Shown in pieces: positions 1 to 64,000 of a DNA stretch of 64,000 bases. The DNA lies in assembly GCA_001938485.1 (NCBI GenBank), contig MQRK01231351.1, positions 16,394 through 80,393 on the forward strand, in the 5' to 3' direction. The notes beneath the pieces were generated by a model. The model was not told where the DNA came from, ran no database searches, and saw nothing but the letters and a program-made list of their open reading frames with translations. A program made the translations under genes and the position numbers. This stretch comes from Girardia tigrina. Its lineage: Eukaryota. How positions within the stretch are numbered: position 1 is the stretch's first letter; each line of letters begins with the position of its first letter.

Positions 1-110
1 GTAAGAGTAGCTTCTGCCATGTCTACCAGCAAAAATAAAATTATGTAATTATAACACACAAAAAGATATGGTGTCTATATTACGTGTTCTCAAATAGCTG
101 CCGCACCCTG
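1..110 (-). mobile_element. 5' end/TIR of a young DD37D (maT-type) Tc1/mariner element, cut by the window start
   Basis: Exact reverse complement of 18084-18193; TIR CAGGGTGCGGCAGCTATTTGAGAAC followed by TA at 111-112. Confidence 0.85.
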
Positions 111-412
111 TATCTACAGCGTTATATCGTTTACATCATTTTAAATAATGGTACTAAACTCAAATTCTCACAGAAAAATTATTATTATTAAAATCACACG
201 AAAATAACTTTCCGTAATAATAATTTAATTTTTAACTGTTAGGTTTTCTTTGTGAGCCGTTATTAAGATGAAGAGTTTTGTAAGAGGAATATTTCTGGAA
301 TCTTTTTCAGTTCCTTCTTGAAATGAAAGGAAGAAAATTATACAAAAACAAAAATGTGTACTGCTTTACAAATTTTAATTGGGAAATAATTTCGTCTGGT
401 TTTTTATTGTTC

Positions 413-1213
413 TATTGAATTGCCCGAACAGTAATGTGCATTCTTTCATGAAAATTAAAATCATTTTTTATAAGGAAGAACAAAATTTATTCAGTAAATT
501 ATTTCCGTTCAGTAAAGATTACCTTTACCAATCTTTCAGGGAGTTTCAAAATTCCATCGATATAGAACTGTATCGGTTTTGACTCAAAAAATGCATTCAC
601 ATAGTTTTTGATAGCTTCACAGTTGACATAAGATTTTCCATTCAAAGAATTCTGCAAGGACCAGAATAAATTGAAGACTGATGGAGCAAAATAAGGTGAA
701 TATGATGGGTGGGGTAACACTTTCTAACCAAGCTCGTATAATTTTCTACGAGTGATATACAGAAACATGTGGTTTTGCATTGTTATGTTGAAGCAGAACA
801 CATTTTCTGTTAGCCAGTTCCGATTGCTTTCCTGTATTTTTTGGTTCAAATTTTCTAGCTGATTAAGGTGGAAGAAAGAAGAATATGACACCTTTCAAAT
901 TCAACCAAACATAGAGCATGATTTTTTTGGTATATGGAAGCCGTTAAAATGGCTTAAGGAGGCTTAAATGAGTGACTCCAAAATTTCTTTTTAACTATAT
1001 TAATATAGACAGTCCAATTCTCAACTCTTGTTATAACTTGTCTCCGAAATTGCATTTTTTTGTTGCGTTTTATGAGCATATCGCATATCGAAATCCAATA
1101 GATTAATAGATTGATACTTAATATAAAACCTGGAGAGTTTTAATTAACTTATATAGCTAATAATACCCGTTAAAGTACCTATGTGCTAAACGCGCATTTG
1201 GACAACCCAATAT
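413..1213 (-). mobile_element. Degenerate DD34D mariner (mellifera-like)
   Basis: ORF 499-720 LPHPSYSPYFAPSVFNLFWSL (YSPDLAPxD motif); decayed TTGGGTTGTCC-like TIRs at ~413 and ~1213. Confidence 0.75.
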
Positions 1214-1447
1214 ACGGAGTAAAGTTTAATGATAAATCAAGATGATAACTTTTGGTTTGTTAAAAATCTTTGATATAAATTTAATGAAAGTATTTGTAAT
1301 TTTCTTTATGTTTTATAAAACGTAGCTTCAGAAATTGAGCCTACTCTCTAGAAGTTTCCAAATTTTCTAATATATAAAAATGAATATATAGCATAAATAC
1401 TGTTATTAGAATATATTCGAATTAGTTTAAGTATAAATTTTAATTTT

Positions 1448-2220
1448 AATTTAACAGTCATGGATTTTGAACAATAATTTTGGTGTTCTTTTTTGCAGAT
1501 TAACATTTAAGTAATATATTATAAAAATATTATATATGCTACTGTTAACAAAGATTTCGTTAATATAGAACATATCCCGAACACATTTCTATCTTTAACG
1601 AACTATTAACAGCAAATATTTCGGTATGAATTATTTATAATTTAATAATAAACAATCATATAATAAACAATATATTCGGTTCAATAGAAATAAATAAATA
1701 CCATTAGAATATATACTAAATGCGCCGAAAATTTAAGTTTACTTTCATGATCGTGTTCCAACTGAATGATAATTCTGATTAAATAAACATAAATAAGTCT
1801 CTTTCCTTTATCTTTTACAAATTTAGAACGAATTTAATATGTAAACAAAGGCGTTTTGATAAAATTCATAGTTCTGTTTATAAGATGTCTTTCTAAAACT
1901 CTTAACTATTTAGAATGATCACTGAGAAAAGATTTGACAAAACAAACTTTCAATGTTGCAAATCGGACAATTCAAACGGTACTTCTGATAAACTCGCTCT
2001 AATAGTTTATATGATGCTTTCACCCACAATGTTTCGAGTCTAAACAATCGTTTATACCAATTTGATGGTTCCGCGACGCTGTTTATTAAGTAGAAGAGGT
2101 TGTTCTTTCATAAATAGAATTCTACCATTCTAACAAAATTCGTGTTTAAACACATCCAACCTTCGTTGCTTAATCTTCAATAAAACCGTGACGAGAACAG
2201 ACATTATTTGCTGTTAAATT
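1448..2220 (+). ncRNA. Candidate large multibranched structured RNA domain
   Basis: AATTTAACAG(1448)/CTGTTAAATT(2211) and GTCATGG/CCGTGAC close nested stems CTGTTAA/TTAACAG, TTCGTTAA/TTAACGAA, TTTTCGGT/GCCGAAAA, ATATATTC/GAATATAT; G-U pairs on +. Confidence 0.5.
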
Positions 2221-3614
2221 CAGTTTCACTATATTTTTATTATCAATTTACGTTAATTATGATAATTATTTTACTACTATAACATTATTAAAATCAATTT
2301 ACCATTTCAAATGTTTTATTTATTAATTTATTATTTATTTATATTTTTCTAGTACAACAACGAAAATATTAATCTTATTTTGATATTACATGAAACTAAG
2401 CTTTCATAGATATAAAGGGAATTTTTTAGAAAAGAAATATATTTTAATATCTAAAATATTTAATCATGTCAGCTAAGGACATTTATGTTATGTTAGAACC
2501 GTCACCTTTTTCAAGGTATAATATGGCTTATCAATAGGAATCATAAAGTCGAGACACAAATAAATAAATAAACTTTTAAATAAAAAATTGCCTCCCTTCT
2601 TTTGAAAAAATTGAAACCAGGAGTCTGGAAACACCCAATCGAAGATACATTTCCGTAGACCATTTCCATCTAAAATTTTCTTGGTAGTTCTTGTGGAATC
2701 ATTTTACCTTTCCCTACGTTATCGAACGAATTTAAAACTTTAAAAATAGTAATTAAATGAGTGTGGCTTTCGAATTTCTGTAAAAATATAATCACTTATT
2801 TTGGTAGTTCTAATTTTTCGATTTAGATTCATGGTTAATTTTACATTTTTATTCTAATAATCTGAAGCATGTTTTCTTCACATGAAAGTTTATTTATTTA
2901 TTTATATATATATTAAAGATATTCATAAAAATATTTATAAATATTGCTTAAAGGAAATTTAAATATTTATTCAACAAAAAGCAACATTTGATAACAATGG
3001 AGATTTGATAAATGTAGATCCTTGTCATTTTCTTGGATTTTAAATGGTGTATTTTAATTAATAATTATTTTTTATTTTCTTAGTTATTTAATTTTTGGTA
3101 CATTACTGTTATAATCAAATGATCATTTTTTTTAAATAATAATAATAAAAATATTAATCATAATACATAATTATATTTTTATTAAAAATGCATTTGCAAA
3201 ATAATTACGGAATTTAATCTAGGCTGTTTAATACAGATAAAAATATACTAGTGTCCGTAAAGTCTGGATACCAGATCATTTTATAATTTTATTTATTTAA
3301 TCGAGGTAATGAAAATTTTGTGAAACGTATTTATATGAGTTGGAAATACTTGAGATGATAGTGAAGATGTTATTTGAGTAAAATTAGATTGTGAAAATAA
3401 ATCTTAATTTTAATTGAAAGCCCAAAATATCCAATTGTACTGAGTCCATATATGGACACCATTTAAATCGAATTCGGTGCGAAATGCATCATATGTAACA
3501 TCCTTTTAATGTCATTTTAATTAAATTATTTATTTTATAATAAATAACTTAGATTTTATCATTTAATTTTTAAAATTTTTTGTTTCAAGATTAATTAATT
3601 CTTTAATATTTTAG

Positions 3615-4097
3615 AACAATGCCACAAACGTAATTTATCAATGTTTAACAAAATTGGAAATAAACGAATTAAGAAAATTTGAAATCTTTGACTCAGTATC
3701 ATTGCCAAATAACGTTTCCTCATTTTCACATGAATTTTCAATCATCCTACCAAGATCAAAATTGTCTGCAATTTTATCCAACAATTTTTCAAATATTACT
3801 GAAGCTTTGATTTCAAGTGACGATGAGCGCGAAGAAACAGATTTCAAGCAAAATAAAATAGATAAAACTTATAAAGTCAAAGGATTTCTTTCCAAAAATG
3901 AAGTTTCACCATCAGTTCGATTAGCTTCATTCGAAAGTCTTTCAGACAATGAAACCTACATGGACGACGATTACGGACAACAATTTTTATTATCACAAAA
4001 TTATTTAGATAATTCATATGAACAATTATTTGCAAATTTAGATGAATTTAATTTACCGAAAAGTTATTCAAAAGATGTATTTAATGATATAAAATAA
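3615..4097 (+). CDS. Putative terminal coding exon of an unidentified host gene (acidic, Ser-rich)
   Basis: Acceptor tttag at 3614; open frame NNATNVIYQCLTKLEINELRKF...FNDIK* of ~160 codons in very AT-rich DNA; AATAAA motifs downstream; no recognised domain. Confidence 0.5.
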   Translation, partial: NNATNVIYQCLTKLEINELRKFEIFDSVSLPNNVSSFSHEFSIILPRSKLSAILSNNFSNITEALISSDDEREETDFKQNKIDKTYKVKGFLSKNEVSPSVRLASFESLSDNETYMDDDYGQQFLLSQNYLDNSYEQLFANLDEFNLPKSYSKDVFNDIK

Positions 4098-5149
4098 AAT
4101 TGTAATTTTGTTTTAATATCTCAATTTAATCATTTGACCTTATGTCGCAATTTTAACTATAGTGCCTTATAGTGAATTTTTATACTTTTTTCAACGTGAG
4201 TTTGTAACTTATTATTTATTATAAAAACTTGATAATAAATAATATTTTATTTTTATGGGAAATTTATTAATCATTTTTATGAAAAATTTAAATTTATTAA
4301 AATTATTTTTTACTATTTTATTATTATTTAAAAATTGAAAAAAAATATTTTTTTAATAAAGTTGAAATATTTTTAAAGTAAAATATGGAAAAAAAATTTT
4401 TCCATCAAAATTTTTATTTTACAAATTTATGTAATTTTTAATTGATGTTATAATGTTGATTTAGAATGAATTTTTTTTAATACATTTAATTAAACTTATT
4501 GAACAATTTGTAAATAAAAATATTATTTCGATGTGAGTTACACAATACTATTTATTCATTTAAATAAATGCCAAGTTTTGTTTTGATATGTCCTAATACT
4601 AATTTATCTGGGACTGTTTATCTTATGGCGCCATAAACTGACTGTCATTGGTAGCCTTCAACACATTACGACTACCATTGATAATTAAATATTTCGTGTA
4701 TAACTTTTGCATGTGCTATTATATGTAGGTTCAACTGTTTTTTTTAAATATTTTAAATTAATATTTTTTAATTATTATTAATTATTAATTGTAATGATAA
4801 TGATATTTTAATTATTATATTAGTTAATTTGAAAAGATTTTAGTTATATTTTTTTAAATTTATAAAAATATATTTTAATTGGATATTTTAAATACTATTA
4901 TTTTTTTGGTATATTTTTTTCAAATGATATAAGATTCTGTATTTATATTTAATTTGTAAAAATATAATTAAAGATAGTATTTTGGTTTTTGTAAATTGAA
5001 ATTTATTAGAGTAATTTATTAGAAATAAAACATTGGACCTATTTCAATAGAAATTAAGAGTAAAATTTTCCAAAAAAGACCGAACGTTTGCACTACTTAA
5101 ACACAATATAAAATTCTAAAACTAAAATATCACATGGTTGTTATAAGCA

Positions 5150-5900
5150 AAATACAAGCGTACGATTATGCCGCATGTATTCTGGTAAAGACGCAGCTAG
5201 TTCCGTTTTCTCGATTCTCATCTTAAAATTGCTATAATTGTTTTCATTTCATTCTAATGCGATTCAATAGCCTGAGGGTTCACAAAGAATAAACTATTGT
5301 AAAATGTTTGACAATTGTATCCATAATGAGTTCATAATCAATAAATTTAACATTCATCAGAAGGAATTATTGTTCCAAATTTACATACCATTCAAATGAT
5401 TGGTACTAAAGTTTCGGCTTTACTATCATAAATAATTTTCATGCATTCTTGACATGGTCTAAAACTTGTGTCTACAATCTTAAAACCAATATTTTTCCAC
5501 TGCTCTCATATTATATTTTGTGTTACATAAAAATAACCTGTCATCGATTTGCATACCGTCTAATTTATCGGGTGATTATCGAAGTATATTCCAAAACACA
5601 ACCTTATCTTTTTGTGAATTTTTATTTAAATACTCAGATCATATAACTGATTCTTCTTTGGAATATTTCAAGAGCATTTTCAAAAATGTTTTAAGGTCAA
5701 TTTACTTTTTTTCAATTCAAATTTTTTTCATCGGGCAGATATCTTGCTTATAGTCTCTACAACCACAGTTAAAGAATCTTAACATATACTTATCACAGTT
5801 TTTAGAATGGGACATAACTTCATTTCTATGTTACACGTGTAAAACACAGGTGTACGTTTCAGTAATCTTTAACGGCTGAAGAATGATCTTTTTAGTTGTG
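5150..5900 (-). mobile_element. Highly decayed Ty3/gypsy pol (integrase-region) remnant
   Basis: Nucleotide resemblance of 5270-5370 to the gypsy integrase remnant at 25040-25130. Confidence 0.3.
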
Positions 5901-6094
5901 TCACAAGTTTTTTATTGTCGTTTCATATGATGACATTTAAAAAGAAATACAAACTTTTTTTATAATAATGAGTTTTTTATTTGTTTTACTTTTCACTAAT
6001 AAAATTATCTAATACTTACATTAATAAAAAAGTACTCCTCTTTTATAAATTATTCTATTTTATAATTTTTAAAATATTTTTTATCGAAACTATT

Positions 6095-6830
6095 TATACA
6101 TTAATAAAATGAAATACAAAGTTCAAAGCTTCCTGCCCAATAAATAGCAAACAATTTGTGGATTACAAGCTAATCTGGTTTATAAATGTAATTGTCACAA
6201 GTGTAAAAATCGTCATCTGAAAACCCGGATTTGTGAGCGTTCACAATCAAGTCAATTTACTAAGGTTTTTGATCATTGGTTACATTGTAAAAATAGAATC
6301 TCTTCGATTTCAAAGGATCAGTTTTCTGTTTTACAGAAGGTCTTTGATTTACTTTATGATAGACAATTCTGGGAATTAATACGGCACTGCAACCAATTAA
6401 TTAATATTTAAAATAAGCAAATTAAGGCCCGTCTCAATTCTTAAAATCTTTAATTAAAACAAATAAAACATTTTGCGATTAGTATCAAATTAAATCCTGA
6501 AACATTATTTTTTTACTGATAAAATTTTCCATTAATTAACATTTTAATCTCACACATTACATTATAATTGCCGAAACATGAAAATTCTTTGAAACTGAAG
6601 AGATTCTCTTTTTACAATTTAACCAATGATCAAAAACCGTACTCGATTCCTTTGATTGTGAATGCTCATTAATCCAAGTTTCCAGATGACGATTTTTACA
6701 CTCGGGACAATTACATTTATAAACCAGATTAGCTTGTAATCCACAAATCGTTTGCTAATTATTGAACATGAAGCTTTGGACTTTGTATTTCATTTTATTA
6801 ACGTTAAAATGGTTTCAATAAAAATATTAT
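6095..6830. mobile_element. Penelope-like element fragment with inverted duplication of the GIY-YIG region
   Basis: 6100-6250 is an inverted repeat of 6650-6800; encodes ANLVYKCNC..C, typical of the PLE GIY-YIG endonuclease start. Confidence 0.6.
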
Positions 6831-6859
6831 AATTTCAATATATAATAAACAAGTACCTC

Positions 6860-7500
6860 ATCATCTATCATTTGTAATCGCTTCCCTTTTTTCAAATCGT
6901 ATTTTAATACGTTTTAAAAAACTTAATTTAAAAAGATACAATACTGCATAGGGCAACAAACACTTAATACCTGTAGTTTTTAATTTAGGATATTGATTCC
7001 AAAGCGAAATCCAAAATTCTAGCAATTCTTGTACAGTAAATCCGGTTGGCAAAGGTTTACTATTTTCGTTAAGATTTAATATAGGGAATTTATTTAATGT
7101 GTCATTCATTTTATCTAAGTGGTCTGTTTCGTTAAATTTTGTAACAGTTATGTCCTTTTTCCTTAATTCGTTTTATACATTTTCTATTTTTGATATTTTA
7201 TTAATATAAATATTTGTAGCTTTCTTTAAAGCAAATTATTTGTCCTTTAGTACGTATCCTATAATACTTTGAATGTCAAATTGTTATTTTGTGTTTCATT
7301 TTGAAGAGTCCAGTATATTTTTATTCTTTTTGATAATTTTTTATTTTGCCAATATTATCGCTAAGTATTTTCTTCTCATGTTGTTGATAAAAATAATCGA
7401 TTTTAGATTTTAATTGCCACGTTTCAGTGAACAATGAAACAGAATTGAAGAATATACCTAATTGTCTTCTTACGAATAAGAGTTCCACATTAGTACCAAC
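6860..7500 (-). mobile_element. hAT (Buster/Charlie-like) transposase C-terminal remnant
   Basis: LLEFWISLWNQYPKLKTTGIKCLLPYAVLYL resembles the hAT dimerisation-domain motif FW..YP.L...LLPF.TTYLCE. Confidence 0.6.
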
Positions 7501-8144
7501 GGCACATTAGTAAAATCGGTACATACCATGAGGAAAAACCTGTGCTTTACAAGAGATAATTAGATGACGTGTTTCTTGTTCTTAGAAATCCATATCTGAT
7601 AGAAACATTCTTAAAATTCTTGAATGGTCTTCTAATATTAAATTAACTAAAGAATTGGAAGTAAATAAAAAACTTCCTTTTCTTTAAATTTTTGTTACTA
7701 GAATGAATGAAATGAACTGAATTATACGGAAAGACAAGAGATACAGATCTCTATCAAACGCCACATAGCTTTTGTGAGGAAAAATATAGAAATGGTATGA
7801 TAAAGGGTATGATAAAGTTCACAGAGTTTGAAATTTATCTTCCAATTTCTAAATCGCAGACCATGGTTTAAATATTCTTAAATGACACTTGATGGACAAA
7901 ATGTACACAAATAAACAGATAGATATCAACATTAAAGTTACATTGGACAAATTATGGAAAGAAAAATAGGTTAAGAGAGGACTAAAAAAGAAACATTGAA
8001 TAGCACAAAAATAATCGAAATACCATATTCTGAAAGATTTAGAGCATATAAAAAGAGTATTTGCAAGAATATAAATAGTGTTAAAGTAATTTCAATGATA
8101 TAAAGGTCAAAGTTTCCTTTCAAATAAATCGAAAACGGGTGTAT

Positions 8145-9090
8145 TTTGTAATTACAACTAATAAGTTTTTTTATTTAATTAGTATTATATTGTGGACAAA
8201 AGTTCGTTTCTTTTTTATTAAAGTTCAGTACTACTTAAAAAGTAAAGAAAAGAAAAAATTAAGAAAAAATAAAAATTAAAAATATTATCTTCTTTGGGAG
8301 TCGTTTTAATATTTTTGTGTAATAAAATTAAAATAAGACAAAACATTTATTTTAAGTGTAATTACTTCAAATAAGAAGTTGTTATAAATCTTAATATAAT
8401 TAAACAAATAAAAATATTAAGGAGACTTTCAATAAGTTAAACTTTTATTTATTATCTAGTATTATAAACATATTACACATAACTTTCTAAATATTAACAT
8501 TATATAATTAGGTAATAAATATTTCCTAAAAATTATTATAAGTAAAAGTGTAAAGTACCGAAAGATTAACCCTTCATTCCATAGTTTTATTTAAAAATTA
8601 CTTTTAAATATTACATTTAAACTGGTTTAAAAGATGCATTATTGAGCTTTTGAAGCTAAAATTCTGCATTAAAAACGGTTGACTTTTTGATGTTTAATTA
8701 ATTCATTAAGACATCCTTTGGTACGTAGAAAGTCTGGTACAATATGAAATTAAGGGTTATGAGATAAACGAAAGAACCTTTTCAAGTTTTTTAATAAAAA
8801 AGTATTTGAAAGATTTTGTAATTAAAACAAATAAGTTTTTTATTTCATTAATATTATTATATTTCATTAATTATAAACAAACCTTTTTTATTAAATTTGT
8901 ACCTCTTCTTAAAGTGCTCCTTTAAAAAGCTCTTAGCTTTTATTTTAAAAATTAAGAACATATTTATATTGCCTTCTTCAAGAGCCGTTTTAATGTTTTT
9001 GTATATTAAAATGAAAATAAGGCACAAAACATTACTTTTAAGTGTCATTACTTCTAAATAAGAAGTTGTTATAAATCTTAATATAATAAT
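8145..9090. repeat. Diverged ~270-bp direct repeat pair (8145-8400, 8815-9090)
   Basis: Shared TTTTGTAATT..ATAAGTTTTTT start and ATTACTTC..AATAAGAAGTTGTTATAAATCTTAATATAAT end. Confidence 0.7.
8570..8756. mobile_element. TTAA-target (piggyBac-type) MITE
   Basis: TTAA-CCCTTCATTCCATA...TATGAAATTAAGGG-TTAT termini. Confidence 0.55.
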
Positions 9091-10871
9091 TAAAAAAAGA
9101 TTTTCTAGGCATATTGTTTTCTAAAATATAATATAATTTTTAGAATATTATATATTCTAATTTATTTTATATTCATATAAACAAATACGCATTTGAGAAA
9201 GGGTTACGCAAAAGAACATTATAATTTCATGTTTCAAATAGCAAAACTAAAAAAAAAGGAAAAGAGTAAAAAGATTTTTTTGATAACTTTATACAATGAC
9301 AATTTTTCATTTAGAAAATCAGATAAAAAGACAAATTACATTACCAAAAAGCTTTTAATCATATCCAAATGAAAAAGCCATCATTAAATTTTAACGGACA
9401 AACATAAAGGTCATGCAATGTTATTTGTTTATGGATTTTTCAACAATAAAATACAAATAAATTCTGTTTAATATTATATTTTGTTTTTAATAATTATTAA
9501 AATATTTTTAAAATTATAAATTTAATTTTCGAAAAAAATTTTATTATTTATTTTTTTTATTATTTAAATTGAATTAGTTATAGCGTAACGGATAAACAAT
9601 ATAAATAAATAATTATTAATTTAAATTTTCCTCTCTAATGGCTTTAAGATTGATTGTCTAGTTCTACATTTTTATAATTACAATATTTTGTTTTATTTAT
9701 TTCGTTCTCTTTTGTAATTTTTTGCAATAAAAAAATGTTTTATAATGGAAATCATCATAAATCCTTTAAAACCACCTTCCATAACATTAAATTTTATTAA
9801 ACAGTAAAAAATAATTGTTCTTATGCGATTTGGTAATAAAAATAACATAATTCTATTATCATTTCACGGATTGTTGAATGGAAATTAATTAATGATAATT
9901 TAATGATATTTTTTATTTTAATGATATTTTACACACAAAAATTTTTAAAAGATTTTAAAACACGTTTTAATTTAACGAACAACCTTTGATAAATTAATTA
10001 ATTTATTTGTTTGTTATTTATTAAAAAACAGAATCGAAAAAAAATAATCGAATAATTTTTCAAATGATACTTTAATTTTTAAAAACTTTTAACCGATTAA
10101 TGGACATTCACAATGTGAAATTTTCTATCATTTTATTCCGCGTTCTTACACTTTTTATTTCAATTTATTACGGTTAAAGTTTTATAAAATAGTAAAAATA
10201 GATTAAAATAATTAATTTTTAAAATTATTTTACATTAACACTTTACTTAATAAAACCACTTTTCCCGGAATAATTTATATTCTCCTTGGATATCTTCATT
10301 CAATTGTTTGAACCCATCTTTTTTTCTTCACTCTAATAAAAACAATAAATATTCAAACAAATTATTTTTATTGTAATAATTTTATTAACTAAAAAACGTT
10401 TATTTATTTATTTTTAAATTATTTTATTGTTATTTTTTTGTGAATTTTTTAATTTAACTTTTTTTCAATAACACAAATTTGTTGAGTTACATTTCATAAA
10501 AAGGGTAGTCTTTAATTTTTTTTTAATTTTCCCCATGAAAAATCTTTGACTTTTTCCGACCTTTCAACAGCTCTGGAGATTTTTTTATAAAAATTTATTT
10601 TCAACTTCCATAAAAGGCATCTTGATACAATAGGGAAGACAACAGATAGGCCGACCACAAAGAATAGACCGACGAAGTTTTGTTCCGATTTGTCGTTAAT
10701 GATTAAATAAATTTAATGAATTATAACTTGATTTGTTTATCTTGTTTACCTACAATCTATTGCTGATGAATAGCTTTTTTCCGCTAATTAAAATTTTATC
10801 AGAAACTCAAAACACTGACCCAGAGAACTGGTCTTCTTTTTTTAAGTCTTCAAATATTTAACCATCAAATA

Positions 10872-13414
10872 CATTGGGCTGGCCAAAAAGTCATTGCGTT
10901 TTTACTAAAATATTTATTATCAAAAAATGACATGGATGCACAAATATTTTTACACGAAATACTGTCCATTATTTTCAATCACTTTCTTCCACCTTTCCGG
11001 TAGCTTCATTATTCCTGATTCCAAAAAAACCTTTGCCTTTGTCAGCAAAAAAGCCGTCTAGGAACGATTTGATGTCATCATCACTGGCGATTGTTTTTCT
11101 GTTTAAGGAATTCTGCAGTGATCTAAATAAGTGAAAATCCGATGGAGCCAAGTCTGGAGAATACGATGGGTGCGGCAAAACCTCCCAACCCAGTGATAAG
11201 AGTTAATGACGAGTGGTCAAACTTGTATGCGGTCTTGCGTTATCATGCTGAACTACAACTCCTTTTCGATTTGCCAATTCAGGACGTTCCTGTTGAATTG
11301 AATGAGCCAATTTCTCCAGCTGACCACAATATCTGTCTGAATTGATGGTTTAATTCCTCGGAAGGAGTTCAAAAAACACAAAAACCATATATCGAGTTTA
11401 CTGAAGAATCCAAGTTTCTTTAAATGACTTCCAACACTTGATTTTGATATTTACAGAGTCTCTGCAACTTCTCTTGTTGTCATATGTGGATTAAATTTGA
11501 TCAGTGCTGTTATTTTGTCGCCATCAACTTCAACTGGTCGAACGGAGCGTGGTGCATCTTTCAGATGAAATTTATCAGAACGAAATTTTGAAAACCAGTA
11601 TTGACACTGACGAAGTATTAAGAAGTCACTACCATATACAAAACATATTTTCTTATGAGCTTGCACAGCAGTTTTCCCTTTGCGAAAATAATGTAACAAA
11701 ACATGACGAATATGTTCATTTTGATTTTCCATTTCGAATTAACGGTAAAGTAATAAATTAAAACAAAATCAATTAATATTTTGTATAAACATAGTCTGAA
11801 AATTAAGGTTTCAGAGTATACTTAGGCTGTCCAAAAAGTCCTCAGGTGGCCTTTAAAAACACACTAATATTTTACAAAATTTAACCAAATTTGAACTAAA
11901 TATTATCAGACTGTCATAAATACTGTGTTAAAATTTCAAAGCATAAAATTAAAAAAAAAGTAAAATTTTGTTTTATTAAAGTATTGAAATATTAAAAGTG
12001 CAGCAAATTCAAATCAAGCGGTTTTTAACAATGGAACCAAATAAATGTTACCAACGTTTTTTTGTTCTAACTCAAAGTAAAAGAGGATTCTCTGCTTCAG
12101 AAAGTCTTCAGCAACTTCAGCAGGCATGGGAAGACACAAATCACCCAGTACTGAAAACTATTCAACAATGGTTGGCTGATTTTAAAAAAGAAAAGCGAAT
12201 GTCCTTCGACGATTCATCAAGAAGTGGCAGGCCGTCATTAATAGACGATGAAAAGATTAAAGCACTCAAAGAAGTGATTGGTGAAGCTCCAAATGCATCT
12301 TTGCGTTATATTGAAAATGAACTTTCTTTAGGCAAAAATACAGTTCACCAAATTTTGAGTGAAAAACTTCATTACAAAAAAGTTTGCTCTGTTTGGATCC
12401 CTCTCGCGAGCTTTCTGCTGCTAATAAACAACAACGCATTAACACTGCAAAGCATATACGCCATGTAATTTCACACGATGGGTGATGAAGCATATTCCAA
12501 CATAGCGATCGAGGATGAGACATGGGTCTTTTTCCAAGGTCGAGGAAAGAAAGAAGATCACAAAGTTTGGATTCCTTCTGATGCTGTTCCACCAAAAATG
12601 ATAAAGCCATCGCCAATGAGTGATAACAAATCTCTTGTTTTCGTAACCTTTACCTGCAACAAACGTTTTAATGTAAAAGCACTGCCATATGGTACCAAGA
12701 TTGATTCCGAGGCGTATGTGAACTTTGTTCATGACACCGGTGAAAAATAGCGGAAACTTTGATCTAACAGCATCAAGCTAAAGAAACTTAAGTGGTTTTC
12801 ATGATAATGCAAGACCTCATTCTAGCAAAGAAACAACTCTTTTTTTGAAAGAAGAAAAATTGAAAAAAATTATCAATCGCCCTATAGTCCAGATTTTAAT
12901 CTGTGTGACAGATTCTTGTTTTCAAAAATGAAGAAAAGTTTTAAAAATCATGTTTTCGAATCACATGAAGAAATTGAAGAAGTTTGTAAATTCTTTTTTA
13001 ATTCTTTATCAACAGAAACATTAAAAGATCAACTAGATAAACTTTTTAACTATTGTCAGTTGGTTATTGACAACAATGGTGAATATGTTGTTGATTAAGA
13101 AATTTTTTAAATATTTTTTTTAAATAAATTTTTAAATTCGCTGCATCTAATTTTTTTTGTTGGTTAATAATATTATTTTTTTGGTAAGTTTCAAATTTTA
13201 TGCTTTGAAATTTTAACTCAGTATTTATAACAGTCTGAATAATATTCAGTCCAAATTTGGTTAAATTTGGTAAAATATTAGTGTGTTTCTAAAAAGGTAA
13301 CCTGAGGACTTTTGGGACTTGAATTGAATTTAAATTTTATCACATCGTTTTATATTTTCAAGCTTTTTATTAGGATGTACTCAAAAACGCAATGACTTTT
13401 TGGCCAACCCAATG
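10872..13414 (-). mobile_element. Mellifera-subfamily mariner with internal deletion, interrupted by a second mariner
   Basis: TIRs TTGGGCTGGCCAAAAAGTCATTGCG / CGCAATGACTTTTTGGCCAACCCAA; ORFs MENQNEHIRHVLLHYFRKGK (11451-11732) and PHPSYSPDLAPSDFHLFRSL (10975-11178). Confidence 0.9.
11821..13320 (+). mobile_element. Divergent DD34D mariner with long (~125 bp) TIRs, nested in the 5' UTR of the mellifera element; frameshifted
   Basis: HTH ..RSGRPS, IEDETW, HDNARPH, QSPYSPDFNLCD (34 residues between D2 and D3); 11829-11950 inverted at 13195-13318. Confidence 0.9.
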
Positions 13415-15149
13415 CAATTGGTTCCTAAATCTTTTTTTAATTAAATTTAATCGATTTGACAAATGTTCATGTTATGAGGATTCAGTTAAAATTTTCAATT
13501 CACCAACTAATTTATAAAAATTCTCTATTTATAATTTTACCAAAAATTAAATAATCATCTGAAACATAAATGTACGTTAAGTTTATAAAATTAAAAAGTA
13601 AATAATGGATTATTTAACAATCTAAAAAAACTGTTTTAATAATTAAAGTTAACAAAAAAACGTAAGTTAAAAAATAGATTAATTAAAGCTGATAGATTTT
13701 CTAAAAGAAGGTATTTTATAAAATTTTAAATTAAGAAATAAAAAAGTTAAATATTTTTAAAACAAGTAATTTGGGTAAAATTTTCATAATGTAGAACGAA
13801 ATTAAGGTTAAAGTTTAATTAAATATTTTTTTAACAAAAATATAAATTTTACTTTATAGAAAATTTTATAAATGGATTTTGGCGATTAATTGGATTAACA
13901 AGAAGAAATTTGTTTAAATTTATGTTTAATATTCATTAATAAAATTTCTATGTGAAATGTTGACCTCTAATTCTGATTCAACCATCATCGAAGATAATAT
14001 CAATGACACTATCATGTACAAAACCTCATTTATTGAAGCTTACCAACCATTTATGTTGTTGGAAGGTCTCGTAAAATATCACAAAAAGAAAAAAAATAAA
14101 ACCAATCTCTCATAATTCCATTAAATTTCATTTTTTATTAAATTTTCTTTATTTCATTTTTTTACATAAGCGATAAAATTAATGTTTTAATAATTGTAAA
14201 GGTAAATATATTTGTTCATTGAAGTCAAATTAAATAATCTATAAATAACAAATATTAAAAATTTTGATTAAATATTAAAGACTCATCGGTGTTTTCATGA
14301 AGTCATTCTTTTTATTTATATATTTTGATTGATGTTACTAAGTTGAAACAAAAACGTTATAAACTAAGATTTGTTTTATAAAACCAACATTTAATTTCAA
14401 TATTTTCAATTGATGTTTTGTGGTAAATATTTTTATTTCAATCATTGATTTTCAAAAAAGTTAGATAAAAGAATATTATTTATATATTTATAAAAAATAA
14501 TAAGAGAAAACAATGAGGAAGGTGAATAAAGTCACACCTTTGGTTTAATAATAAGGTTTATGTAACGATAAAGTTTTCAACTTAAATATAAAATTTTTTA
14601 ATCAAAAATATTAAATTTGAAACTGTCAAGCGTAAGCATTTGACAATTCTCTTTCGGATGATGAAAACGTTGTAAACAAACTTATAACAATTACTCTCAT
14701 TAATATTTTGGCAATATTGAGTTAATATTTGTGGTAAAATATTAATTTAAATCATTTAAAGCATCGTTTGTACAACAATCAAGTCAGCCAAGAATCAAAA
14801 TATCAAATTAACTGTTTGGAAAGTTACAAAAAAATCAAAAATAATTAAATTAATTCCAAATTTTCTGTTAGTAAAACAAAAGTCATTTGTTTAAATGCCA
14901 ATTTTCGATTTTTCTTTCGGAAACTTTAATGCTGTCATAAATTAAGGTGAAATTATTTTTTTTTAAAAAGTATTTTTTTTAAAAAAAGGTACTTTAAGGT
15001 TTTCAAATTTAAAATACATGAATACAAATTTTAAATCGATATAATATGAAAATAAATAAATATTTATAATACTTATATTTAGTACTTATGACCGTTTTAT
15101 ATGATTTAAAGCAAATTAAAAATAATTTTAGAATTATTTTTATAATGTT

Positions 15150-15658
15150 TGTTAAGAACATTAAGACAATTTTCATTAGCATCTTTATTATTATCACTTT
15201 TGGAGTCATTACTGTTGAACATAGCTCTAATTGGTTATTTAATTTTCTATTTTTAATCATGATTATTCGATTATTTTTTTCTAATTCTTTTTAAAATATT
15301 TACTTCATAAAAACTTTAAAAATAATAATTAAAAATAATAATTTTAACCATTTCTGAATAAAAATTCAGAATAATAAAAACTTTATAAAATTGTTAAAAT
15401 GAACTTAATTTAAATCTAATTAAATTCTTTTCTTTTTGTTTTTTTAAAAAATATTAAACTTAATTTTAATTATTAATTTAAAAAATATAAACTTATCAAA
15501 TTATTATTTTAGAAATGTTCGAATAGGCAATCATTGTAAATATACACAAATACCAATTTCCATCTGGGTGGGAGAATCACCATTCTAATTTCAACATACT
15601 TAAATCAACATACATAATCACAACATTCACACATTCATACAATTGAAAATATTCCTCA
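15150..15658 (-). mobile_element. Solo LTR, copy 1 of a ~470-530 bp family
   Basis: Homologous to 20521-20993, 29142-29675, 52855-53319; termini TGTGAGG...CTTAACA. Confidence 0.7.
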
Positions 15659-16534
15659 TTTATTCTATTCCTCAGTTTATTGTATATTTTTTATTAAAAC
15701 TTTTCATTAAAAAATATTTAGATGACCATTTATTAAAACTTTTTTAATAATACTTTTATTTAAACATCTTTTGTCTTATTGAAAATTTATAATTTTTAAA
15801 ATTTAACGATTTGTAAAAAAACGGTTCATCAAAAATAAACTGAGTGATAACTTGAACCTTGAGATTCTTTAATTTTAAAACTTTTATATTAAAATTATAA
15901 GAGATTTGTCCAATTTATATTAAAGAATTTCAAGAAAACTGTTATTTTAAGATTTAATTTATCAAACTTGTACTGTATCTTCATTTACGCTTCAAGTATT
16001 TATTGAAGTTTTTATAACTTTTAACAAGCTTGGCTCCTATGCTTTATTCACTGATAATACTCTCTTAACAAATGTAAAAGGAAATAGTAATATTTGAAAT
16101 TTATTTTTTGACTATCCCTCGACTTTTTAAGTCTGTTTATGGTCTAATAGTATTTTCTTCCTGGATGACTTAAGGGAACACATTTGAACTAGTATAGGTT
16201 ACCTTTGCTTTGTTGGTCAATTAATGAATTTATGGAAAAATTCAGTTGCCTTTTATTAACTGCAGTAAATTGTATTTGTCAAGGTCAAGACAAACAGTTA
16301 TTGTGAGAGGTATTTGTAACGTCAATATCAGAATTCGTTTTACTCAATTTATTTTTGAAAATACTGTTTTATCTGTTATCTATTTTGATCAACTCATTTT
16401 TTTTATAAAAATAATATTTTAATTCAACATAAATTTATAAAGAATGTTTTTAAATTCAAATCTAAAATGCTTAATTAATTCTAATAAATTTAAATAAATC
16501 TAATTTATTTAATAATTTTTAATAAATCTAATAA

Positions 16535-17360
16535 ATCGGTGGGTGAGAGGTCCGGCGAGTAGAGTGGATGAGGCAGAGTTTCGTAGCCCAATTTGTTTAG
16601 CTTTCGTAGGGTCGGTTTTGCGATGTGTGACTGGACGTTGTCGTGGAGGAGAAGTGGCCCCTTCATATTGACCAATTTTGGGCACATACGTTGGAGCTCG
16701 AGATGTATTTTGTCAATTTGTTGGCAGTATTTCTCTGAGGTGATCGTTTCACCCATATTCAGACAGCTGTGATAGATGAGACCTGCTGCAGACCACCAAG
16801 CAGTCATTATAACCTTTTTTGGAGGAGTTTCGGTTTCGAAAAGTGATGAAGAGCCTCATCGCGATGTAACCATGTTGCCGAACGTCGCCAATTGTCATAG
16901 AGAATCCACTTCTCATCACACGTCACAATCCGATCGAGAAATGGGTCGTTCTCGTTGTGCAGAAGAAGCGCGGAAAACATCTCAAAACGACGATTTTTTT
17001 GACTTTCGTTCAATTCGTAAGGCACCAACTTATCGAGCTTTTTCGACTTTGCCATTAGCTTCAAGTACCGAGCGACGGTTAAGGGATCAACGCTAATCTC
17101 TTCTGCGAGTGCTCGAACAGTTGTGCGTGGATCGGCTTCCACCAACTTCTTCGATTCGTCGTTGTCAATCGTCGATGGGCGGGTGCCATGAGACTCATCT
17201 TTTAGACTGATTTGTCAGAACGAAACTTTTGATACCAGCGCTGAACCGCGCATTCGTCGACACTTTCCTTGCCCAAAACTTCGTTGATGTTTCTACGCCC
17301 TAGCTTGAACTCATAGAAGTAAATGTTGCGAAAATCACGTTTTGACATTTACCATAAATA
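16535..17360 (-). mobile_element. Truncated cecropia-subfamily mariner, same family as 30454-31689
   Basis: IVTCDEKW, LLHDNVQSH, PHPLYSPDLSPTD; highly similar to the 30.5-kb copy; no TIRs left. Confidence 0.9.
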
Positions 17361-18083
17361 TCGAAATATATATATATATAATTTATGTATATATAATGTT
17401 TTGTTCTTGCAAAAGGTATAATTTTTTGTTCTAATGGACATCACCGCAGTTTTTCTCATATATCTTTGTTGAGTTGTCAATTCATGAAGAACCCTCTTCA
17501 AATGATTGACCGATTTCCTTGAACCACTTCATGTGATATACAATTCATTTATTCAAAATTGCTTATAATGAGTAATTGATTTCATTCAAGAAGCTTTTAA
17601 TATTTTTCTAAGTCGTCAAAGTAGGTGGATGTTCAACTTTGCGTTTTTTTTCGTAGTATAACGATTTTTAGTAGCACGGGATCCGTAGATTTTGACTTAT
17701 GTTCCTCTCAGGTCATCAAACACTTTACTTGCATTTTAGAATGTGCAAATATAAACATATTCATCAAACTAAAATCATACAAATGAAAATTAAAATATTT
17801 CTGAAAATCTTGTCAATTACTTTCGATCAAAAGTATGTTATACTTTTAACATTTTTAAATATGATAAAAGAAAATCAAAAAATTTCTACTTAAAACAAAA
17901 TAATAAAATTTACAATTATACATTAAAAACCATATGATATAAAAATTATAATATATCTCTAAAATATATCTTTCATTTTGGATAATAAAGAGAGAATAAC
18001 TTTCTAAAAATAATATTATTAAAAAAATAAATATTAAAATAAATAAATTAATTAAAAATATAAATTAAAAAAAATAATTCATA

Positions 18084-19201
18084 CAGGGTGCGGCAGCTAT
18101 TTGAGAACACGTAATATAGACACCATATCTTTTTGTGTGTTATAATTACATAATTTTATTTTTGCTGGTAGACATGGCAGAAGCTACTCTTACNNNNNNN
18201 NNNNNNNNNNNNNNNNNNNNNNNNNNNNNNNNNNNNNNNNNNNNNNNNNNNNNNNNNNNNNNNNNNNNNNNNNNNNNNNNNNNNNNNNNNNNNNNNNNNN
18301 NNNNNNNNNNNNNNNNNNNNNNNNNNNNNNNNNNNNNNNNNNNNNNNNNNNNNNNNNNNNNNNNNNNNNNNNNNNNNNNNNNNNNNNNNNNNNNNNNNNN
18401 NNNNNNNNNNNNNNNNNNNNNNNNNNNNNNNNNNNNNNNNNNNNNNNNNNNNNNNNNNNNNNNNNNNNNNNNNNNNNNNNNNNNNNNNNNNNNNNNNNNN
18501 NNNNNNNNNNNNNNNNNNNNNNNNNNNNNNNNNNNNNNNNNNNNNNNNNNNNNNNNNNNNNNNNNNNNNNNNNNNNNNNNNNNNNNNNNNNNNNNNNNNN
18601 NNNNNNNNNNNNNNNNNNNNNNNNNNNNNNNNNNNNNNNNNNNNNNNNNNNNNNNNNNNNNNNNNNNNNNNNNNNNNNNNNNNNNNNNNNNNNNNNNNNN
18701 NNNNNNNNNNNNNNNNNNNNNNNNNNNNNNNNNNNNNNNNNNNNNNNNNNNNNNNNNNNNNNNNNNNNNNNNNNNNNNNNNNNNNNNNNNNNNNNNNNNN
18801 NNNNNNNNNNNNNNNNNNNNNNNNNNNNNNNNNNNNNNNNNNNNNNNNNNNNNNNNNNNNNNNNNNNNNNNNNNNNNNNNNNNNNNNNNNNNNNNNNNNN
18901 NNNNNNNNNNNNNNNNNNNNNNNNNNNNNNNNNNNNNNNNNNNNNNNNNNNNNNNNNNNNNNNNNNNNNNNNNNNNNNNNNNNNNNNNNNNNNNNNNNNN
19001 NNNNNNNNNNNNNNNNNNNNNNNNNNNNNNNNNNNNNNNNNNNNNNNNNNNNNNNNNNNNNNNNNNNNNNNNNNNNNNNNNNNNNNNNNNNNNCGTGTTA
19101 ATATATGTAAAATTTTAAATTGTAATAAATGTTATTTTTCTGTTGTATATTCATTTTTTGAACTTTATGTCATTTTGTTCTCAAATAGCTGCCGCACCCT
19201 G
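18084..19201 (+). mobile_element. Full-length-size DD37D maT-type element; interior is an assembly gap
   Basis: Perfect TIRs CAGGGTGCGGCAGCTATTTGAGAAC flanked by TA; start MAEATL homologous to MAESTL of 43303-44433. Confidence 0.85.
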
Positions 19202-20520
19202 TATATGTATATTTTTTTAATGTTTCTGTATTAAAAATGAAATCACAATATTTAATTATAATTAATTAATTTAAGTTTTATTATTTAAAATTAATTTTAT
19301 TTAATTTTTTTCACTAAAAATATTATTTATTAAAATTCTATGTGATGAATTTATTTGATAAAATCATAAATCATATTTCCCACCATCAGTTTCAGTCTGA
19401 GCAGCAATTTAAGGCTTGTCCGTACATATACTTGTTGTTTATTGTGTTTATAATATGGACCGGATATACATTGGATAAATCACTATTTACAAGCCATTTA
19501 ATTGTATATTTATATGATTATTCACATGACCTTTTACTTGCCCTTGTTAGAAAAATCATATTTTTCACCCAACCGTGAATATCATGAGAATGGCAATTTG
19601 GGATTCTATTTTATTTATTAATATATTAATTATAATAAATAAAATAATTTTTCTATTCGAAAAATCGATTCTGAAAACTATTATATTGTTTTTATTTTAG
19701 CAATTATTTAACGATTAATTTGTTTTAATTTTCTAATATTTTATTCAACAAAACGAAACAATGTGAAAAAAATATTAAAAATAATCAGTGATGATAATTT
19801 TAATATTTGTTGATTGAATTAAAGCAAACTAATTAGAAATTTATTTTATGGATTATTAATTTTTCTTCTTTTGGAAAACTTGTACCTGTTTTTGAAAAAT
19901 AAAACCGTGTACACCCGCTGATATTACGATTTTTTAAAAACAATTTTAGTACCACGAGGTTTATTTTTTATAATTAATAAAAAAAATTATAAGTCAATAA
20001 ATATTGATTTAATTAATTTTTAGTTTTTATTATAGAAAAATACAATTGTTGAAAAAAAGTTAATTAAATATTTGATAAAAATTGAAATGAAAATTCATAA
20101 AAAAATCATTTTTTCATTTTCTTTTATTTTAATTTCTTTTGTTAAAATTTTTTTTTGTTTTTTTTAAAAAATCCTTTAAGAATTATTTATGAATTTATAA
20201 ATAACGTACTTATATTTATTTTCAACGTACACTAAGTTTATTTTATTAAAAATATTAAAAAAAATTTTTAGTATTAAAATAATTAATTTTTTTAATTTAT
20301 TAATCATTTTTTGATATTATTTGATTCCAAACATTACACATTTTTATTTAATTTATAATTATTACATTTATTGTTTGTTTAAAAGGTTTTAGTAAAGACT
20401 TTTTTATGAATATTATTTAACTTTATTTATCATTAACTCTTCTTCATTCTTAAAGATTTTTCAAAGTTTTACAACCTGTCCAATCTCGTCTAAAATTAAT
20501 ACAGATTAACCTTTATTTTA

Positions 20521-20993
20521 TGTGAGGAATATTTTAAATTGTTTGAATGTATAAATGTATGTTGATTTAAGTATGTTGAATTTAGAATGGTGATTCTCCC
20601 ACCCAGATGGAAATTGGTATTTTTTATTTAAATTTAAAGCGATTGACTATTCGAACATAATTAAAATAATCATTTTATAAGTTCATATCTTTAATTTCAG
20701 AATTAAAATAAAGTTTAAAAATTTTTAGTAAAATTAAAATAAAATTCATTTTTAATAATTTGATGTCATTTTTATTATTTTGGGATTTATTAAAAAATGT
20801 TAAAAATTAATATTTTTAATTAATATTTTTTAAAGGTTAAATATTAAAAAAAATAATTTAGAAAAATTGTTTGAATAATCATGATTAAAAACAGAAATAA
20901 GAAAACCAATTAGAACGATGGCAAACGATGAAAGACCTTCTGTAATTGCAATAAAGATTTAAACGAGACTTGTTCTTAAAAATGTTCTTAATA
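20521..20993 (+). mobile_element. Solo LTR, copy 2
   Basis: TGTGAGGAAT...GTTCTTAATA; flanked by ATTTTA on both sides. Confidence 0.75.
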
Positions 20994-21449
20994 ATTTTAT
21001 ATTTTGATTCATATTGTACAATTTTCTACATTCTACCGTTCTTCAGAAAAAATTTTTTTGAATATTTATTTATTTAGAACTAAATAATCAAAATCATTTA
21101 TGATATATCAATTTGTATTATTAACACTTTATTGGTCACACAGTTTCATGATAAAACTTTATGTGGGCCCGGAATTTTTTCTAGTATTAAAATTTTTTAA
21201 TTAATTAAAGAAAATTATTATTAAATTATAGTTTGTAAATCAACAATCAATCGTTATGTAAACTATACAATTATATAAATTTAAATGCTAAATAGTATTT
21301 ATAAAATTAAACTAATATATCGAGAGAAAAAATATTTATTTATTTTTATTTTATTATATTTTCTTATATATCTAATTATAGATATATTACATAAAATAAA
21401 TAACAGAAACTAAATTTTATAATATTCAAAATTTTTCGTCATTATGGAC

Positions 21450-22350
21450 ATCTTCAGCTAAAAACGGATTCTATAAATGCCTCATACCACAAGCTTTCCT
21501 CGTATAATTAAGCTCATAGGATTAGTATTTACAATATACGAAAACAAAACGTTATCTGTAAAAAGAAAACAATACATTTTCAAAAAATGTTTATGGTATA
21601 AAACATTTTTTGCCTATTTGACATCATCAGTTGTGAAGAGTTTTAATATAGTTGGACAAATCCTTTTAGACATTGAAGAACGTTTAAATGTTGTTAGTAA
21701 AATAATAATTTAACATAATTTAAGATTCCATTATTTATTGGAAGAATATAACAATATTTTAATTCCATAAAATATCAAATTTTTATAAACAGTTTTTTTT
21801 ATTTTTATGATTCACCTAATATATGTTTGGTTGGAGTTTCAAACACCTTAGTTATAAACTTTTATTTTTATCAGAAAAATGTATCAATTTTATCAATTAT
21901 TAAAATATAATATTTCAATGGCCATAGATATTATTAATAAATTATTTTAAAAAAGATTTTTGAAAAATATTTGCTGTTTTCTCGCTAATATTCAAACACA
22001 ATGCCTGGGCATTTTAACATGACAATACTGTAACTTGATCTGGATCAAAGTGTTTTATAATAAATTTTATTTTCCTTTTACTAAACTTCAAACATTTTAA
22101 TTTTATGCATGGTTTTTATGGTTTATAAAAATCACGATCTTTATAATTTCTGTTTTAAACTCAGTCTAAAACGTTTTTAGTTTCTGTTACTCCGCGACTT
22201 TTTCGTACTTTTATAATCATTTTTTCACCAACTTCCAATGGTCTGACAGAGCTGAAAGTTTACCCAAAGGTGTAATCCCAAAGACTATACATGAATCAAT
22301 AAAAAATTTACTATGTAAATGATTAATTAAACATTTTTTACAAAAATCAA
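21450..22350 (-). mobile_element. Decayed Ty3/gypsy RNase H-integrase remnant
   Basis: IKHFDPDQVTVLSC (~22015-22060) matches the gypsy RNase H start L.HFDP...TVL.CDAS. Confidence 0.5.
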
Positions 22351-22584
22351 ATTTGTGATATAAATATCCTCTAAATATCCCTTATTTAAAATTTAAATAG
22401 AAAACAATTAAATTCGAATTTGTATTTTTTATATGTTCGATAACCTAATAGATTATTGGTATTTTTTCAGAATAAATACATTTGGAGATTCTTTATTAAT
22501 TAAACCTTATTTGGTTATATCTTTATCATGAGGAATTTTCAAAAGAAATGATTTTCTGTATTCGGGGTATTTCACTCTTTTCCA

Positions 22585-23040
22585 TAATTTTACGGTGTGA
22601 AAATATAACTGTTTGATGGTTTAAAGTACGAAGATGGTCTGAATTTCAGACCGAATAGTTCTGGATTCCACTGTTATCCCGCAGCTGCACCACAAATAAA
22701 CTCATACTAAACTGATCTCCTTAATTTGTCAATCATAGACAATTAAATTGAGCTGTGGACTCGTTATCTTGACTCCGAATCGATAAATAAAGTTTTAAAT
22801 TTTGATCGATGTAGTGACGAGTTCCAGAAATTGGCACAGTCCTATTGACCACAAAAACCCTAGTTAAGAAATTGCTATGCAAAAAATTGTAGAATTTCGT
22901 CCCAGTTTTCCCCCACAGAATCAATTACAATGCAAGCGGTTTTAATAAAGTAATTTTTAGTCAATCTATTTTTCGTTATTTTCTATTCCAGCTAAAGTTT
23001 AAACAGATCTCAGAATAACATGTGCAGTGATCCGATAATT
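22585..23040 (+). ncRNA. Candidate multibranched structured RNA domain
   Basis: GGTCTGA/TCAGACC, GACTCGTTA/TGACGAGTT, CTGTGG/CCACAG, TTGTC/GACAA, TGCAA/TTGTA, CTGTTTG/TAAACAG nested. Confidence 0.5.
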
Positions 23041-23104
23041 GATAGCAAACAAAAAAACTGACTTTTGTTTAATTAAATTAAATTAAAATTATTAAACGTG
23101 GGAA

Positions 23105-23390
23105 ATTCAAATGTGGTAAAAATGTCGATGAGAATAAATTCTTCCTATTTCGGCATCCGGACAACCCACTTGGACGCATCGAGTCTACTACCGACCGATG
23201 CGGCGTCGCGGACCGGACCAACACACTTCGGCGAGCCGCTGTGGGCCGTTTGCGGTGCAGACGCGCGCCCGCATATCGACCGTTGGACACTGGAACCGAC
23301 CGATAATGTCCGACAGCAACAATTTCCCGCACAATTAAGAGTTGCTGGTTGCCGCCACTCGGTTCGGTAGTCGGTACCACAACATGATAA
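23105..23390 (+). ncRNA. GC-rich, highly structured ~280-nt RNA candidate of unknown family
   Basis: Strong GC island; CTACCGACCGATGCGGCG pairs with TGCCGCCACTCGGTTCGGTAG; inner helices TGTGGGC/GCCCGCA, CGTTTGC/GCAGACG, GTTGGACA/TGTCCGAC, CAGCAAC/GTTGCTG; G-U pairs on +. Confidence 0.65.
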
Positions 23391-24639
23391 TGCAATTTTA
23401 GAGTATTTATAGGTTGCAAAAAAGTGTTATCAATTAAATTTTTCGTTTACAAGTTGTTTTACAATAAAAACACAAAATTTCCCCTATACTTAAAATACTG
23501 TAATAATATGCTTTTCAGTAAACGATAAAAACATTAATAAAACGTCATTTTTATAATGTGATTATTTGAATTTGTTCTAAAAGAAATATTTAATTAAATA
23601 ATGATAAAATTAAGTAACCTTTGAAACTAGGAAAAATATTTAGAAATGTAAATTAAATGACATTTTTTTCTTTTGAAAATCTTAAGAGTGATTTTATTAA
23701 AGTCACAACGAAGACTTATCTAGAATTACAAGATTAATAATTCAATAAAATCATGAAATAATTTTTAAACTAAACTTTGATAATCATTAATAATATTGTT
23801 TACATCTGAATTTCTATAAACCAGTACATAAAGATCCAAAGATCCCCGCCATTCTCCTGGCGCGGCCTCCTAGGTTTTGAATGGCGACAGTTTTTGTTAG
23901 TTTGAAATATACAGACGATGTATTATTCAAATAAGATAAACAAAGTTTTAAAATATATTAATTTATAAAATGTTGTTAATTTTTTTACAAAATTATTTTT
24001 TGAAACTTATCATTTTGTATACAAATGAAACTACGATTGTTCAATGGACACAACTTTCCTTTAAATTTTCTGTATGAACAGACAAATATTTTCATAGTAA
24101 TATTTAATATTTGTTAAACAAAATATTAAAAACATTAAAAAAATAATTGGATCTCAAAGTGGTTATAAGAAGTAGAATTGAAAGTTTGCTTGAAAGAGAA
24201 CAATTAGAAAAAAAGAACATTTCCAAGACGAAATAGAAAATATAATATCTTGGTTTAAATAAATATTCTTCTCATTATGACAAAATTCTTTTCGTCACAA
24301 CTTCAAGCTTCGTTGTTCTGCCTCAATCTTGATGGGAATTTGTCTAAAGCAAAACAAAAACATCATCAATAAACAACCAAATTTAAACATTTTTTATATT
24401 ATTATTTTTCAGTGTCATAAATCGAAAATACTTTTTTTAAAAAAAATAAGGTGAAGAATTTATGTTAAACCGTATTTTCTTTCATAAAATGAATCTTATT
24501 AAAAAATGTATCTTGATTAAAAGTCATTATAATTATTATTTATTAAGTTCACTTGTTAACTATTCATTTTTTGATGAAAAAAACATTAGTTTCAAGAGAA
24601 ACATTATAATTCTCCTACTTAGCTACACAATGTCTCCAT

Positions 24640-26530
24640 GTTTCGAGGGGATTTGAAGTACTATCCCAATAAAAATTATTGTTTTGAGAGAATTATTCAG
24701 TGACCCACTTTTCACTTTCTTGTATGTTTTGAAGTATTATTTAGAAAGTGCGCATGAATAATGCTTCAGAATGAAAAGTAATCTGAATAATAAAGATCTG
24801 ATAAGTACATAACCTTGGTCAAAACTTTTAACACAATTCAACCTATCAATTTATGCCGCCCATGATTGCGTCTTGAATGTTTTCATCGCCAGTCACTGAT
24901 AATAAACTACCAGGCTACTACTTTTACCGAAAATGTTTTGAAAATTGAAAATACCGATTTTTAGTGTTATCGGTAACTTGTAAAAGTTAACGCTTGGTAT
25001 AAAATTATCTGTCTTTCACAGGGATATCACCACTTTTAATGTGTTAAAACTAGGGTTCACAAGTATCTTGAGATTTAATATGTTCTTCATAATCTTCCCC
25101 AAGTATACGATAACATTCATCAGAGATTTTCTTCAAAAGAAATTAATAAATACTGTTTTTTGACATGATACATCATTTTTAGTTTCATCGAAAATTACCT
25201 AATTAAAGATAATCACAAATAATTTCCTTTGGTGATTAAGATTATTGTTAAAAGTTAGGAGATTATGAGAGATCAAATAACATTTTGAAATTAAATATAA
25301 TAATTAAAATATTACGCTAAACAAAAAAATCCATGTTTTCATTTTCCATCTTATGTTACATATACTTTTCTATAATATGCCAGAAAGTACAACAGAGGAC
25401 TGTCACTATCTTGAAATTCTACTAAAAAACCTTTGAATCGAATAATTTTATTTCCGGTCAAATAGGAGGGGAAAACGAATAATCTGATAATTGCCAAGCA
25501 AACTCATTTACGGAAAACATTTCTTTTACTTCTCTATCACTCAAAATGATTAGCTAACTTACATCTTAACTAGATTTATATGGGAATAGGTTAATGATAA
25601 AAGAAAAAGATTAACAGCAACTTTATAATTTAATAGAATTTGTCAGTTAAAACAGTTACTATAAACAATATTTATGTTTTCATTGTACTAAATAAAGTTA
25701 TTTTTTTAATTTTTTTTTAAAATCGACTTATAACGAATAACCATTAACATGTAAATTTACTCAAAAAAGATATAATTTAATTACAAAGCAATGATCAAAA
25801 CATTATCAATATAATTTGACTAACAAAAGTTAAAAATCTTTTATATTTCATTAAAAAGTCAACTTAAAAAATTTAAATGTTTTAAAATTATTTTATAAAT
25901 TGTCAAAATCGATTGAAAAAATTGTCAACACCATTTGATAAATTGTCAAAACCATTTGGAAAATTGTCAAAACCATATGAAAAATTGTCGAAACTGAATG
26001 AAAAACCCTGTAATATTCATGCATTTTCGACACGTTTCATATTTTTTTCAGATACAAGCAAAAAGAATTGAAATAAGATTTGAAAACATCAGAATTAACG
26101 GTAATCGGAAAAGTAATACCATGAGTACTTATTTTTGCTATAAATGTTACATTTCTAGAGCTGACTGTTGTTATTTTAACTTCAAACCATACTACCAAAT
26201 TAGTGTACTTTCTTAACGCAACTCATATATTAATATGTGATATGTGAATATTATGGTCAGTACTTAAAATCTTTTTCTGATTTTCTAGTAATGCTTAAGG
26301 GTGTTGATAGAGGGCATCCTACATGACTCTAAGGTTGGCAGCAGTAATGTACTGTACAAATTTGTTTTTTGATTGCAATTTTTCTTGTATTTAGAAACTA
26401 CAGTTGATTCCCAAGGTGTGGGATAAACTTTTTATTGGTAGGCAATCACATAATTACTTTACCAAACTTCTTTGGAGGTCTATTGAAATATTTTGGGGTT
26501 TCAGGGGGCCTTCATTACTACTTTCTGTCA
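24640..26530 (-). mobile_element. Decayed Ty3/gypsy RT thumb-RNase H-integrase remnant
   Basis: KKFIPHL (~26420), RIQRF-like RNase H end (~25440), integrase zinc-finger-like remnant (~25060). Confidence 0.5.
25897..26000. repeat. Minisatellite, ~5 x 21 bp (AATTGTCAAAACCATTTGRWA)
   Basis: Direct tandem copies visible. Confidence 0.85.
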
Positions 26531-27125
26531 TTGAGATATAAATATGTTTAATTATATAATTATTTCAAAGATAAAGATGAATTGTGGAAACAAAACGTTA
26601 ATATTTATTTGATAGATTAACTATGTAAATTTCAAATAATCAATTTAAATTTTATGTCAAGATATTTTTAACTTCATTTATTGAAAAATCCTCATTATTT
26701 ACCGGTACACTTTATATATGTGGTAAAAGAATATATTTTGACCAAATAAATAATTTTAACTACCAACAAATGTTTTTAAATAATTAAATGGAACAATGCA
26801 GAGAAGGTTTTAACGGGTCACGAAAATTTCACAAGTAGATCAAATGGGTAAATAAAATAATTTTATAAATTGTAAAGAAGGTTTTGAGAATTGTCGAATA
26901 ATTAGATACGATTACTTTAGGAGAATGATTTTCGTATATTTTATGCTGAGTTAATGGGTAACTTCATCTGTAATGTCTTTTGGATTCGTAAAATCGAAGA
27001 GGCACAAATTAAGGAAGAACTTGGATTTCATTTTGATGATTAATTCTACTGAAGAAATTAATTTGAAAATTTATCAAGTATTTTTTGATATAACCAAAGT
27101 CATCCATTTAAAAATATATTTTAAA

Positions 27126-27167
27126 ACAATATATTTCGACGGATCTACCGTCATCTTCAGGTCACTA
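27126..27167 (-). ncRNA. Minimal type I hammerhead ribozyme in the PLE pLTR
   Basis: GAC-CTGAAGA-T-GACGG TAGAT CCGTC-GAAA-TATATT-GTT. Confidence 0.8.
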
Positions 27168-28475
27168 ATTAATAATCAATTCACCTGTATATAAATACAA
27201 AAATGATGATTGTGTAATCGATTGCATGAAATCATGCTAATCAAAAATTCTCAATAAGCTGGTTGAGACTGCCGATTGAACATTGATTTTAGGGCAACGT
27301 GACCTAATTGACAATGCTTCACACGACAGTCTCTCCCAATAACTGTCAAAAGGCTTACACAGAATTTTGAAATTATCAAAATTTACATTTTTTCCTATGT
27401 TCTGCAATATTACTCTTACTCTCTTTTCGACCATGTTCTTGAATTCGTTTACAGAGATGACGGGCAGTCTCTCCAATGTTGCATCGCACCCATTACATTT
27501 ATATTCATAAACAATATCAGAACAAAGTGTTAAAGGTGTAATAGATTTATTACTGAACATATTTTGAATTTTATGAGATCGTGATATAATTTTTNNNNNN
27601 NNNNNNNNNNNNNNNNNNNNNNNNNNNNNNNNNNNNNNNNNNNNAGATTTATTACTGAACATATTTTGAATTTTATGAGATCGTGATATAATTTTTAAAT
27701 TTAATTCATTGTTAGTTGCTTTTAACAATGTATTTTTAAAGTTTTTAAATCCTTCAGAATAAGTTATAATTAAACAATATTTAGGCATATTATTCATATC
27801 TAATGATCCTTCGATTTCTTTCTTAGATCCATCAGGAGAAGCCAAACTCTGATTTTTCGAAAAATCTTTCAAAAGTATTTATCTACNNNNNNNNNNNNNN
27901 NNNNNNNNNNNNNNNNNNNNNNNNNNNNNNNNNNNNTTATCTACTGTTTCCTTTATTAATTTTTCTAGAAAGGATTTAGAATAACCATTCTTATTTAACA
28001 ACGAACTTAGTTTATTAACACTTTCTACAGATTTAACAAAAGTGGATGACAACGATCAGGAGCGATAAATTAAACCTTTAATCATGTTTCTTTTATACTT
28101 AAGTTCACAAAAACTATCTGGTGAAGTATATAAACCTGTATCAGTTTGCTTCCTATAAATTCCAGTCTCGTAACNAAGAGATTTTCTTTCAACCAAAAGA
28201 TCCAGAAAAGGTAAAACTCCATTCTTTTCATTTTCAACTGTAAAAGTAACATTTGAATGTAACGAATTCATAAAATTTAAAAATGGAAGTACATCAGCCT
28301 GATTTTTAAATTTTTTTTAGGAATATATCATCAACATATCGTTTATATACTAAAGGTTGATTTCCATCAAACAGTCTCAACCAGCTTATTGAGAATTTTT
28401 GATTAGCATGATTTCATGCAACCGATTACATAATCACCATTTTTGTATTTATAAACAGGTGAATTGAATATTAAT

Positions 28476-28520
28476 TAGTGACCTGAAGATGACGGTAGAT
28501 CCGTCGAAATATATTGTCTT
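28476..28520 (+). ncRNA. Minimal type I hammerhead ribozyme in the inverted pLTR
   Basis: GAC-CTGAAGA-T-GACGG TAGAT CCGTC-GAAA-TATATT-GTC; palindromic stem III AATATATT. Confidence 0.85.
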
Positions 28521-29141
28521 AAAATATATTTTTAAATGGATGACTTTGGTTATTAAAAGAAGATTTTCATCCGGACTTCATTTTTTGATATCTTCATTAT
28601 TTGAAATAAGAAATCTGGAAACAGAGATTCAGGAAAAGGATTTTTGTTTTCTATTTTGTGTTTCTGAGAATCCTGAAAATCGCCACAAAATACGAAAGAA
28701 AATTATCGAAATAACACAATAATAATATCATAATAATAATTTTATTAATAATAAAAAGTATTGTGAGAAGAAATTCACTTGGCGGTTTTTAAAGGTTTAG
28801 CAGCAACGAATGTCATTCTTCCAGTGTTGATCATTGGTCTTTTGTAAACAGTGTTTTATTCATAACTATATTTATCATTTAATAAAAAGGCAGTTCTAAT
28901 TCTTCCGAAATACATTAGATTTTCTCTATTTTGGACAAAAGTTCTTAATTTTCCAAGAGAACATATAATGCATTATTGTTTGGAATAATTAAATGGACTA
29001 AGCTTCCCTTCATGTTATTTTTTTTGACATGAAATATCAAACAAATTATATAAAACCAGTACTTATTCTAATAATTTGATTACCTTTTTAAAATTAAATG
29101 AAAAAAAAATAAGTATGTATTACTTATGATTGTTTTATGGT

Positions 29142-29675
29142 TGTGAGGAATATTTTAAATTTGGTATGTTGAAATTGGTTTGTTGAATTTTGTATGTTGA
29201 GTTTAGTATTTGGAAATGTGTTTCTCCCACTCAGATGGAAAATTGATATTTTGGATGTTCACGATGAATAGTTATTCGAGCATAATTTGCATTTTAAAGT
29301 AGCACATAATAAATTTAAAAACTTTAAAAATATTAAATCGTTTCAAATTTTCATATTAAAATTTAAATAAAGTAAATAGTTTTAACTAAGTTTTGAATTA
29401 AATAAATGTTCTTTCTTTCCTTAAAATAATTTTTTAAATAAAATTAATATGTAAATAAAATTATTTACATATAATTTAATAAAATTTGAACTTTAAAAAT
29501 AAAATCTGAAAATAATGAAAATTTGTTCGAATAATTGTTTATTAACAAACATTAATAAAAAATTATCAATTTAGAACGATGTCGAATTACGAAAGTTTTG
29601 CTGAGAGTTGTCCAAAAGACAATTCTGATTGTATTGAAAATAAAAGTTCGAAAACCCATGTTGGCGTTCTTAATA
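29142..29675 (+). mobile_element. Solo LTR, copy 3 (diverged subfamily)
   Basis: TGTGAGGAATATTTT...GTTCTTAATA; flanks ATGGT/AAGGT (4/5 TSD match). Confidence 0.7.
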
Positions 29676-30150
29676 AAGGTAATTAATTTTATTAATTATA
29701 TGATTAACTTTGTCCAAAAGTTTTATTGTTTATCATCATTTATTGTGTCTAATCAAGATAAAATTTAAACTAATCAACAGGACAGAATTATTTTTAAGTG
29801 ATGGAAGTTCTTATAAATACTTAACTTTAAGGACGAAACCCCTAATAGGTCTAGTTAATAAGATTTGTTCATTTATTAACGGTAATATAAGAAGAAAATG
29901 GATAACTTTTAAAATTAGAAGTGTAATAAGTAAGTCGTGATATCCTAAAAGGACACCAAATCGAACCTAAAGTAACAAATGCATGATTGATGTAAAAAGG
30001 AAATAATTTGATAAAAATGATAATTAAAAATTATAAAAATGATAGAATGATTAACTTTTATTTTTAAAAAGTTTTCGTTTTTTTTTCTAAAAGTAATTTA
30101 TACATTTTAATTAATTTTGTCAATTTTTGTTGCCTAAATATCATCTTTAA

Positions 30151-30373
30151 CCCTTTCCTGGCTGAATTAAAAATCCTTAAATCATTTTCTGCAACTTTCA
30201 AATGATAAAAATAAAAGGACGGTTGACAAAATACGTGTTAAAATATTTTTTCTTTAAAAGAAAAATCTTCCTTATTCATCAGGATAAAAATTTCATTCAT
30301 ATTTTTTCCATAGATGCCTATAAAATATTAAAATGAAACATGATTCCATATGACATCAATAGTCAGGAAAGGG
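30151..30373. mobile_element. TTAA-target (piggyBac-type) MITE
   Basis: TTAA-CCCTTTCCTGGCT...AGTCAGGAAAGGG-TTAA. Confidence 0.8.
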
Positions 30374-30453
30374 TTAAGAAGATTATAATAGTAATTTTTG
30401 TATCATAATAATTTGCAATTTCATTTTTTTAATAATTAATGACAGACATATTA

Positions 30454-31689
30454 TTAGATTGTTGCAAAAGGTATGCAGGTTTTTGATTTTTTTGTATTTA
30501 CTGAAATGTTATACGACTAAAGCATGTATGATGTTATGATATTTGTCTAAAACTTATTATAATGTTTCTGTTAATAATTTCAATTTTAATTGCAGATGTC
30601 AAAACGTGATTTTTGCAACATTTACTTTTACGAGTTCAAGCTAGGGCGTAATGTAGCTCCAACCGATCGACACATCAACGAAGTTTGAGGCAAGGGAAGT
30701 GTCCACGAATATACGGTGCAGAGCTGGTATCAAAAGTTTCACTCTGGTAATACCAGCCTGGAAGATGAGTCTCATGGCACCCGCCAATCGACGATTGACA
30801 ACGATGAATCGAAGGAACTGGTGGAAGCCGATCCACGCACAACTGTTCGAGCAATCGCAAAAGAGATTAGCGTTGATCCCTTAACCGTCGCTCGGCACTT
30901 GAAGCAAATGGAAAAGTCGAAAAAGCTCGATAAGTGGGTGCCTCACGAATTGAACGAAAGTCAAAAAAATCGTTGTTTTGAGATGTTTTCCGGGCTTCTT
31001 CTGCACAACGAGAACGACCAATTTCTTGATCGGATTGTAACGTGTGATGAGAAGTGGATTTTCTATGACAATCGGCGACGTTCGGCAAAATGGTTACATT
31101 GCGATGAGGCTCTTCATCACTTTTCGAAACCGAAACTCCTCCAAAAAAGGTTATAATGACTGCTTGGTGGTCTGCAGCAGGTCTCATCTATCACAGCTGT
31201 CTGAATATGGGTGAAACGATGACCTCAGAGAAATACTGCCAACAAATTGACAAAATGCATCTCGAGCTCCGACGTATGTGCCCGAGATTGGTCAATATGA
31301 AGGGGCCAATTCTCCTCCAGGACAACGTCCGGTCACACATCGCAAAACCGACCCTACGAAAGCTAAACAAATTGGGCTACGAAACTCTGTCTCATCCACT
31401 CTACTCGCCGGACCTCTTGCCCACCGACTACCATTTTTTTAAGCATCTGGACAACTTCCTCAGAAACAATGCTTCAAAAACCAAGACGACACCAAAGACG
31501 CCTTTAACGCTTTCATGCATCCAGAACTCAGGAGTTCTACACTAGGGGTATCAATAAACTTGTTTCTTGTTGGCAAAAATGTATCGATTCTGATGATTTT
31601 TATTTCGATTAATAAAGTTCATTGTGTGCTGAGTTACATTTATTTAAAGTTTAGGTTCAAAAACCTGTATTGCTTTTGCATAAATCTAA
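30454..31689 (+). mobile_element. Near full-length cecropia-subfamily DD34D mariner with frameshifted transposase
   Basis: TA-flanked TIRs TTAGATTGTTGCAAAAG / CTTTTGCATAAATCTAA; MSKRDF..EFKLGR, WVPHEL, VTCDEKW, QDNVRSH, YSPDLLPTDYHFF. Confidence 0.95.
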
Positions 31690-32299
31690 TATTAAAAATT
31701 GTATGGTGTTATTGAATACATTATTTGATTGAATCAATTTAACGAAATAGTTTTGAGAGATTTTCACAACTCTGACTTTAAATAACCGGAATTAAATAAC
31801 TTAGTACAATTAATTCTATTATTCTCAACTTATATATAAGATTCCCCATTTGTTCTTTTTCAATAGTTTAGATGGTAAGAGACATTTTTTATCTGTTAAA
31901 TCATGTCGGACGTAGATACATAAACTTTTGAGGTGTGACTAGAAATTGTTGTTTATACCCTCCTCGTTTTTATTATTTATTAATTCATAAAAGTTGAAGA
32001 CAAAGATATTAAATTAGATATAATAAAGGCCATAATAACATATGTATACCACATACGATTGTGTTGACAATGTTAATTAATTAGATTTATGTGGGTTGTT
32101 TCTACCAAACTGTTATAAATTGTTATAACTTTTGTTGAAGTGCAAATATGTTTCTATAATTAAAAATATCTTTTATTTGACTCGTCTTTTACAAATGGCA
32201 CAAGTTTCTATTAACGAATGAATACAGAAAATTATAAAAAACATATATTTTAATTTAAGAAATTTCATGAAACTTTTACTTGGAAAAATGATTTGTTTA

Positions 32300-35000
32300 A
32301 TGACATCTTTATTGTCTTCCTATTAACCTTTTCTAAGGTGTGAATCGTCATGCCTTATTTTGAGGACGAGTCTGGATCGAGTCGAATTTTCTGATGTTAT
32401 TTTCCAAAAAGAAGTCTCCTTTTACAACTATGACTGTTTATTCTATATAAGACTTCATAACGATCTCTAGAGTAAAATAATATCCAAATCCTATCTAAAA
32501 TTGTTACTTCTGGACAATAAAATTTGCTTCCTTCGGTAAAATAATGCAAATTTCCCATTGATTGCAGAAAATTCCTTATTTATAACTACTTAATTTTTCC
32601 TTGATAATTAATAATATAACTAAAATAATATAACAGTGGAACAATACTTCTATTAAACCCCCTCTTACCGACTCTTGGTGATGTATCAGTCATCATATTT
32701 AAAAAAACCGTTAAATATGAGAAAGATGAGCTACATAACAGATTCTTTATTTTATACAAAAGTATAAAAATATTTGGAATCGATTTATCATGATCGATAG
32801 TATTAAGAATAACAACAGTAATCTGATTGAAAATATAAAAAAAAATTTGTTTGCCTAAGATGACAGGTATTCAGAAGGGCAAAGGAGGCTTTGGGAAATT
32901 TTCATTTCATTTATTTTGTTTTTCTGTATTTTTTGTATAATAAATACTACTCATCCAAAATTGTTCGCTCTAAATTTACCTCGATTCGTTTAGAGATTTT
33001 GTTCCAAATATTTGTACTTCTTCACCAACCTATGTGGTACTCATGACGCAAGAATGTTGAAGCACCTCAAAATCCTAAAGGTTATATCTGAAGCACTAAA
33101 GAAACTTTTGTTATGCATGAATTGAATATACATGAATAGTTTCTTCACGACTATAAATGTATAAGATTAGAGAGATACGAGAAGTAAAAACATACGTATG
33201 AGAGGTGTAAATTGACATAAGATAATTTATATAATTAAATATATATTTTTAAATTAGATTCAAATTATTAATTTTAGAGTATAAATATTTTTACTACCGA
33301 TAAAAACAGGATCATCAATTTATAACCCTAACTACTTCATTATAGATTTTACTAAGATTAAATTTAAAATAATTAAAAAAAGTAATATTTTTAATAACGC
33401 CTTTATCAAATTCATTCTGAATATCTGTCTTCATAAATTAATTAATAATAATTTTTTAATTAAATTAATTTACAAAAACATGTTGAAGGTTATAATCAAT
33501 AATAAATTTAAACAACCTTCTGAAGGTATTTTAAGGTTATTATTATTATTTAAAAACTTTCAAATCATGTTTGGATTGAAATAATTTTAATATTTTAATA
33601 AATCCTCTGAAAATATTGCATTACGTAAATTTAATTTAGGACTATCAAAATTCATAAAATTATCTATTATTATTATTCGGACATTTAATATGTGAGGTTA
33701 ATGTAAAATTGGGTACCTTATTGTCTCTATTTTTCCGAACGCATTTCTGGTTATATAAATCCGATTTTTGAAATCGAAAACCATAGCATTTATCGAAAAT
33801 TCGAAAATTTCTTTCCCATATAAATATAGACGATATTTATGAAAAAAGTGATCATTTTAATCTGCAACTGTAACGTTTTATTACTTTAATCTTTTCAGGT
33901 CTTTCGGGATATATGTCTCAGTTGGTGTATTTTGTGAATTTTTGTAATCTATGAACACATGTTGAAAAAATAAATTTTAAATTAAAATATAAACATTAAA
34001 AAATAATTAGATAAAATTGGTGAATTTTTCAAATAATCAAGTAATTTTTATATAAATGATGATTGTGCTAATTAAATACTTTCAACAAAGTTTAAGAGAG
34101 ACTTGTTTGAACATTAATTGGTGCATTAAGTGGTTTGATCATTAATGCTTCACAAAGAGGCGCTCTCCAAATAATTTTTAAAATTATTAAATAGTTTTTT
34201 GAAAAATCGGTTATTAGACAGGTTGAAAACCAATTTTAAAATACTATGCAGTAATTTTAAAAATTTGCTACAAAATATTAATATACCTCACATATTAAAT
34301 CTCTGAATATTAATAATAATAGATAAGTTTTTGGATTATATATATAAATATCGTAATCTCTTAATAAAATCAGTTCCAAAATACGAGTCAGTAGTTTAAT
34401 TGCCTGTGATATTTGTCCTGACAGAAAATATCGGTGTTATTAAAGTTTACGTAAAAATTTGCCCAAGGAAACGCTGAAAAAATTCTTTATGTCGGAAATC
34501 TGTTTTCTGTATTAGGTTGAAGAAAACTTGTGATTCGATTAGTTTGGTAATGAATAATCTTAGTCCATTTCGAGTTTAGCTTTCAAGGAAACCTCAGCTT
34601 CTCGATGTGAGGAACTTTATCCATTTTGAGAAGACACTTTCAAAAAATATATTTTTCTATTGTTTTTCCTGTTTCGTATTTTGTTACCCGCAACTTGACC
34701 ATCACGAGCAATTATCACAGGATGAAAACAAAGACAACAATTTCAATCATCTGAGGACAATCAAGGGTCACAAACAAACCTGAAACCATCAAACCAATCT
34801 TGGTTTTTCTACGATAATGATTCCCAATCAATCCTTAATTGTTTGATATCCATCGAGTTCCAAATCTCCAATATCATCGCATAGATCACCGACCGATGGC
34901 AATTGATTTGAACATGTATATCAATCTATTATAGCAAACTTAATGGAAAGAAAATTTGTACAGATTTAGAACCGAAGATTGTACAAATGTTGATAACTCA
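32300..35000 (-). mobile_element. Very decayed Ty3/gypsy protease-RT remnants
   Basis: KFYCPEVTIL (KC.F..P.V.FLG-like) at ~32500; DIKQLRIDW (protease end) at ~34830. Confidence 0.35.
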
Positions 35001-36095
35001 AATTAATTAAGATATTGACAATGTGAAGGTAAATAAAACTGTTTTTGTCCAGGTACTTAAGGACGAATGTTCGCGTCTTTTTACATAACCCAGCCGCTAA
35101 GTTTTATTTATTTGTTGCATGTTACTAAGCTCCATCTTCAGTAATAAATAAATGTAAGAATGAAATTTAAATGAAAAAAGAAGGTACTACACAAGAAAAA
35201 TATAGAATAAATCAAAAATTGTTATAAAATTGATCTCTTTATGTTCCCCTTATTTGATATGCGACCAGATAAGTGCAATATTTTGGATTCTTGCAGAACG
35301 CTGGGCAAAGGAAAAATTAGGATGATCGTTATACCTTGATAATGTAAGAATTTCAAGATAAAGTTTGTGTTTATACAAATTAATGGGCTGAAAATCCGAA
35401 ATCACTTGTAAACATCTATGGATCGCCTATGTATGGAGAGACATGTTCATTGAAAATATAAGGATTTCCATTTTATCTTAATGTTTTTCGCCTAATTTTG
35501 AAGAATTGATGTATATTAAAAATGATTTATTTAGTGAATCTTTTAAGGGTGTTTGAAATGATCTGTTAAAGAACAGGATTTTGATATTTAAAAGTAATAA
35601 AATCTTTCTTCTATTATTTTATATTTTACGCATAAACAAAACAATTTAGAAATTTTAAGAATAAAAACAGATTAAAATAAAAGCAAATATTTTTATAAAA
35701 AATACAAGATCAGGTAAAAATAGAAGAGTCTTTATTCGTCTTATAGTCATTATTAACATGTATTTATTATTAACTAACCGTTTTTTCTTCATTATTTCTT
35801 TGTCCTTCTTTCTTACTTGATGCTATAATAAATAATTCATTTGATGCCACGATGAAACCCGAACAAAATCGGGTTAAAAATAAAATTAAAATCACCGAAA
35901 GTGATATTTTATTATAATTTCCATAAATTTAGTGTTATTATTTGCAATGCATATCAGTGATGCTATTCGATATTATCCGTTATTTATATATCAAGATCGG
36001 CATAAATCTTTTAGAATAATTGATCAAAAATTTGTAACTTTTGGTGTTTGCCCAACAACACAGTTGAGTATATCTTTTCCTGATTATAACAGATA

Positions 36096-36402
36096 TGAGG
36101 GACTTTCCAAAAGTTCTTGGAAAGATAAAACTGAAGCCAAGAAATCATCGACAAATTTCTTAATAAAGTAACCTCGTACGCTCACGCACTTCTCCCATCG
36201 TTTCTTCAAATTCCGAATGCCCATATTGAAAAGGACTTTAGTTTTATCATAGATCTACTTTTTGACGGCTTCCAACATTTCATTGACATCAATGAAGGTT
36301 GACATCTACAAGACCACACAAACAAGGCAGCAGGTAATTTTAACACATACACGTAAAGCACAGGGATTTGACTTTTTCAATGAACTTTGTCGATGCCTCT
36401 CG
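36096..36402 (-). mobile_element. Internally deleted non-autonomous mariner
   Basis: TA-flanked TIRs TGAGGGACTTTCCAAAAGTTC / GAACTTTGTCGATGCCTCTCG; retains the C-terminal GIRNLKKRWEKCV. Confidence 0.7.
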
Positions 36403-37250
36403 TATATTAAGCATATTCATTGAATAAACGGATATGGATTTTTGTCCCACTATTGAGGGGTAGACTAAGTAGGCGGCCGACTATGGCGTAAAGTACAGGA
36501 GTTTTGTCTTTATTATGCGTATTGTCGGAGCAAATTGCGCATACCATCGGAAACATATTCTTTCAGTCGTGGAATATCGGTTATTGCTAGAGCAAATATG
36601 GTATAACGCTTTCGCTGCCTCAAGTTGAGGATTTCTTCATGCTTTTTTTTTATATTTTAACTTGTTCCTTAAATTAATACATTTTTATTTAAAGAATATA
36701 CAAAGCAAATAACGTATCAAAATGCTTTTAAAAATGTATAATATATCAAATCCAGATAAGACAAAAGGAAGTATAAAAATTTATTTAAAGGTTTTAAGTA
36801 TCTGAAAAAACTTTTGTTTCAACCTAATAATTTTAAAGATATTCTTAATTTGAAGCATATTTTATTTCTTTTTATAAAGATTTTTTTTCATAATATTATT
36901 TACAACTAATAAAAATATAATTTAAAATACCAAATTATTAGGAATAATTAGAAAAAAAATGATTACATCCTTACAAAATATCCGATTAATTTTTTGTTAT
37001 TATTTTGTTACTCCGTATTAAAAGTGATATAAACATGTATTTATGTATAATTAGTGATGCGATAAAATGATTGACAAGCAAAACTTTTATTAAAAAACTA
37101 AATAAGCAAGATCATCATAATAGAAAATAAAATTCGAAGCAGTACTTACGTATTAACGCCACCGCAGCAAATCTTCTGCTTTTGCACCAAAATTTTTTCG
37201 ATTAATCATAAAATAGAAAACTTTTTTTAAAATCAAAACAATTTCGAAAT

Positions 37251-37520
37251 TCAAAACATTTTATTTATAAAAATTACTGGAGCGGAATACGGTGTAAAAG
37301 GTGACGGCATATAATTTAAAACAGATTCAAAACAGTCTCCATTTTCTTTTATTTGATGCGGTCTCCATATGAACTCTGATAAATGAGATTCTGAGTGATG
37401 TCTCGTAGTCCCCCTATGTATCTTATTCCTCCATTTGAAACTGCCCCACATTCTCTCCATTCATTGTCTATGAACTCCTGTATCAGGATTGGCGTATTCG
37501 CAGAATGTTTACTATAGTGG
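37251..37520 (-). mobile_element. Merlin (IS1016/IS1595-like) transposase C-terminal remnant
   Basis: NPDTGVH..MERMWGSFKWRNKIHRGTTRHHSESHLSEFIWR. Confidence 0.75.
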
Positions 37521-38329
37521 TGTTAAACACTTACTGCATGATTTTTTTTATTTTAATAAAAAATATATAATATAGGGAAATAGAAATAAAGAGATAGGTA
37601 TTTTTTATTTTAAAAAAAATGATTTTTTCTTGTAGAATATCCAAACAAACAGTTTAATGAAGGGTTTAATGACATTAATTAATAAAATACAAATACATCT
37701 GTAATGAAAATTTGCTTTTAATGTTATGCTTCATTTAATTTTACCAAATAAAGAAAGGTGTATAAGTATTTGGTTCTCAAACAATAATATCATCTTTAAG
37801 AACTTGATAGATTGAACTTGTTTTAATTGACTCATCAAATCCTTTTTATATATAAATAATAATAATATTAATTATGAAATGCAAAAAAAAAGAAAAAAAA
37901 AGATCAAATATTATTTACCAATTACCATTTATAATTCGACAAATTTTCGTATTTTTAGTGGAAATCTAAAACCTCTTGAAATGAACCAACGATTTTTGAT
38001 AATATTAATTTATTAAGTCGTATTGATTAGTTCAAATAACAAAAAGTATTCCCCAAAAAAATAAAAAAAAACAGTCAAATTTTGGAAAATCCGGTTCCAA
38101 TTGTTCTGGGACATTTTCACGTTGTTTTAGATCAATTAACGTCAATCATAACAAAATTTAAAAAAAACGTTTTTTAATTATTATTAAATATATTTTATTA
38201 ATTTTTGAATCTGGGTTTTGTTTCTTGTATTCATTTTATAAGTGGTTATATAACATATGATTAAAGATAATTAGTTGTAATAATAATAATAATAATAAAT
38301 TATATCGTGATGTCCAAATAAAATCATCG

Positions 38330-38830
38330 TAACGTTTAAAACTCTCGACCTGCCTTTCAGTGGTTGCATCAAATAACTCGTCACACTCACCACACCATCA
38401 GGCATGAAGAACAGATGCCAATAAACTATTGGCGCTAGCTAGGTGTGTTGCTGTCCTCACTGTACTGTATCGGGTTAATACATAATTTTCTCTATTAATT
38501 CATGGCATTAGTGTGCTGAAACAGCTGGTGCTTAGGGTGACATTAATATAGATGTCAGTCTGTGTGACGTGTATTCCGATCATCCAACCATTGATTGGAA
38601 TACATGCAAACAAACACACACAGCTTCTGTATACACTAACGGTGTTATTAATAGCAATTATATCTGTTTTTGCTTGAACACTTGTTTGTATTTCTGGTTG
38701 TTTGTGTGCCCGGGCTCCAAGTGATCAACTACAGCAAACAGACCCACATCTCTCCCGACATTACTTTCTGATTAATGGTACGGCTGCACCAAATTACTGC
38801 TACTGTCAAATTATAATAGCATTTCGTTAT
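38330..38830 (+). ncRNA. Candidate ~500-nt multibranched structured RNA
   Basis: TGTATTCCGATCA(38570)/TGATTGGAATACA(38592), CTATTAAT/ATTAATAG, GCCAATA/TATTGGC, CACACC/GGTGTG, CACTTG/CAAGTG, TCTGTTT/AAACAGA, CAGTGGTT/AATTACTG. Confidence 0.6.
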
Positions 38831-39023
38831 GTAGTACCATATCAACTAAAATATTGAGTCAACATTTTTTTTTATTATTTGATATATTGATAATATTGAA
38901 TGAGGCGGGCCAATACTTGAACCTTGATTCCTATTCTTTGTTTTCGATGCATGATTAAATATTTATAATACTCAACAACAACAACAAAAAAAATTGACAA
39001 CAAAAAACCAACTTAATATTTTA

Positions 39024-39375
39024 GGAGTTGTGTGTTTGTAACTATTTTATGCCAATGACGTTATTTTTATTGTTTTTGTTATATGGCTGATGCTTAGTCA
39101 ACGTCTGTCACTGCCACTGGAAAGCAGCTGCTTCGACGAATAATATACTTACGTGCATTATGGTATCGTTGATTATATCACTATTATGTACCAGACTGGC
39201 ATATACTTCTGGTTTGACTGGCAGTAGTTTTCAGTTCGCTCTCTATTATTAATGAATTTATATTCTGGGTGAGACTAATGATCATTTTCTGGAAAAAAGT
39301 GTTGACTATTTATATTGGAAATATAATAGAAGTCATGGGAACGTTATTTGCATAGAATTTATATGAGAATACTCG
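39024..39375 (+). ncRNA. Candidate ~350-nt multibranched structured RNA with a long basal stem
   Basis: TATGCCAATGACGTT(39048)/AACGTTATTTGCATA(39340); ACTGCCA/TGGCAGT, TTAGTC/GACTAA, TGGTA/TACCA. Confidence 0.55.
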
Positions 39376-40073
39376 TAAGCCATTAATAAATGCTGTAGTT
39401 TGATTAGAATTATTAATTAAATCATCTGCTATAATATATTATATAGAGGTATTCGTTTTTTTACGGTTGAAAAATAACATATCCCATCTTGTATGACGTT
39501 CTTTTGATTTTCCTTTTTCTGTTGTTGAAAACTTATCGAATTGAATAATTTTCCCATTTAATTTTCGCCCAATAATATTTCTCCAATTCGAGTTTTACCA
39601 ATGAGTTGTAATATTATGATAATAATGGGGAGTTGGGGGAGGAGGATGGGGGCGGGCGGAGAGATACTACAATTTGTTTGGGCTCTTGAAACTAGTTCTA
39701 GAATTATTGTTTAATAAGTTTTCAGGATTATAATTTTATTAATTAAAATAAATTTTTAAAAAAAATCGTAATTTTTATTTTGTTAATTATTGTTTTCGGT
39801 AATTTAAAATTGTCAATGTCAGATCCAATTGAAACGGAAAAGAATGATGGTTATGTAACGATTGATATGATTGTGTCATGTAATTTTCAAAAGTTTAACA
39901 CTATTATGACTACATATGTTAAGAATAAATTCTTGGATACTTTTGTAGAAATTGTAAGAAGATTCTTCAATACATGTGGCATAAACAAGTTTTGACTACG
40001 ATTCGCGAACGTGACATCATTTTGAAGTTATAGTAATAAATTTAATAATAACAAGTACTTTTCATGACGTATA

Positions 40074-40074
<1 letters not shown>

Positions 40075-40124
<50 letters not shown>

Positions 40125-40174
40125 NNNNNNNNNNNNNNNNNNNNNNNNNNNNNNNNNNNNNNNNNNNNNNNNNN

Positions 40175-40210
<36 letters not shown>
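40075..40210. repeat. (TA)n microsatellite with internal gap (others at 41353, 43089, 48735, 62620)
   Basis: Direct observation. Confidence 0.95.
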
Positions 40211-40212
<2 letters not shown>

Positions 40213-41350
40213 ACGCTTTCTTAGCATTAGTAGCACCTCCATCCAAAACTCCTTTTAGACGCCCATTTTCTAAGAATATATTTTTTTGGTTTTTTATACT
40301 TTATTTAATTCAATCGCAAGTTTATATTCGTAAGAAATAAATATTAAAAAATTATTTATTCATTTCCCATTGAATAATATAATTTAGACTATGTTATTCT
40401 ATTACAAAACTGACACTGAATAAAATGCTTAAAACAGAAAAAAGCATATCATTTTAGATATAATCTCTTCGAGCTTTTAAACCTTAAACATATAAAAAAT
40501 TAAACCAACCATAAATTCAGTAATACAGCACAAATTTTGTCTGGTACTCGAAAGTACCTGTGGTCAACTAAGGGTTAAACTTGAAAATTCATCGATTATG
40601 TTTTGTATTTCTAATTTGTCGAAAATATCACTCTCAATTGATACCATTGATAAACCAACTAATCATTCTTGGGAAATGGTTGACCTTAATAATTGCTAAT
40701 TAGTATAACCTTCTAAAAAGATCTTTCTCCACTTTACATTGACATTTGTAAAGTTAAGAATAATTTAATAGCAATTACTAAATTGGGAAAATGAATTCCA
40801 ATAGATTTATATCCCAAGATGTTGAATCTGTTGGTTGCTATTTCTATTTAATTAAATAACTTTCTTGAATAAATATATTTTTTCTGTCAGCGGAAAGAAA
40901 ATTGTTTTTTTTAATAAATTATTGTTCACTTTGTAAATTTCTTTTATTTTATTTATAAATTCAAAATATTTTAGAATACTTTGTGAAAAGGTTTATATAT
41001 ATATAACATTAAAAGGAATTACCTTATTGGTAAATCCATAATCATTGCTAATACGACACTACAAAGCATTTATAAACATACAAAATGGACCAAGTAAAGC
41101 AGCCTCAATATTACATATCTTTAAATAAAATTAACTAAAATATTAACCAATAAGATTGAAGTTTAATGTTACTTTAAATATTTTTGTCACCATTTAATAG
41201 TTTAAAATTAAATAAATTAATAAAAATACAAATAATAATAAATCAAAAATGAATTACAACTCAAATAAAGTTGCTGAAGATGATTGTAGATTTAAAAAAA
41301 TCCATTTTAAAAATTATCTATTCTAAAAATTTCAGATTATTGTTAAATAG

Positions 41351-41398
<48 letters not shown>

Positions 41399-42142
41399 GA
41401 GTTGTCTGTAATTCAAATTGAATAAAATTATTAATATTTGAACAAATTATTTCTTTTAGATAAAATTCCAAATTATTAATGTGTATTTTATCAAAATCAA
41501 GAATTTTATTGAATAGAAAATATTTCATGGAAATAAAGTTGTAGTATATTTAGTAAATTTTATTTTGGAAAGTTTTTGAAAATATGTATGGTAATTTTGG
41601 TAATTTTATCTATCTGTTCTATCAATGGACGACCCACCTGATGATGATCTGATAAGAATAAAGTTTATCATTAAGCTTTTTCAAAAAAAATCTACAATCT
41701 AATAAGGGTATGAACTCTTAAAATTTTAACAAAAATTCGAAATCATAAAATATCAATTTAATTAATTGACATTAAATATCATTAAAGATAATTAATTTTT
41801 AATAATAAATTAAAATTTTTATTAATCAACAATAAAATAAGTTTATTAATATATTTAAAAAATATTGATAAATAACTATCTATAATTCGTTACAAACTAT
41901 TAATCTTTTTTAAATATATATTTAATTCTTTGTGATATGATTGGTTAACAATGTAACGGTGTATTCATTATGTAAATTAACATCGATTTCCAGAATTTTT
42001 TGTTAGAAATGAAGCAAAACATTTTATATAAATCACACAACACATGTACACAATTATCAATTTATATTTATTTATATTCATTTATATATATTTATATATT
42101 CGATTAAGAAATATATATAAATATATATATATATATAATGTT

Positions 42143-42550
42143 GGTCATAGATGAATATGACATTTATTGATGTGTACGCCAACAGTACACTCAGTGTTTA
42201 CCATATGTGCCTCACTGTGAGCGTGTGTATATGATTGAGAAGGATTGAGTGTTTGTGTGTTTGCATTGGTGCATTTGTGCCATGCTGTATTTATGTTTGT
42301 GTGTGCTTCAATATGACATATTAGTGAACACAATCACCTGATTCCAGTGTCATCAAAATGTCTCCAGCTGGGTCTGGGTGTATTGATTTGTCCAGATGAT
42401 CGTTTTGTTTGCGATGACATTTTACAATGGTTGTATATATTCCGGTTGGAGTGATTGTGTGGTGTGAACAGAGATGTGAGATTGATTGATTGACGTGACG
42501 TGTTGTGATGAGACTGATGATGATGATGATAATTGACATCATTTATGATC
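42143..42550 (+). ncRNA. Candidate ~410-nt G/U-rich multibranched structured RNA
   Basis: GGTCATAGATGA/TCATTTATGATC basal stem; ACACAATCAC(42328)/GTGATTGTGT(42451), AAAATGTC/GACATTTT, GTGTAC/GTACAC, TCTGGGT/GTCCAGA. Confidence 0.6.
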
Positions 42551-43114
42551 ACAATGATTTATATATTTGTTGTCAAATTTATTTTCGTATTTTAATTTAC
42601 TGATTTATTATTTTATTTTCTGTACAAGACAGTTTTGATTTTTTTTGTTTTTTTTAAATATTTGAGGATAAAAGATGTTATAATGTGATTAATGTCTTGT
42701 TGTAGAGGATAGAGAGAATATAGAAGCATCTTTTTTTACTGAATTAGTGGTCTAGAAATTTATTAATTTGGGGGATAATCACAGTGATTGACACTCGTAA
42801 CTGTCATAATAGCAGATACAATTCACTATCACGAAAAAATGGCATTTCTTTATGATTAATTAGAAGAAGTGATTTTGTGCAGTTTTTGATAACATGAATG
42901 CTGTGGAGACCACATGTATTAAAGAACATAGCAGGGTGAACTATTATAATATCGGAATAGGGAATCTTATCTAAGAATGAACCAAAATGGATATCATGGA
43001 ATAATCTAATAATATTAGTTGAAAAAATATATTATGGCAATATGCATTTTGTTCGATTTTAAAATATTTTCTACTAATTATTGTTCTGTATATATATATA
43101 TATATATAATATAA

Positions 43115-43159
<45 letters not shown>

Positions 43160-43302
43160 ATAATATTTTGGTTACACAAAAAACAACACTTAAAAATATA
43201 TTTTAGGGTAATATTTACCGTTTAACTGTCATTAGCAGATCACGAATTTTGTGCTTTTTAACCGCTATATATGTAAAAGGAATGATTGTACAATCTTCAA
43301 TA

Positions 43303-44433
43303 CGAGGTGTAGCATCTATTTGAGAACAAAATGATGTCCGTGGAGAAAAGGAATTGACAAAAGAAAAAAGAACATTTATTACATATCAAAGTTTTATATA
43401 GATTAACACATACATAAAGGACGACATCACTCAATGAACCCCCATCAGCTGCAATAACAGCTTATACACGCTGTCAAAATCGACTGCAGGCAGTAATGAC
43501 ATGAGTCTTTGGAATGTTTTTCATAGCATCCACTACATCAGCTCTGAAAGCTGAAACAATGTTTTGAGGATGACTATTGGAATCCCTCTCGACTACGCCT
43601 AAACAATCAACTACACAACAATGCAGTGGATTGACATCTGGTGAGCTGAGAAGACAAATGTTAGGTGTGACATGGTTGTCGAAATTCTCAGCCATCTATT
43701 TTTGGGTTATTCTGACTGTATGAGATGGACCTTAGTCTTTTTGAAAAACATACGGCCTCCCATTTGTTACAGTAGTAATGTTAGGCTTAACAACTGCGGC
43801 TAACACTTCGGTGTAAGTAACGGCACTGACTCTGGCACTTGAAGCAAGAGAAATGTGGAGTTTTCACATCACCTTCCTTACTAATAACACCGGAAAGCAT
43901 TAAAGATGCTGGAAATTTTGTATGCATGACCGCAGGTCCTTCATCAGGACTTTTACACAGCTACCGATCACTTTTTTGATTTACCTTCTGGTCCTGAACA
44001 AAGTTCTTATCTAAGAAACGCCAGATCATTCCTGAATCCTCAGGATCTTTGAGCATATTCAAAAGGCTCTTGCAGCTCTCTGACCAGTGCCCTTATCGAC
44101 TTCCCAATGTCCTGTTCGATTTCATCCTGGGCTCGGTTTATAAAATCTAGCATCCTTATACTGTCAGAACATCGACAATAATGTTTCCTTTTTGAAACTT
44201 CCTCCACATCATCCTTTGCAGCTCCAATTCAACTCCAAAATATGAATACAAATGATAGGGCGACTTTCAAGAATGCAGCGGTGTGTCCTGCAACCAAGGA
44301 GACAATAACTGCATGCTTCTTCATTTCTTGCATTAGAGTAGATTCTGCCATGTCTACAACAGAAAAAATGTTACTATAACGCAGGAAAGTGTGGCGTATA
44401 TATTGTGTGTTCTTAAATAGCTTCTGCATCCTG
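43303..44433 (-). mobile_element. Old degenerate DD37D maT-type element
   Basis: TA-flanked TIRs related to 18084; MAESTLMQEMKKHAVIVSL; SSPDVNPLH..GVVERDSN.HP..ACSRF. Confidence 0.85.
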
Positions 44434-44771
44434 TATAAAACTTATAGATTGGTTGGGAGGGCCATTTAAACATCGAATAATGGATAACGAGATCTTATTA
44501 ACAATATTTTACACGACACTCTCCCAAAAACTTTTAAAATACTTGCACAGAAAGAAAAATCAAATATTCAGTGATTATCGTTATGATGGTAAAACGCTAT
44601 GATGGTATTATTCTAAAATATGTTTTTAAATGTCGTTGTTTTGAATATTTAAAAAAATTAGAATTCTTTTTATAATTTTTTTTATAATCATATTTTATTT
44701 GTTTTATAATTATAAGATATTCTGAGAAATTAAAGAAATTATGTGATAAAATACAATGCAAATATTTATTT

Positions 44772-44772
<1 letters not shown>

Positions 44773-44838
<66 letters not shown>
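44773..44838. repeat. (AAT)n microsatellite
   Basis: Direct observation. Confidence 0.95.
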
Positions 44839-46329
44839 TTGTTCAATATTATTTATGATTCACTTCGTAATTTATTATCTGCAAATGTTCTCAGAAACGC
44901 ATAGAATTAGGGGGGCTCTTACTACAGGGACTTGCAACATTAAAAAACAATTCTAACTGCAAATCGAATACGTTCCAGATAAAAGAGGGTTGAGATTTTG
45001 AAGGGAGTTTGAATATGAAAAAATAAACTTGTTTAGAATGGTTTAATTTCACGAATCAAAATAGATAAATTAATTACTTAAAATAATTAGACATCTAAAT
45101 ATTTAAACCTTTTTAATTGTCATATATATAAAATTCCCAAGCATATGAAATTTTGATAAATGACATTTATGCTAATCTTCTGTTACCTCCCAGTTGCCAA
45201 TTGTGGGGAATATTTAACTATCCTAAATGTACTTCTTTTTGGGTTATAACAAGTTTTGTTTCCGAAACAATAATTATAAAAATAAAATTGAATAGTTCTT
45301 ATTACAAGTAACATAAAATAATTATTATAAATATATTATTTGTGTATTTTTCAGAAATTTTTTATCGTTATTAATGATAATTTTCATTATAATAATTATT
45401 ATTGTTATTATTCTGTGGTAAAATTATATTTTTTTAACACTTAAAAAGTATTTATTTATTTAAAAATATTTATTTTATATTTTGAAAAATTGAAAAAAAA
45501 CGAAATTATTTATTTATATATTTGTAAATAAACTTTCACATAAACTTTCAAACTGAATCAAATTTTGTCATTTACAATCATTCTGTTTTTCCCATAAAAC
45601 CAGCACCAAATTTTATATTAATGTTACACGTTTTAATGAATTTGTTACGATTTATTCACTTGTCGATTCTGAAAACGTGAAACGCTTCTTTTATATACTT
45701 TTAATATATAATATTTATATTTATAAGGAGCTGGTTTTAATAAATTCTATCAAGTAAATCGAGTCAAACAAAAATATATATCTAACAAAATAATCGTAAA
45801 TTTTACATATTTTACTGGCCAGTCTTGGAGGATTCCAAATTATTCAATGTTTTGCCCTATTAGAATAAAGAGTGAGTTAATTAAATTTTATTTTATTCCA
45901 ATTTTTCTCCAAAATAATCACAGTAATTTTTTAATTAGTACCATTTCAATTTTACAGAATTTGTTCAAAAAATTATATAAATTTATATATTATTGAGTCT
46001 TGTGAACGCTAATTTGATATTTTTAAAAAATAATTTTATTTAAGCTTTTTTTAGAAATTGATTGGTGTGTCTCTGTTTGATGTTGATGATGGATTGACAG
46101 GTGACATTCTAGTTGTTAGGCCAGAAATGAACAATCAAATAAGGTTTCGATTTATTATAGAACGATTTCTTAGCTGTAAAAATCATCCAAGAACCAAAAC
46201 ATGATTTGATATTTATCAATTTTTAAAAAATATTTTCTGTTTCATTATTTAATTTTACATAAATAGATTCAATATAATTCTTTATCGAATTATTAAACAA
46301 TTTTTAATTATAAATTAAATAATAAATAA

Positions 46330-47460
46330 AATAAATCTTTATATGATAATGGTTGTTCAAAATCAATAGTGGATAAACTAAGAAAATAAACTATTGATAA
46401 ATTAATTGACAAAAATAATAATACTAAAATTACAGATGTTCAAGATCAAGATCAATTTCGCAACACTAATAATAAGAGTTTAGAAATCAGATATGTTCTA
46501 AGTGTACCATATTCAGAGGGGTTTAAAATATTTAAAAATTATATTTTGAAAACGTTAGACAATGCTATAAGTTGAAAAGTAATATCCTGTACCCAAAAAT
46601 TGAAAGCATATTCTTCAATAAATCTTCAACACCGTTAGGATTGTGTTCATATCTCATTTACCAATATACATGTAATGGGTGTAACGCCACATACATTGGA
46701 AAAACTTCACGTCATCTCTGTAAGAGAATCCAAAAACAAAGTTATTTTTAGTGGCGTTTATACCATTGTCGTTATTAGAGATTTCACAATTCATATTTAA
46801 AACAAAAATTTATTTTTAAAATGTATTTTAATTATAAATAAAATTATTAAATTTAATTTATACTAAACTCTAATTTCTTTAAAAATAATGTCGTTGTAGA
46901 ATTTTATTATAAATTAACATTATAAATTTTACACCGTTTATTAATTATTTTAAAATTCTTATTTTAAAAACTTTTACTTATCATTTTCCTATATTAAATT
47001 TTTTCGACTTTACTTAATGCCAGCTTTTTAGATTTTAAACCCCTTTTTTATTTTATATAAATTATTTAATTTTTGTTAAAGTTTTAAATTAAAAAGATTA
47101 TAAATTATTTGACAAATTGAAAATTTTAAATAACTCCTCGTAGCCGTAATGAAGGTGGAAGTAACATTGTATGACATAGAAGACATTGTAAAGGATACAT
47201 AACTTGACAACACTATTAAATTTTGTACACGCAATTTAAAAAATATTGGGAGAGAGTGACACATGTCAAGCATTATATATAAGATCTTTGGATGCAAAAA
47301 TTAACTTTCAAACTGCACTCTCTACACATTTATTAGGAGTTTGTAAATAATGTGTTGGTGATATATAAATTACACAATCATTAATTCAACTATATAAGTG
47401 ACTTTCATTTTTAAAAAATTCATTTGTTCTGACGATGACGGTTAAGCTGTCAAAATTAAT
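46330..47460 (+). mobile_element. Decayed Penelope-like C-terminal fragment, split by an AT-rich insert, with a degenerate hammerhead at ~47429
   Basis: YQYTCNGCNATYIGKTSRHL GIY-YIG; ALYIRSLDAKINFQ; CTGACGA-T-GACGG..CTGTC-AAAA. Confidence 0.7.
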
Positions 47461-48734
47461 GATCTTTAATTGACTTCAAAAATTTTTATTTGACAACTTG
47501 CCAATCTTATTTAAATTTATTCACAATTTTGATTATAGTTATTCTTTTCTAACCTGCTTTCAAGATCATCTATGTCCTTATCGTCACCATATGAAAGATA
47601 AATTTGATAATGAAGGGGGTTTCAAAGAAAAATTCAAATCAATTAAAATAAAAAAATGCAAAAAATAAGATTAATTTATTCCAAAGCAAAAATCATAAAT
47701 ATTTGGAAATTTTATTAAAATAAAAATTTAATTAATTAAGTCAAAAATTCTTTATTATATTGTTTTAATTGTTACTTTATCGTAAAACATTTTATATTTT
47801 TAAAATATATAAGTGTAAACACTATTGTTGATTGTTTATTGTAAATAATAATAATTTTAGTGTTATCAATCTTGTATTAATTGCAAGTTTTGATTTCTTC
47901 CCTTTTAAATAATTTATTATTACTAATTAAAATTTTAAAATTTATATCCAATATTTTCTTTTTCATTTTGGCAGTTACTTTTAAATGAATATTTGAGTAT
48001 ATATTAAGTTTTTGTATTGTTAAAAATCCTTGGATTAATATTAAAATCCCATAAAATTATGAATAAATTCAGACTCATATAAATATGCTCATCTTTTTCA
48101 TAATTAAGATGATGAATTTTTATCACTGTTTCATTGTTTAATGATTGCGTATGTTTTGGTTAAATAAATCGATTTTTTTCATATGGCAATGAGTTTCTTA
48201 TTTGTATTTTATAAATAATTTTGTAAGGATTCTTATTGTTTCAATAATTAAATGAAAACAAGTTGTCCTACCCTAATCACGTCTATATCTTAAGATGACA
48301 TAGCTTTTGTTTCCGGAAAAATTCTGATCCTTTGGTGGTAAAAAAAATCGTCAAAATAAATTACACAAAAAACCAATATTAATGTTATGTTATAACAAAA
48401 TAAATTTTAATTCAATTGCCATGCAAATTCATTAAAGCCATTTTGGAATTTAGGAAGTTTCAAAATGAAAAGGATATTACAAACGTTTTTACTCTATTCT
48501 TAATATAAAACATAAATTGTTTTATCTGTAGTACGCTGGTCTAATAACGTAATACACGAATATATTAGATGCCAAATATTAGTACGACAAGTCTTAGATA
48601 AGACAACCGACAATTTTCAAAATGTCTTTTAGTTATTTTATCAGATCTTTTTATGATATATTTGTGTACAACATGATATTCACATGGGATTATATTTTAT
48701 TTACAGCGAAAATTTTTTTCATGATAAAAAAGTT

Positions 48735-48737
48735 ATA

Positions 48738-48794
<57 letters not shown>

Positions 48795-48847
48795 GTATAT
48801 ATATATCCATGGAATTTAGAAACCTATTTTTGAAGGCATTTTACTCA
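48735..48847 (+). repeat. Left part of a (TA)n-headed interspersed repeat (possibly Helitron/Helentron-like), split by the RLE retroelement
   Basis: TCCATGGAATTTAGAAACCTATTTTTGAAGGC..TTTACTCA matches 63478-63519. Confidence 0.75.
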
Positions 48848-51800
48848 TAAATATAGATAAAGTTTTTTGCCCGTTATGTATGTCAGACTTGCAATGGATT
48901 CTAGTAGTTTTTGATGTTAACAACAAAACAACCATCGTTTATAATGTAATGGAATCCCTAACACTGGAACAAGAACTGGCAATCAACAGCATTATTGCTA
49001 ATCTTCTCTCCTTCTTTCGATTAGGTGGCGAAGGTTGGATCTTGAAACAATCCAATGATTTGCCAACTTCACAAAAATTTGCAGAGAGTGGATACTGGAT
49101 TGCCAACTCTATATGNNNNNNNNNNNNNNNNNNNNNNNNNNNNNNNNNNNNNNNNNNNNNNNNNNNNNNNNNNNNNNNNNNNNNNNNNNGTTCAAAAGAA
49201 AATTAGACGACAAGAAAAAACTATTAAAGAAAAGAATAACAGAGAATTGCGTTACAAAAAAATTTCAGAGATAATAGTGGCCAACTCCACAAAAAGTGCT
49301 GAAGAATTGGACTCTGTCATTACCAACTACATTTTGCAAGCAAGAGTTAAAACGGTCAAAAATCTCAATGCATCAAGAAATATCAGGAATATTAGAAAAA
49401 AAACGGATGTAAATCTACGACATTACTTTAAAATAAAACCGAAAAAGGCCATGGAAATAATTTTAAGTGACACTACTGTTGATGGAGGGCTATGTTTGGA
49501 ATGTCTTACAAATTACGCCAAATCAAAAGCGACTATCCTCCTGAAACAGACTGGAGCAATGCACCAAACATCAAACCTGGCCCAAAATTTCAATTTCAGC
49601 ATGTCACTCCAGAAGAGATTGTCAACATACTCAAGAACACCAAAAATACTACTCCCGGTATATCAAACATTGGCTATGCAGATATTGACTATTGCGACCC
49701 GGGTTGTCGATTTCTGCCCACATTATTTAATAAAATCATTGATACAGGAGTTATTCCACCAAGTTGGAAGAAATTCCTAACGGTAATAATCCCTAAACCA
49801 GGTAAGTCAGGAAATTACAAAGAAGGATCATGGAGACCAATAGCACTGATGGAATGCATTGCCAAGTTGTTCACATCTTGCCTATGTACTCAACTGGAAC
49901 AATGGCTAGTGAAGAACAATTTAATTTCAAAGTTCCAAAAAGGCATCGGACCATCGGTCGGGTGCGCTGAACACAATAACGTCATGAGAATTTTACTGGA
50001 GGAATATGAACATCTTCATATTGCATTCCTCGATCTAACTTATGCATTTGGCAGCATTCCAATTAATCATATATTAGAAGTTCTCAGAAGAAAAGGTCTA
50101 GATTCATTCTCCTGCTCTCTCATTGCAAATCTGTACTCGGATTGTTCATCAACATATGCCTGCAATGATTGTACGACTGAAGACATATCCATCAGGAGGG
50201 GGGTTAGACAAGGATGTCCTCTTTCAATGCTGCTGTTCAGTGTTGGAATTGATCCAATTTTGGCTGCACTACAAGATAATTATGCTTTTGGTATCGACAC
50301 CGAGGCTGGTATGATCACTTGTCTGGCATATGCAGATGATATTGCATTAGTTGCAACCAGCAACTCTTGTTTACAAGCCATGGTTTCATGGTTGAATGGA
50401 CTTCGATGAAGTTTAACCCAGCCAAATGTGGATATTTATCAACTCCTCTTATGAACGAATCAATCCATATTAATAACATACCAATACCTATAGTAACGGA
50501 TGAAGAAGGTTACCGTTATCTCGGAGTAGACTTTACCAGAAAGACAAAATTCACTCCTGAACGTCTATTTCTATCAGCTATTAAGGACTTGAAAAAAATA
50601 ACCAAATCAATACTATTTCCCTGGCAGAAAATAGAAGNNTATAGAATCTTTATACACTCACGATTCACCTTCTATTTTCAAAACTATAATATACCAAACA
50701 GGGAACTTACGGATTATGGCCACCACGAAACCACGAAGTCTATCTTTAAAAGCGGCCTTGACGTGGAAATTCGTCGTTACCTGAAGAAGATTTGTGGAAC
50801 GGTCCCAAATTCATCCAATGATTACACTTATGCTGACAAGAAAAAAGGTGGTTTAGGTTTAGTCTCTACCCGAGATGAATACGCAATACAATCTATAATT
50901 CAAGCGTACAAGAACATGGTGTGCTCAGACGAAACATCGCGTCATCTCACCTTTATCAATTTATTCAACACCCTAGACAGATATCACGGTACTAAAGAAG
51001 AATGGACACTCTCTGATTACCTAAACTGGATCAACACAGGTGACAAAGAGAATGGATTTAAATCTTGGTGGACGAAGATTCGGAATTCAATCAAATACCT
51101 GAAAGGCATTGGGTTACAAATTCAGTTTGTCACTAACGAGCTAGGTATTTGTTTAAAAGTTCACATATCCAATGATTCGCTGATACTAAGTAAACACTCA
51201 ATAGACAGTATAACTTTCCACTTGCACAGAATCTATAACAAAATGAAATTTGACAAATGGAGCAAACAAAGGATGGCTGGAATGTCAGCCATCTCATTGN
51301 CAGAACACAACTTCAGCTCCAAAGTATTATACAATGAGTCACTATCCATCGAGGAATGGCGCTTTTTACACAGCGCAAGGACAAATAGTTTACCAACAAA
51401 TTATAAGCCGAAAAAACCAAAACAACAATCGATGTGTAGGGCATGTGGTCAAGATATAGAAACACAGATCCATGTTCTATGTTGATGTAAACCCAACAGC
51501 ACTCTGATACAGGCGAGACATAATGAAATCGCAGAAATCGTCACAGATGCTTTACTTGCAGAGAAACCAATTTTAAAAATCATCATGAATCGAGAGTGTG
51601 ATTGGTCTGTGTCGGGAAGCCGGATTGATTTACCAGTTTATAACCATGGAACCAAAGAACTCTGGCTTATAGATATAAAAACCCCTTATGACACTGTCAA
51701 AGCACTTAAAGATGCCAAAGATAACAACAAAAAGAAATATAAAAGCCTGCTAACTGAAGCAAAGGCGGCTCATAAAGGATGGACTGTAATATTAGGAGCA

Positions 51801-52141
51801 ATTGTTGTCGGCTGTTTAGGATCTTGGCCCGCCGATAATGACAACCTGCTTAAAAACAAAATTACATCTTTCAGGTACAACTATAAAAAATTTAACCAAA
51901 ATGTGCATAGTGTCGAATATCAAATATTCCAACTCTACATGGCATAAACACAATACCGGTCAATATAACCCACTGATGTCAAATGCGGTGACGACAAATC
52001 TTACCGACACAGTCAAACCATATGCACCAGTAGCCGGTTGATAACAATAGCACAAGTCAAAGATGCTCTATACAGCGACCATAGCTTTGAGCATCTAATG
52101 TATATGGATATCTTTACATATTTCAACTTGAAATTTTGTCA
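48848..52141 (+). mobile_element. 5'-truncated RLE-type non-LTR retrotransposon (NeSL/Utopia-like, R2 group): Ulp1-like, RT, CCHC and restriction-like endonuclease; frameshifted
   Basis: WRPIAL, FLDLTYAFGSIP, GVRQGCPLS, AYADDIAL, FNPAKC; KKGGLGL; CRACGQDIETQIHVLC*C; ARHNEI, RIDL..IDIK..KKKY; N-terminal FCPLC..QWILVVFD..IVYN. Confidence 0.9.
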
Positions 52142-52550
52142 CAATTTTTTCCAAACTTTGAACACTTACTCATTCTCGATGACAATAAATGATTATGTGG
52201 AAATTTGAAAAACCTTTATAGGTCTCAAAATTGGAACAAAACGGTCCTATCGGAGTTCCTGAACAATATTACCATAAAAAGATCTACTTATAAATTATAA
52301 GTAGTTTATATTACACAAAAAAATTAAATTGTAAAATGAATAAAGTCCAGTAATCCGATTTAAAGTCGAACTAGTAAATCGAAAAAATATTTTTTATATC
52401 CATGCTTTATGCGGGCAGAACTCTACTTGACTAACATAATGTGTTTTATTGATTTTTTTTGAAAATATTTTTTTATTAAAACTTTGTTGGCCAAGCAGAT
52501 TTCTGTCTGCATAAATAATGAATATAAGATTTTTTTAGATTTACTAGTTT
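52142..52550 (+). repeat. Right part of the same interspersed repeat, ending in a ~70-bp-arm inverted repeat
   Basis: Matches 63522-63820 and 62755-62990; 52370-52436 inverted at 52485-52550. Confidence 0.75.
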
Positions 52551-52854
52551 TAATCATTTATTTACTTTTTATCTGTTTCTACAAGATAATTGCAAGTTTT
52601 TATAACAATAATATGTCCAGAAAAACAAAGATTTATCACGTATGATTTGTTTTAATTCAAATTTCTAAAACTAGAAGTTCCGTAAACATGATTATGAAAC
52701 TACAGCTATCATCAAAATTATATCGTATTTGATAATAAGTGTGAAAAAAATAAAATATAAATAATTATATATTTGTGTGTATTGGACTATCAGTGATCGA
52801 TTGTATTGAATTGTTTACCCAGAAATGTTTAGTGTACATATTTTTAGTAATATT

Positions 52855-53319
52855 TATTAAGAACATTGAGACAAGTCTCATTTGAATTTTTATTACAATC
52901 ACATTTAGAGTCATTACAACTCTCAGAATGTCTTTCATCGTTTTTCATCCTTCTAATTGGTTTTCTTATTTCTGTTTTTAATCATGATTATTCGAACAAT
53001 TTTTCTAAGTTATTTTTAAAATATTTAACCTCTAAAAAATATTAATTAAAAAATATTATTTTTTACCATTTCTCAATAAATCCCAAAATAATAAAAATGT
53101 CATCAAATTATTAAAACTGCATTTAATTTAAATTTTACTAAAATATTAAACTTATTTTTAATTATTAAATTAAAAAATATGAACTTATAAAATGATTATT
53201 TTAATTATGTTCGAATTTCCTTCTTGGTGGGAGAATCACCATTCTAAGTTCGACATACTCGAATCAACATACATCATCACTACATTTACACATTCAAACA
53301 ATTTAAAACATTCCTCACA
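52855..53319 (-). mobile_element. Solo LTR, copy 4
   Basis: TATTAAGAAC...CCTCACA flanked by a perfect 5-bp TSD ATATT. Confidence 0.8.
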
Positions 53320-53891
53320 ATATTGTTTTCCAATTACATTCTCTGACGTTATTTTCATTTATTTTACCACGCTGAGATTCTGCAAAAATGTCGATATTTC
53401 TATAGAGAAGAGTGTAAATCAATGCCTTGCATTCGTTGAGTTGGAAGCAAATCAATATCCTATCATAATAATAATATGCCTGTATATGTTGTATTAAACA
53501 AATCGAAAATCCAACGAAGACGATTTTTAGGTTTTACTTATTCTGGTTGACTGCGTGCGACAACTTTACTTTACCCACCCATATGCTAAAGAAAGAAGTA
53601 CTCATCTAGTTTCTTCACCTTTTGTTTGAACAATTCTACGAAGATTCATCGTTTCATTCAGATTTAAAGCATCTAAACTTTTAAAGAATCATGTTCTCTC
53701 AAAAAAGAATGTACATGACCGTTTGATGTTGTCGCAATATCGACATTCGATGCGATAATTTAATTTCAACGTTACGATTAAAGACCACTTAACACATGAT
53801 TCAAGTTTAAGTAAACTAAAACCAAAATTCATCACTCCCTTTCAGTTATGGTTGCGAGACTCTAAACGTAAGTTTATCATATATTTTTATA

Positions 53892-55670
53892 GGTATCACG
53901 TCAAAACGCCGCAAACAAAAACGCCGCGGGTAAAACGCCGCGGACAAAAACGCCGCGTGACAAAAACGCCGCATGACAAAAACGCCGCCGTTTCGACGCT
54001 GGGACATTTCAACGCCAGAAATTAGGAATTTGAGGAATAAAATGAAATAATTTGTTATTAATTAGGAATTTTAGGAATAAAATGATTAATTTGTTATTAA
54101 TTAGGAATTTTAGGAATAAAATGAAATAATTTGTTATTAATTAGGAATTTTAGGAATAAAATGAAATAATTTATTTTTAATTAGGAATTTTAGGAATAAA
54201 ATGAAATAATTTNNNNNNNNNNNNNNNNNNNNNNNNNNNNNNNNNNNNNNNNNNNNTTAATTAGGAATTTTAGGAATAAAATGAAATAATTTATTTTTAA
54301 TTAGGAATTTTAGGAATAAAATGAAATAATTTATTTTTAATTAGGAATTTTAGGAATAAAATGAAATAATTTATTTTTAATCAGGAATTTTAGGAATAAA
54401 ATGAAATAATTTATTTTTAATTAGGAATTTTAGGAATAAANNNNNNNNNNNNNNNNNNNNNNNNNNNNNNNNNNNNNNNNNNNNNNNNNNNNNNNNNNNN
54501 NNNNNNNNNNNNNNNNNNNNNNNNNNNNNNNNNNNNNNNNNNNNNNNNNNNNNNNNNNNNNNNNNNNNNNNNNNNNNNNNNNNNNNNNNNNNNNNNNNNN
54601 NNNNNNNNNNNNNNNNNNNNNNNNNNNNNNNNNNNNNNNNNNNNNNNNNNNNNNNNNNNNNNNNNNNNNNNNNNNNNNNNNNNNNNNNNNNNNNNNNNNN
54701 NNNNNNNNNNNNNNNNNNNNNNNNNNNNNNNNNNNNNNNNNNNNNNNNNNNNNNNNNNNNNNNNNNNNNNNNNNNNNNNNNNNNNNNNNNNNNNNNNNNN
54801 NNNNNNNNNNNNNNNNNNNNNNNNNNNNNNNNNNNNNNNNNNNNNNNNNNNNNNNNNNNNNNNNNNNNNNNNNNNNNNNNNNNNNNNNNNNNNNNNNNNN
54901 NNNNNNNNNNNNNNNNNNNNNNNNNNNNNNNNNNNNNNNNNNNNNNNNNNNNNNNNNNNNNNNNNNNNNNNNNNNNNNNNNNNNNNNNNNNNNNNNNNNN
55001 NNNNNNNNNNNNNNNNNNNNNNNNNNNNNNNNNNNNNNNNNNNNNNNNNNNNNNNNNNNNNNNNNNNNNNNNNNNNNNNNNNNNNNNNNNNNNNNNNNNN
55101 NNNNNNNNNNNNNNNNNNNNNNNNNNNNNNNNNNNNNNNNNNNNNNNNNNNNNNNNNNNNNNNNNNNNNNNNNNNNNNNNNNNNNNNNNNNNNNNNNNNN
55201 NNNNNNNNNNNNNNNNNNNNNNNNNNNNNCCAATTAATAACAAATTATTTCATTTATTCCTAAAATTCCTAATTCATTTCAAATTATTTCATTTTATTCC
55301 TAAAATTCCTAATTAATAACAAATTATTTCATTTTATTCCTAAAATTCGTAATTAATAACAAATTATTTCATTTTATTCCTCAAATTCCTAATTTCTGGC
55401 GTTGAAATGTCCCAGTGTCGAAACGGCGGCGTCTTTGTCCGCGGCGTTTTTGTCTGCGGCGTTTTACGCGCGGCGTTTTTGTTCGCAGCGTTTTTGTACG
55501 CGGCGTTTTTGTTCGCGGCGTTTTTTCACACGTCGTTTTTGTTCGCGGCGTTTTTGTCTGCGGCGTTTTTGTCCGCGACGTTTTTGTTCGCGGCGTTTTT
55601 GTCACGCGGCGTTTTTGTTCGCGGAGTTTAGTCCGCGGCGTTTTTGTTCGCGGCGTTTTGTCGTGGAACC
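53892..55670. mobile_element. Mutator/foldback-type element with modular long TIRs (15-bp AAAACGCCGC repeats plus 40-bp satellite)
   Basis: GGTATCACG...CGTGGAACC termini, mirror-image arms, perfect 9-bp TSD ATTTTTATA; centre is a gap. Confidence 0.9.
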
Positions 55671-55699
55671 ATTTTTATAACTTCAATGAGCACCTCATA

Positions 55700-56380
55700 G
55701 GATCAATGCAAATTCTAAAGTACATCTTTCCGAGAAAAGTCCAATACTGGGTCTAGACGAAGAACATTGCTGTCCTTAACTAGCCAGACTTGATTCTGGA
55801 TCGATTTCACATAGAATACTTGAATAGAACGATAAATATTGCTAATCTTCAGACAACTAATCTCTCACATTTGAAGAAGATCATGGTAGATGGGGAGAAC
55901 CTCAGTGTCACTCCAAAGGAAGTTGGATGAGAACATACTGCGAAAAATTGGCACTTCTCAATTCTAAAGATGAATATACCAAATATTGACTGCTATAACC
56001 AAGATAAAATAATTCGTAGGAAATGTATTGTACAATATGCTGCTTACTAGTCTCTGGAAGAACTAATTGGTTGCCATTGCTGCATTGCTGGATCGTTTGA
56101 AAGATGAGCAAAGACCATCTATATTGGTTCTCAAAAAAAGGCTTTTTCTTTTTTAACCTTATTCTCTAAACTTTGTCCCTACGGATTCTTAATGTTCCAA
56201 AACTTGAAAGTTCTTGAAAACTTAAAAGATATTCTTATTGACCATTGATGTCATCACTGCTGCCTAAATGTATTTTATAGCCTTTGTCAAATAATACTTT
56301 TCTAACGGGATGAAGAAATTGATAATCATATGATAAAATGTATAAGTCTCAAGTGGAGACTACAGAAAAAAATAATAATT
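55700..56380 (+). mobile_element. Highly decayed mariner remnant
   Basis: PYSLNFVPTDS (YSPDLAPxD-like) at ~56157 and a mariner-like C-terminus. Confidence 0.45.
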
Positions 56381-56440
56381 CTCAAAAAATGAAATTAATA
56401 TGCATATTAAGCTACTTAGACATATTATTTGGTTTTTTAG

Positions 56441-56527
56441 TTTGAGATCGACCAAGAGACAGCCGCTGCAGCTGTTACAATTCAAGCAACCATTAGAGGA
56501 CACTTAACTAGAAAACATTTAAAAGAG
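56441..56527 (+). CDS. Internal exon encoding an IQ calmodulin-binding motif
   Basis: ttttag|FEIDQETAAAAVTIQATIRGHLTRKHLKE|gttagt; 87 nt, phase 0-0; IQxxxRGxxxRK. Confidence 0.85.
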
Positions 56528-57599
56528 GTTAGTGATATTATTTTAAGAAATTTTTTATTGTAAAGCGTTATAAAATTTATTTATTTCAATCTTCAAGTAA
56601 CAAAATTTTTTGTTTTATGATAAAAGAAACTCAAAGTAACTCTGAGTATCTCTGTCATCTAGAATTTAGGACTCACTTGCTCTTTTATGTCTGTTTCAAC
56701 CACAAAGATTTCATCACGCACTTGTGAAGGAACTGATTCCTCAAATCTCTTCTCATCTTTATTTTTTATATTTTATTAAAATAAAAACTTATTTATTTCT
56801 TTTAATTGAAAGAAGAGAAATTAAATTTCTTTTCGTTTGACTTCATGGGGAAATCTTTCAACATTTTTTTTATTTTAATGTAAAATTACTTTTTTGTTTC
56901 AATTTCTTTTCTTTCATTTGAATTAAACATCTTAATGAAGAAAAATTAAAAATATATCACTTTAATTTCTTGGAGCTTCGTCTATGTCACTTAAGATTTC
57001 CATTAAAATAATTTAGTCATAGTGATTTTTGATAATTTTAATGGTACTCATATATTATTTACTACTCATATTTTCACTTATTAGAATGACCACCCGAACA
57101 TGTTCATTTGGTTTTATGCTTATAGTTTACCAAAATATTTATAGTTCGAAAATTTAAGTTGCAACTTAAACCGTTCTCGGGTTATTTTTTTGAAAATCTT
57201 TGAATGAACTCAACTGAGTCTTAAAAAGAAGGGTGATTAATTGTATTTTTAATTGTATTTGTAAGGCAGTACCAGTGGTCCTAGTGCTTCACAAAATAAC
57301 TTAGATGAAGAATATACAAAATCTTCGAACACGATCACGATGCATGACATGTCAGTGCCCCTCGATAGTACCGCTGAGACGGACTCAGGAGTGATTTCAA
57401 GGGTGGTCCTCGACTTTCGGTTAAGTAATACAAATGATGTGGGGATATTTCGGTGTCCCTTTACAACTTGTTCACAGAAAGACTCGTTCAACACTACTTT
57501 GTGGAATATGATTAGGAAAAATAGACCAAAATAATCAATGATCTTAGTTCATTTTTTATTTTATCTTCTGTTATTTCGTGAGTAATGTAAATATTATAA

Positions 57600-57917
57600 A
57601 GAAGGTGGCTTGGACCATCAGAAAGGAGCTCTGTCCTGACACAGTTTGCATCAAATGAATTAGTTAATTCTACGAATGAGATTTATCAGCAACAATCGGC
57701 GATTTTGGAGCTGCTGTTGACGGAGCAAAATTTTTTGAAGCAAATTCAGTTTATTGTTCAGGTTTACGTACTGAGCTTTGAAATTTTAAAGTTGGAGTTC
57801 TTTCCAAACATTTCTTCTGAAGAAATATTCCTCAACCTAAAATCATATTTCATATGCAATTCCACTTATATTTCCAATGACGATTGTCGCGATTTCAAAG
57901 AATTTTTCAATTATTAG
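57600..57917 (+). pseudogene. Possible RhoGEF DH-domain N-terminal fragment, truncated by a mariner
   Basis: QQSAILELLLTEQNFLKQIQFIVQVY..EEIFLNL resembles DH helix 1 (ELLxTExxY..IFxNL). Confidence 0.4.
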
Positions 57918-58800
57918 GGTGAACCAAAAGTCTTTTCGTATTTTTTATTAAAAATTTAAACATAATTTTACAACAAATGAAAAACATTTAAGTTTCAAAG
58001 TAAAGGCCATTTGAATCTATAGCTTGAATCCAACTATGGCAGTGGTGGCCAAACTGGGTGACGCGACACCCTAGGGTGATTTTTAAAAAGATTTTTACGC
58101 GTAAGTAATTGTTTTATCATACTACTAACGCCTTGTTACAATTCACCAAATGTAACAATTCACCAAAAATTTAATGCAAAGGCATATGGGTGTCGCGAAA
58201 TTTTTCCGTTTACAAAAAGGTGTGGCGGCGCAAAAAAGGTTGGCCACCACTGATCTATGGGCAAGTTGTACGATCCCGCTGCGGTACCAATCCTTGTTCT
58301 TAGAAGCGAAGAACTGGTGACTTTCGTTTTTGACCTCGGCCAGATTATTGAAGCTGCGACCACGAAGAAAGTGTGCCATAGATCGGAAAAGGTGATAGTC
58401 GGATGGCGCAAGATCCGGACTATATGCTGGGTGTGGAAGAAGTTCAAAGGCGTCGAGATTTTTGATTTTTTCTTTTGTTTGTTTGGTGGTGTGCGGTTTT
58501 GCATTGTCCTGTTGTAGAAGAACTCGCTTTCAACTGATCAAAGTGGGGTATTTCTTGCCAAGTGCGCATACATTCGATCAAGTTGGGCGCAGTTAAGGTC
58601 AGCGTCGATGGTACGACCATTTGGAACCAGCTTGAAGTGAATCGCGCCTCCGAAATTCCACCAAACACACAAAAGTGCCTTCCTTGAGAAACGATCTCGT
58701 TTCGCTACTGGTTTCGCCATTTGACCGGGGTCCAACCATTGATTTTGTTGGTCTGGATTACTGAAGTAAACCTACTTTTCATCGCTAGTAACAATGTGAC
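57914..58800 (-). mobile_element. 5'-truncated mariner interrupted by a hAT MITE
   Basis: IVTSDEK, LLCVWWNFGG, DNAKPH, YSPDLAPSDYHLF; 3' TIR TTAGGGTGAACC after TA. Confidence 0.85.
58040..58252. mobile_element. hAT (Charlie-like) MITE
   Basis: TIR CAGTGGTGGCCAA / TTGGCCACCACTG; 8-bp TSD AACTATGG/ATCTATGG. Confidence 0.85.
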
Positions 58801-59019
58801 TGCATAATGGATCGTATGTAATCCAAAATAATTTTTCATAATTTTATTATCCTAACTTCTTAGCTTACCATATATGGACCAAACTGTTTTTTGGATATTC
58901 TACATGAAAAAATAAAAAAATATATAATATAGGAAAAGAGAAATAAAGATTATTATTATTAAAATAAAAAAAATCATGCAGTAAAGGGTTAAAATACAAT
59001 GTAATAAATTATTTGATGG

Positions 59020-59700
59020 TGTAAGTAAAATAATTGAGAAAAGGATGATTTTAAATCCGATATAGGAACGAATGAGAGGCATAATTGTGGTTACACATTA
59101 ACTGTTCTTTATTCTGAAGGTCTTAAAAAATTCAAATCTTTTATTATAATATCAATTAAGACTATGAATACTATGAATTTAAAAATCGTATCAAAAACAT
59201 ATAAAATCCAGAATAAGTTCAGTAATAAATCGAAAACTCCTTTGAGTTTATGCTCGGATCTTGCGCATAAATTTGATTGTAATGGGTGCAACGCCACATA
59301 AATTGAAGAGACAGTCATTCATCTCTGTAAACGGGTTCGTGAGCATAGACATTACTAAGTGGTAGTAGTAATATTGCTGAACATAAAAAAACATTGTAAA
59401 TCTTCTGTTAAAATAAATAATTTTAAAGTTTTATGCAACAATTTTTTAAATTATTGGGAAAGATTCTCATGTGAGGCATTAATAATAAAAGTGGTTAATC
59501 CAGCAATTAATTTCCAATCAAGTCACTTATCAACTTTGTTGAAAGTGTTTACGTGAAACAATAATTACATAATTGATTATGTAACCATCATTTTAACATA
59601 TATAAGGTTAGCAGCTTGAATTAGAATCGCCTGATGATAACGGATATTCCGTCGAAATGTATTACAATAATAAAAAAATTATTTTAAAATGGCGTCTTTT
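59020..59700 (+). mobile_element. Penelope-like 3' fragment (GIY-YIG + pLTR) with a hammerhead-like motif at 59626-59668
   Basis: KFDCNGCNAT, RVREH, EALIIKVVNPAINFQ; CTGATGA-T-AACGGA TAT TCCGTC-GAAA. Confidence 0.8.
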
Positions 59701-60093
59701 AATTTTTAATTCTGTAAAATTATTGTAATTTAAAAATATAATAAATTCAATTCGTAAAAATAACCATTTCAATAAATAACATATCAGTATTTAAAATTAA
59801 GTATTTTTACGTATAATCAATCTGGTCAAAAAGAAAAAAGAAAAAATCCTCAGCAATAACAGTTTGAATAATTGTTAATTGTAATAGAAATCAAGTTTTG
59901 CGTTCTTGTGAATTCAATTATTGATTACTAAATATAATCCTAAAATTAAAATCCTTTTAATCGAAGAAAGTCTAGCAAAAGGTTGTTTGGATTGAGCTTA
60001 GTTGTATTTAAATATTTGATCTTTATCAGTTCATCTTCTTTTTTAATATTTCTTTTTTGCTCACTGATCATTAATCAATTTTAGGACTTTTAA

Positions 60094-60325
60094 CCCTACA
60101 ATACGCAATTTTTTTAATTATCAGTATTAATACGGCCAGTATTACAAACTGAACTGTCATTTTTGTTGACAAAATATATTGCATCTATGACTTTATGGGT
60201 AGTTATCATTCCATAGACAATGTTTTTGGTTCACAGTATGTAAACACTCAAAGAATATCACGTGATTAAAAGATATTGAGGTAAAATATGGTTGATTCAA
60301 ATATGAATCACGGCGCATTGTAGGG
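60094..60325. mobile_element. TTAA-target (piggyBac-type) MITE
   Basis: TTAA-CCCTACAATACGC...GCGCATTGTAGGG-TTAA. Confidence 0.8.
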
Positions 60326-60518
60326 TTAATAATATTTGTCTCATTTTTTCACATGTTATAAAAAAGTAATTTTCAGAATAAAATTTTATTAAAATATTAT
60401 CTTAAATTAACGACTATAAACTTTTAATGTAAGTTATATTTTAATTTTTATTTTTCTGTTATTAACTTGTATTATTTGCCAATTATCATTAAAGTTATGT
60501 TAAATATTTCCATTGCAG

Positions 60519-60540
60519 AATCGTGCTCTTGAAGCTCAAA
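60519..60540 (+). CDS. 22-nt microexon of the IQ-motif gene (NRALEAQ+A)
   Basis: ttgcag|...|gtaag; phase 0-1 bridges the IQ exon and the 61354 exon in frame. Confidence 0.65.
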
Positions 60541-61353
60541 GTAAGAATTCATTTCACTTGAAATTTTCAATTATTTATATTTCATATATTTTATATATTG
60601 AAATTTTTATTTTAAAAAATTTTTAACTGTATTTATGAAGATTATTTATTTCATTTTTCTTGAGAAATTTAAAAAATAATTTTTAAAAATGTTACTAGAA
60701 AATTTTTTGTAAATTTCTGAAAGAATTTAATCTTTATATGTGTATATTTTTAATTTTTTTAAAATAATTTTTTATATATTTTTATTAATAACTTACAGAG
60801 CAAATATTGAGGCTTTTGTGTATTATGTCAAGAAATCTTTTCTTTAACATTACGAAGAAGTATATTTGACTTGTTTTTTCTATTTTTTCAAAGTATACAA
60901 CAGTGAGTTTCTTAATTTAATATATCAGATTCAACCAAATCGATCTCATCGGGGGCCCCTCATATAGTATCCGTGGTACCAATACGTTTTACAAAACTTA
61001 TAAATGAGCAAAGAGATTTCAATTCCTCGAAATTCATAACAAGTCATAAAAAATATCAACATGTAAATTCATTCGTAAAAATATTGTAAGTCCACAATTA
61101 CAAGCGAAAATAGCACCCCATGATTTCGTAAATGGAACCCGTACAAAGTCCGAATTAGTTTTTAATCGGCAAACACTGTTTCGGTGACCATAATCAAGAT
61201 TTCTTCAAAAATACCATTTCGATTATTAAAGCAAACGTTTTACTTTATAATTTTTACTGTATGTATATGGATTGTGAAAACAAGAATTTGTTTCAGAAGT
61301 CTTTTATCAAATAATTATTTATAATTTAAATAAATCCAATGATTAAATTACAG

Positions 61354-61602
61354 AAAAAATGGAAATGGAAATGAAAATCAAAATGAATGATATGAATGAA
61401 GATAAAAAGGAACAAGAGTCTTATGTTAATGAAGACGAAGTAAACATCATGACAGACAATGAAAATAATGAAGAAACATCGGAAAGAGTAATAGAAAGCC
61501 GTAAAGGTACTCCACTAGAGGAAAATGAAGAGGATGTAGATGAACCTTTGGATATTGAAGATGTGATTAACCCTGAAGTAGCATTCGTTGAAGGGCATAA
61601 AG
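61354..61602 (+). CDS. Acidic (E/D-rich) exon of the IQ-motif gene
   Basis: tacag|KKMEMEMKIKMNDMNEDKKEQ...VEGHK|gtttgt; phase 1 entry matches the microexon. Confidence 0.75.
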
Positions 61603-62079
61603 GTTTGTTAAATGTAAAACTAAAATAGTTTAACAAGTAATAACAACGCTCGGCTTATGTATCATGCATTAACTCATTTTTTGGTTTTGTGGTGAATATT
61701 TTAGAACATAACTTGCTTGGTGTTTATTTGTCAATATTTCTATAGTTTAATTTAAAAACCTTAAGTCGGATGCAAATATTCCGAGAGAAAATAATTGTTG
61801 TTGTCCTCAAAAATTCTCCATAGTGAATTCATAGTGATAACATCCAGTTATACCATAACCATCAATGAATCGTTTGTCTACCTCCCAATTATCATAAGCC
61901 ACGCTTTATTATGATTATTTTTAACTGTCATACCGATAATTCAATTTTTATGTGTAACTTTTATCCAGAATTTGATTTAATTAATCAGTCTTTCATTTCC
62001 TGTAATAAATGAGTATGTTTTGTTTAAAGCACGACAATGTTATTGTTATGCATGTTGTTACATGTATCACAATGCGACC

Positions 62080-62480
62080 ACATAATAGATTTCTACCGTC
62101 CCAAACTAGTATGTAAGTATACAGTACCAGTCAATGTCAGCGGATTTTTGTCGCATGGAGAAAATCAACAAATCGATTTCCATAACATTACCTGCGACGC
62201 ATCCAACCGGAGCACTAATCATTTATCGGGTTTTCAGGTTTAGTCGGTACTGGAAGATCGTCTCACATGGCACTCACGCCGACGAATTTCCATCAAACTA
62301 CCGACACCTAAACCACTCGCATAGTGAGTTTCACCCGATGATTGTTTAGTAGCGGTCTAAACATGGAATCAACATTTGTTCGGCAAATCTCATGTTGATG
62401 ATTTCAGTTGACACATTTTTACTGGTACAGAAATATACTTATTACTGATTTGGGACCCCAGAAAACAATCTATTTATGTC
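62080..62480 (+). ncRNA. Candidate ~400-nt intronic multibranched structured RNA
   Basis: Basal GTCCCAAA/TTTGGGAC, TAAGTATA/TATACTTA, GTACCAGT/ACTGGTAC; branches ATCGGGT/ACCCGAT, GGTTTAG/CTAAACC, TCGGTA/TACCGA, GTCGCA/TGCGAC, TGTTTAG/CTAAACA, ATCAACAT/ATGTTGAT. Confidence 0.7.
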
Positions 62481-62615
62481 ATACCACTAATACCAACAAT
62501 CCTGAAACAACCTTATGTTGATCATTCTAAACAATAAATTTTCCAGATTATTTTTGTGTTTATTAATTTATTTAGTTAATGGAAGATAGAGATCCACTCG
62601 CTCACATTTTCCATT

Positions 62616-62659
<44 letters not shown>

Positions 62660-62709
62660 NNNNNNNNNNNNNNNNNNNNNNNNNNNNNNNNNNNNNNNNN
62701 NNNNNNNNN

Positions 62710-62992
62710 TATATATATATATATATATTGAAGTCTTTTTATTCCATCGAACTTGGAACACTTACTCATTCTCGATGACAATAAATGATTATGTAAAAAT
62801 TTGATCGAAAAAAACTTTTTAAGATCCCCAAATTGGAAAAAACGGAAAATTCGGAGTTCCTGAACAATATTAATTGCAAGTTATCTACTTATAAATTATA
62901 AGTAGTTTACATTAATTTTTAATGTTTTTTAATTAAAATTTTTTAAATTTTAAAAACTTTGTCGGCAAAGTAGAGTTCTGTCTGCAACTAAT
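62710..62992 (+). repeat. Shorter copy of the (TA)n-headed interspersed repeat
   Basis: CTTACTCATTCTCGATGACAATAAATGATTATG core; ends GTAGAGTTCTGTCTGC-AACTAA (hairpin + CTRR-like). Confidence 0.7.
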
Positions 62993-63467
62993 GTTTCTCA
63001 TTTAAAATTCATTTGGAGAGATATAATCGGTATAATGGTGGAAAATGTCACTGACATCGAAGCTGAGAGACGAGGTTATGGCGAAATCGAAAACTGACTG
63101 TGTAGTGAAAGCTGATCATGTGTAGAAATTTAAGTACTATCGATTATATGATAACTCGTATATTGGAGAGACAGTTGTCATTTATAAACGAAGAATACTG
63201 AGCATTAGCAGTCAAGTTGATCGTGTAAGATTGTAGATAAGATTGTTCTTTAATGATGTTTTCTATTTAAAACATTATTTTATTTATAGAGATTATGACA
63301 AATTTCTTTACATGTAAATTTAAGTATAAGATATAATACGTATTATCATACATGTAAGATGCATCCCGGCTTTAAAACAAACATTTTTTGCATTTTTAAG
63401 CTCATAATTTTTATAAAATAAAATAAAATTTTATTGTATTTTTTCTATTATTTTTATTAGCTTTCTT

Positions 63468-63870
63468 TCTATATGTATCCATGGAATTTAGAAACCTATT
63501 TTTGAAGGCTTTTTACTCAATCAATTTTTTTCAAACTTTTCACATTTACTCATTCTCGATGACAATAAATGACTATGTAAAAATTTGATCAAAAAATTTT
63601 TATAGTCTCAAAATTGGAACAAAACAGTCCCATCTGAGTGCCTGAACAATATTAGCATAAAAAAATCTACTGATAAATTATAAGTAGTTTATATTACGCA
63701 AAAAAAATAAATTGAAAAATAAATAAATCCAGTAAACCGATTTTAAGTCCAACTAGTAAATCGAAAAAAATATTTTTATATCCATACTTTATGCGGGAAG
63801 TACTCTGCTTGGCGAACAGATTTTTTAAATTTTTTATTGTGTTTTTTTTCGAAAATATTTTTTTTAATTT
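63468..63870 (+). repeat. Uninterrupted copy of the repeat: empty site for the RLE retroelement
   Basis: Joins the 48807-48847 and 52142+ sequences contiguously (TTTACTCAATCAATTTTTT). Confidence 0.8.
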
Positions 63871-64000
63871 CTATAAATAAAACAAAAAAGCAATTAAAAA
63901 GAGTATAAAATTGAAAATAAATATTTCCCTTGAAACGATTCGAACGCTCAACTATCACCTTCACATGAGAAAAAAATATTCGTGAAAACACTGACACATG

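Follow-up and report, generated by a model that had tools for sequence, protein, structure and literature searches.

MITEs and other non-autonomous DNA transposons, such as the hAT element Herves and the pogo-like Lemi1 and Emigrant, are short and non-coding; they carry inverted words at their termini, and short repeated words internally. The transposases of hAT and pogo/MITE elements are described as binding repeated, subterminal motifs (PMC3143072, PMC1636448). Here we describe a GC-rich island in a stretch of DNA 64,000 nucleotides long, the whole of which we refer to as ‘the window’. The island resembles these elements in several ways: it is short, no coding capacity was found in it, its terminal words are inverted, and short words repeated within it take the opposite orientation at one end. 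It differs from them in others: its terminal repeat is only 7 bp long, it has no target duplication and no second copy in the 64 kb, and it bears no superfamily signature. We suggest, with a probability of about 0.45, that the island is a stranded piece of a repetitive mobile element, most probably either the end or an interior stretch, devoid of coding sequence, of a non-autonomous, MITE-like DNA transposon; if so, it merely adds to the many repeat fragments of this genome. The island is a real anomaly of composition, with a marginal, strand-neutral fold, and its origin is probably ordinary.

The island and its predicted fold

The window is AT-rich (27% GC), gapped and gene-poor, and contains many pieces of transposons; the genome from which it comes appears to be animal-like and rich in repeats. 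The isolated GC-rich island that a preliminary description of this DNA had proposed is real: it has a core of 61% GC, is single-copy within the 64 kb and is bordered by AT-rich flanks. Maximal-scoring segment analysis places this core, which contains 30 CpG and is assigned to neither strand, at positions 23151–23380. It is third among the 20 segments listed and has the highest GC content of those over 200 nt, and the most GC-rich 250-nt interval in the window (58% GC, 30 CpG) falls in the island. The right edge is sharp and the left gradual, the flanks having 19% and 32% GC, respectively. CpG is abundant, with an observed/expected ratio of 1.45 for 23112–23381 versus 1.06 for the whole window, which shows no overall CpG depletion. 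The island sits inside gap-free, host-like sequence, and no second copy of it was found in the window by blastn, by nhmmer or by a covariance model, the last built from one sequence and of low sensitivity. A patch of 47 nt and 64% GC lies 460 nt from the island (23844–23890); its two divergent ATGGCG/CGCCAT words, which we take to be YY1-like, form an 8-bp inverted repeat. Just left of the island, 22731–22851 is a possible, heavily decayed mariner relic (E = 0.17 against one mariner of the window; no Pfam match).

For the interval in which the island was originally delimited, 23105–23390, the predicted structure comprises a 7-bp outer helix, a side hairpin (23122–23156), a 17-bp inner helix and four hairpins. 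The arms of the outer helix, TGTGGTA (23112–23118) and TACCACA (23375–23381, at the sharp edge of the island), both given for the plus strand, form a perfect inverted repeat that may instead be a vestigial terminal inverted repeat; one of at least 7 bp between the 30-mers at the two ends arises in 210 of 5000 shuffles. The inner helix joins 23187–23204 to 23351–23371, again on the plus strand, through runs of 7, 5 and 5 Watson–Crick pairs (pair probabilities 0.93, 0.86 and 0.66). The best long-range inverted match was equalled by 6 of 400 shuffles, and the inner helix beats the other 394. The four hairpins (23208–23239, 23240–23273, 23282–23314 and 23315–23346) are predicted on either strand, in partly different registers.

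The folding energy of the island is near the level set by its composition, and only marginally better. On the plus strand, the whole island has a z-score of -1.96 (7 of 200 shuffles as good), and on the minus strand one of -0.84 (38 of 200). The slightly wider interval 23095–23400 gives -1.36 (14 of 100), the segment 23186–23372 gives -2.3 (4 of 100), and the hairpin interior alone (23208–23350) gives -0.99 on the plus strand and +0.28 on the minus. When 70 GC-rich tiles of 150 nt are ranked by folding, neither of the two from the island is among the best 15. The closing helix depends, moreover, on where the island is taken to begin. Its outer pairs have a probability of 1.0 when the 5' edge is at 23103 or later, and of only 0.03–0.15 when it is at 23090 or 23098; a shift of about 10 nt collapses the closing helix, and a 10-bp helix between 23098–23107 and 23321–23330 (plus strand) takes over once the edge is extended to 23098, the outer helix dropping to 0.03–0.11. 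The closing helix and four hairpins of the preliminary description are reproduced for its own interval, with an inner helix that few shuffles equal, but neither stability beyond composition nor robustness to the boundary is confirmed. Elsewhere in the window, an unassigned, moderately GC-rich stretch at 38342–38790 includes one 150-nt tile with a z-score of -3.5 on the plus strand, in a 20-shuffle scan.

There is no strand signal in the island. The same closing helices and four hairpin intervals form on the minus strand, at -98.0 kcal/mol versus -94.7 kcal/mol on the plus, and the difference has a z-score of -0.89. G–U pairs, earlier held to be biased to the plus strand, make up 7 of 76 pairs there and 8 of 82 on the minus strand; they are rarer in the real sequence than in shuffles (6 against a mean of 9.4), and both closing helices on the plus strand are purely Watson–Crick. 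The TTTT that had been put forward as a possible Pol III terminator does exist (23396–23399, plus strand), but it stands at background level: among 4684 positions taken at random, 28% have a run of four T no more than 15 nt away. In DNA of this kind, a strand cannot be read from G–U pairs counted by eye, nor from runs of T. On the transposon reading favoured below, the fold would be a by-product of inverted words in the DNA and of 61% GC, and this would account for its presence on both strands and for the absence of strand-specific G–U pairs.

Mobile DNA as the favoured source

The island is a non-coding, GC-rich block with two inverted repeats, a short one at the termini and a longer one within, and with seven polarised ACCGA/TCGGT words between 23190 and 23375, counted without regard to strand. 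ACCGA occurs at 23190, 23194, 23295 and 23299, and TCGGT at 23359, 23364 and 23371, so that the words flip at the island's right end; half of the ACCGA words lie mid-island, away from the ends. In 46 of 2000 shuffles the commonest 5-mer occurs at least seven times. Eleven other segments belong, with the island, to the 12 best-scoring GC segments, and the tools identify 7 of these as DNA of transposons or inverted repeats: four are of mariner type, two are the arms of a single inverted-repeat element, and one is a palindrome at 62 kb. Of the remaining 4, one is, by eye only, what we take to be Tc1-like, and three are unassigned to repeats. It is the strand-symmetric Watson–Crick repeats, the flipping words and this local base rate, taken together, that lead us to favour a piece of a transposon. 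By analogy, the ACCGA/TCGGT words would once have been subterminal sites, bound by a transposase encoded elsewhere, and this binding would have paired and cut the ends of the element. The copy has probably since lost its recognizable target duplication and become inert, and its RNA fold would be a side product of the inverted words and the GC content.

No target duplication flanks the 7-bp repeat. A 9-bp AATTAAATT duplication (23080/23085–23431) is at chance level (588 of 1807 random windows), as is a 12-bp inverted repeat in the flanks (equalled in 31 of 462 controls); the candidate duplications are AT-rich, and old copies lose such duplications. No long palindrome is formed by the island's flanks (379 of 500 shuffles do as well), and a test of wider halves (17 of 500 shuffles) depends on an AT-rich match. 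Neither the island nor the DNA beside it matches a transposon protein. With no target duplication above chance, no second copy and no long terminal repeat, we assign the island to no superfamily. A solo LTR or Helitron end was considered and rejected, there being no target duplication and no diagnostic termini (the latter judged by eye). The island's GC content, 61%, is higher than in any of the window's transposon segments longer than 100 nt (43–58%). Old DNA that is not under selection should drift toward AT here, and the patch would therefore be either young, in which case crisp ends would be expected, or under selection. This excess over recognized transposon segments keeps alive the idea of selection on an RNA or a regulatory element.

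The 62-kb element, at 62015–62539 with its centre near 62270, is a decayed, long DNA palindrome. Its arms align from 62015–62139 to 62539–62409 and beyond (0 of 500 shuffles as good). It folds strongly, with z-scores of -5.6 on the plus strand and -3.2 on the minus, because it is such a palindrome; it has no relevant Rfam match, and we read it as a relic of fold-back or MITE-like type, not as an RNA gene. It shows that, in this genome, even a strong fold can be mere decayed palindrome. The helix sequence TACCGA/TCGGTA, which the island had been said to share with this element, is present in both, but in opposite order: the 5' arm is TACCGA in the island and TCGGTA (62244) in the 62-kb element, and no strand flip reconciles them. 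Their local alignment is equalled by 82–304 of 500 shuffles, their global alignment in the same orientation by 52 of 500, and their collinear chain of words by 70 of 1000. The island's covariance model finds no real second match in the window, the 62-kb element included, and no upstream word common to the two was found. With the alignments in the shuffle range and the word order inverted, we reject homology between them.

Alternative readings

The alternative that survives best, unlikely though we consider it, is a single-copy gene for a structured ncRNA outside Rfam, transcribed by Pol III and serving as a protein scaffold by way of its multi-helix junction. Such a gene could lie on the minus strand, running from a TATA-type promoter and G23380 to a run of five T at 23118 (263 nt), or on the plus strand, running from internal A and B boxes to the four T that end at 23399. 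The outer helix at the island's edge, the inner helix with its 394 of 400 shuffles beaten, and the z-score of 23186–23372 would suit it, and the size and GC contrast of the island are typical of small stable RNAs. On the minus strand, a candidate TATA-type box, TATAAATA (23404–23411), starts 31 nt upstream of G23380, with a chance of 0.4–1.7% from local density, and the first run of at least four T past 23380 is the T5 at 23118–23122. On the plus strand, a Pol III A-box-like word (23114–23124) matches the consensus exactly, and a B-box-like word (23177–23185) matches it save for a mismatch at the first G. Such a pair occurs anywhere in 33 of 1000 shuffles, but in only 2 of 1000 if its A box must fall within the first 30 nt. 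Neither strand has an internal run of four T, and the absence of a target duplication also fits a gene. However, the two promoter readings lie on opposite strands, so that at least one of these 1%-level matches is chance, and about 25 motif classes were tried. The minus-strand transcript is no more stable than its shuffles (z-score -0.29, 33 of 100) and, ending at the T5, would lose the outer helix; the B box lacks its first G, G–U pairs show no strand bias, and the fold depends on the boundary chosen. There is no upstream word in common with the 62-kb element, and no relevant Rfam family at E up to 10. Three arguments for a plus-strand RNA fail, given that the G–U bias is absent, the T4 is background and the link to 62 kb is not homology. 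The island may yet be the plus-strand, Pol III-terminated RNA of a new family that the preliminary description implied; if single-copy in the genome and conserved, it would be an RNA of 260–290 nt outside all 4227 Rfam families.

Known RNA families account for the island less well. It had been said to lack the hallmarks of SRP helix 8, RNase P/MRP CR-V, U snRNA, 7SK and telomerase templates, and searches by motif (with consensus motifs for the RNA families) and by Rfam agree. Rfam gives 0 matches in the window, the island included, at gathering score, and only chance ones, from no plausible family, at E up to 10; ARAGORN finds no tRNA or tmRNA. RNase P and MRP RNAs are like the island in size, and the minus strand has an end-joining helix and, following a GAAA word rich in purines, a weak pairing that resembles P4 and contains a bulged U. 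The duplex of this substitute pairing has -3.2 kcal/mol, 54 of 5000 shuffles give one like it, and threading the island costs 16 kcal/mol before P4. CR-IV is described as having A1, G2 and A7, and MRP RNA a GARAR pentaloop in P8 (PMC13184271). Both are absent from the minus strand, and the sole GARAR on the plus strand lies in a stem near the 5' end. The island also lacks GAAAGUC/GGAAnnUC and any Rfam match, and the core words of CR-I and CR-V are absent in place on both strands, the one loose CR-V-like pattern (23174) being mid-island, the wrong place; we reject this family. 7SK snRNA is rejected as well. An alternative plus-strand fold of the island resembles it in that a helix closes the ends, a hairpin comes first and another, at the 3' side, precedes a U run, but this fold exists for one choice of 5' edge only, 13 nt separate the 3' hairpin from the U run, and there is no Rfam match. 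The island contains no GATC, and hence the GAUC of the 5' hairpin is missing; one 7SK-like RNA of a fly is reported to carry the variant GAUG (PMC8406779), and GATG occurs at 23127.

SRP RNA was rejected because the helix 8 motif with its GNRA loop is not matched at up to two mismatches and there is no Rfam match. Self-cleaving ribozymes were rejected for want of CUGAnGA (hammerhead), an HDV-like P3/L3 and an Rfam match, and Sm sites and C/D boxes were rejected or found at chance level. tRNA-derived SINEs and 7SL-type Pol III units are like the island in that it has A- and B-like words, 63 nt apart, near the plus-strand 5' end, and about 290 nt to a T4. The island is unlike them in its lack of a tRNA fold, of the first G of the B box, of an A-rich tail, of a target duplication and of the SRP helix 8 motif. 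The A-rich or simple-repeat tail and the target duplication of a tRNA-derived SINE are both absent; of its tRNA-like head there are the exact A box and the B box with its one mismatch, and ARAGORN finds no tRNA. A scan for bacterial promoters and terminators, irrelevant here, was at shuffle level.

One version of the minus-strand gene can be compared with the insect telomerase RNAs that have type-3 snRNA promoters (those of Hymenoptera, Lepidoptera and Coleoptera). Like them, the island's minus strand has a TATA box at -31 and about 260 nt to a T run. It carries ACCGAACCGA (23359–23368), two units complementary to the telomere repeat TTCGG and at the same time an arm of the inner helix; templates for TTAGGG, TTAGG, TTAGGC, TCAGG and TTTGGG are absent from the island. 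TTCGG is known as an insect telomere repeat, from earwigs (PMC11829193), and a limited literature search found no described telomerase RNA for a TTCGG lineage such as earwigs. The island would then be an snRNA-type gene for the telomerase RNA of such a lineage, with TATAAATA at -31, a start at G23380, the template within the first 25 nt, a drawable pseudoknot downstream of it, and about 263 nt to U5. We give this version scarcely any credence. The complement of TTCGG occurs in 39 of 5000 shuffles, and that of any one-step variant of TTAGG in 41 of 2000. Unlike the insect RNAs, the island has its template-like word only 12–15 nt from the start, and largely paired (mean unpaired probability 0.38–0.40; opening cost 4.4 kcal/mol). 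A pseudoknot 3' of the template is among the listed features of telomerase RNAs (PMC9841428), yet one can be drawn here in 132 of 300 shuffles too. A type-3 promoter pairs a species-specific PSE with the TATA box, and the window has no snRNA gene to supply the PSE. Should the host's telomeres be TTCGG, the island would offer a candidate telomerase RNA open to direct test. Altogether there are four hints at chance level (about 1%): on the minus strand the TATA-type box with its T5, the complement of TTCGG and the P4-like pairing, and on the plus strand the A- and B-box-like words. They were spotted before testing, among about 25 motif classes; they implicate different strands and families, and cannot all be true.

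It is also unlikely that the island is a cis-regulatory block, or that it belongs to a Pol II transcript as a GC-rich leader or first exon (a transcript starting, for example, about 30 nt past the minus-strand TATA); the GC content would then reflect factor-binding sites rather than RNA structure. The canonical TATA at the sharp edge is in keeping with this, as are the CpG richness (1.45) in a window without CpG depletion (1.06), the second small GC patch with its two divergent ATGGCG words, and an island that is single-copy in the window, non-coding and weakly folded. Against these stand the frequency of TATA-like words (3.7 per kb on each strand of the window), the lack of any recognized gene within several kb on either side, and the inner inverted repeat, which is left unexplained.

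A protein-coding exon, from a fast-evolving gene or a transposon ORF, is very improbable. Six stop-free frames of 48–122 codons overlap the island, but open frames are expected at its GC content. Pfam is negative for all six, and a PDB search of the island's frames is likewise negative; three of the six were tested by Pfam or PDB only. The plus-strand frame has no homologue in a set of 5.8 billion proteins and no Atlas match, one minus-strand frame has 0 matches in 1.84 billion proteins, and another has none in prokaryotic genomes. GC by codon position is 0.55/0.55/0.65, and by eye neither edge has a clear splice acceptor. A GC content so far from the host average would suit a contaminant, prokaryotic DNA acquired horizontally or a lone fragment of an rDNA spacer or expansion segment, but such a source is just as improbable: the island has no phage or plasmid match better than E = 1 and none in E. 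coli genomes, 185,579 prokaryotic genomes contain no exact 22-mer of it, the sequence around it is host-like and free of gaps, and no rRNA model matches in the window, though a lone spacer fragment would not score.

Other elements in the window

Mariner-type copies occur at 10850–13450, 16536–17367, 30577–31550 and 58100–58900, those at 16.5 and 30.6 kb being 91% identical and in inverted orientation. An element at 53903–55670 has inverted arms, 88% identical over 295 nt, which consist of GC-rich subterminal repeats of 15–16 nt around a 40-nt tandem array and assembly gaps. A reading frame at 57265–57914 is weakly RhoGEF-like (E = 0.005); homologue searches with it and with a 3.6-kb ORF were empty. 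An IQ-motif exon lies at 56441–56560 (Pfam E = 2e-7). A broken LINE at 48820–51944, presumably NeSL/Utopia-like, encodes a Ulp1-like protease and a reverse transcriptase. The protein nearest to the latter, P0001, is 96% identical, and other matches among the strongest, from a sponge, spiders, ants and a scorpion, are 33–38% identical. Three fragments, at 27240–28413, 46390–46748 and 59038–59298, are mutually similar, and we take them to be pieces of Penelope-type elements.

Follow-up and report, generated by a model that had tools for sequence, protein, structure and literature searches.

Setting of the stretch and its predicted domain array

The stretch 38330–40055 lies in a 64-kb segment of Girardia tigrina DNA (the window), which is AT-rich (GC ~27%), contains assembly gaps and is rich in mobile DNA; the content of the window resembles that of an animal genome. 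The stretch is flanked by (TAA)7 at ~38279 on one side and by (TA)n and a gap at 40076 on the other. A non-LTR retroelement at 48820–52000 (+), preceded by (TA)n, encodes an Ulp1 protease and a reverse transcriptase (RT); record P0001 is 96% identical to it across the RT region, and its named relatives from sponge, arachnids, ants and fish have proteins 29–38% identical. An IS1595/Merlin-like fragment is found at 37251–37562 (Pfam E 0.052), and further copies in the window are, judged from their motifs, presumably of mariner type. NeSL and Penelope GIY-YIG are likewise labels that we assume for window elements where no Pfam match is cited. At 40549–40578, GGG followed by TTAA is taken by us to be a piggyBac-type end; a matching second end is absent from the window. 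Three minimal hammerhead cores (CTGANGA, 5-bp stem II, GAAA) at 28483–28509 (+), 27160–27134 (-) and 59631–59657 (+) adjoin Penelope-like fragments, and the copies at 27090–27271 and 28372–28553 are 97% identical and inverted; minimal type I hammerheads in Penelope-like elements are described in PMC7229834. Host coding sequence is represented by an exon with an IQ motif (56447–56527, +, E 8.7e-08) and one with a RhoGEF domain (57600–57914, +, E 0.0047), the latter having no relative at E 0.01 among 151 candidates. The order IQ then RhoGEF (56447–57914, +) is one that we take to be obscurin- or RasGRF-like. Upstream of 38330–40055, no host exon was identified.

The original prediction saw in this stretch five contiguous fold-back domains over ~1.7 kb, possibly one long structured lncRNA. 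All of its quoted arm motifs (8/8) are present, at 38847/39012, 39536/39584, 39800/40019 and 39816/40012; the 39536/39584 pair, quoted for domain 4, encloses fewer than 60 nt inside that domain and does not bound it. The quoted arms are not above chance, arms of this size being less frequent in the stretch than across the window: 13-bp arms (at most one mismatch, within 200 nt) occur at 1.16/kb in the stretch versus 2.50/kb, and perfect 8-bp arms within 60 nt at 2.90/kb versus 6.15/kb. Both arms of domain 2 contain AATATTTTAG, which occurs nine times in the window and likely forms the acceptor before the exon at 3615.

Folding of the domains as drawn (+ strand) gave z-scores of -2.1 for domain 1 (1/25 shuffles as good), -1.3 for domain 2 (4/40), -2.0 for domain 3 (2/40) and -1.2 for domain 5 (5/40), whereas domain 4 folds worse than its shuffles (z +1.6, 39/40 as good). 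Folding is not significant for four of the five domains, an outcome that the prediction itself had named as its refutation. A ScanFold-like scan with 120-nt windows on the + strand yielded a mean z of -0.09 in the stretch versus -0.20 outside, with z <= -3 in 1/27 and 24/979 windows, respectively. The proposed domain limits dissolve in context, where an 18-bp helix (38857–38874/39290–39307, p 0.98) joins domains 2 and 3. The remainder assigned to domains 2–5 (38780–40055, 1.28 kb) displays no folding excess on either strand when folded whole (z -0.05 on the + strand, 5/12 shuffles; +0.25 on the - strand, 6/12).

Within the stretch, one ~310-base segment alone folds better than chance, and a single 1.7-kb lncRNA made of five selected fold-back domains is scarcely credible. 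In its favour, 38330–39329 reaches z -3.6 (0/20), and two pieces with bounds picked after the fact, 39037–39363 in domain 3 (z -2.5, 0/40) and the hairpin 39904–39984 (z -3.6, 0/40), have some excess, within the range shown elsewhere in the window. The excess of 38330–39329 (~19 kcal/mol) is, however, accounted for by the core described below, and the other 1.28 kb does not rise above its shuffles; one long five-domain structured lncRNA is therefore unsupported, and we regard this model as largely refuted computationally.

The absence of TE fragments was borne out: nothing in the stretch matched a TE or a protein, and a six-frame Pfam scan gave no hit (0/6 frames). Searches against other protein collections covered two of the six frames, the other four being covered by Pfam. 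That the stretch lacks a credible ORF holds in part: an 82-codon open frame at 39747–39995 (+; 59 aa from ATG 39817) had been overlooked, and it has no homologue, with 0 matches to its frame among 1.84 billion proteins. This frame could be a first exon; a GTAAGA near 39955 is a possible donor within it. Upstream of ATG 39817, 39569–39661 is promoter-like, with three CCAAT within 35 nt and then the window's only four-run G tract with a GC box; a GC box and CCAAT also occur at 38904–38914. We assume the labels G-quadruplex, GC box and CCAAT box for these motifs.

The longest frame of domain 1, on the minus strand at 38290–38724, contains two TGA stops and a WCGEC motif. It gave 0 matches among 12 candidates of 79–254 aa and no match in Atlas; its PDB matches to interleukin-15 (E 0.012) and disulfide isomerase (E 1.1) were taken as chance. 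Codon scores in the stretch lie below the window's 90th percentile in a scan with 60-nt steps; on a 90-nt grid, window 38521, within the same minus frame, scores 0.09, between the 90th and 95th percentiles.

A strand-biased fold at 38440–38750

The structured core at 38440–38750 (+) is formed by an interrupted closing stem (38442–38475/38708–38745) around a multiloop that holds an unpaired 28-nt stretch and four hairpins. With an MFE of -99.3 it reaches z -4.6/-4.7, none of 60 global shuffles being as good, and block shuffles place it at z -5.0 (20-nt blocks) and -5.7 (40-nt blocks), with 0/60 as good in each. Its helices have p 0.87–1.0 when folded in context, and its ensemble diversity is 0.091 per nt versus 0.244 in shuffles (0/60 as low). 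On the minus strand z is -1.5 (3/60 shuffles as good). When G.U pairs are disallowed z drops to ~-2.5 on both strands; the fold excess therefore depends on + strand wobble pairs, as expected of an RNA rather than a DNA palindrome. Under DNA parameters z is -2.7. Among 311-nt windows the core ranks second of 376, behind a palindromic repeat at 52235, on a scan grid that was aligned on the core and so favours it, and with bounds chosen after the fold had been seen. The strongest hairpin, 38556–38615 (+), comprises 15 contiguous bp (2 G.U) and a 9-nt loop, is extendable to ~23 bp and has the size of a pre-miRNA (z -4.2 to -5.9, 0/200 shuffles); the core without it still gives z -2.8 (1/100). One copy of the core is present in the 64-kb window. 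These properties support a predicted single + strand structured RNA of 310–390 nt. The structured non-coding RNA of the original prediction is thus plausible for the first 310–390 nt, whereas the other 1.28 kb stays at shuffle level.

The composition of domain 1 also departs from its surroundings: CpG is 0.60 and CpA/TpG 1.50, compared with 0.65 and 1.25 in the retroelement ORF and 1.06 and 1.10 in the window. A GT-rich, CpG- and TpA-poor patch of similar composition follows (TA)n at 42140–42560; a 137-codon frame on its minus strand, containing a single TGA, gave no Pfam match.

Comparison with known RNA classes assigned the stretch to none of them. Rfam returned nothing near a gathering score for the stretch, no tRNA was found, and sequence searches with the core against phage, plasmid and GTDB collections had 0 matches. 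A prokaryotic, phage or plasmid origin was set aside on this result, bacterial promoters being at chance level (13 versus 14.3 expected). Of two hammerhead look-alikes, the one on the minus strand at 38401 is without A9 and stems I and III, and the one at ~39087 is, by eye, without A9 and stem I. A comparison by eye with the motifs of RNase P/MRP, 7SK, SRP, group I intron, tRNA primer-binding site, H/ACA and ITS2 gave no convincing case. A telomerase RNA, with a template of ~1.5 repeats, was rejected because, for seven repeat types, matches reach at most 6 nt (+) or 7 nt (-).

Box C/D motifs and snRNA complements around the core

The core is bracketed by motifs resembling those of a box C/D RNA. 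A box C-like ATGAAGA (38404–38410, +) matches RUGAUGA at 6/7 positions and lies 36 nt before the core, and a box D CTGA (38768), continuous with the 3' strand of a terminal stem (TTAATGGT; together 38768–38779, +), lies 18 nt past it. The 5' strand of this stem, ACCATCAG (38394–38401, +), pairs at 7/8 positions with 38772–38779. Box C and box D thus stand near the 5' and 3' ends, the two positions looked for. The consensus RUGAUGA and a kink-turn bulge of 3 nt are given in PMC5499572; in the candidate the 7/8 stem register requires a 4-nt bulge, and closure of a canonical 3-nt bulge falls to a G.U pair plus a bulged G. Inside the bracket, a CTGA at 38516–38519 (+), a possible D', sits in the loop of hairpin 38504–38532, and a C'-like GTGATCA (38721–38727, +) is base-paired in the closing stem. 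The two lie in separate helices, and a juxtaposed C'/D' motif is absent.

Under a strict box pattern, no other C/D pair in the window has at least 7/8 stem pairs (92 C-like and 318 D sites, both strands), and shuffled flanks reproduce it in 2/100,000 cases. With relaxed boxes and duplex energy as the score, 5/330 pairs are as good, as are 73/100,000 shuffled flanks; both values are to be discounted for the roughly ten motif classes tried before box C/D. Shuffled windows hold a mean of 0.4 such C/D pairs each, so only the co-location with the folded core is informative. Trimmed to 38394–38779, the RNA closes the terminal stem in its unconstrained MFE (z -4.3, 0/60), and forcing the kink costs 3.2 kcal/mol. 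The outer 5 bp of the stem have p 0.64–0.97 in the trimmed RNA versus <=0.02 with 50–90 nt of flank, because flanking hairpins compete.

Two stretches complementary to spliceosomal snRNAs lie near the 5' end, found by eye against the human sequences printed in 10.1101/2021.08.01.454689, from which those of the host may differ. The U2 complement (38407–38418, +) covers nt 36–47 with 12 bp (1 G.U), and its fifth nucleotide from the 3' end faces U2 C40; it shares bases with box C, and the four letters after it are CAAT instead of a D box. The U6 complement (38483–38493, +) lies in the unpaired stretch and covers nt 43–53 with 11 bp (1 G.U). A poor D'-like ATTA follows (to 38497) with no partner C', and the fifth nucleotide upstream faces A47. 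Both are known methylated residues, U2 Cm40 in PMC7960923 and U6 Am47 there and in PMC5855946. The region of U2 that recognises the branch point adjoins nt 36–47, and nt 43–53 of U6 span the ACAGAGA box. The U2-element pattern, which was made from the hit, has one match in the window and occurs in 0/100 shuffles; the U6-element pattern has two matches versus 0.26 expected, the second inside the retroelement ORF. For comparison, four complements of at least 11 bp are found in ~24 kb downstream of three 18S starts; by our own estimate (p 0.005–0.04), two such complements in ~0.6 kb of snRNA exceed expectation.

Neither true CTGA box is preceded by a complement to U1, U2, U4, U5 or U6 (by eye, human snRNAs). 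For rRNA we used eukaryotic rDNA from GTDB contigs at three loci with 28S partly covered; locus L032 is alignable to L026 only over the first 616 nt. At these loci, no complement above the null precedes the D box or 14 D'-like sites (D guide scores 8.4, 7.2 and 6.8 versus null means of 8.5, 8.2 and 9.0), nor the internal CTGA at 38516. In the GTDB prokaryote collection ~320 stretches (loci L001–L051) carry the eukaryotic 18S 5' motif, apparently as contamination of named assemblies. A canonical methylation guide was rejected, no antisense element of at least 10 nt lying directly before D or a good D'. Orphans are known in this family, making up 48 of 275 human canonical C/D RNAs (PMC4914119); the missing element therefore excludes a canonical guide, not the C/D class. 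As for a Cajal-body signal, a motif resembling the fly-type C/D CAB, CGGGTTAATA (38471–38480, +), agrees at 8/10 positions with cgaGUUAnUg (consensus from PMC4041459). The pattern occurs four times in the window versus 4.87 expected and is weak evidence for that reason; a closer match (9/10) lies on the opposite strand at 38371–38380. No vertebrate-type G.U/U.G wobble stem was found in the candidate RNA, the longest run being 2.

Taken together, we tentatively read the feature as a ~386-nt orphan, scaRNA-like long box C/D RNA at ~38394–38779 (+), with a probability of roughly 0.38. A kink-turn of box C and box D would hold its ends together and bind Snu13/15.5K, Nop58 and fibrillarin, protecting the RNA while exonucleases shorten a larger Pol II precursor. 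Pol III transcription seems unlikely in view of internal T4 and T5 runs. The multi-hairpin domain of 310 nt may be an insert for protein binding or localisation, and the unpaired complements to U2 (nt 36–47) and U6 (nt 43–53) would point to spliceosomal snRNA, not rRNA, as partner. This reading predicts that the RNA is transcribed, assembled into an RNP, trimmed and localised, and any target is likewise a prediction. As the candidate behaves neither as a canonical guide nor as a U3, we assign it to no family; a mode of action like that of long C/D RNAs would apply if the RNA is real. It is distinctly improbable that the RNP, with no canonical methylation, pairs with U2 and U6 in spliceosome assembly as U3 does on pre-rRNA, or that it is a joint U2-C40/U6-A47 guide with non-canonical D boxes.

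The nearest relatives in kind are the long box C/D scaRNAs (human U90, mgU2-47, mgU2-19/30 and mgU2-25/61; Drosophila mgU2-41; PMC4041459, PMC3884663). Like them, the candidate is unusually long, has its boxes at the two termini, folds a large GU-rich insert between them and is complementary to the U2 C40 region. GT/TG dinucleotides amount to 19.9 per 100 nt in the candidate versus 9.8 in the window. Unlike these scaRNAs, it is without a consecutive G.U/U.G wobble stem, its insert is a four-hairpin multiloop rather than one apical hairpin, and its antisense elements do not lie before true D/D' boxes. mgU6-47/SNORD7, which guides U6 Am47 and is nucleolar in Drosophila, resembles the candidate in its 11-bp complement and in a fifth nucleotide upstream of a D-like 4-mer that faces A47 (PMC5855946, PMC7960923 and PMC3884663). 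In the candidate, however, the D-like 4-mer reads ATTA, a partner C' is missing, and Rfam gave no SNORD7-type match. Known mgU6-47 RNAs are ~100 nt long. Covariance models overlook long C/D RNAs whose structured inserts are large, and such RNAs are poorly charted beyond model animals; in a flatworm, PMC2770079 reports no unambiguous snoRNA homologue except U3. If validated, the candidate would be a scaRNA-like RNA specific to its lineage, with four hairpins in its insert and two candidate snRNA targets; should it truly pair with both U2 and U6, it would be a spliceosome chaperone of an unexpected kind, whereas a multicopy element would make it an ordinary mobile-element remnant.

Alternative explanations for the folded core

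Such a remnant is a possible, if rather unlikely, explanation: the core would be a structured cis-element (UTR, packaging or IRES-like) of a retroelement, a non-autonomous element or an endogenised RNA virus whose coding part is absent, and would have served the RNA of that element in cis. Mobile DNA abounds in the window, and the other top-folding 311-nt windows lie mostly on repeats, Penelope-like ends or (TA)n tracts; the stretch itself sits between (TAA)7 and (TA)n plus a gap, and domain 1 is CpG-poor and CpA/TpG-rich like the retroelement ORF and unlike the window. The single copy in 64 kb speaks against this origin, as do the lack of Pfam matches in six frames, of protein matches in the frames searched and of matches in phages or plasmids. 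Terminal inverted or direct repeats are limited to A/T-only matches, and neither terminal repeats, target-site duplication, coding remnant nor tRNA head, sought as signs of MITE, SINE, LTR or non-LTR elements, was found. The C/D bracket would be left unexplained. That a GC-richer, TG/CA-rich patch simply folds well by chance and without function is unlikely. Folds with z <= -4 are reached by 17 of 752 strand-windows of 311 nt, and the post hoc bounds and core-aligned grid weigh on the same side; against chance stand 0/60 shuffles under three schemes, the low ensemble diversity, the strand asymmetry, the z of -2.8 retained without the best hairpin and a box bracket at ~7e-4.

A further reading is a highly diverged, expanded U3 snoRNA at ~38344–38779, acting as a chaperone of pre-rRNA cleavage. 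The candidate resembles U3 (PMC5832005, PMC2784804, PMC5499572) in a C'-like/D closure with a putative terminal stem, in an upstream GAC and in that U3 can accommodate large structured inserts (PMC5832005). GAC and CTTTCAG precede the C'-like box in the candidate, and the outer stem ACCA/TGGT resembles that of vertebrate and Euglena U3 in a published alignment (PMC2784804). The look-alike at 38345–38372 (+; GAC, CTTTCAG, GCATCA) nevertheless does not make a U3 5' domain: GAC is at 38347, but by eye, against PMC5832005 and PMC2784804, A' agrees with TACTY at 3/5 positions and A is displaced by ~5 nt, and the distance from GAC to C' is ~57 nt versus 70–80 nt counted by eye in the alignment (PMC2784804). 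Nor does any AGYGA of a box B stand before a box C, the sole AGTGA (38720) having no box C between itself and D. The duplex with the 18S 5' end (-11.7 kcal/mol) does not exceed shuffles, 345/1000 of which are as good, as are 9% of 17,620 window 28-mers, and no U3 model matched in Rfam. We consider a U3 identity very improbable. Only slightly less so is the view that hairpin 38556–38615 gives rise to a lineage-specific miRNA or to endo-siRNAs, the surrounding sequence being its primary transcript. With ~60 nt, ~23 bp, a 9-nt loop, an MFEI of ~-0.9 to -1.0 and 0/200 shuffles as good, it has the appropriate size and is the most stable of the eight window stems with at least 13 contiguous pairs. 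Its stem is nonetheless too short for Drosha and located in a multiloop, and the remaining fold would be unexplained. Drosha needs a stem of roughly 35 bp. The only Rfam miRNA matches score 20 and 12 bits versus cut-offs of 80 and 90, and no paper was found that mentions miRNA and contains 11 nt taken from the 3' arm.

Two further hairpin-forming regions were observed. The 81-nt hairpin at 39904–39984 (+) has ~26 bp (z -2.6 to -3.6) with ACA directly after it and looks, by eye only, miRNA-like or H/ACA-like. At 62221–62340 (+), a sequence with no other copy in the window forms a 120-nt fold with z -5.7 (0/200 shuffles), and with z -9.7 in the 120-nt scan.

Follow-up and report, generated by a model that had tools for sequence, protein, structure and literature searches.

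According to PMC3601003, the LTRs of animal Metaviridae (Ty3/gypsy) have conserved TG...CA ends, an AATAAA and a GT-rich stretch, and long R regions are associated with stem-loops. The R regions of retroviruses range from 15 to 250 nt according to PMC12789967, where the long structured R of HTLV/BLV is hypothesised to join the poly(A) signal and the poly(A) site. The repeat described here, found in a 64,000-nt stretch of Girardia tigrina DNA (the window), shares with the solo LTRs of Metaviridae its apparent TG...CA ends, an AATAAA and a GT-rich stretch near the 3' end, a length under 1 kb and its many copies. It differs from them, as PMC3601003 describes them, in that its ends fit the pattern TGTTRNR...YNYAACA only partly, no parent element was found for it, and a 400-nt branched fold fills half of its length. 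With the long R and Rex response element of HTLV/BLV it has in common a large stem-loop in a putative LTR beside 3'-end signals, a comparison of how the two might work and of nothing else. In HTLV/BLV, as treated in PMC12789967, the AAUAAA lies upstream of the fold, in U3, and R is about 250 nt, whereas the best AATAAA of the repeat lies downstream of its fold and we know of no Rex-like protein or sequence likeness for it. The locus is a high-copy mobile repeat, ordinary in kind, whose folded core is unusually large.

The fold at 62080-62480 makes up the central ~400 bases of the ~780-base repeat. On the + strand its energy is -132.8 kcal/mol with z -10.67, and none of 100 shuffles was as good; on the - strand the values are -133.1 kcal/mol and z -7.22. 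Among the 195 N-free 300-nt tiles of the window, scanned with 6 shuffles per tile, the fold ranks first with z -9.0, the next tile reaching -6.0. An earlier note made from the sequence of this stretch had judged the fold hard to explain by chance and proposed a fold z-score as a check; the z of -10.67 and the top rank among the tiles bear this out. The parts of the fold are as follows.

62080-62141, + strand: basal stem, 5' arm (fold and helix list)
62407-62479, + strand: basal stem, 3' arm (fold and helix list)
62098-62105/62449-62456, + strand: perfect 8-bp helix 1 (helix p 0.98-1.0)
62114-62121/62434-62441, + strand: perfect 8-bp helix 2 (helix p 0.98-1.0)
62124-62131/62421-62428, + strand: perfect 8-bp helix 3 (helix p 0.98-1.0)
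62142-62204, strand unassigned: left branch (segment z -2.8/-2.5)
62206-62356, + strand: long multi-helix arm with side hairpin (segment z -6.2)
62357-62406, + strand: right branch, the TTCG-capped arm, poorly defined (segment z -1.2)

The basal stem contains 55 pairs, summed from the helix list, in line with the ~50 bp first proposed, and all three perfect 8-bp helices seen in it by eye are recovered. It closes a 265-nt branched region without a short loop. Within that region the five helices attributed to the long arm are all present with p 0.92-0.99, as is the ACTCGC/GTGAGT side hairpin at 62315-62329 with p 0.97. Four branches had been claimed in all, and here the long arm and side hairpin stand while the other two are weak on the + strand: the left branch has pair p 0.34-0.44 on + and 0.83-0.99 on -, and the TTCG-capped arm, with pair p 0.04-0.22, does not hold up as a defined element. 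The fold neither decides the strand of the RNA nor favours +: it has 10 G-U pairs on + against 13 on -, and under DNA parameters it scores z -7.1 on + and -8.3 on -. Rfam searches at E<=10 returned 9 matches in 58000-64000 and 4 in 61800-62620, all far under the gathering score, and no miRNA family matches. The earlier note recognised no known miRNA in either arm. ARAGORN found no tRNA gene. Two short open reading frames over the fold have no Pfam match, and in relatives they carry frame-breaking indels in copies of the repeat.

The window holds one copy of the repeat. Of 24 public sequencing runs listed, 20 share part of the stretch and none has half its words; the word share exceeds 0.2 in runs X1, X2 and X3 and is small in the other 17 of the 20 holders, including X10 and X19, and small shares are no evidence on habitat. 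Contigs of four runs from four studies were aligned to 61300-62610 (1,311 nt): X1, guessed to be a DNA library, X19, confirmed as RNA, and X3 and X10, guessed to be RNA. The alignments define the following feature.

61835-62618, + strand: high-copy interspersed repeat, 784 bp, with TG...CA ends, likely a solo LTR (depth, contig counts and left loose ends; right end deduced)

X1 gave 2,915 contigs at 80-100% identity, 488 of them at 99% or more, 885 at 95-99%, 1,029 at 90-95% and 513 below 90%. Its summed contig depth, which is not copy number, is 96 on the neighbouring exon compared to 149,000-1,010,000 in all 17 bins of 61872-62610. The contig count and this rise in depth by three to four orders of magnitude show very many differing copies in the relatives; the multicopy evidence comes from them and not from the window's own genome. 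The X1 contig at depth 96, which extends over the exon and the start of the intron to 61854, 20 nt into the repeat, shows the left flank to be single-copy; with 9 other letters in 555 it marks the X1 run as a close relative. The repeat is present in all four aligned runs, with X3, X10 and X19 giving the same span as X1, and several copies on the relatives' contigs have internal deletions. Its sharing by organisms A, B and C does not amount to deep conservation, since no more than ~2-3% separates their host exon from that of the window. Contigs carry neither strand nor level, and the presence of the repeat on those of X19, X3 and X10 could, at such a copy number, come from carried-over DNA and is not counted as evidence of expression; nor is the lack of cover at 61608-61783 in these three runs counted as evidence. 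The single-locus structured RNA or Drosha/Dicer substrate implied by the earlier note finds no support in these data, as the stretch belongs to a very high-copy repeat.

The ends, flanks and motifs of the repeat are these.

61835-61849, + strand: left terminus, beginning TGATAAC (three loose ends of X3 and X19)
61831-61834, + strand: left flank ATAG, possible 4-bp target duplication (3 of 4 match the right flank)
62004-62009, + strand: second AATAAA (most aligned relatives differ at two of its positions)
62533-62561, + strand: AATAAA at 62533-62538 with a GT-rich tract at 62551-62561, likely a poly(A) signal and downstream element
62577-62616, + strand: terminal hairpin, 2 nt short of the end (z -4.4 on +, -1.7 on -)
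62619-62729, no strand: right flank ATAT, leading into a (TA)n tract that contains an assembly gap (sequence)

We viewed 24 of 286 loose ends of relatives and compared the three that cross 61835. From 61835 onward they agree with the window at 11/15, 11/15 and 14/15 positions, and to the left at only 5/10, 1/6 and 0/6; one of the three reads TA instead of TG at the terminus. Judged from all three, the repeat begins at TG 61835. The alignment of one X10 contig begins eight bases before this, at 61827, probably by chance extension. The fixed left end at TG, with unrelated flanks in all three loose ends, speaks against a 5'-truncated LINE tail. The right end probably lies at CA 62617-62618, read from the CA before the TA tract in this copy alone; the aligned stretch stopped at 62610, and the depth of relatives is still high up to there. 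The flanks ATAG and ATAT, the latter beside the TA tract, are identical at 3/4 positions. The AATAAA at 62533 and the GT-rich tract stand ~80 nt before the CA end, and such a pair occurred within the last 150 nt in 0.14% of 5000 shuffles, in a test devised after the motif had been seen; three further AATAAA lie on the - strand. The ends are weakly complementary (TG, then 3/7 ungapped) and contain no terminal inverted repeat of at least 10 bp, with 7/30 end positions complementary.

MITEs are short, non-coding elements that occur in very many copies and fold back. The repeat is likewise short, non-coding, of very high copy and folded back, but its paired arms lie well inside it, set back 245 and 139 nt from the ends, and we rejected the MITE assignment because the ends are not inverted repeats (7/30). 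The earlier note had named a multicopy MITE with TIR and TSD as the finding that would overturn it; the contigs of relatives show the multicopy part, and the TIR is absent.

Several other mobile elements lie in the window. At 48806-52400 there is a broken non-LTR retrotransposon (RT E 1.8e-23), which starts where a (TA)n/(TATG)n tract ends and has a weak Ulp1-protease match under the cut-off (E 0.0044); its RT has only distant relatives, the best named being R2DM-type. We take this element to be NeSL/R2-like. Short derivatives of it stand at 63476-63810 and 62738-62945, one being its 5' start fused directly to its 3' tail and the other a 3' fragment that starts just past the TA tract beside the repeat. 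Fragments at 27090-28553, 46536-46751 and 59038-59301, presumably Penelope-like, have a GIY-YIG-like motif (E 0.055, under the cut-off) and 182-nt inverted arms at 97%. A foldback-like element at 53968-55680 spans an assembly gap and consists of inverted arrays of a 40-nt unit and a GC-rich 15-nt tandem unit. Mariner-like transposase remnants and one 241-nt inverted-arm element are found at 16536-17209, 30754-31427, 6078-6824 and 58143-58771, and the remnants include an inverted pair at 95%, 13.5 kb apart.

The repeat is inserted in a gene with an IQ motif, of which three exons were recognised.

56441-56529 (5' border approximate), + strand: IQ-motif exon (Pfam IQ E 1.1e-07, above the cut-off; last 8 nt match the X10 spliced contig)
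60519-60540, + strand: 22-nt exon (X10 loose end; AG/GT flanks)
61354-61602, + strand: acidic coding exon (X3 and X10 contigs diverge from the window after it)

A contig of X10 links the exon end at 56529 to 60519-60540 and then to 61354-61602, and after 61602 the X3 and X10 contigs continue into an exon absent from the window. Because the contigs splice across 56529, 60519-60540, 61354-61602 and the out-of-window exon, the repeat is placed in an intron on the + strand of this gene, and that intron opens at GT 61603. Protein searches returned no relatives of the host gene. Between its exons lie a RhoGEF-like start at 57600-57763 (Pfam E 0.0047, under the cut-off) and another open piece at 57265-57431; both are skipped by the X10 spliced contig and are possibly alternative exons, and a RhoGEF-like assignment of the gene was dropped because that contig skips the piece. 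From the splice sites and spliced contigs, passive + strand transcription of the repeat within the host intron is likely. Beyond the donor (61603) the exon frame continues and meets a stop 9 codons later, at 61627-61629. This stop and the AATAAA at 62004 would be ingredients of an intronic poly(A) isoform, to judge from the motifs.

We give about even credence to the reading that the repeat is a retrotransposon's solo LTR, with a fold that likely served the element's own RNA. The apparent TG...CA ends, the AATAAA with its GT-rich tract and the possible target duplication (3/4) fit this reading. By eye, neither flank looks like a PBS or PPT, and this, together with the single-copy left flank, is what a solo LTR should show. 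It counts against the reading that neither a two-LTR element nor a gag-pol, PBS or PPT was found for the repeat. In the history that we infer, which includes the right end, the LTR identity, the strand, the R-region position and every functional step, an integrase would have placed the element, giving the TG...CA ends and the ~4-bp duplication, and LTR-LTR recombination would later have left a single LTR. In active copies, the RNA would begin at the stem or upstream of it and end ~20 nt past the AATAAA at 62533, so that the fold would be located in a very long R region, at both ends of the RNA. The basal stem would bring sequences before 62080 beside the poly(A) region, and the arm might be a protein-binding, export or packaging signal; the fold could then serve the element RNA in 3'-end formation, export or packaging. 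The copy in the window would be a present-day passenger in host pre-mRNA. Against this model stand an R near 500 nt, about twice the longest retroviral R in the range of 15-250 nt given in PMC12789967, a poly(A) signal downstream of the fold where that of HTLV is upstream, a fold that does not favour +, a right end read from this copy alone, the commonness of AATAAA in this composition, with three more on the - strand, and the imperfect duplication (3/4) and weakly complementary ends.

Motif scans of sequence collections returned chance matches, as judged from the sequences. The metagenome scan gave 17 loci with GC 0.51-0.68, 0 of them with blastn similarity to the repeat, and the viral scans gave 2, 12 and 0 loci, 5/14 matching over the motif alone and none beyond it. 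A genome scan with the terminal hairpin motif found two bacterial loci (L032:183-222 and L033:2439-2480) with the same AT-rich inverted motif in non-homologous DNA and only the palindrome in common; they are likely operator-type palindromes alike by chance. A literature search found no description of such an element, and the family may already stand in Repbase or Dfam. The account of planarian giant LTR elements in PMC6431247 yielded no link to the repeat.

We viewed 40 of 217 variant places among relatives, 18 of them inside the fold. On the + strand the variant creates a pair at 2 of these 18, preserves one at 4 and breaks one at 5; the other 7 lie at unpaired positions, and no two-sided compensatory change is found among the 18. 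Of the five breaks, two fall in pairs with p below 0.5, one can shift register and two fall in pairs with p of at least 0.99. Well-paired positions hold 5/18 of the fold variants compared to 190/401 expected, a difference that is not significant (P 0.075). The trunk is interrupted by 9 asymmetric loops, 6 one-by-one mismatches and one 3x3 loop, counted from the helix list, between near-perfect helices; in this it resembles a selected fold more than a neutrally decayed palindrome, and the comparison leans towards selection in the ancestral element. The window copy may itself be drifting, as suggested by 2 viewed + strand places at which relatives pair and the window copy is open.

Two other kinds of mobile element were weighed against the solo LTR. 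It is unlikely that the repeat is a TIR-less, non-autonomous element of the DNA or rolling-circle kind, such as one akin to Helitron2/Helentron. Such an element would be read on the - strand, with a 5' T and the hairpin at 62616-62577 within 2 nt of the end, like the 5' hairpin of non-autonomous Helitron2 in PMC3627910, and the central fold would be an ssDNA structure or a frozen internal inverted duplication. The fold is indeed as stable with DNA parameters and has no G-U strand bias, and several copies have internal deletions; however, the terminal hairpin as RNA is more stable on + than on -, and no 3' asymmetric TIR like that of Helitron2 was found in the repeat. In Helitron2/Helentron such a partner stands 20-30 nt from the other end, ahead of a hairpin; here the best partners of the hairpin arm were 7/11 and 8/15 and ~100 nt in, and the copy is diverged near that end, which makes the test weaker. 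The 5'-TC/CTRR-3' ends of Helitron1 are absent on either strand, both possible starts being TG and the ends ATTACA and TTATCA. Quite unlikely is a SINE-like or retrozyme-like element, that is, a structured non-coding RNA copied back by another element's reverse transcriptase, with the fold as the replicating RNA. A fixed 5' end, a large closed fold, very many copies, presence in the RNA library X19 and the two guessed ones (X3, X10), non-LTR RT elements nearby and a right end that abuts a simple repeat would suit it, but the presence in RNA libraries may be DNA carry-over, and no tRNA-, 5S- or 7SL-derived feature (Pol III head, homology to a source RNA) was detected by Rfam at gathering score, ARAGORN or a B-box search. 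Neither strand contains an exact CUGANGA, the hammerhead core motif, and only cores with one mismatch occur. The repeat is like retrozymes, as presented in PMC9695139 and PMC5680766, in being non-coding, highly structured, multicopy and of a similar size range, and unlike them in having no hammerhead ribozyme and no paired LTRs, the window containing no tandem or paired copy.

Two further readings concern the host. Whatever the origin of the repeat, it is improbable that this copy now serves the host gene as a co-opted alternative 3' end. In that case the AATAAA at 62004 or 62533 would end a short isoform, and the stem in its 3' UTR would be a candidate ADAR or dsRNA-protein substrate. The stop at 61627-61629 and the sense-strand poly(A) signals are in the sequence, and the single-copy X1 contig that reaches 61854 makes it likely that a relative ~98% alike shares the insertion; against this, the exon-bearing X3 and X10 contigs splice out at the donor, and the places where relatives pair and the window copy is open suggest drift. 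The original interpretation, a single-locus pri-miRNA or hairpin-RNA gene under selection, is highly improbable. It would account for the long bulged basal stem, with its high pair probabilities, in an intron on the + strand, but the sequence is a multicopy repeat without an Rfam miRNA family match, and a basal stem that closes a 265-nt branched region departs in geometry from a ~35-bp stem with a short apical loop. Given the likely passive transcription within the host intron, ADAR or Dicer might act on the stem.

The best-folding stretch of the window belongs to a mobile repeat; taking such a stretch for a host RNA gene is the usual trap of fold-based scans. The remaining interest lies in how large and well formed the fold is within a probable LTR. 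The repeat stays unclassified unless covariation or a parent element is found. The many natural copies make the structure directly testable by covariation. If the copies covary, the fold would be a large cis-acting RNA element in a retrotransposon of an invertebrate and would supply dsRNA for editing and silencing across the genome. It is doubtful, and we offer it only tentatively, that the repeat is either an LTR with a 400-nt Rex-response-element-like domain in an R of ~500 nt, selected over thousands of copies, or a ribozyme-free structured RNA retroposed at very high copy. If either is true, thousands of ready-made long dsRNA stems would have been seeded into host introns and UTRs.
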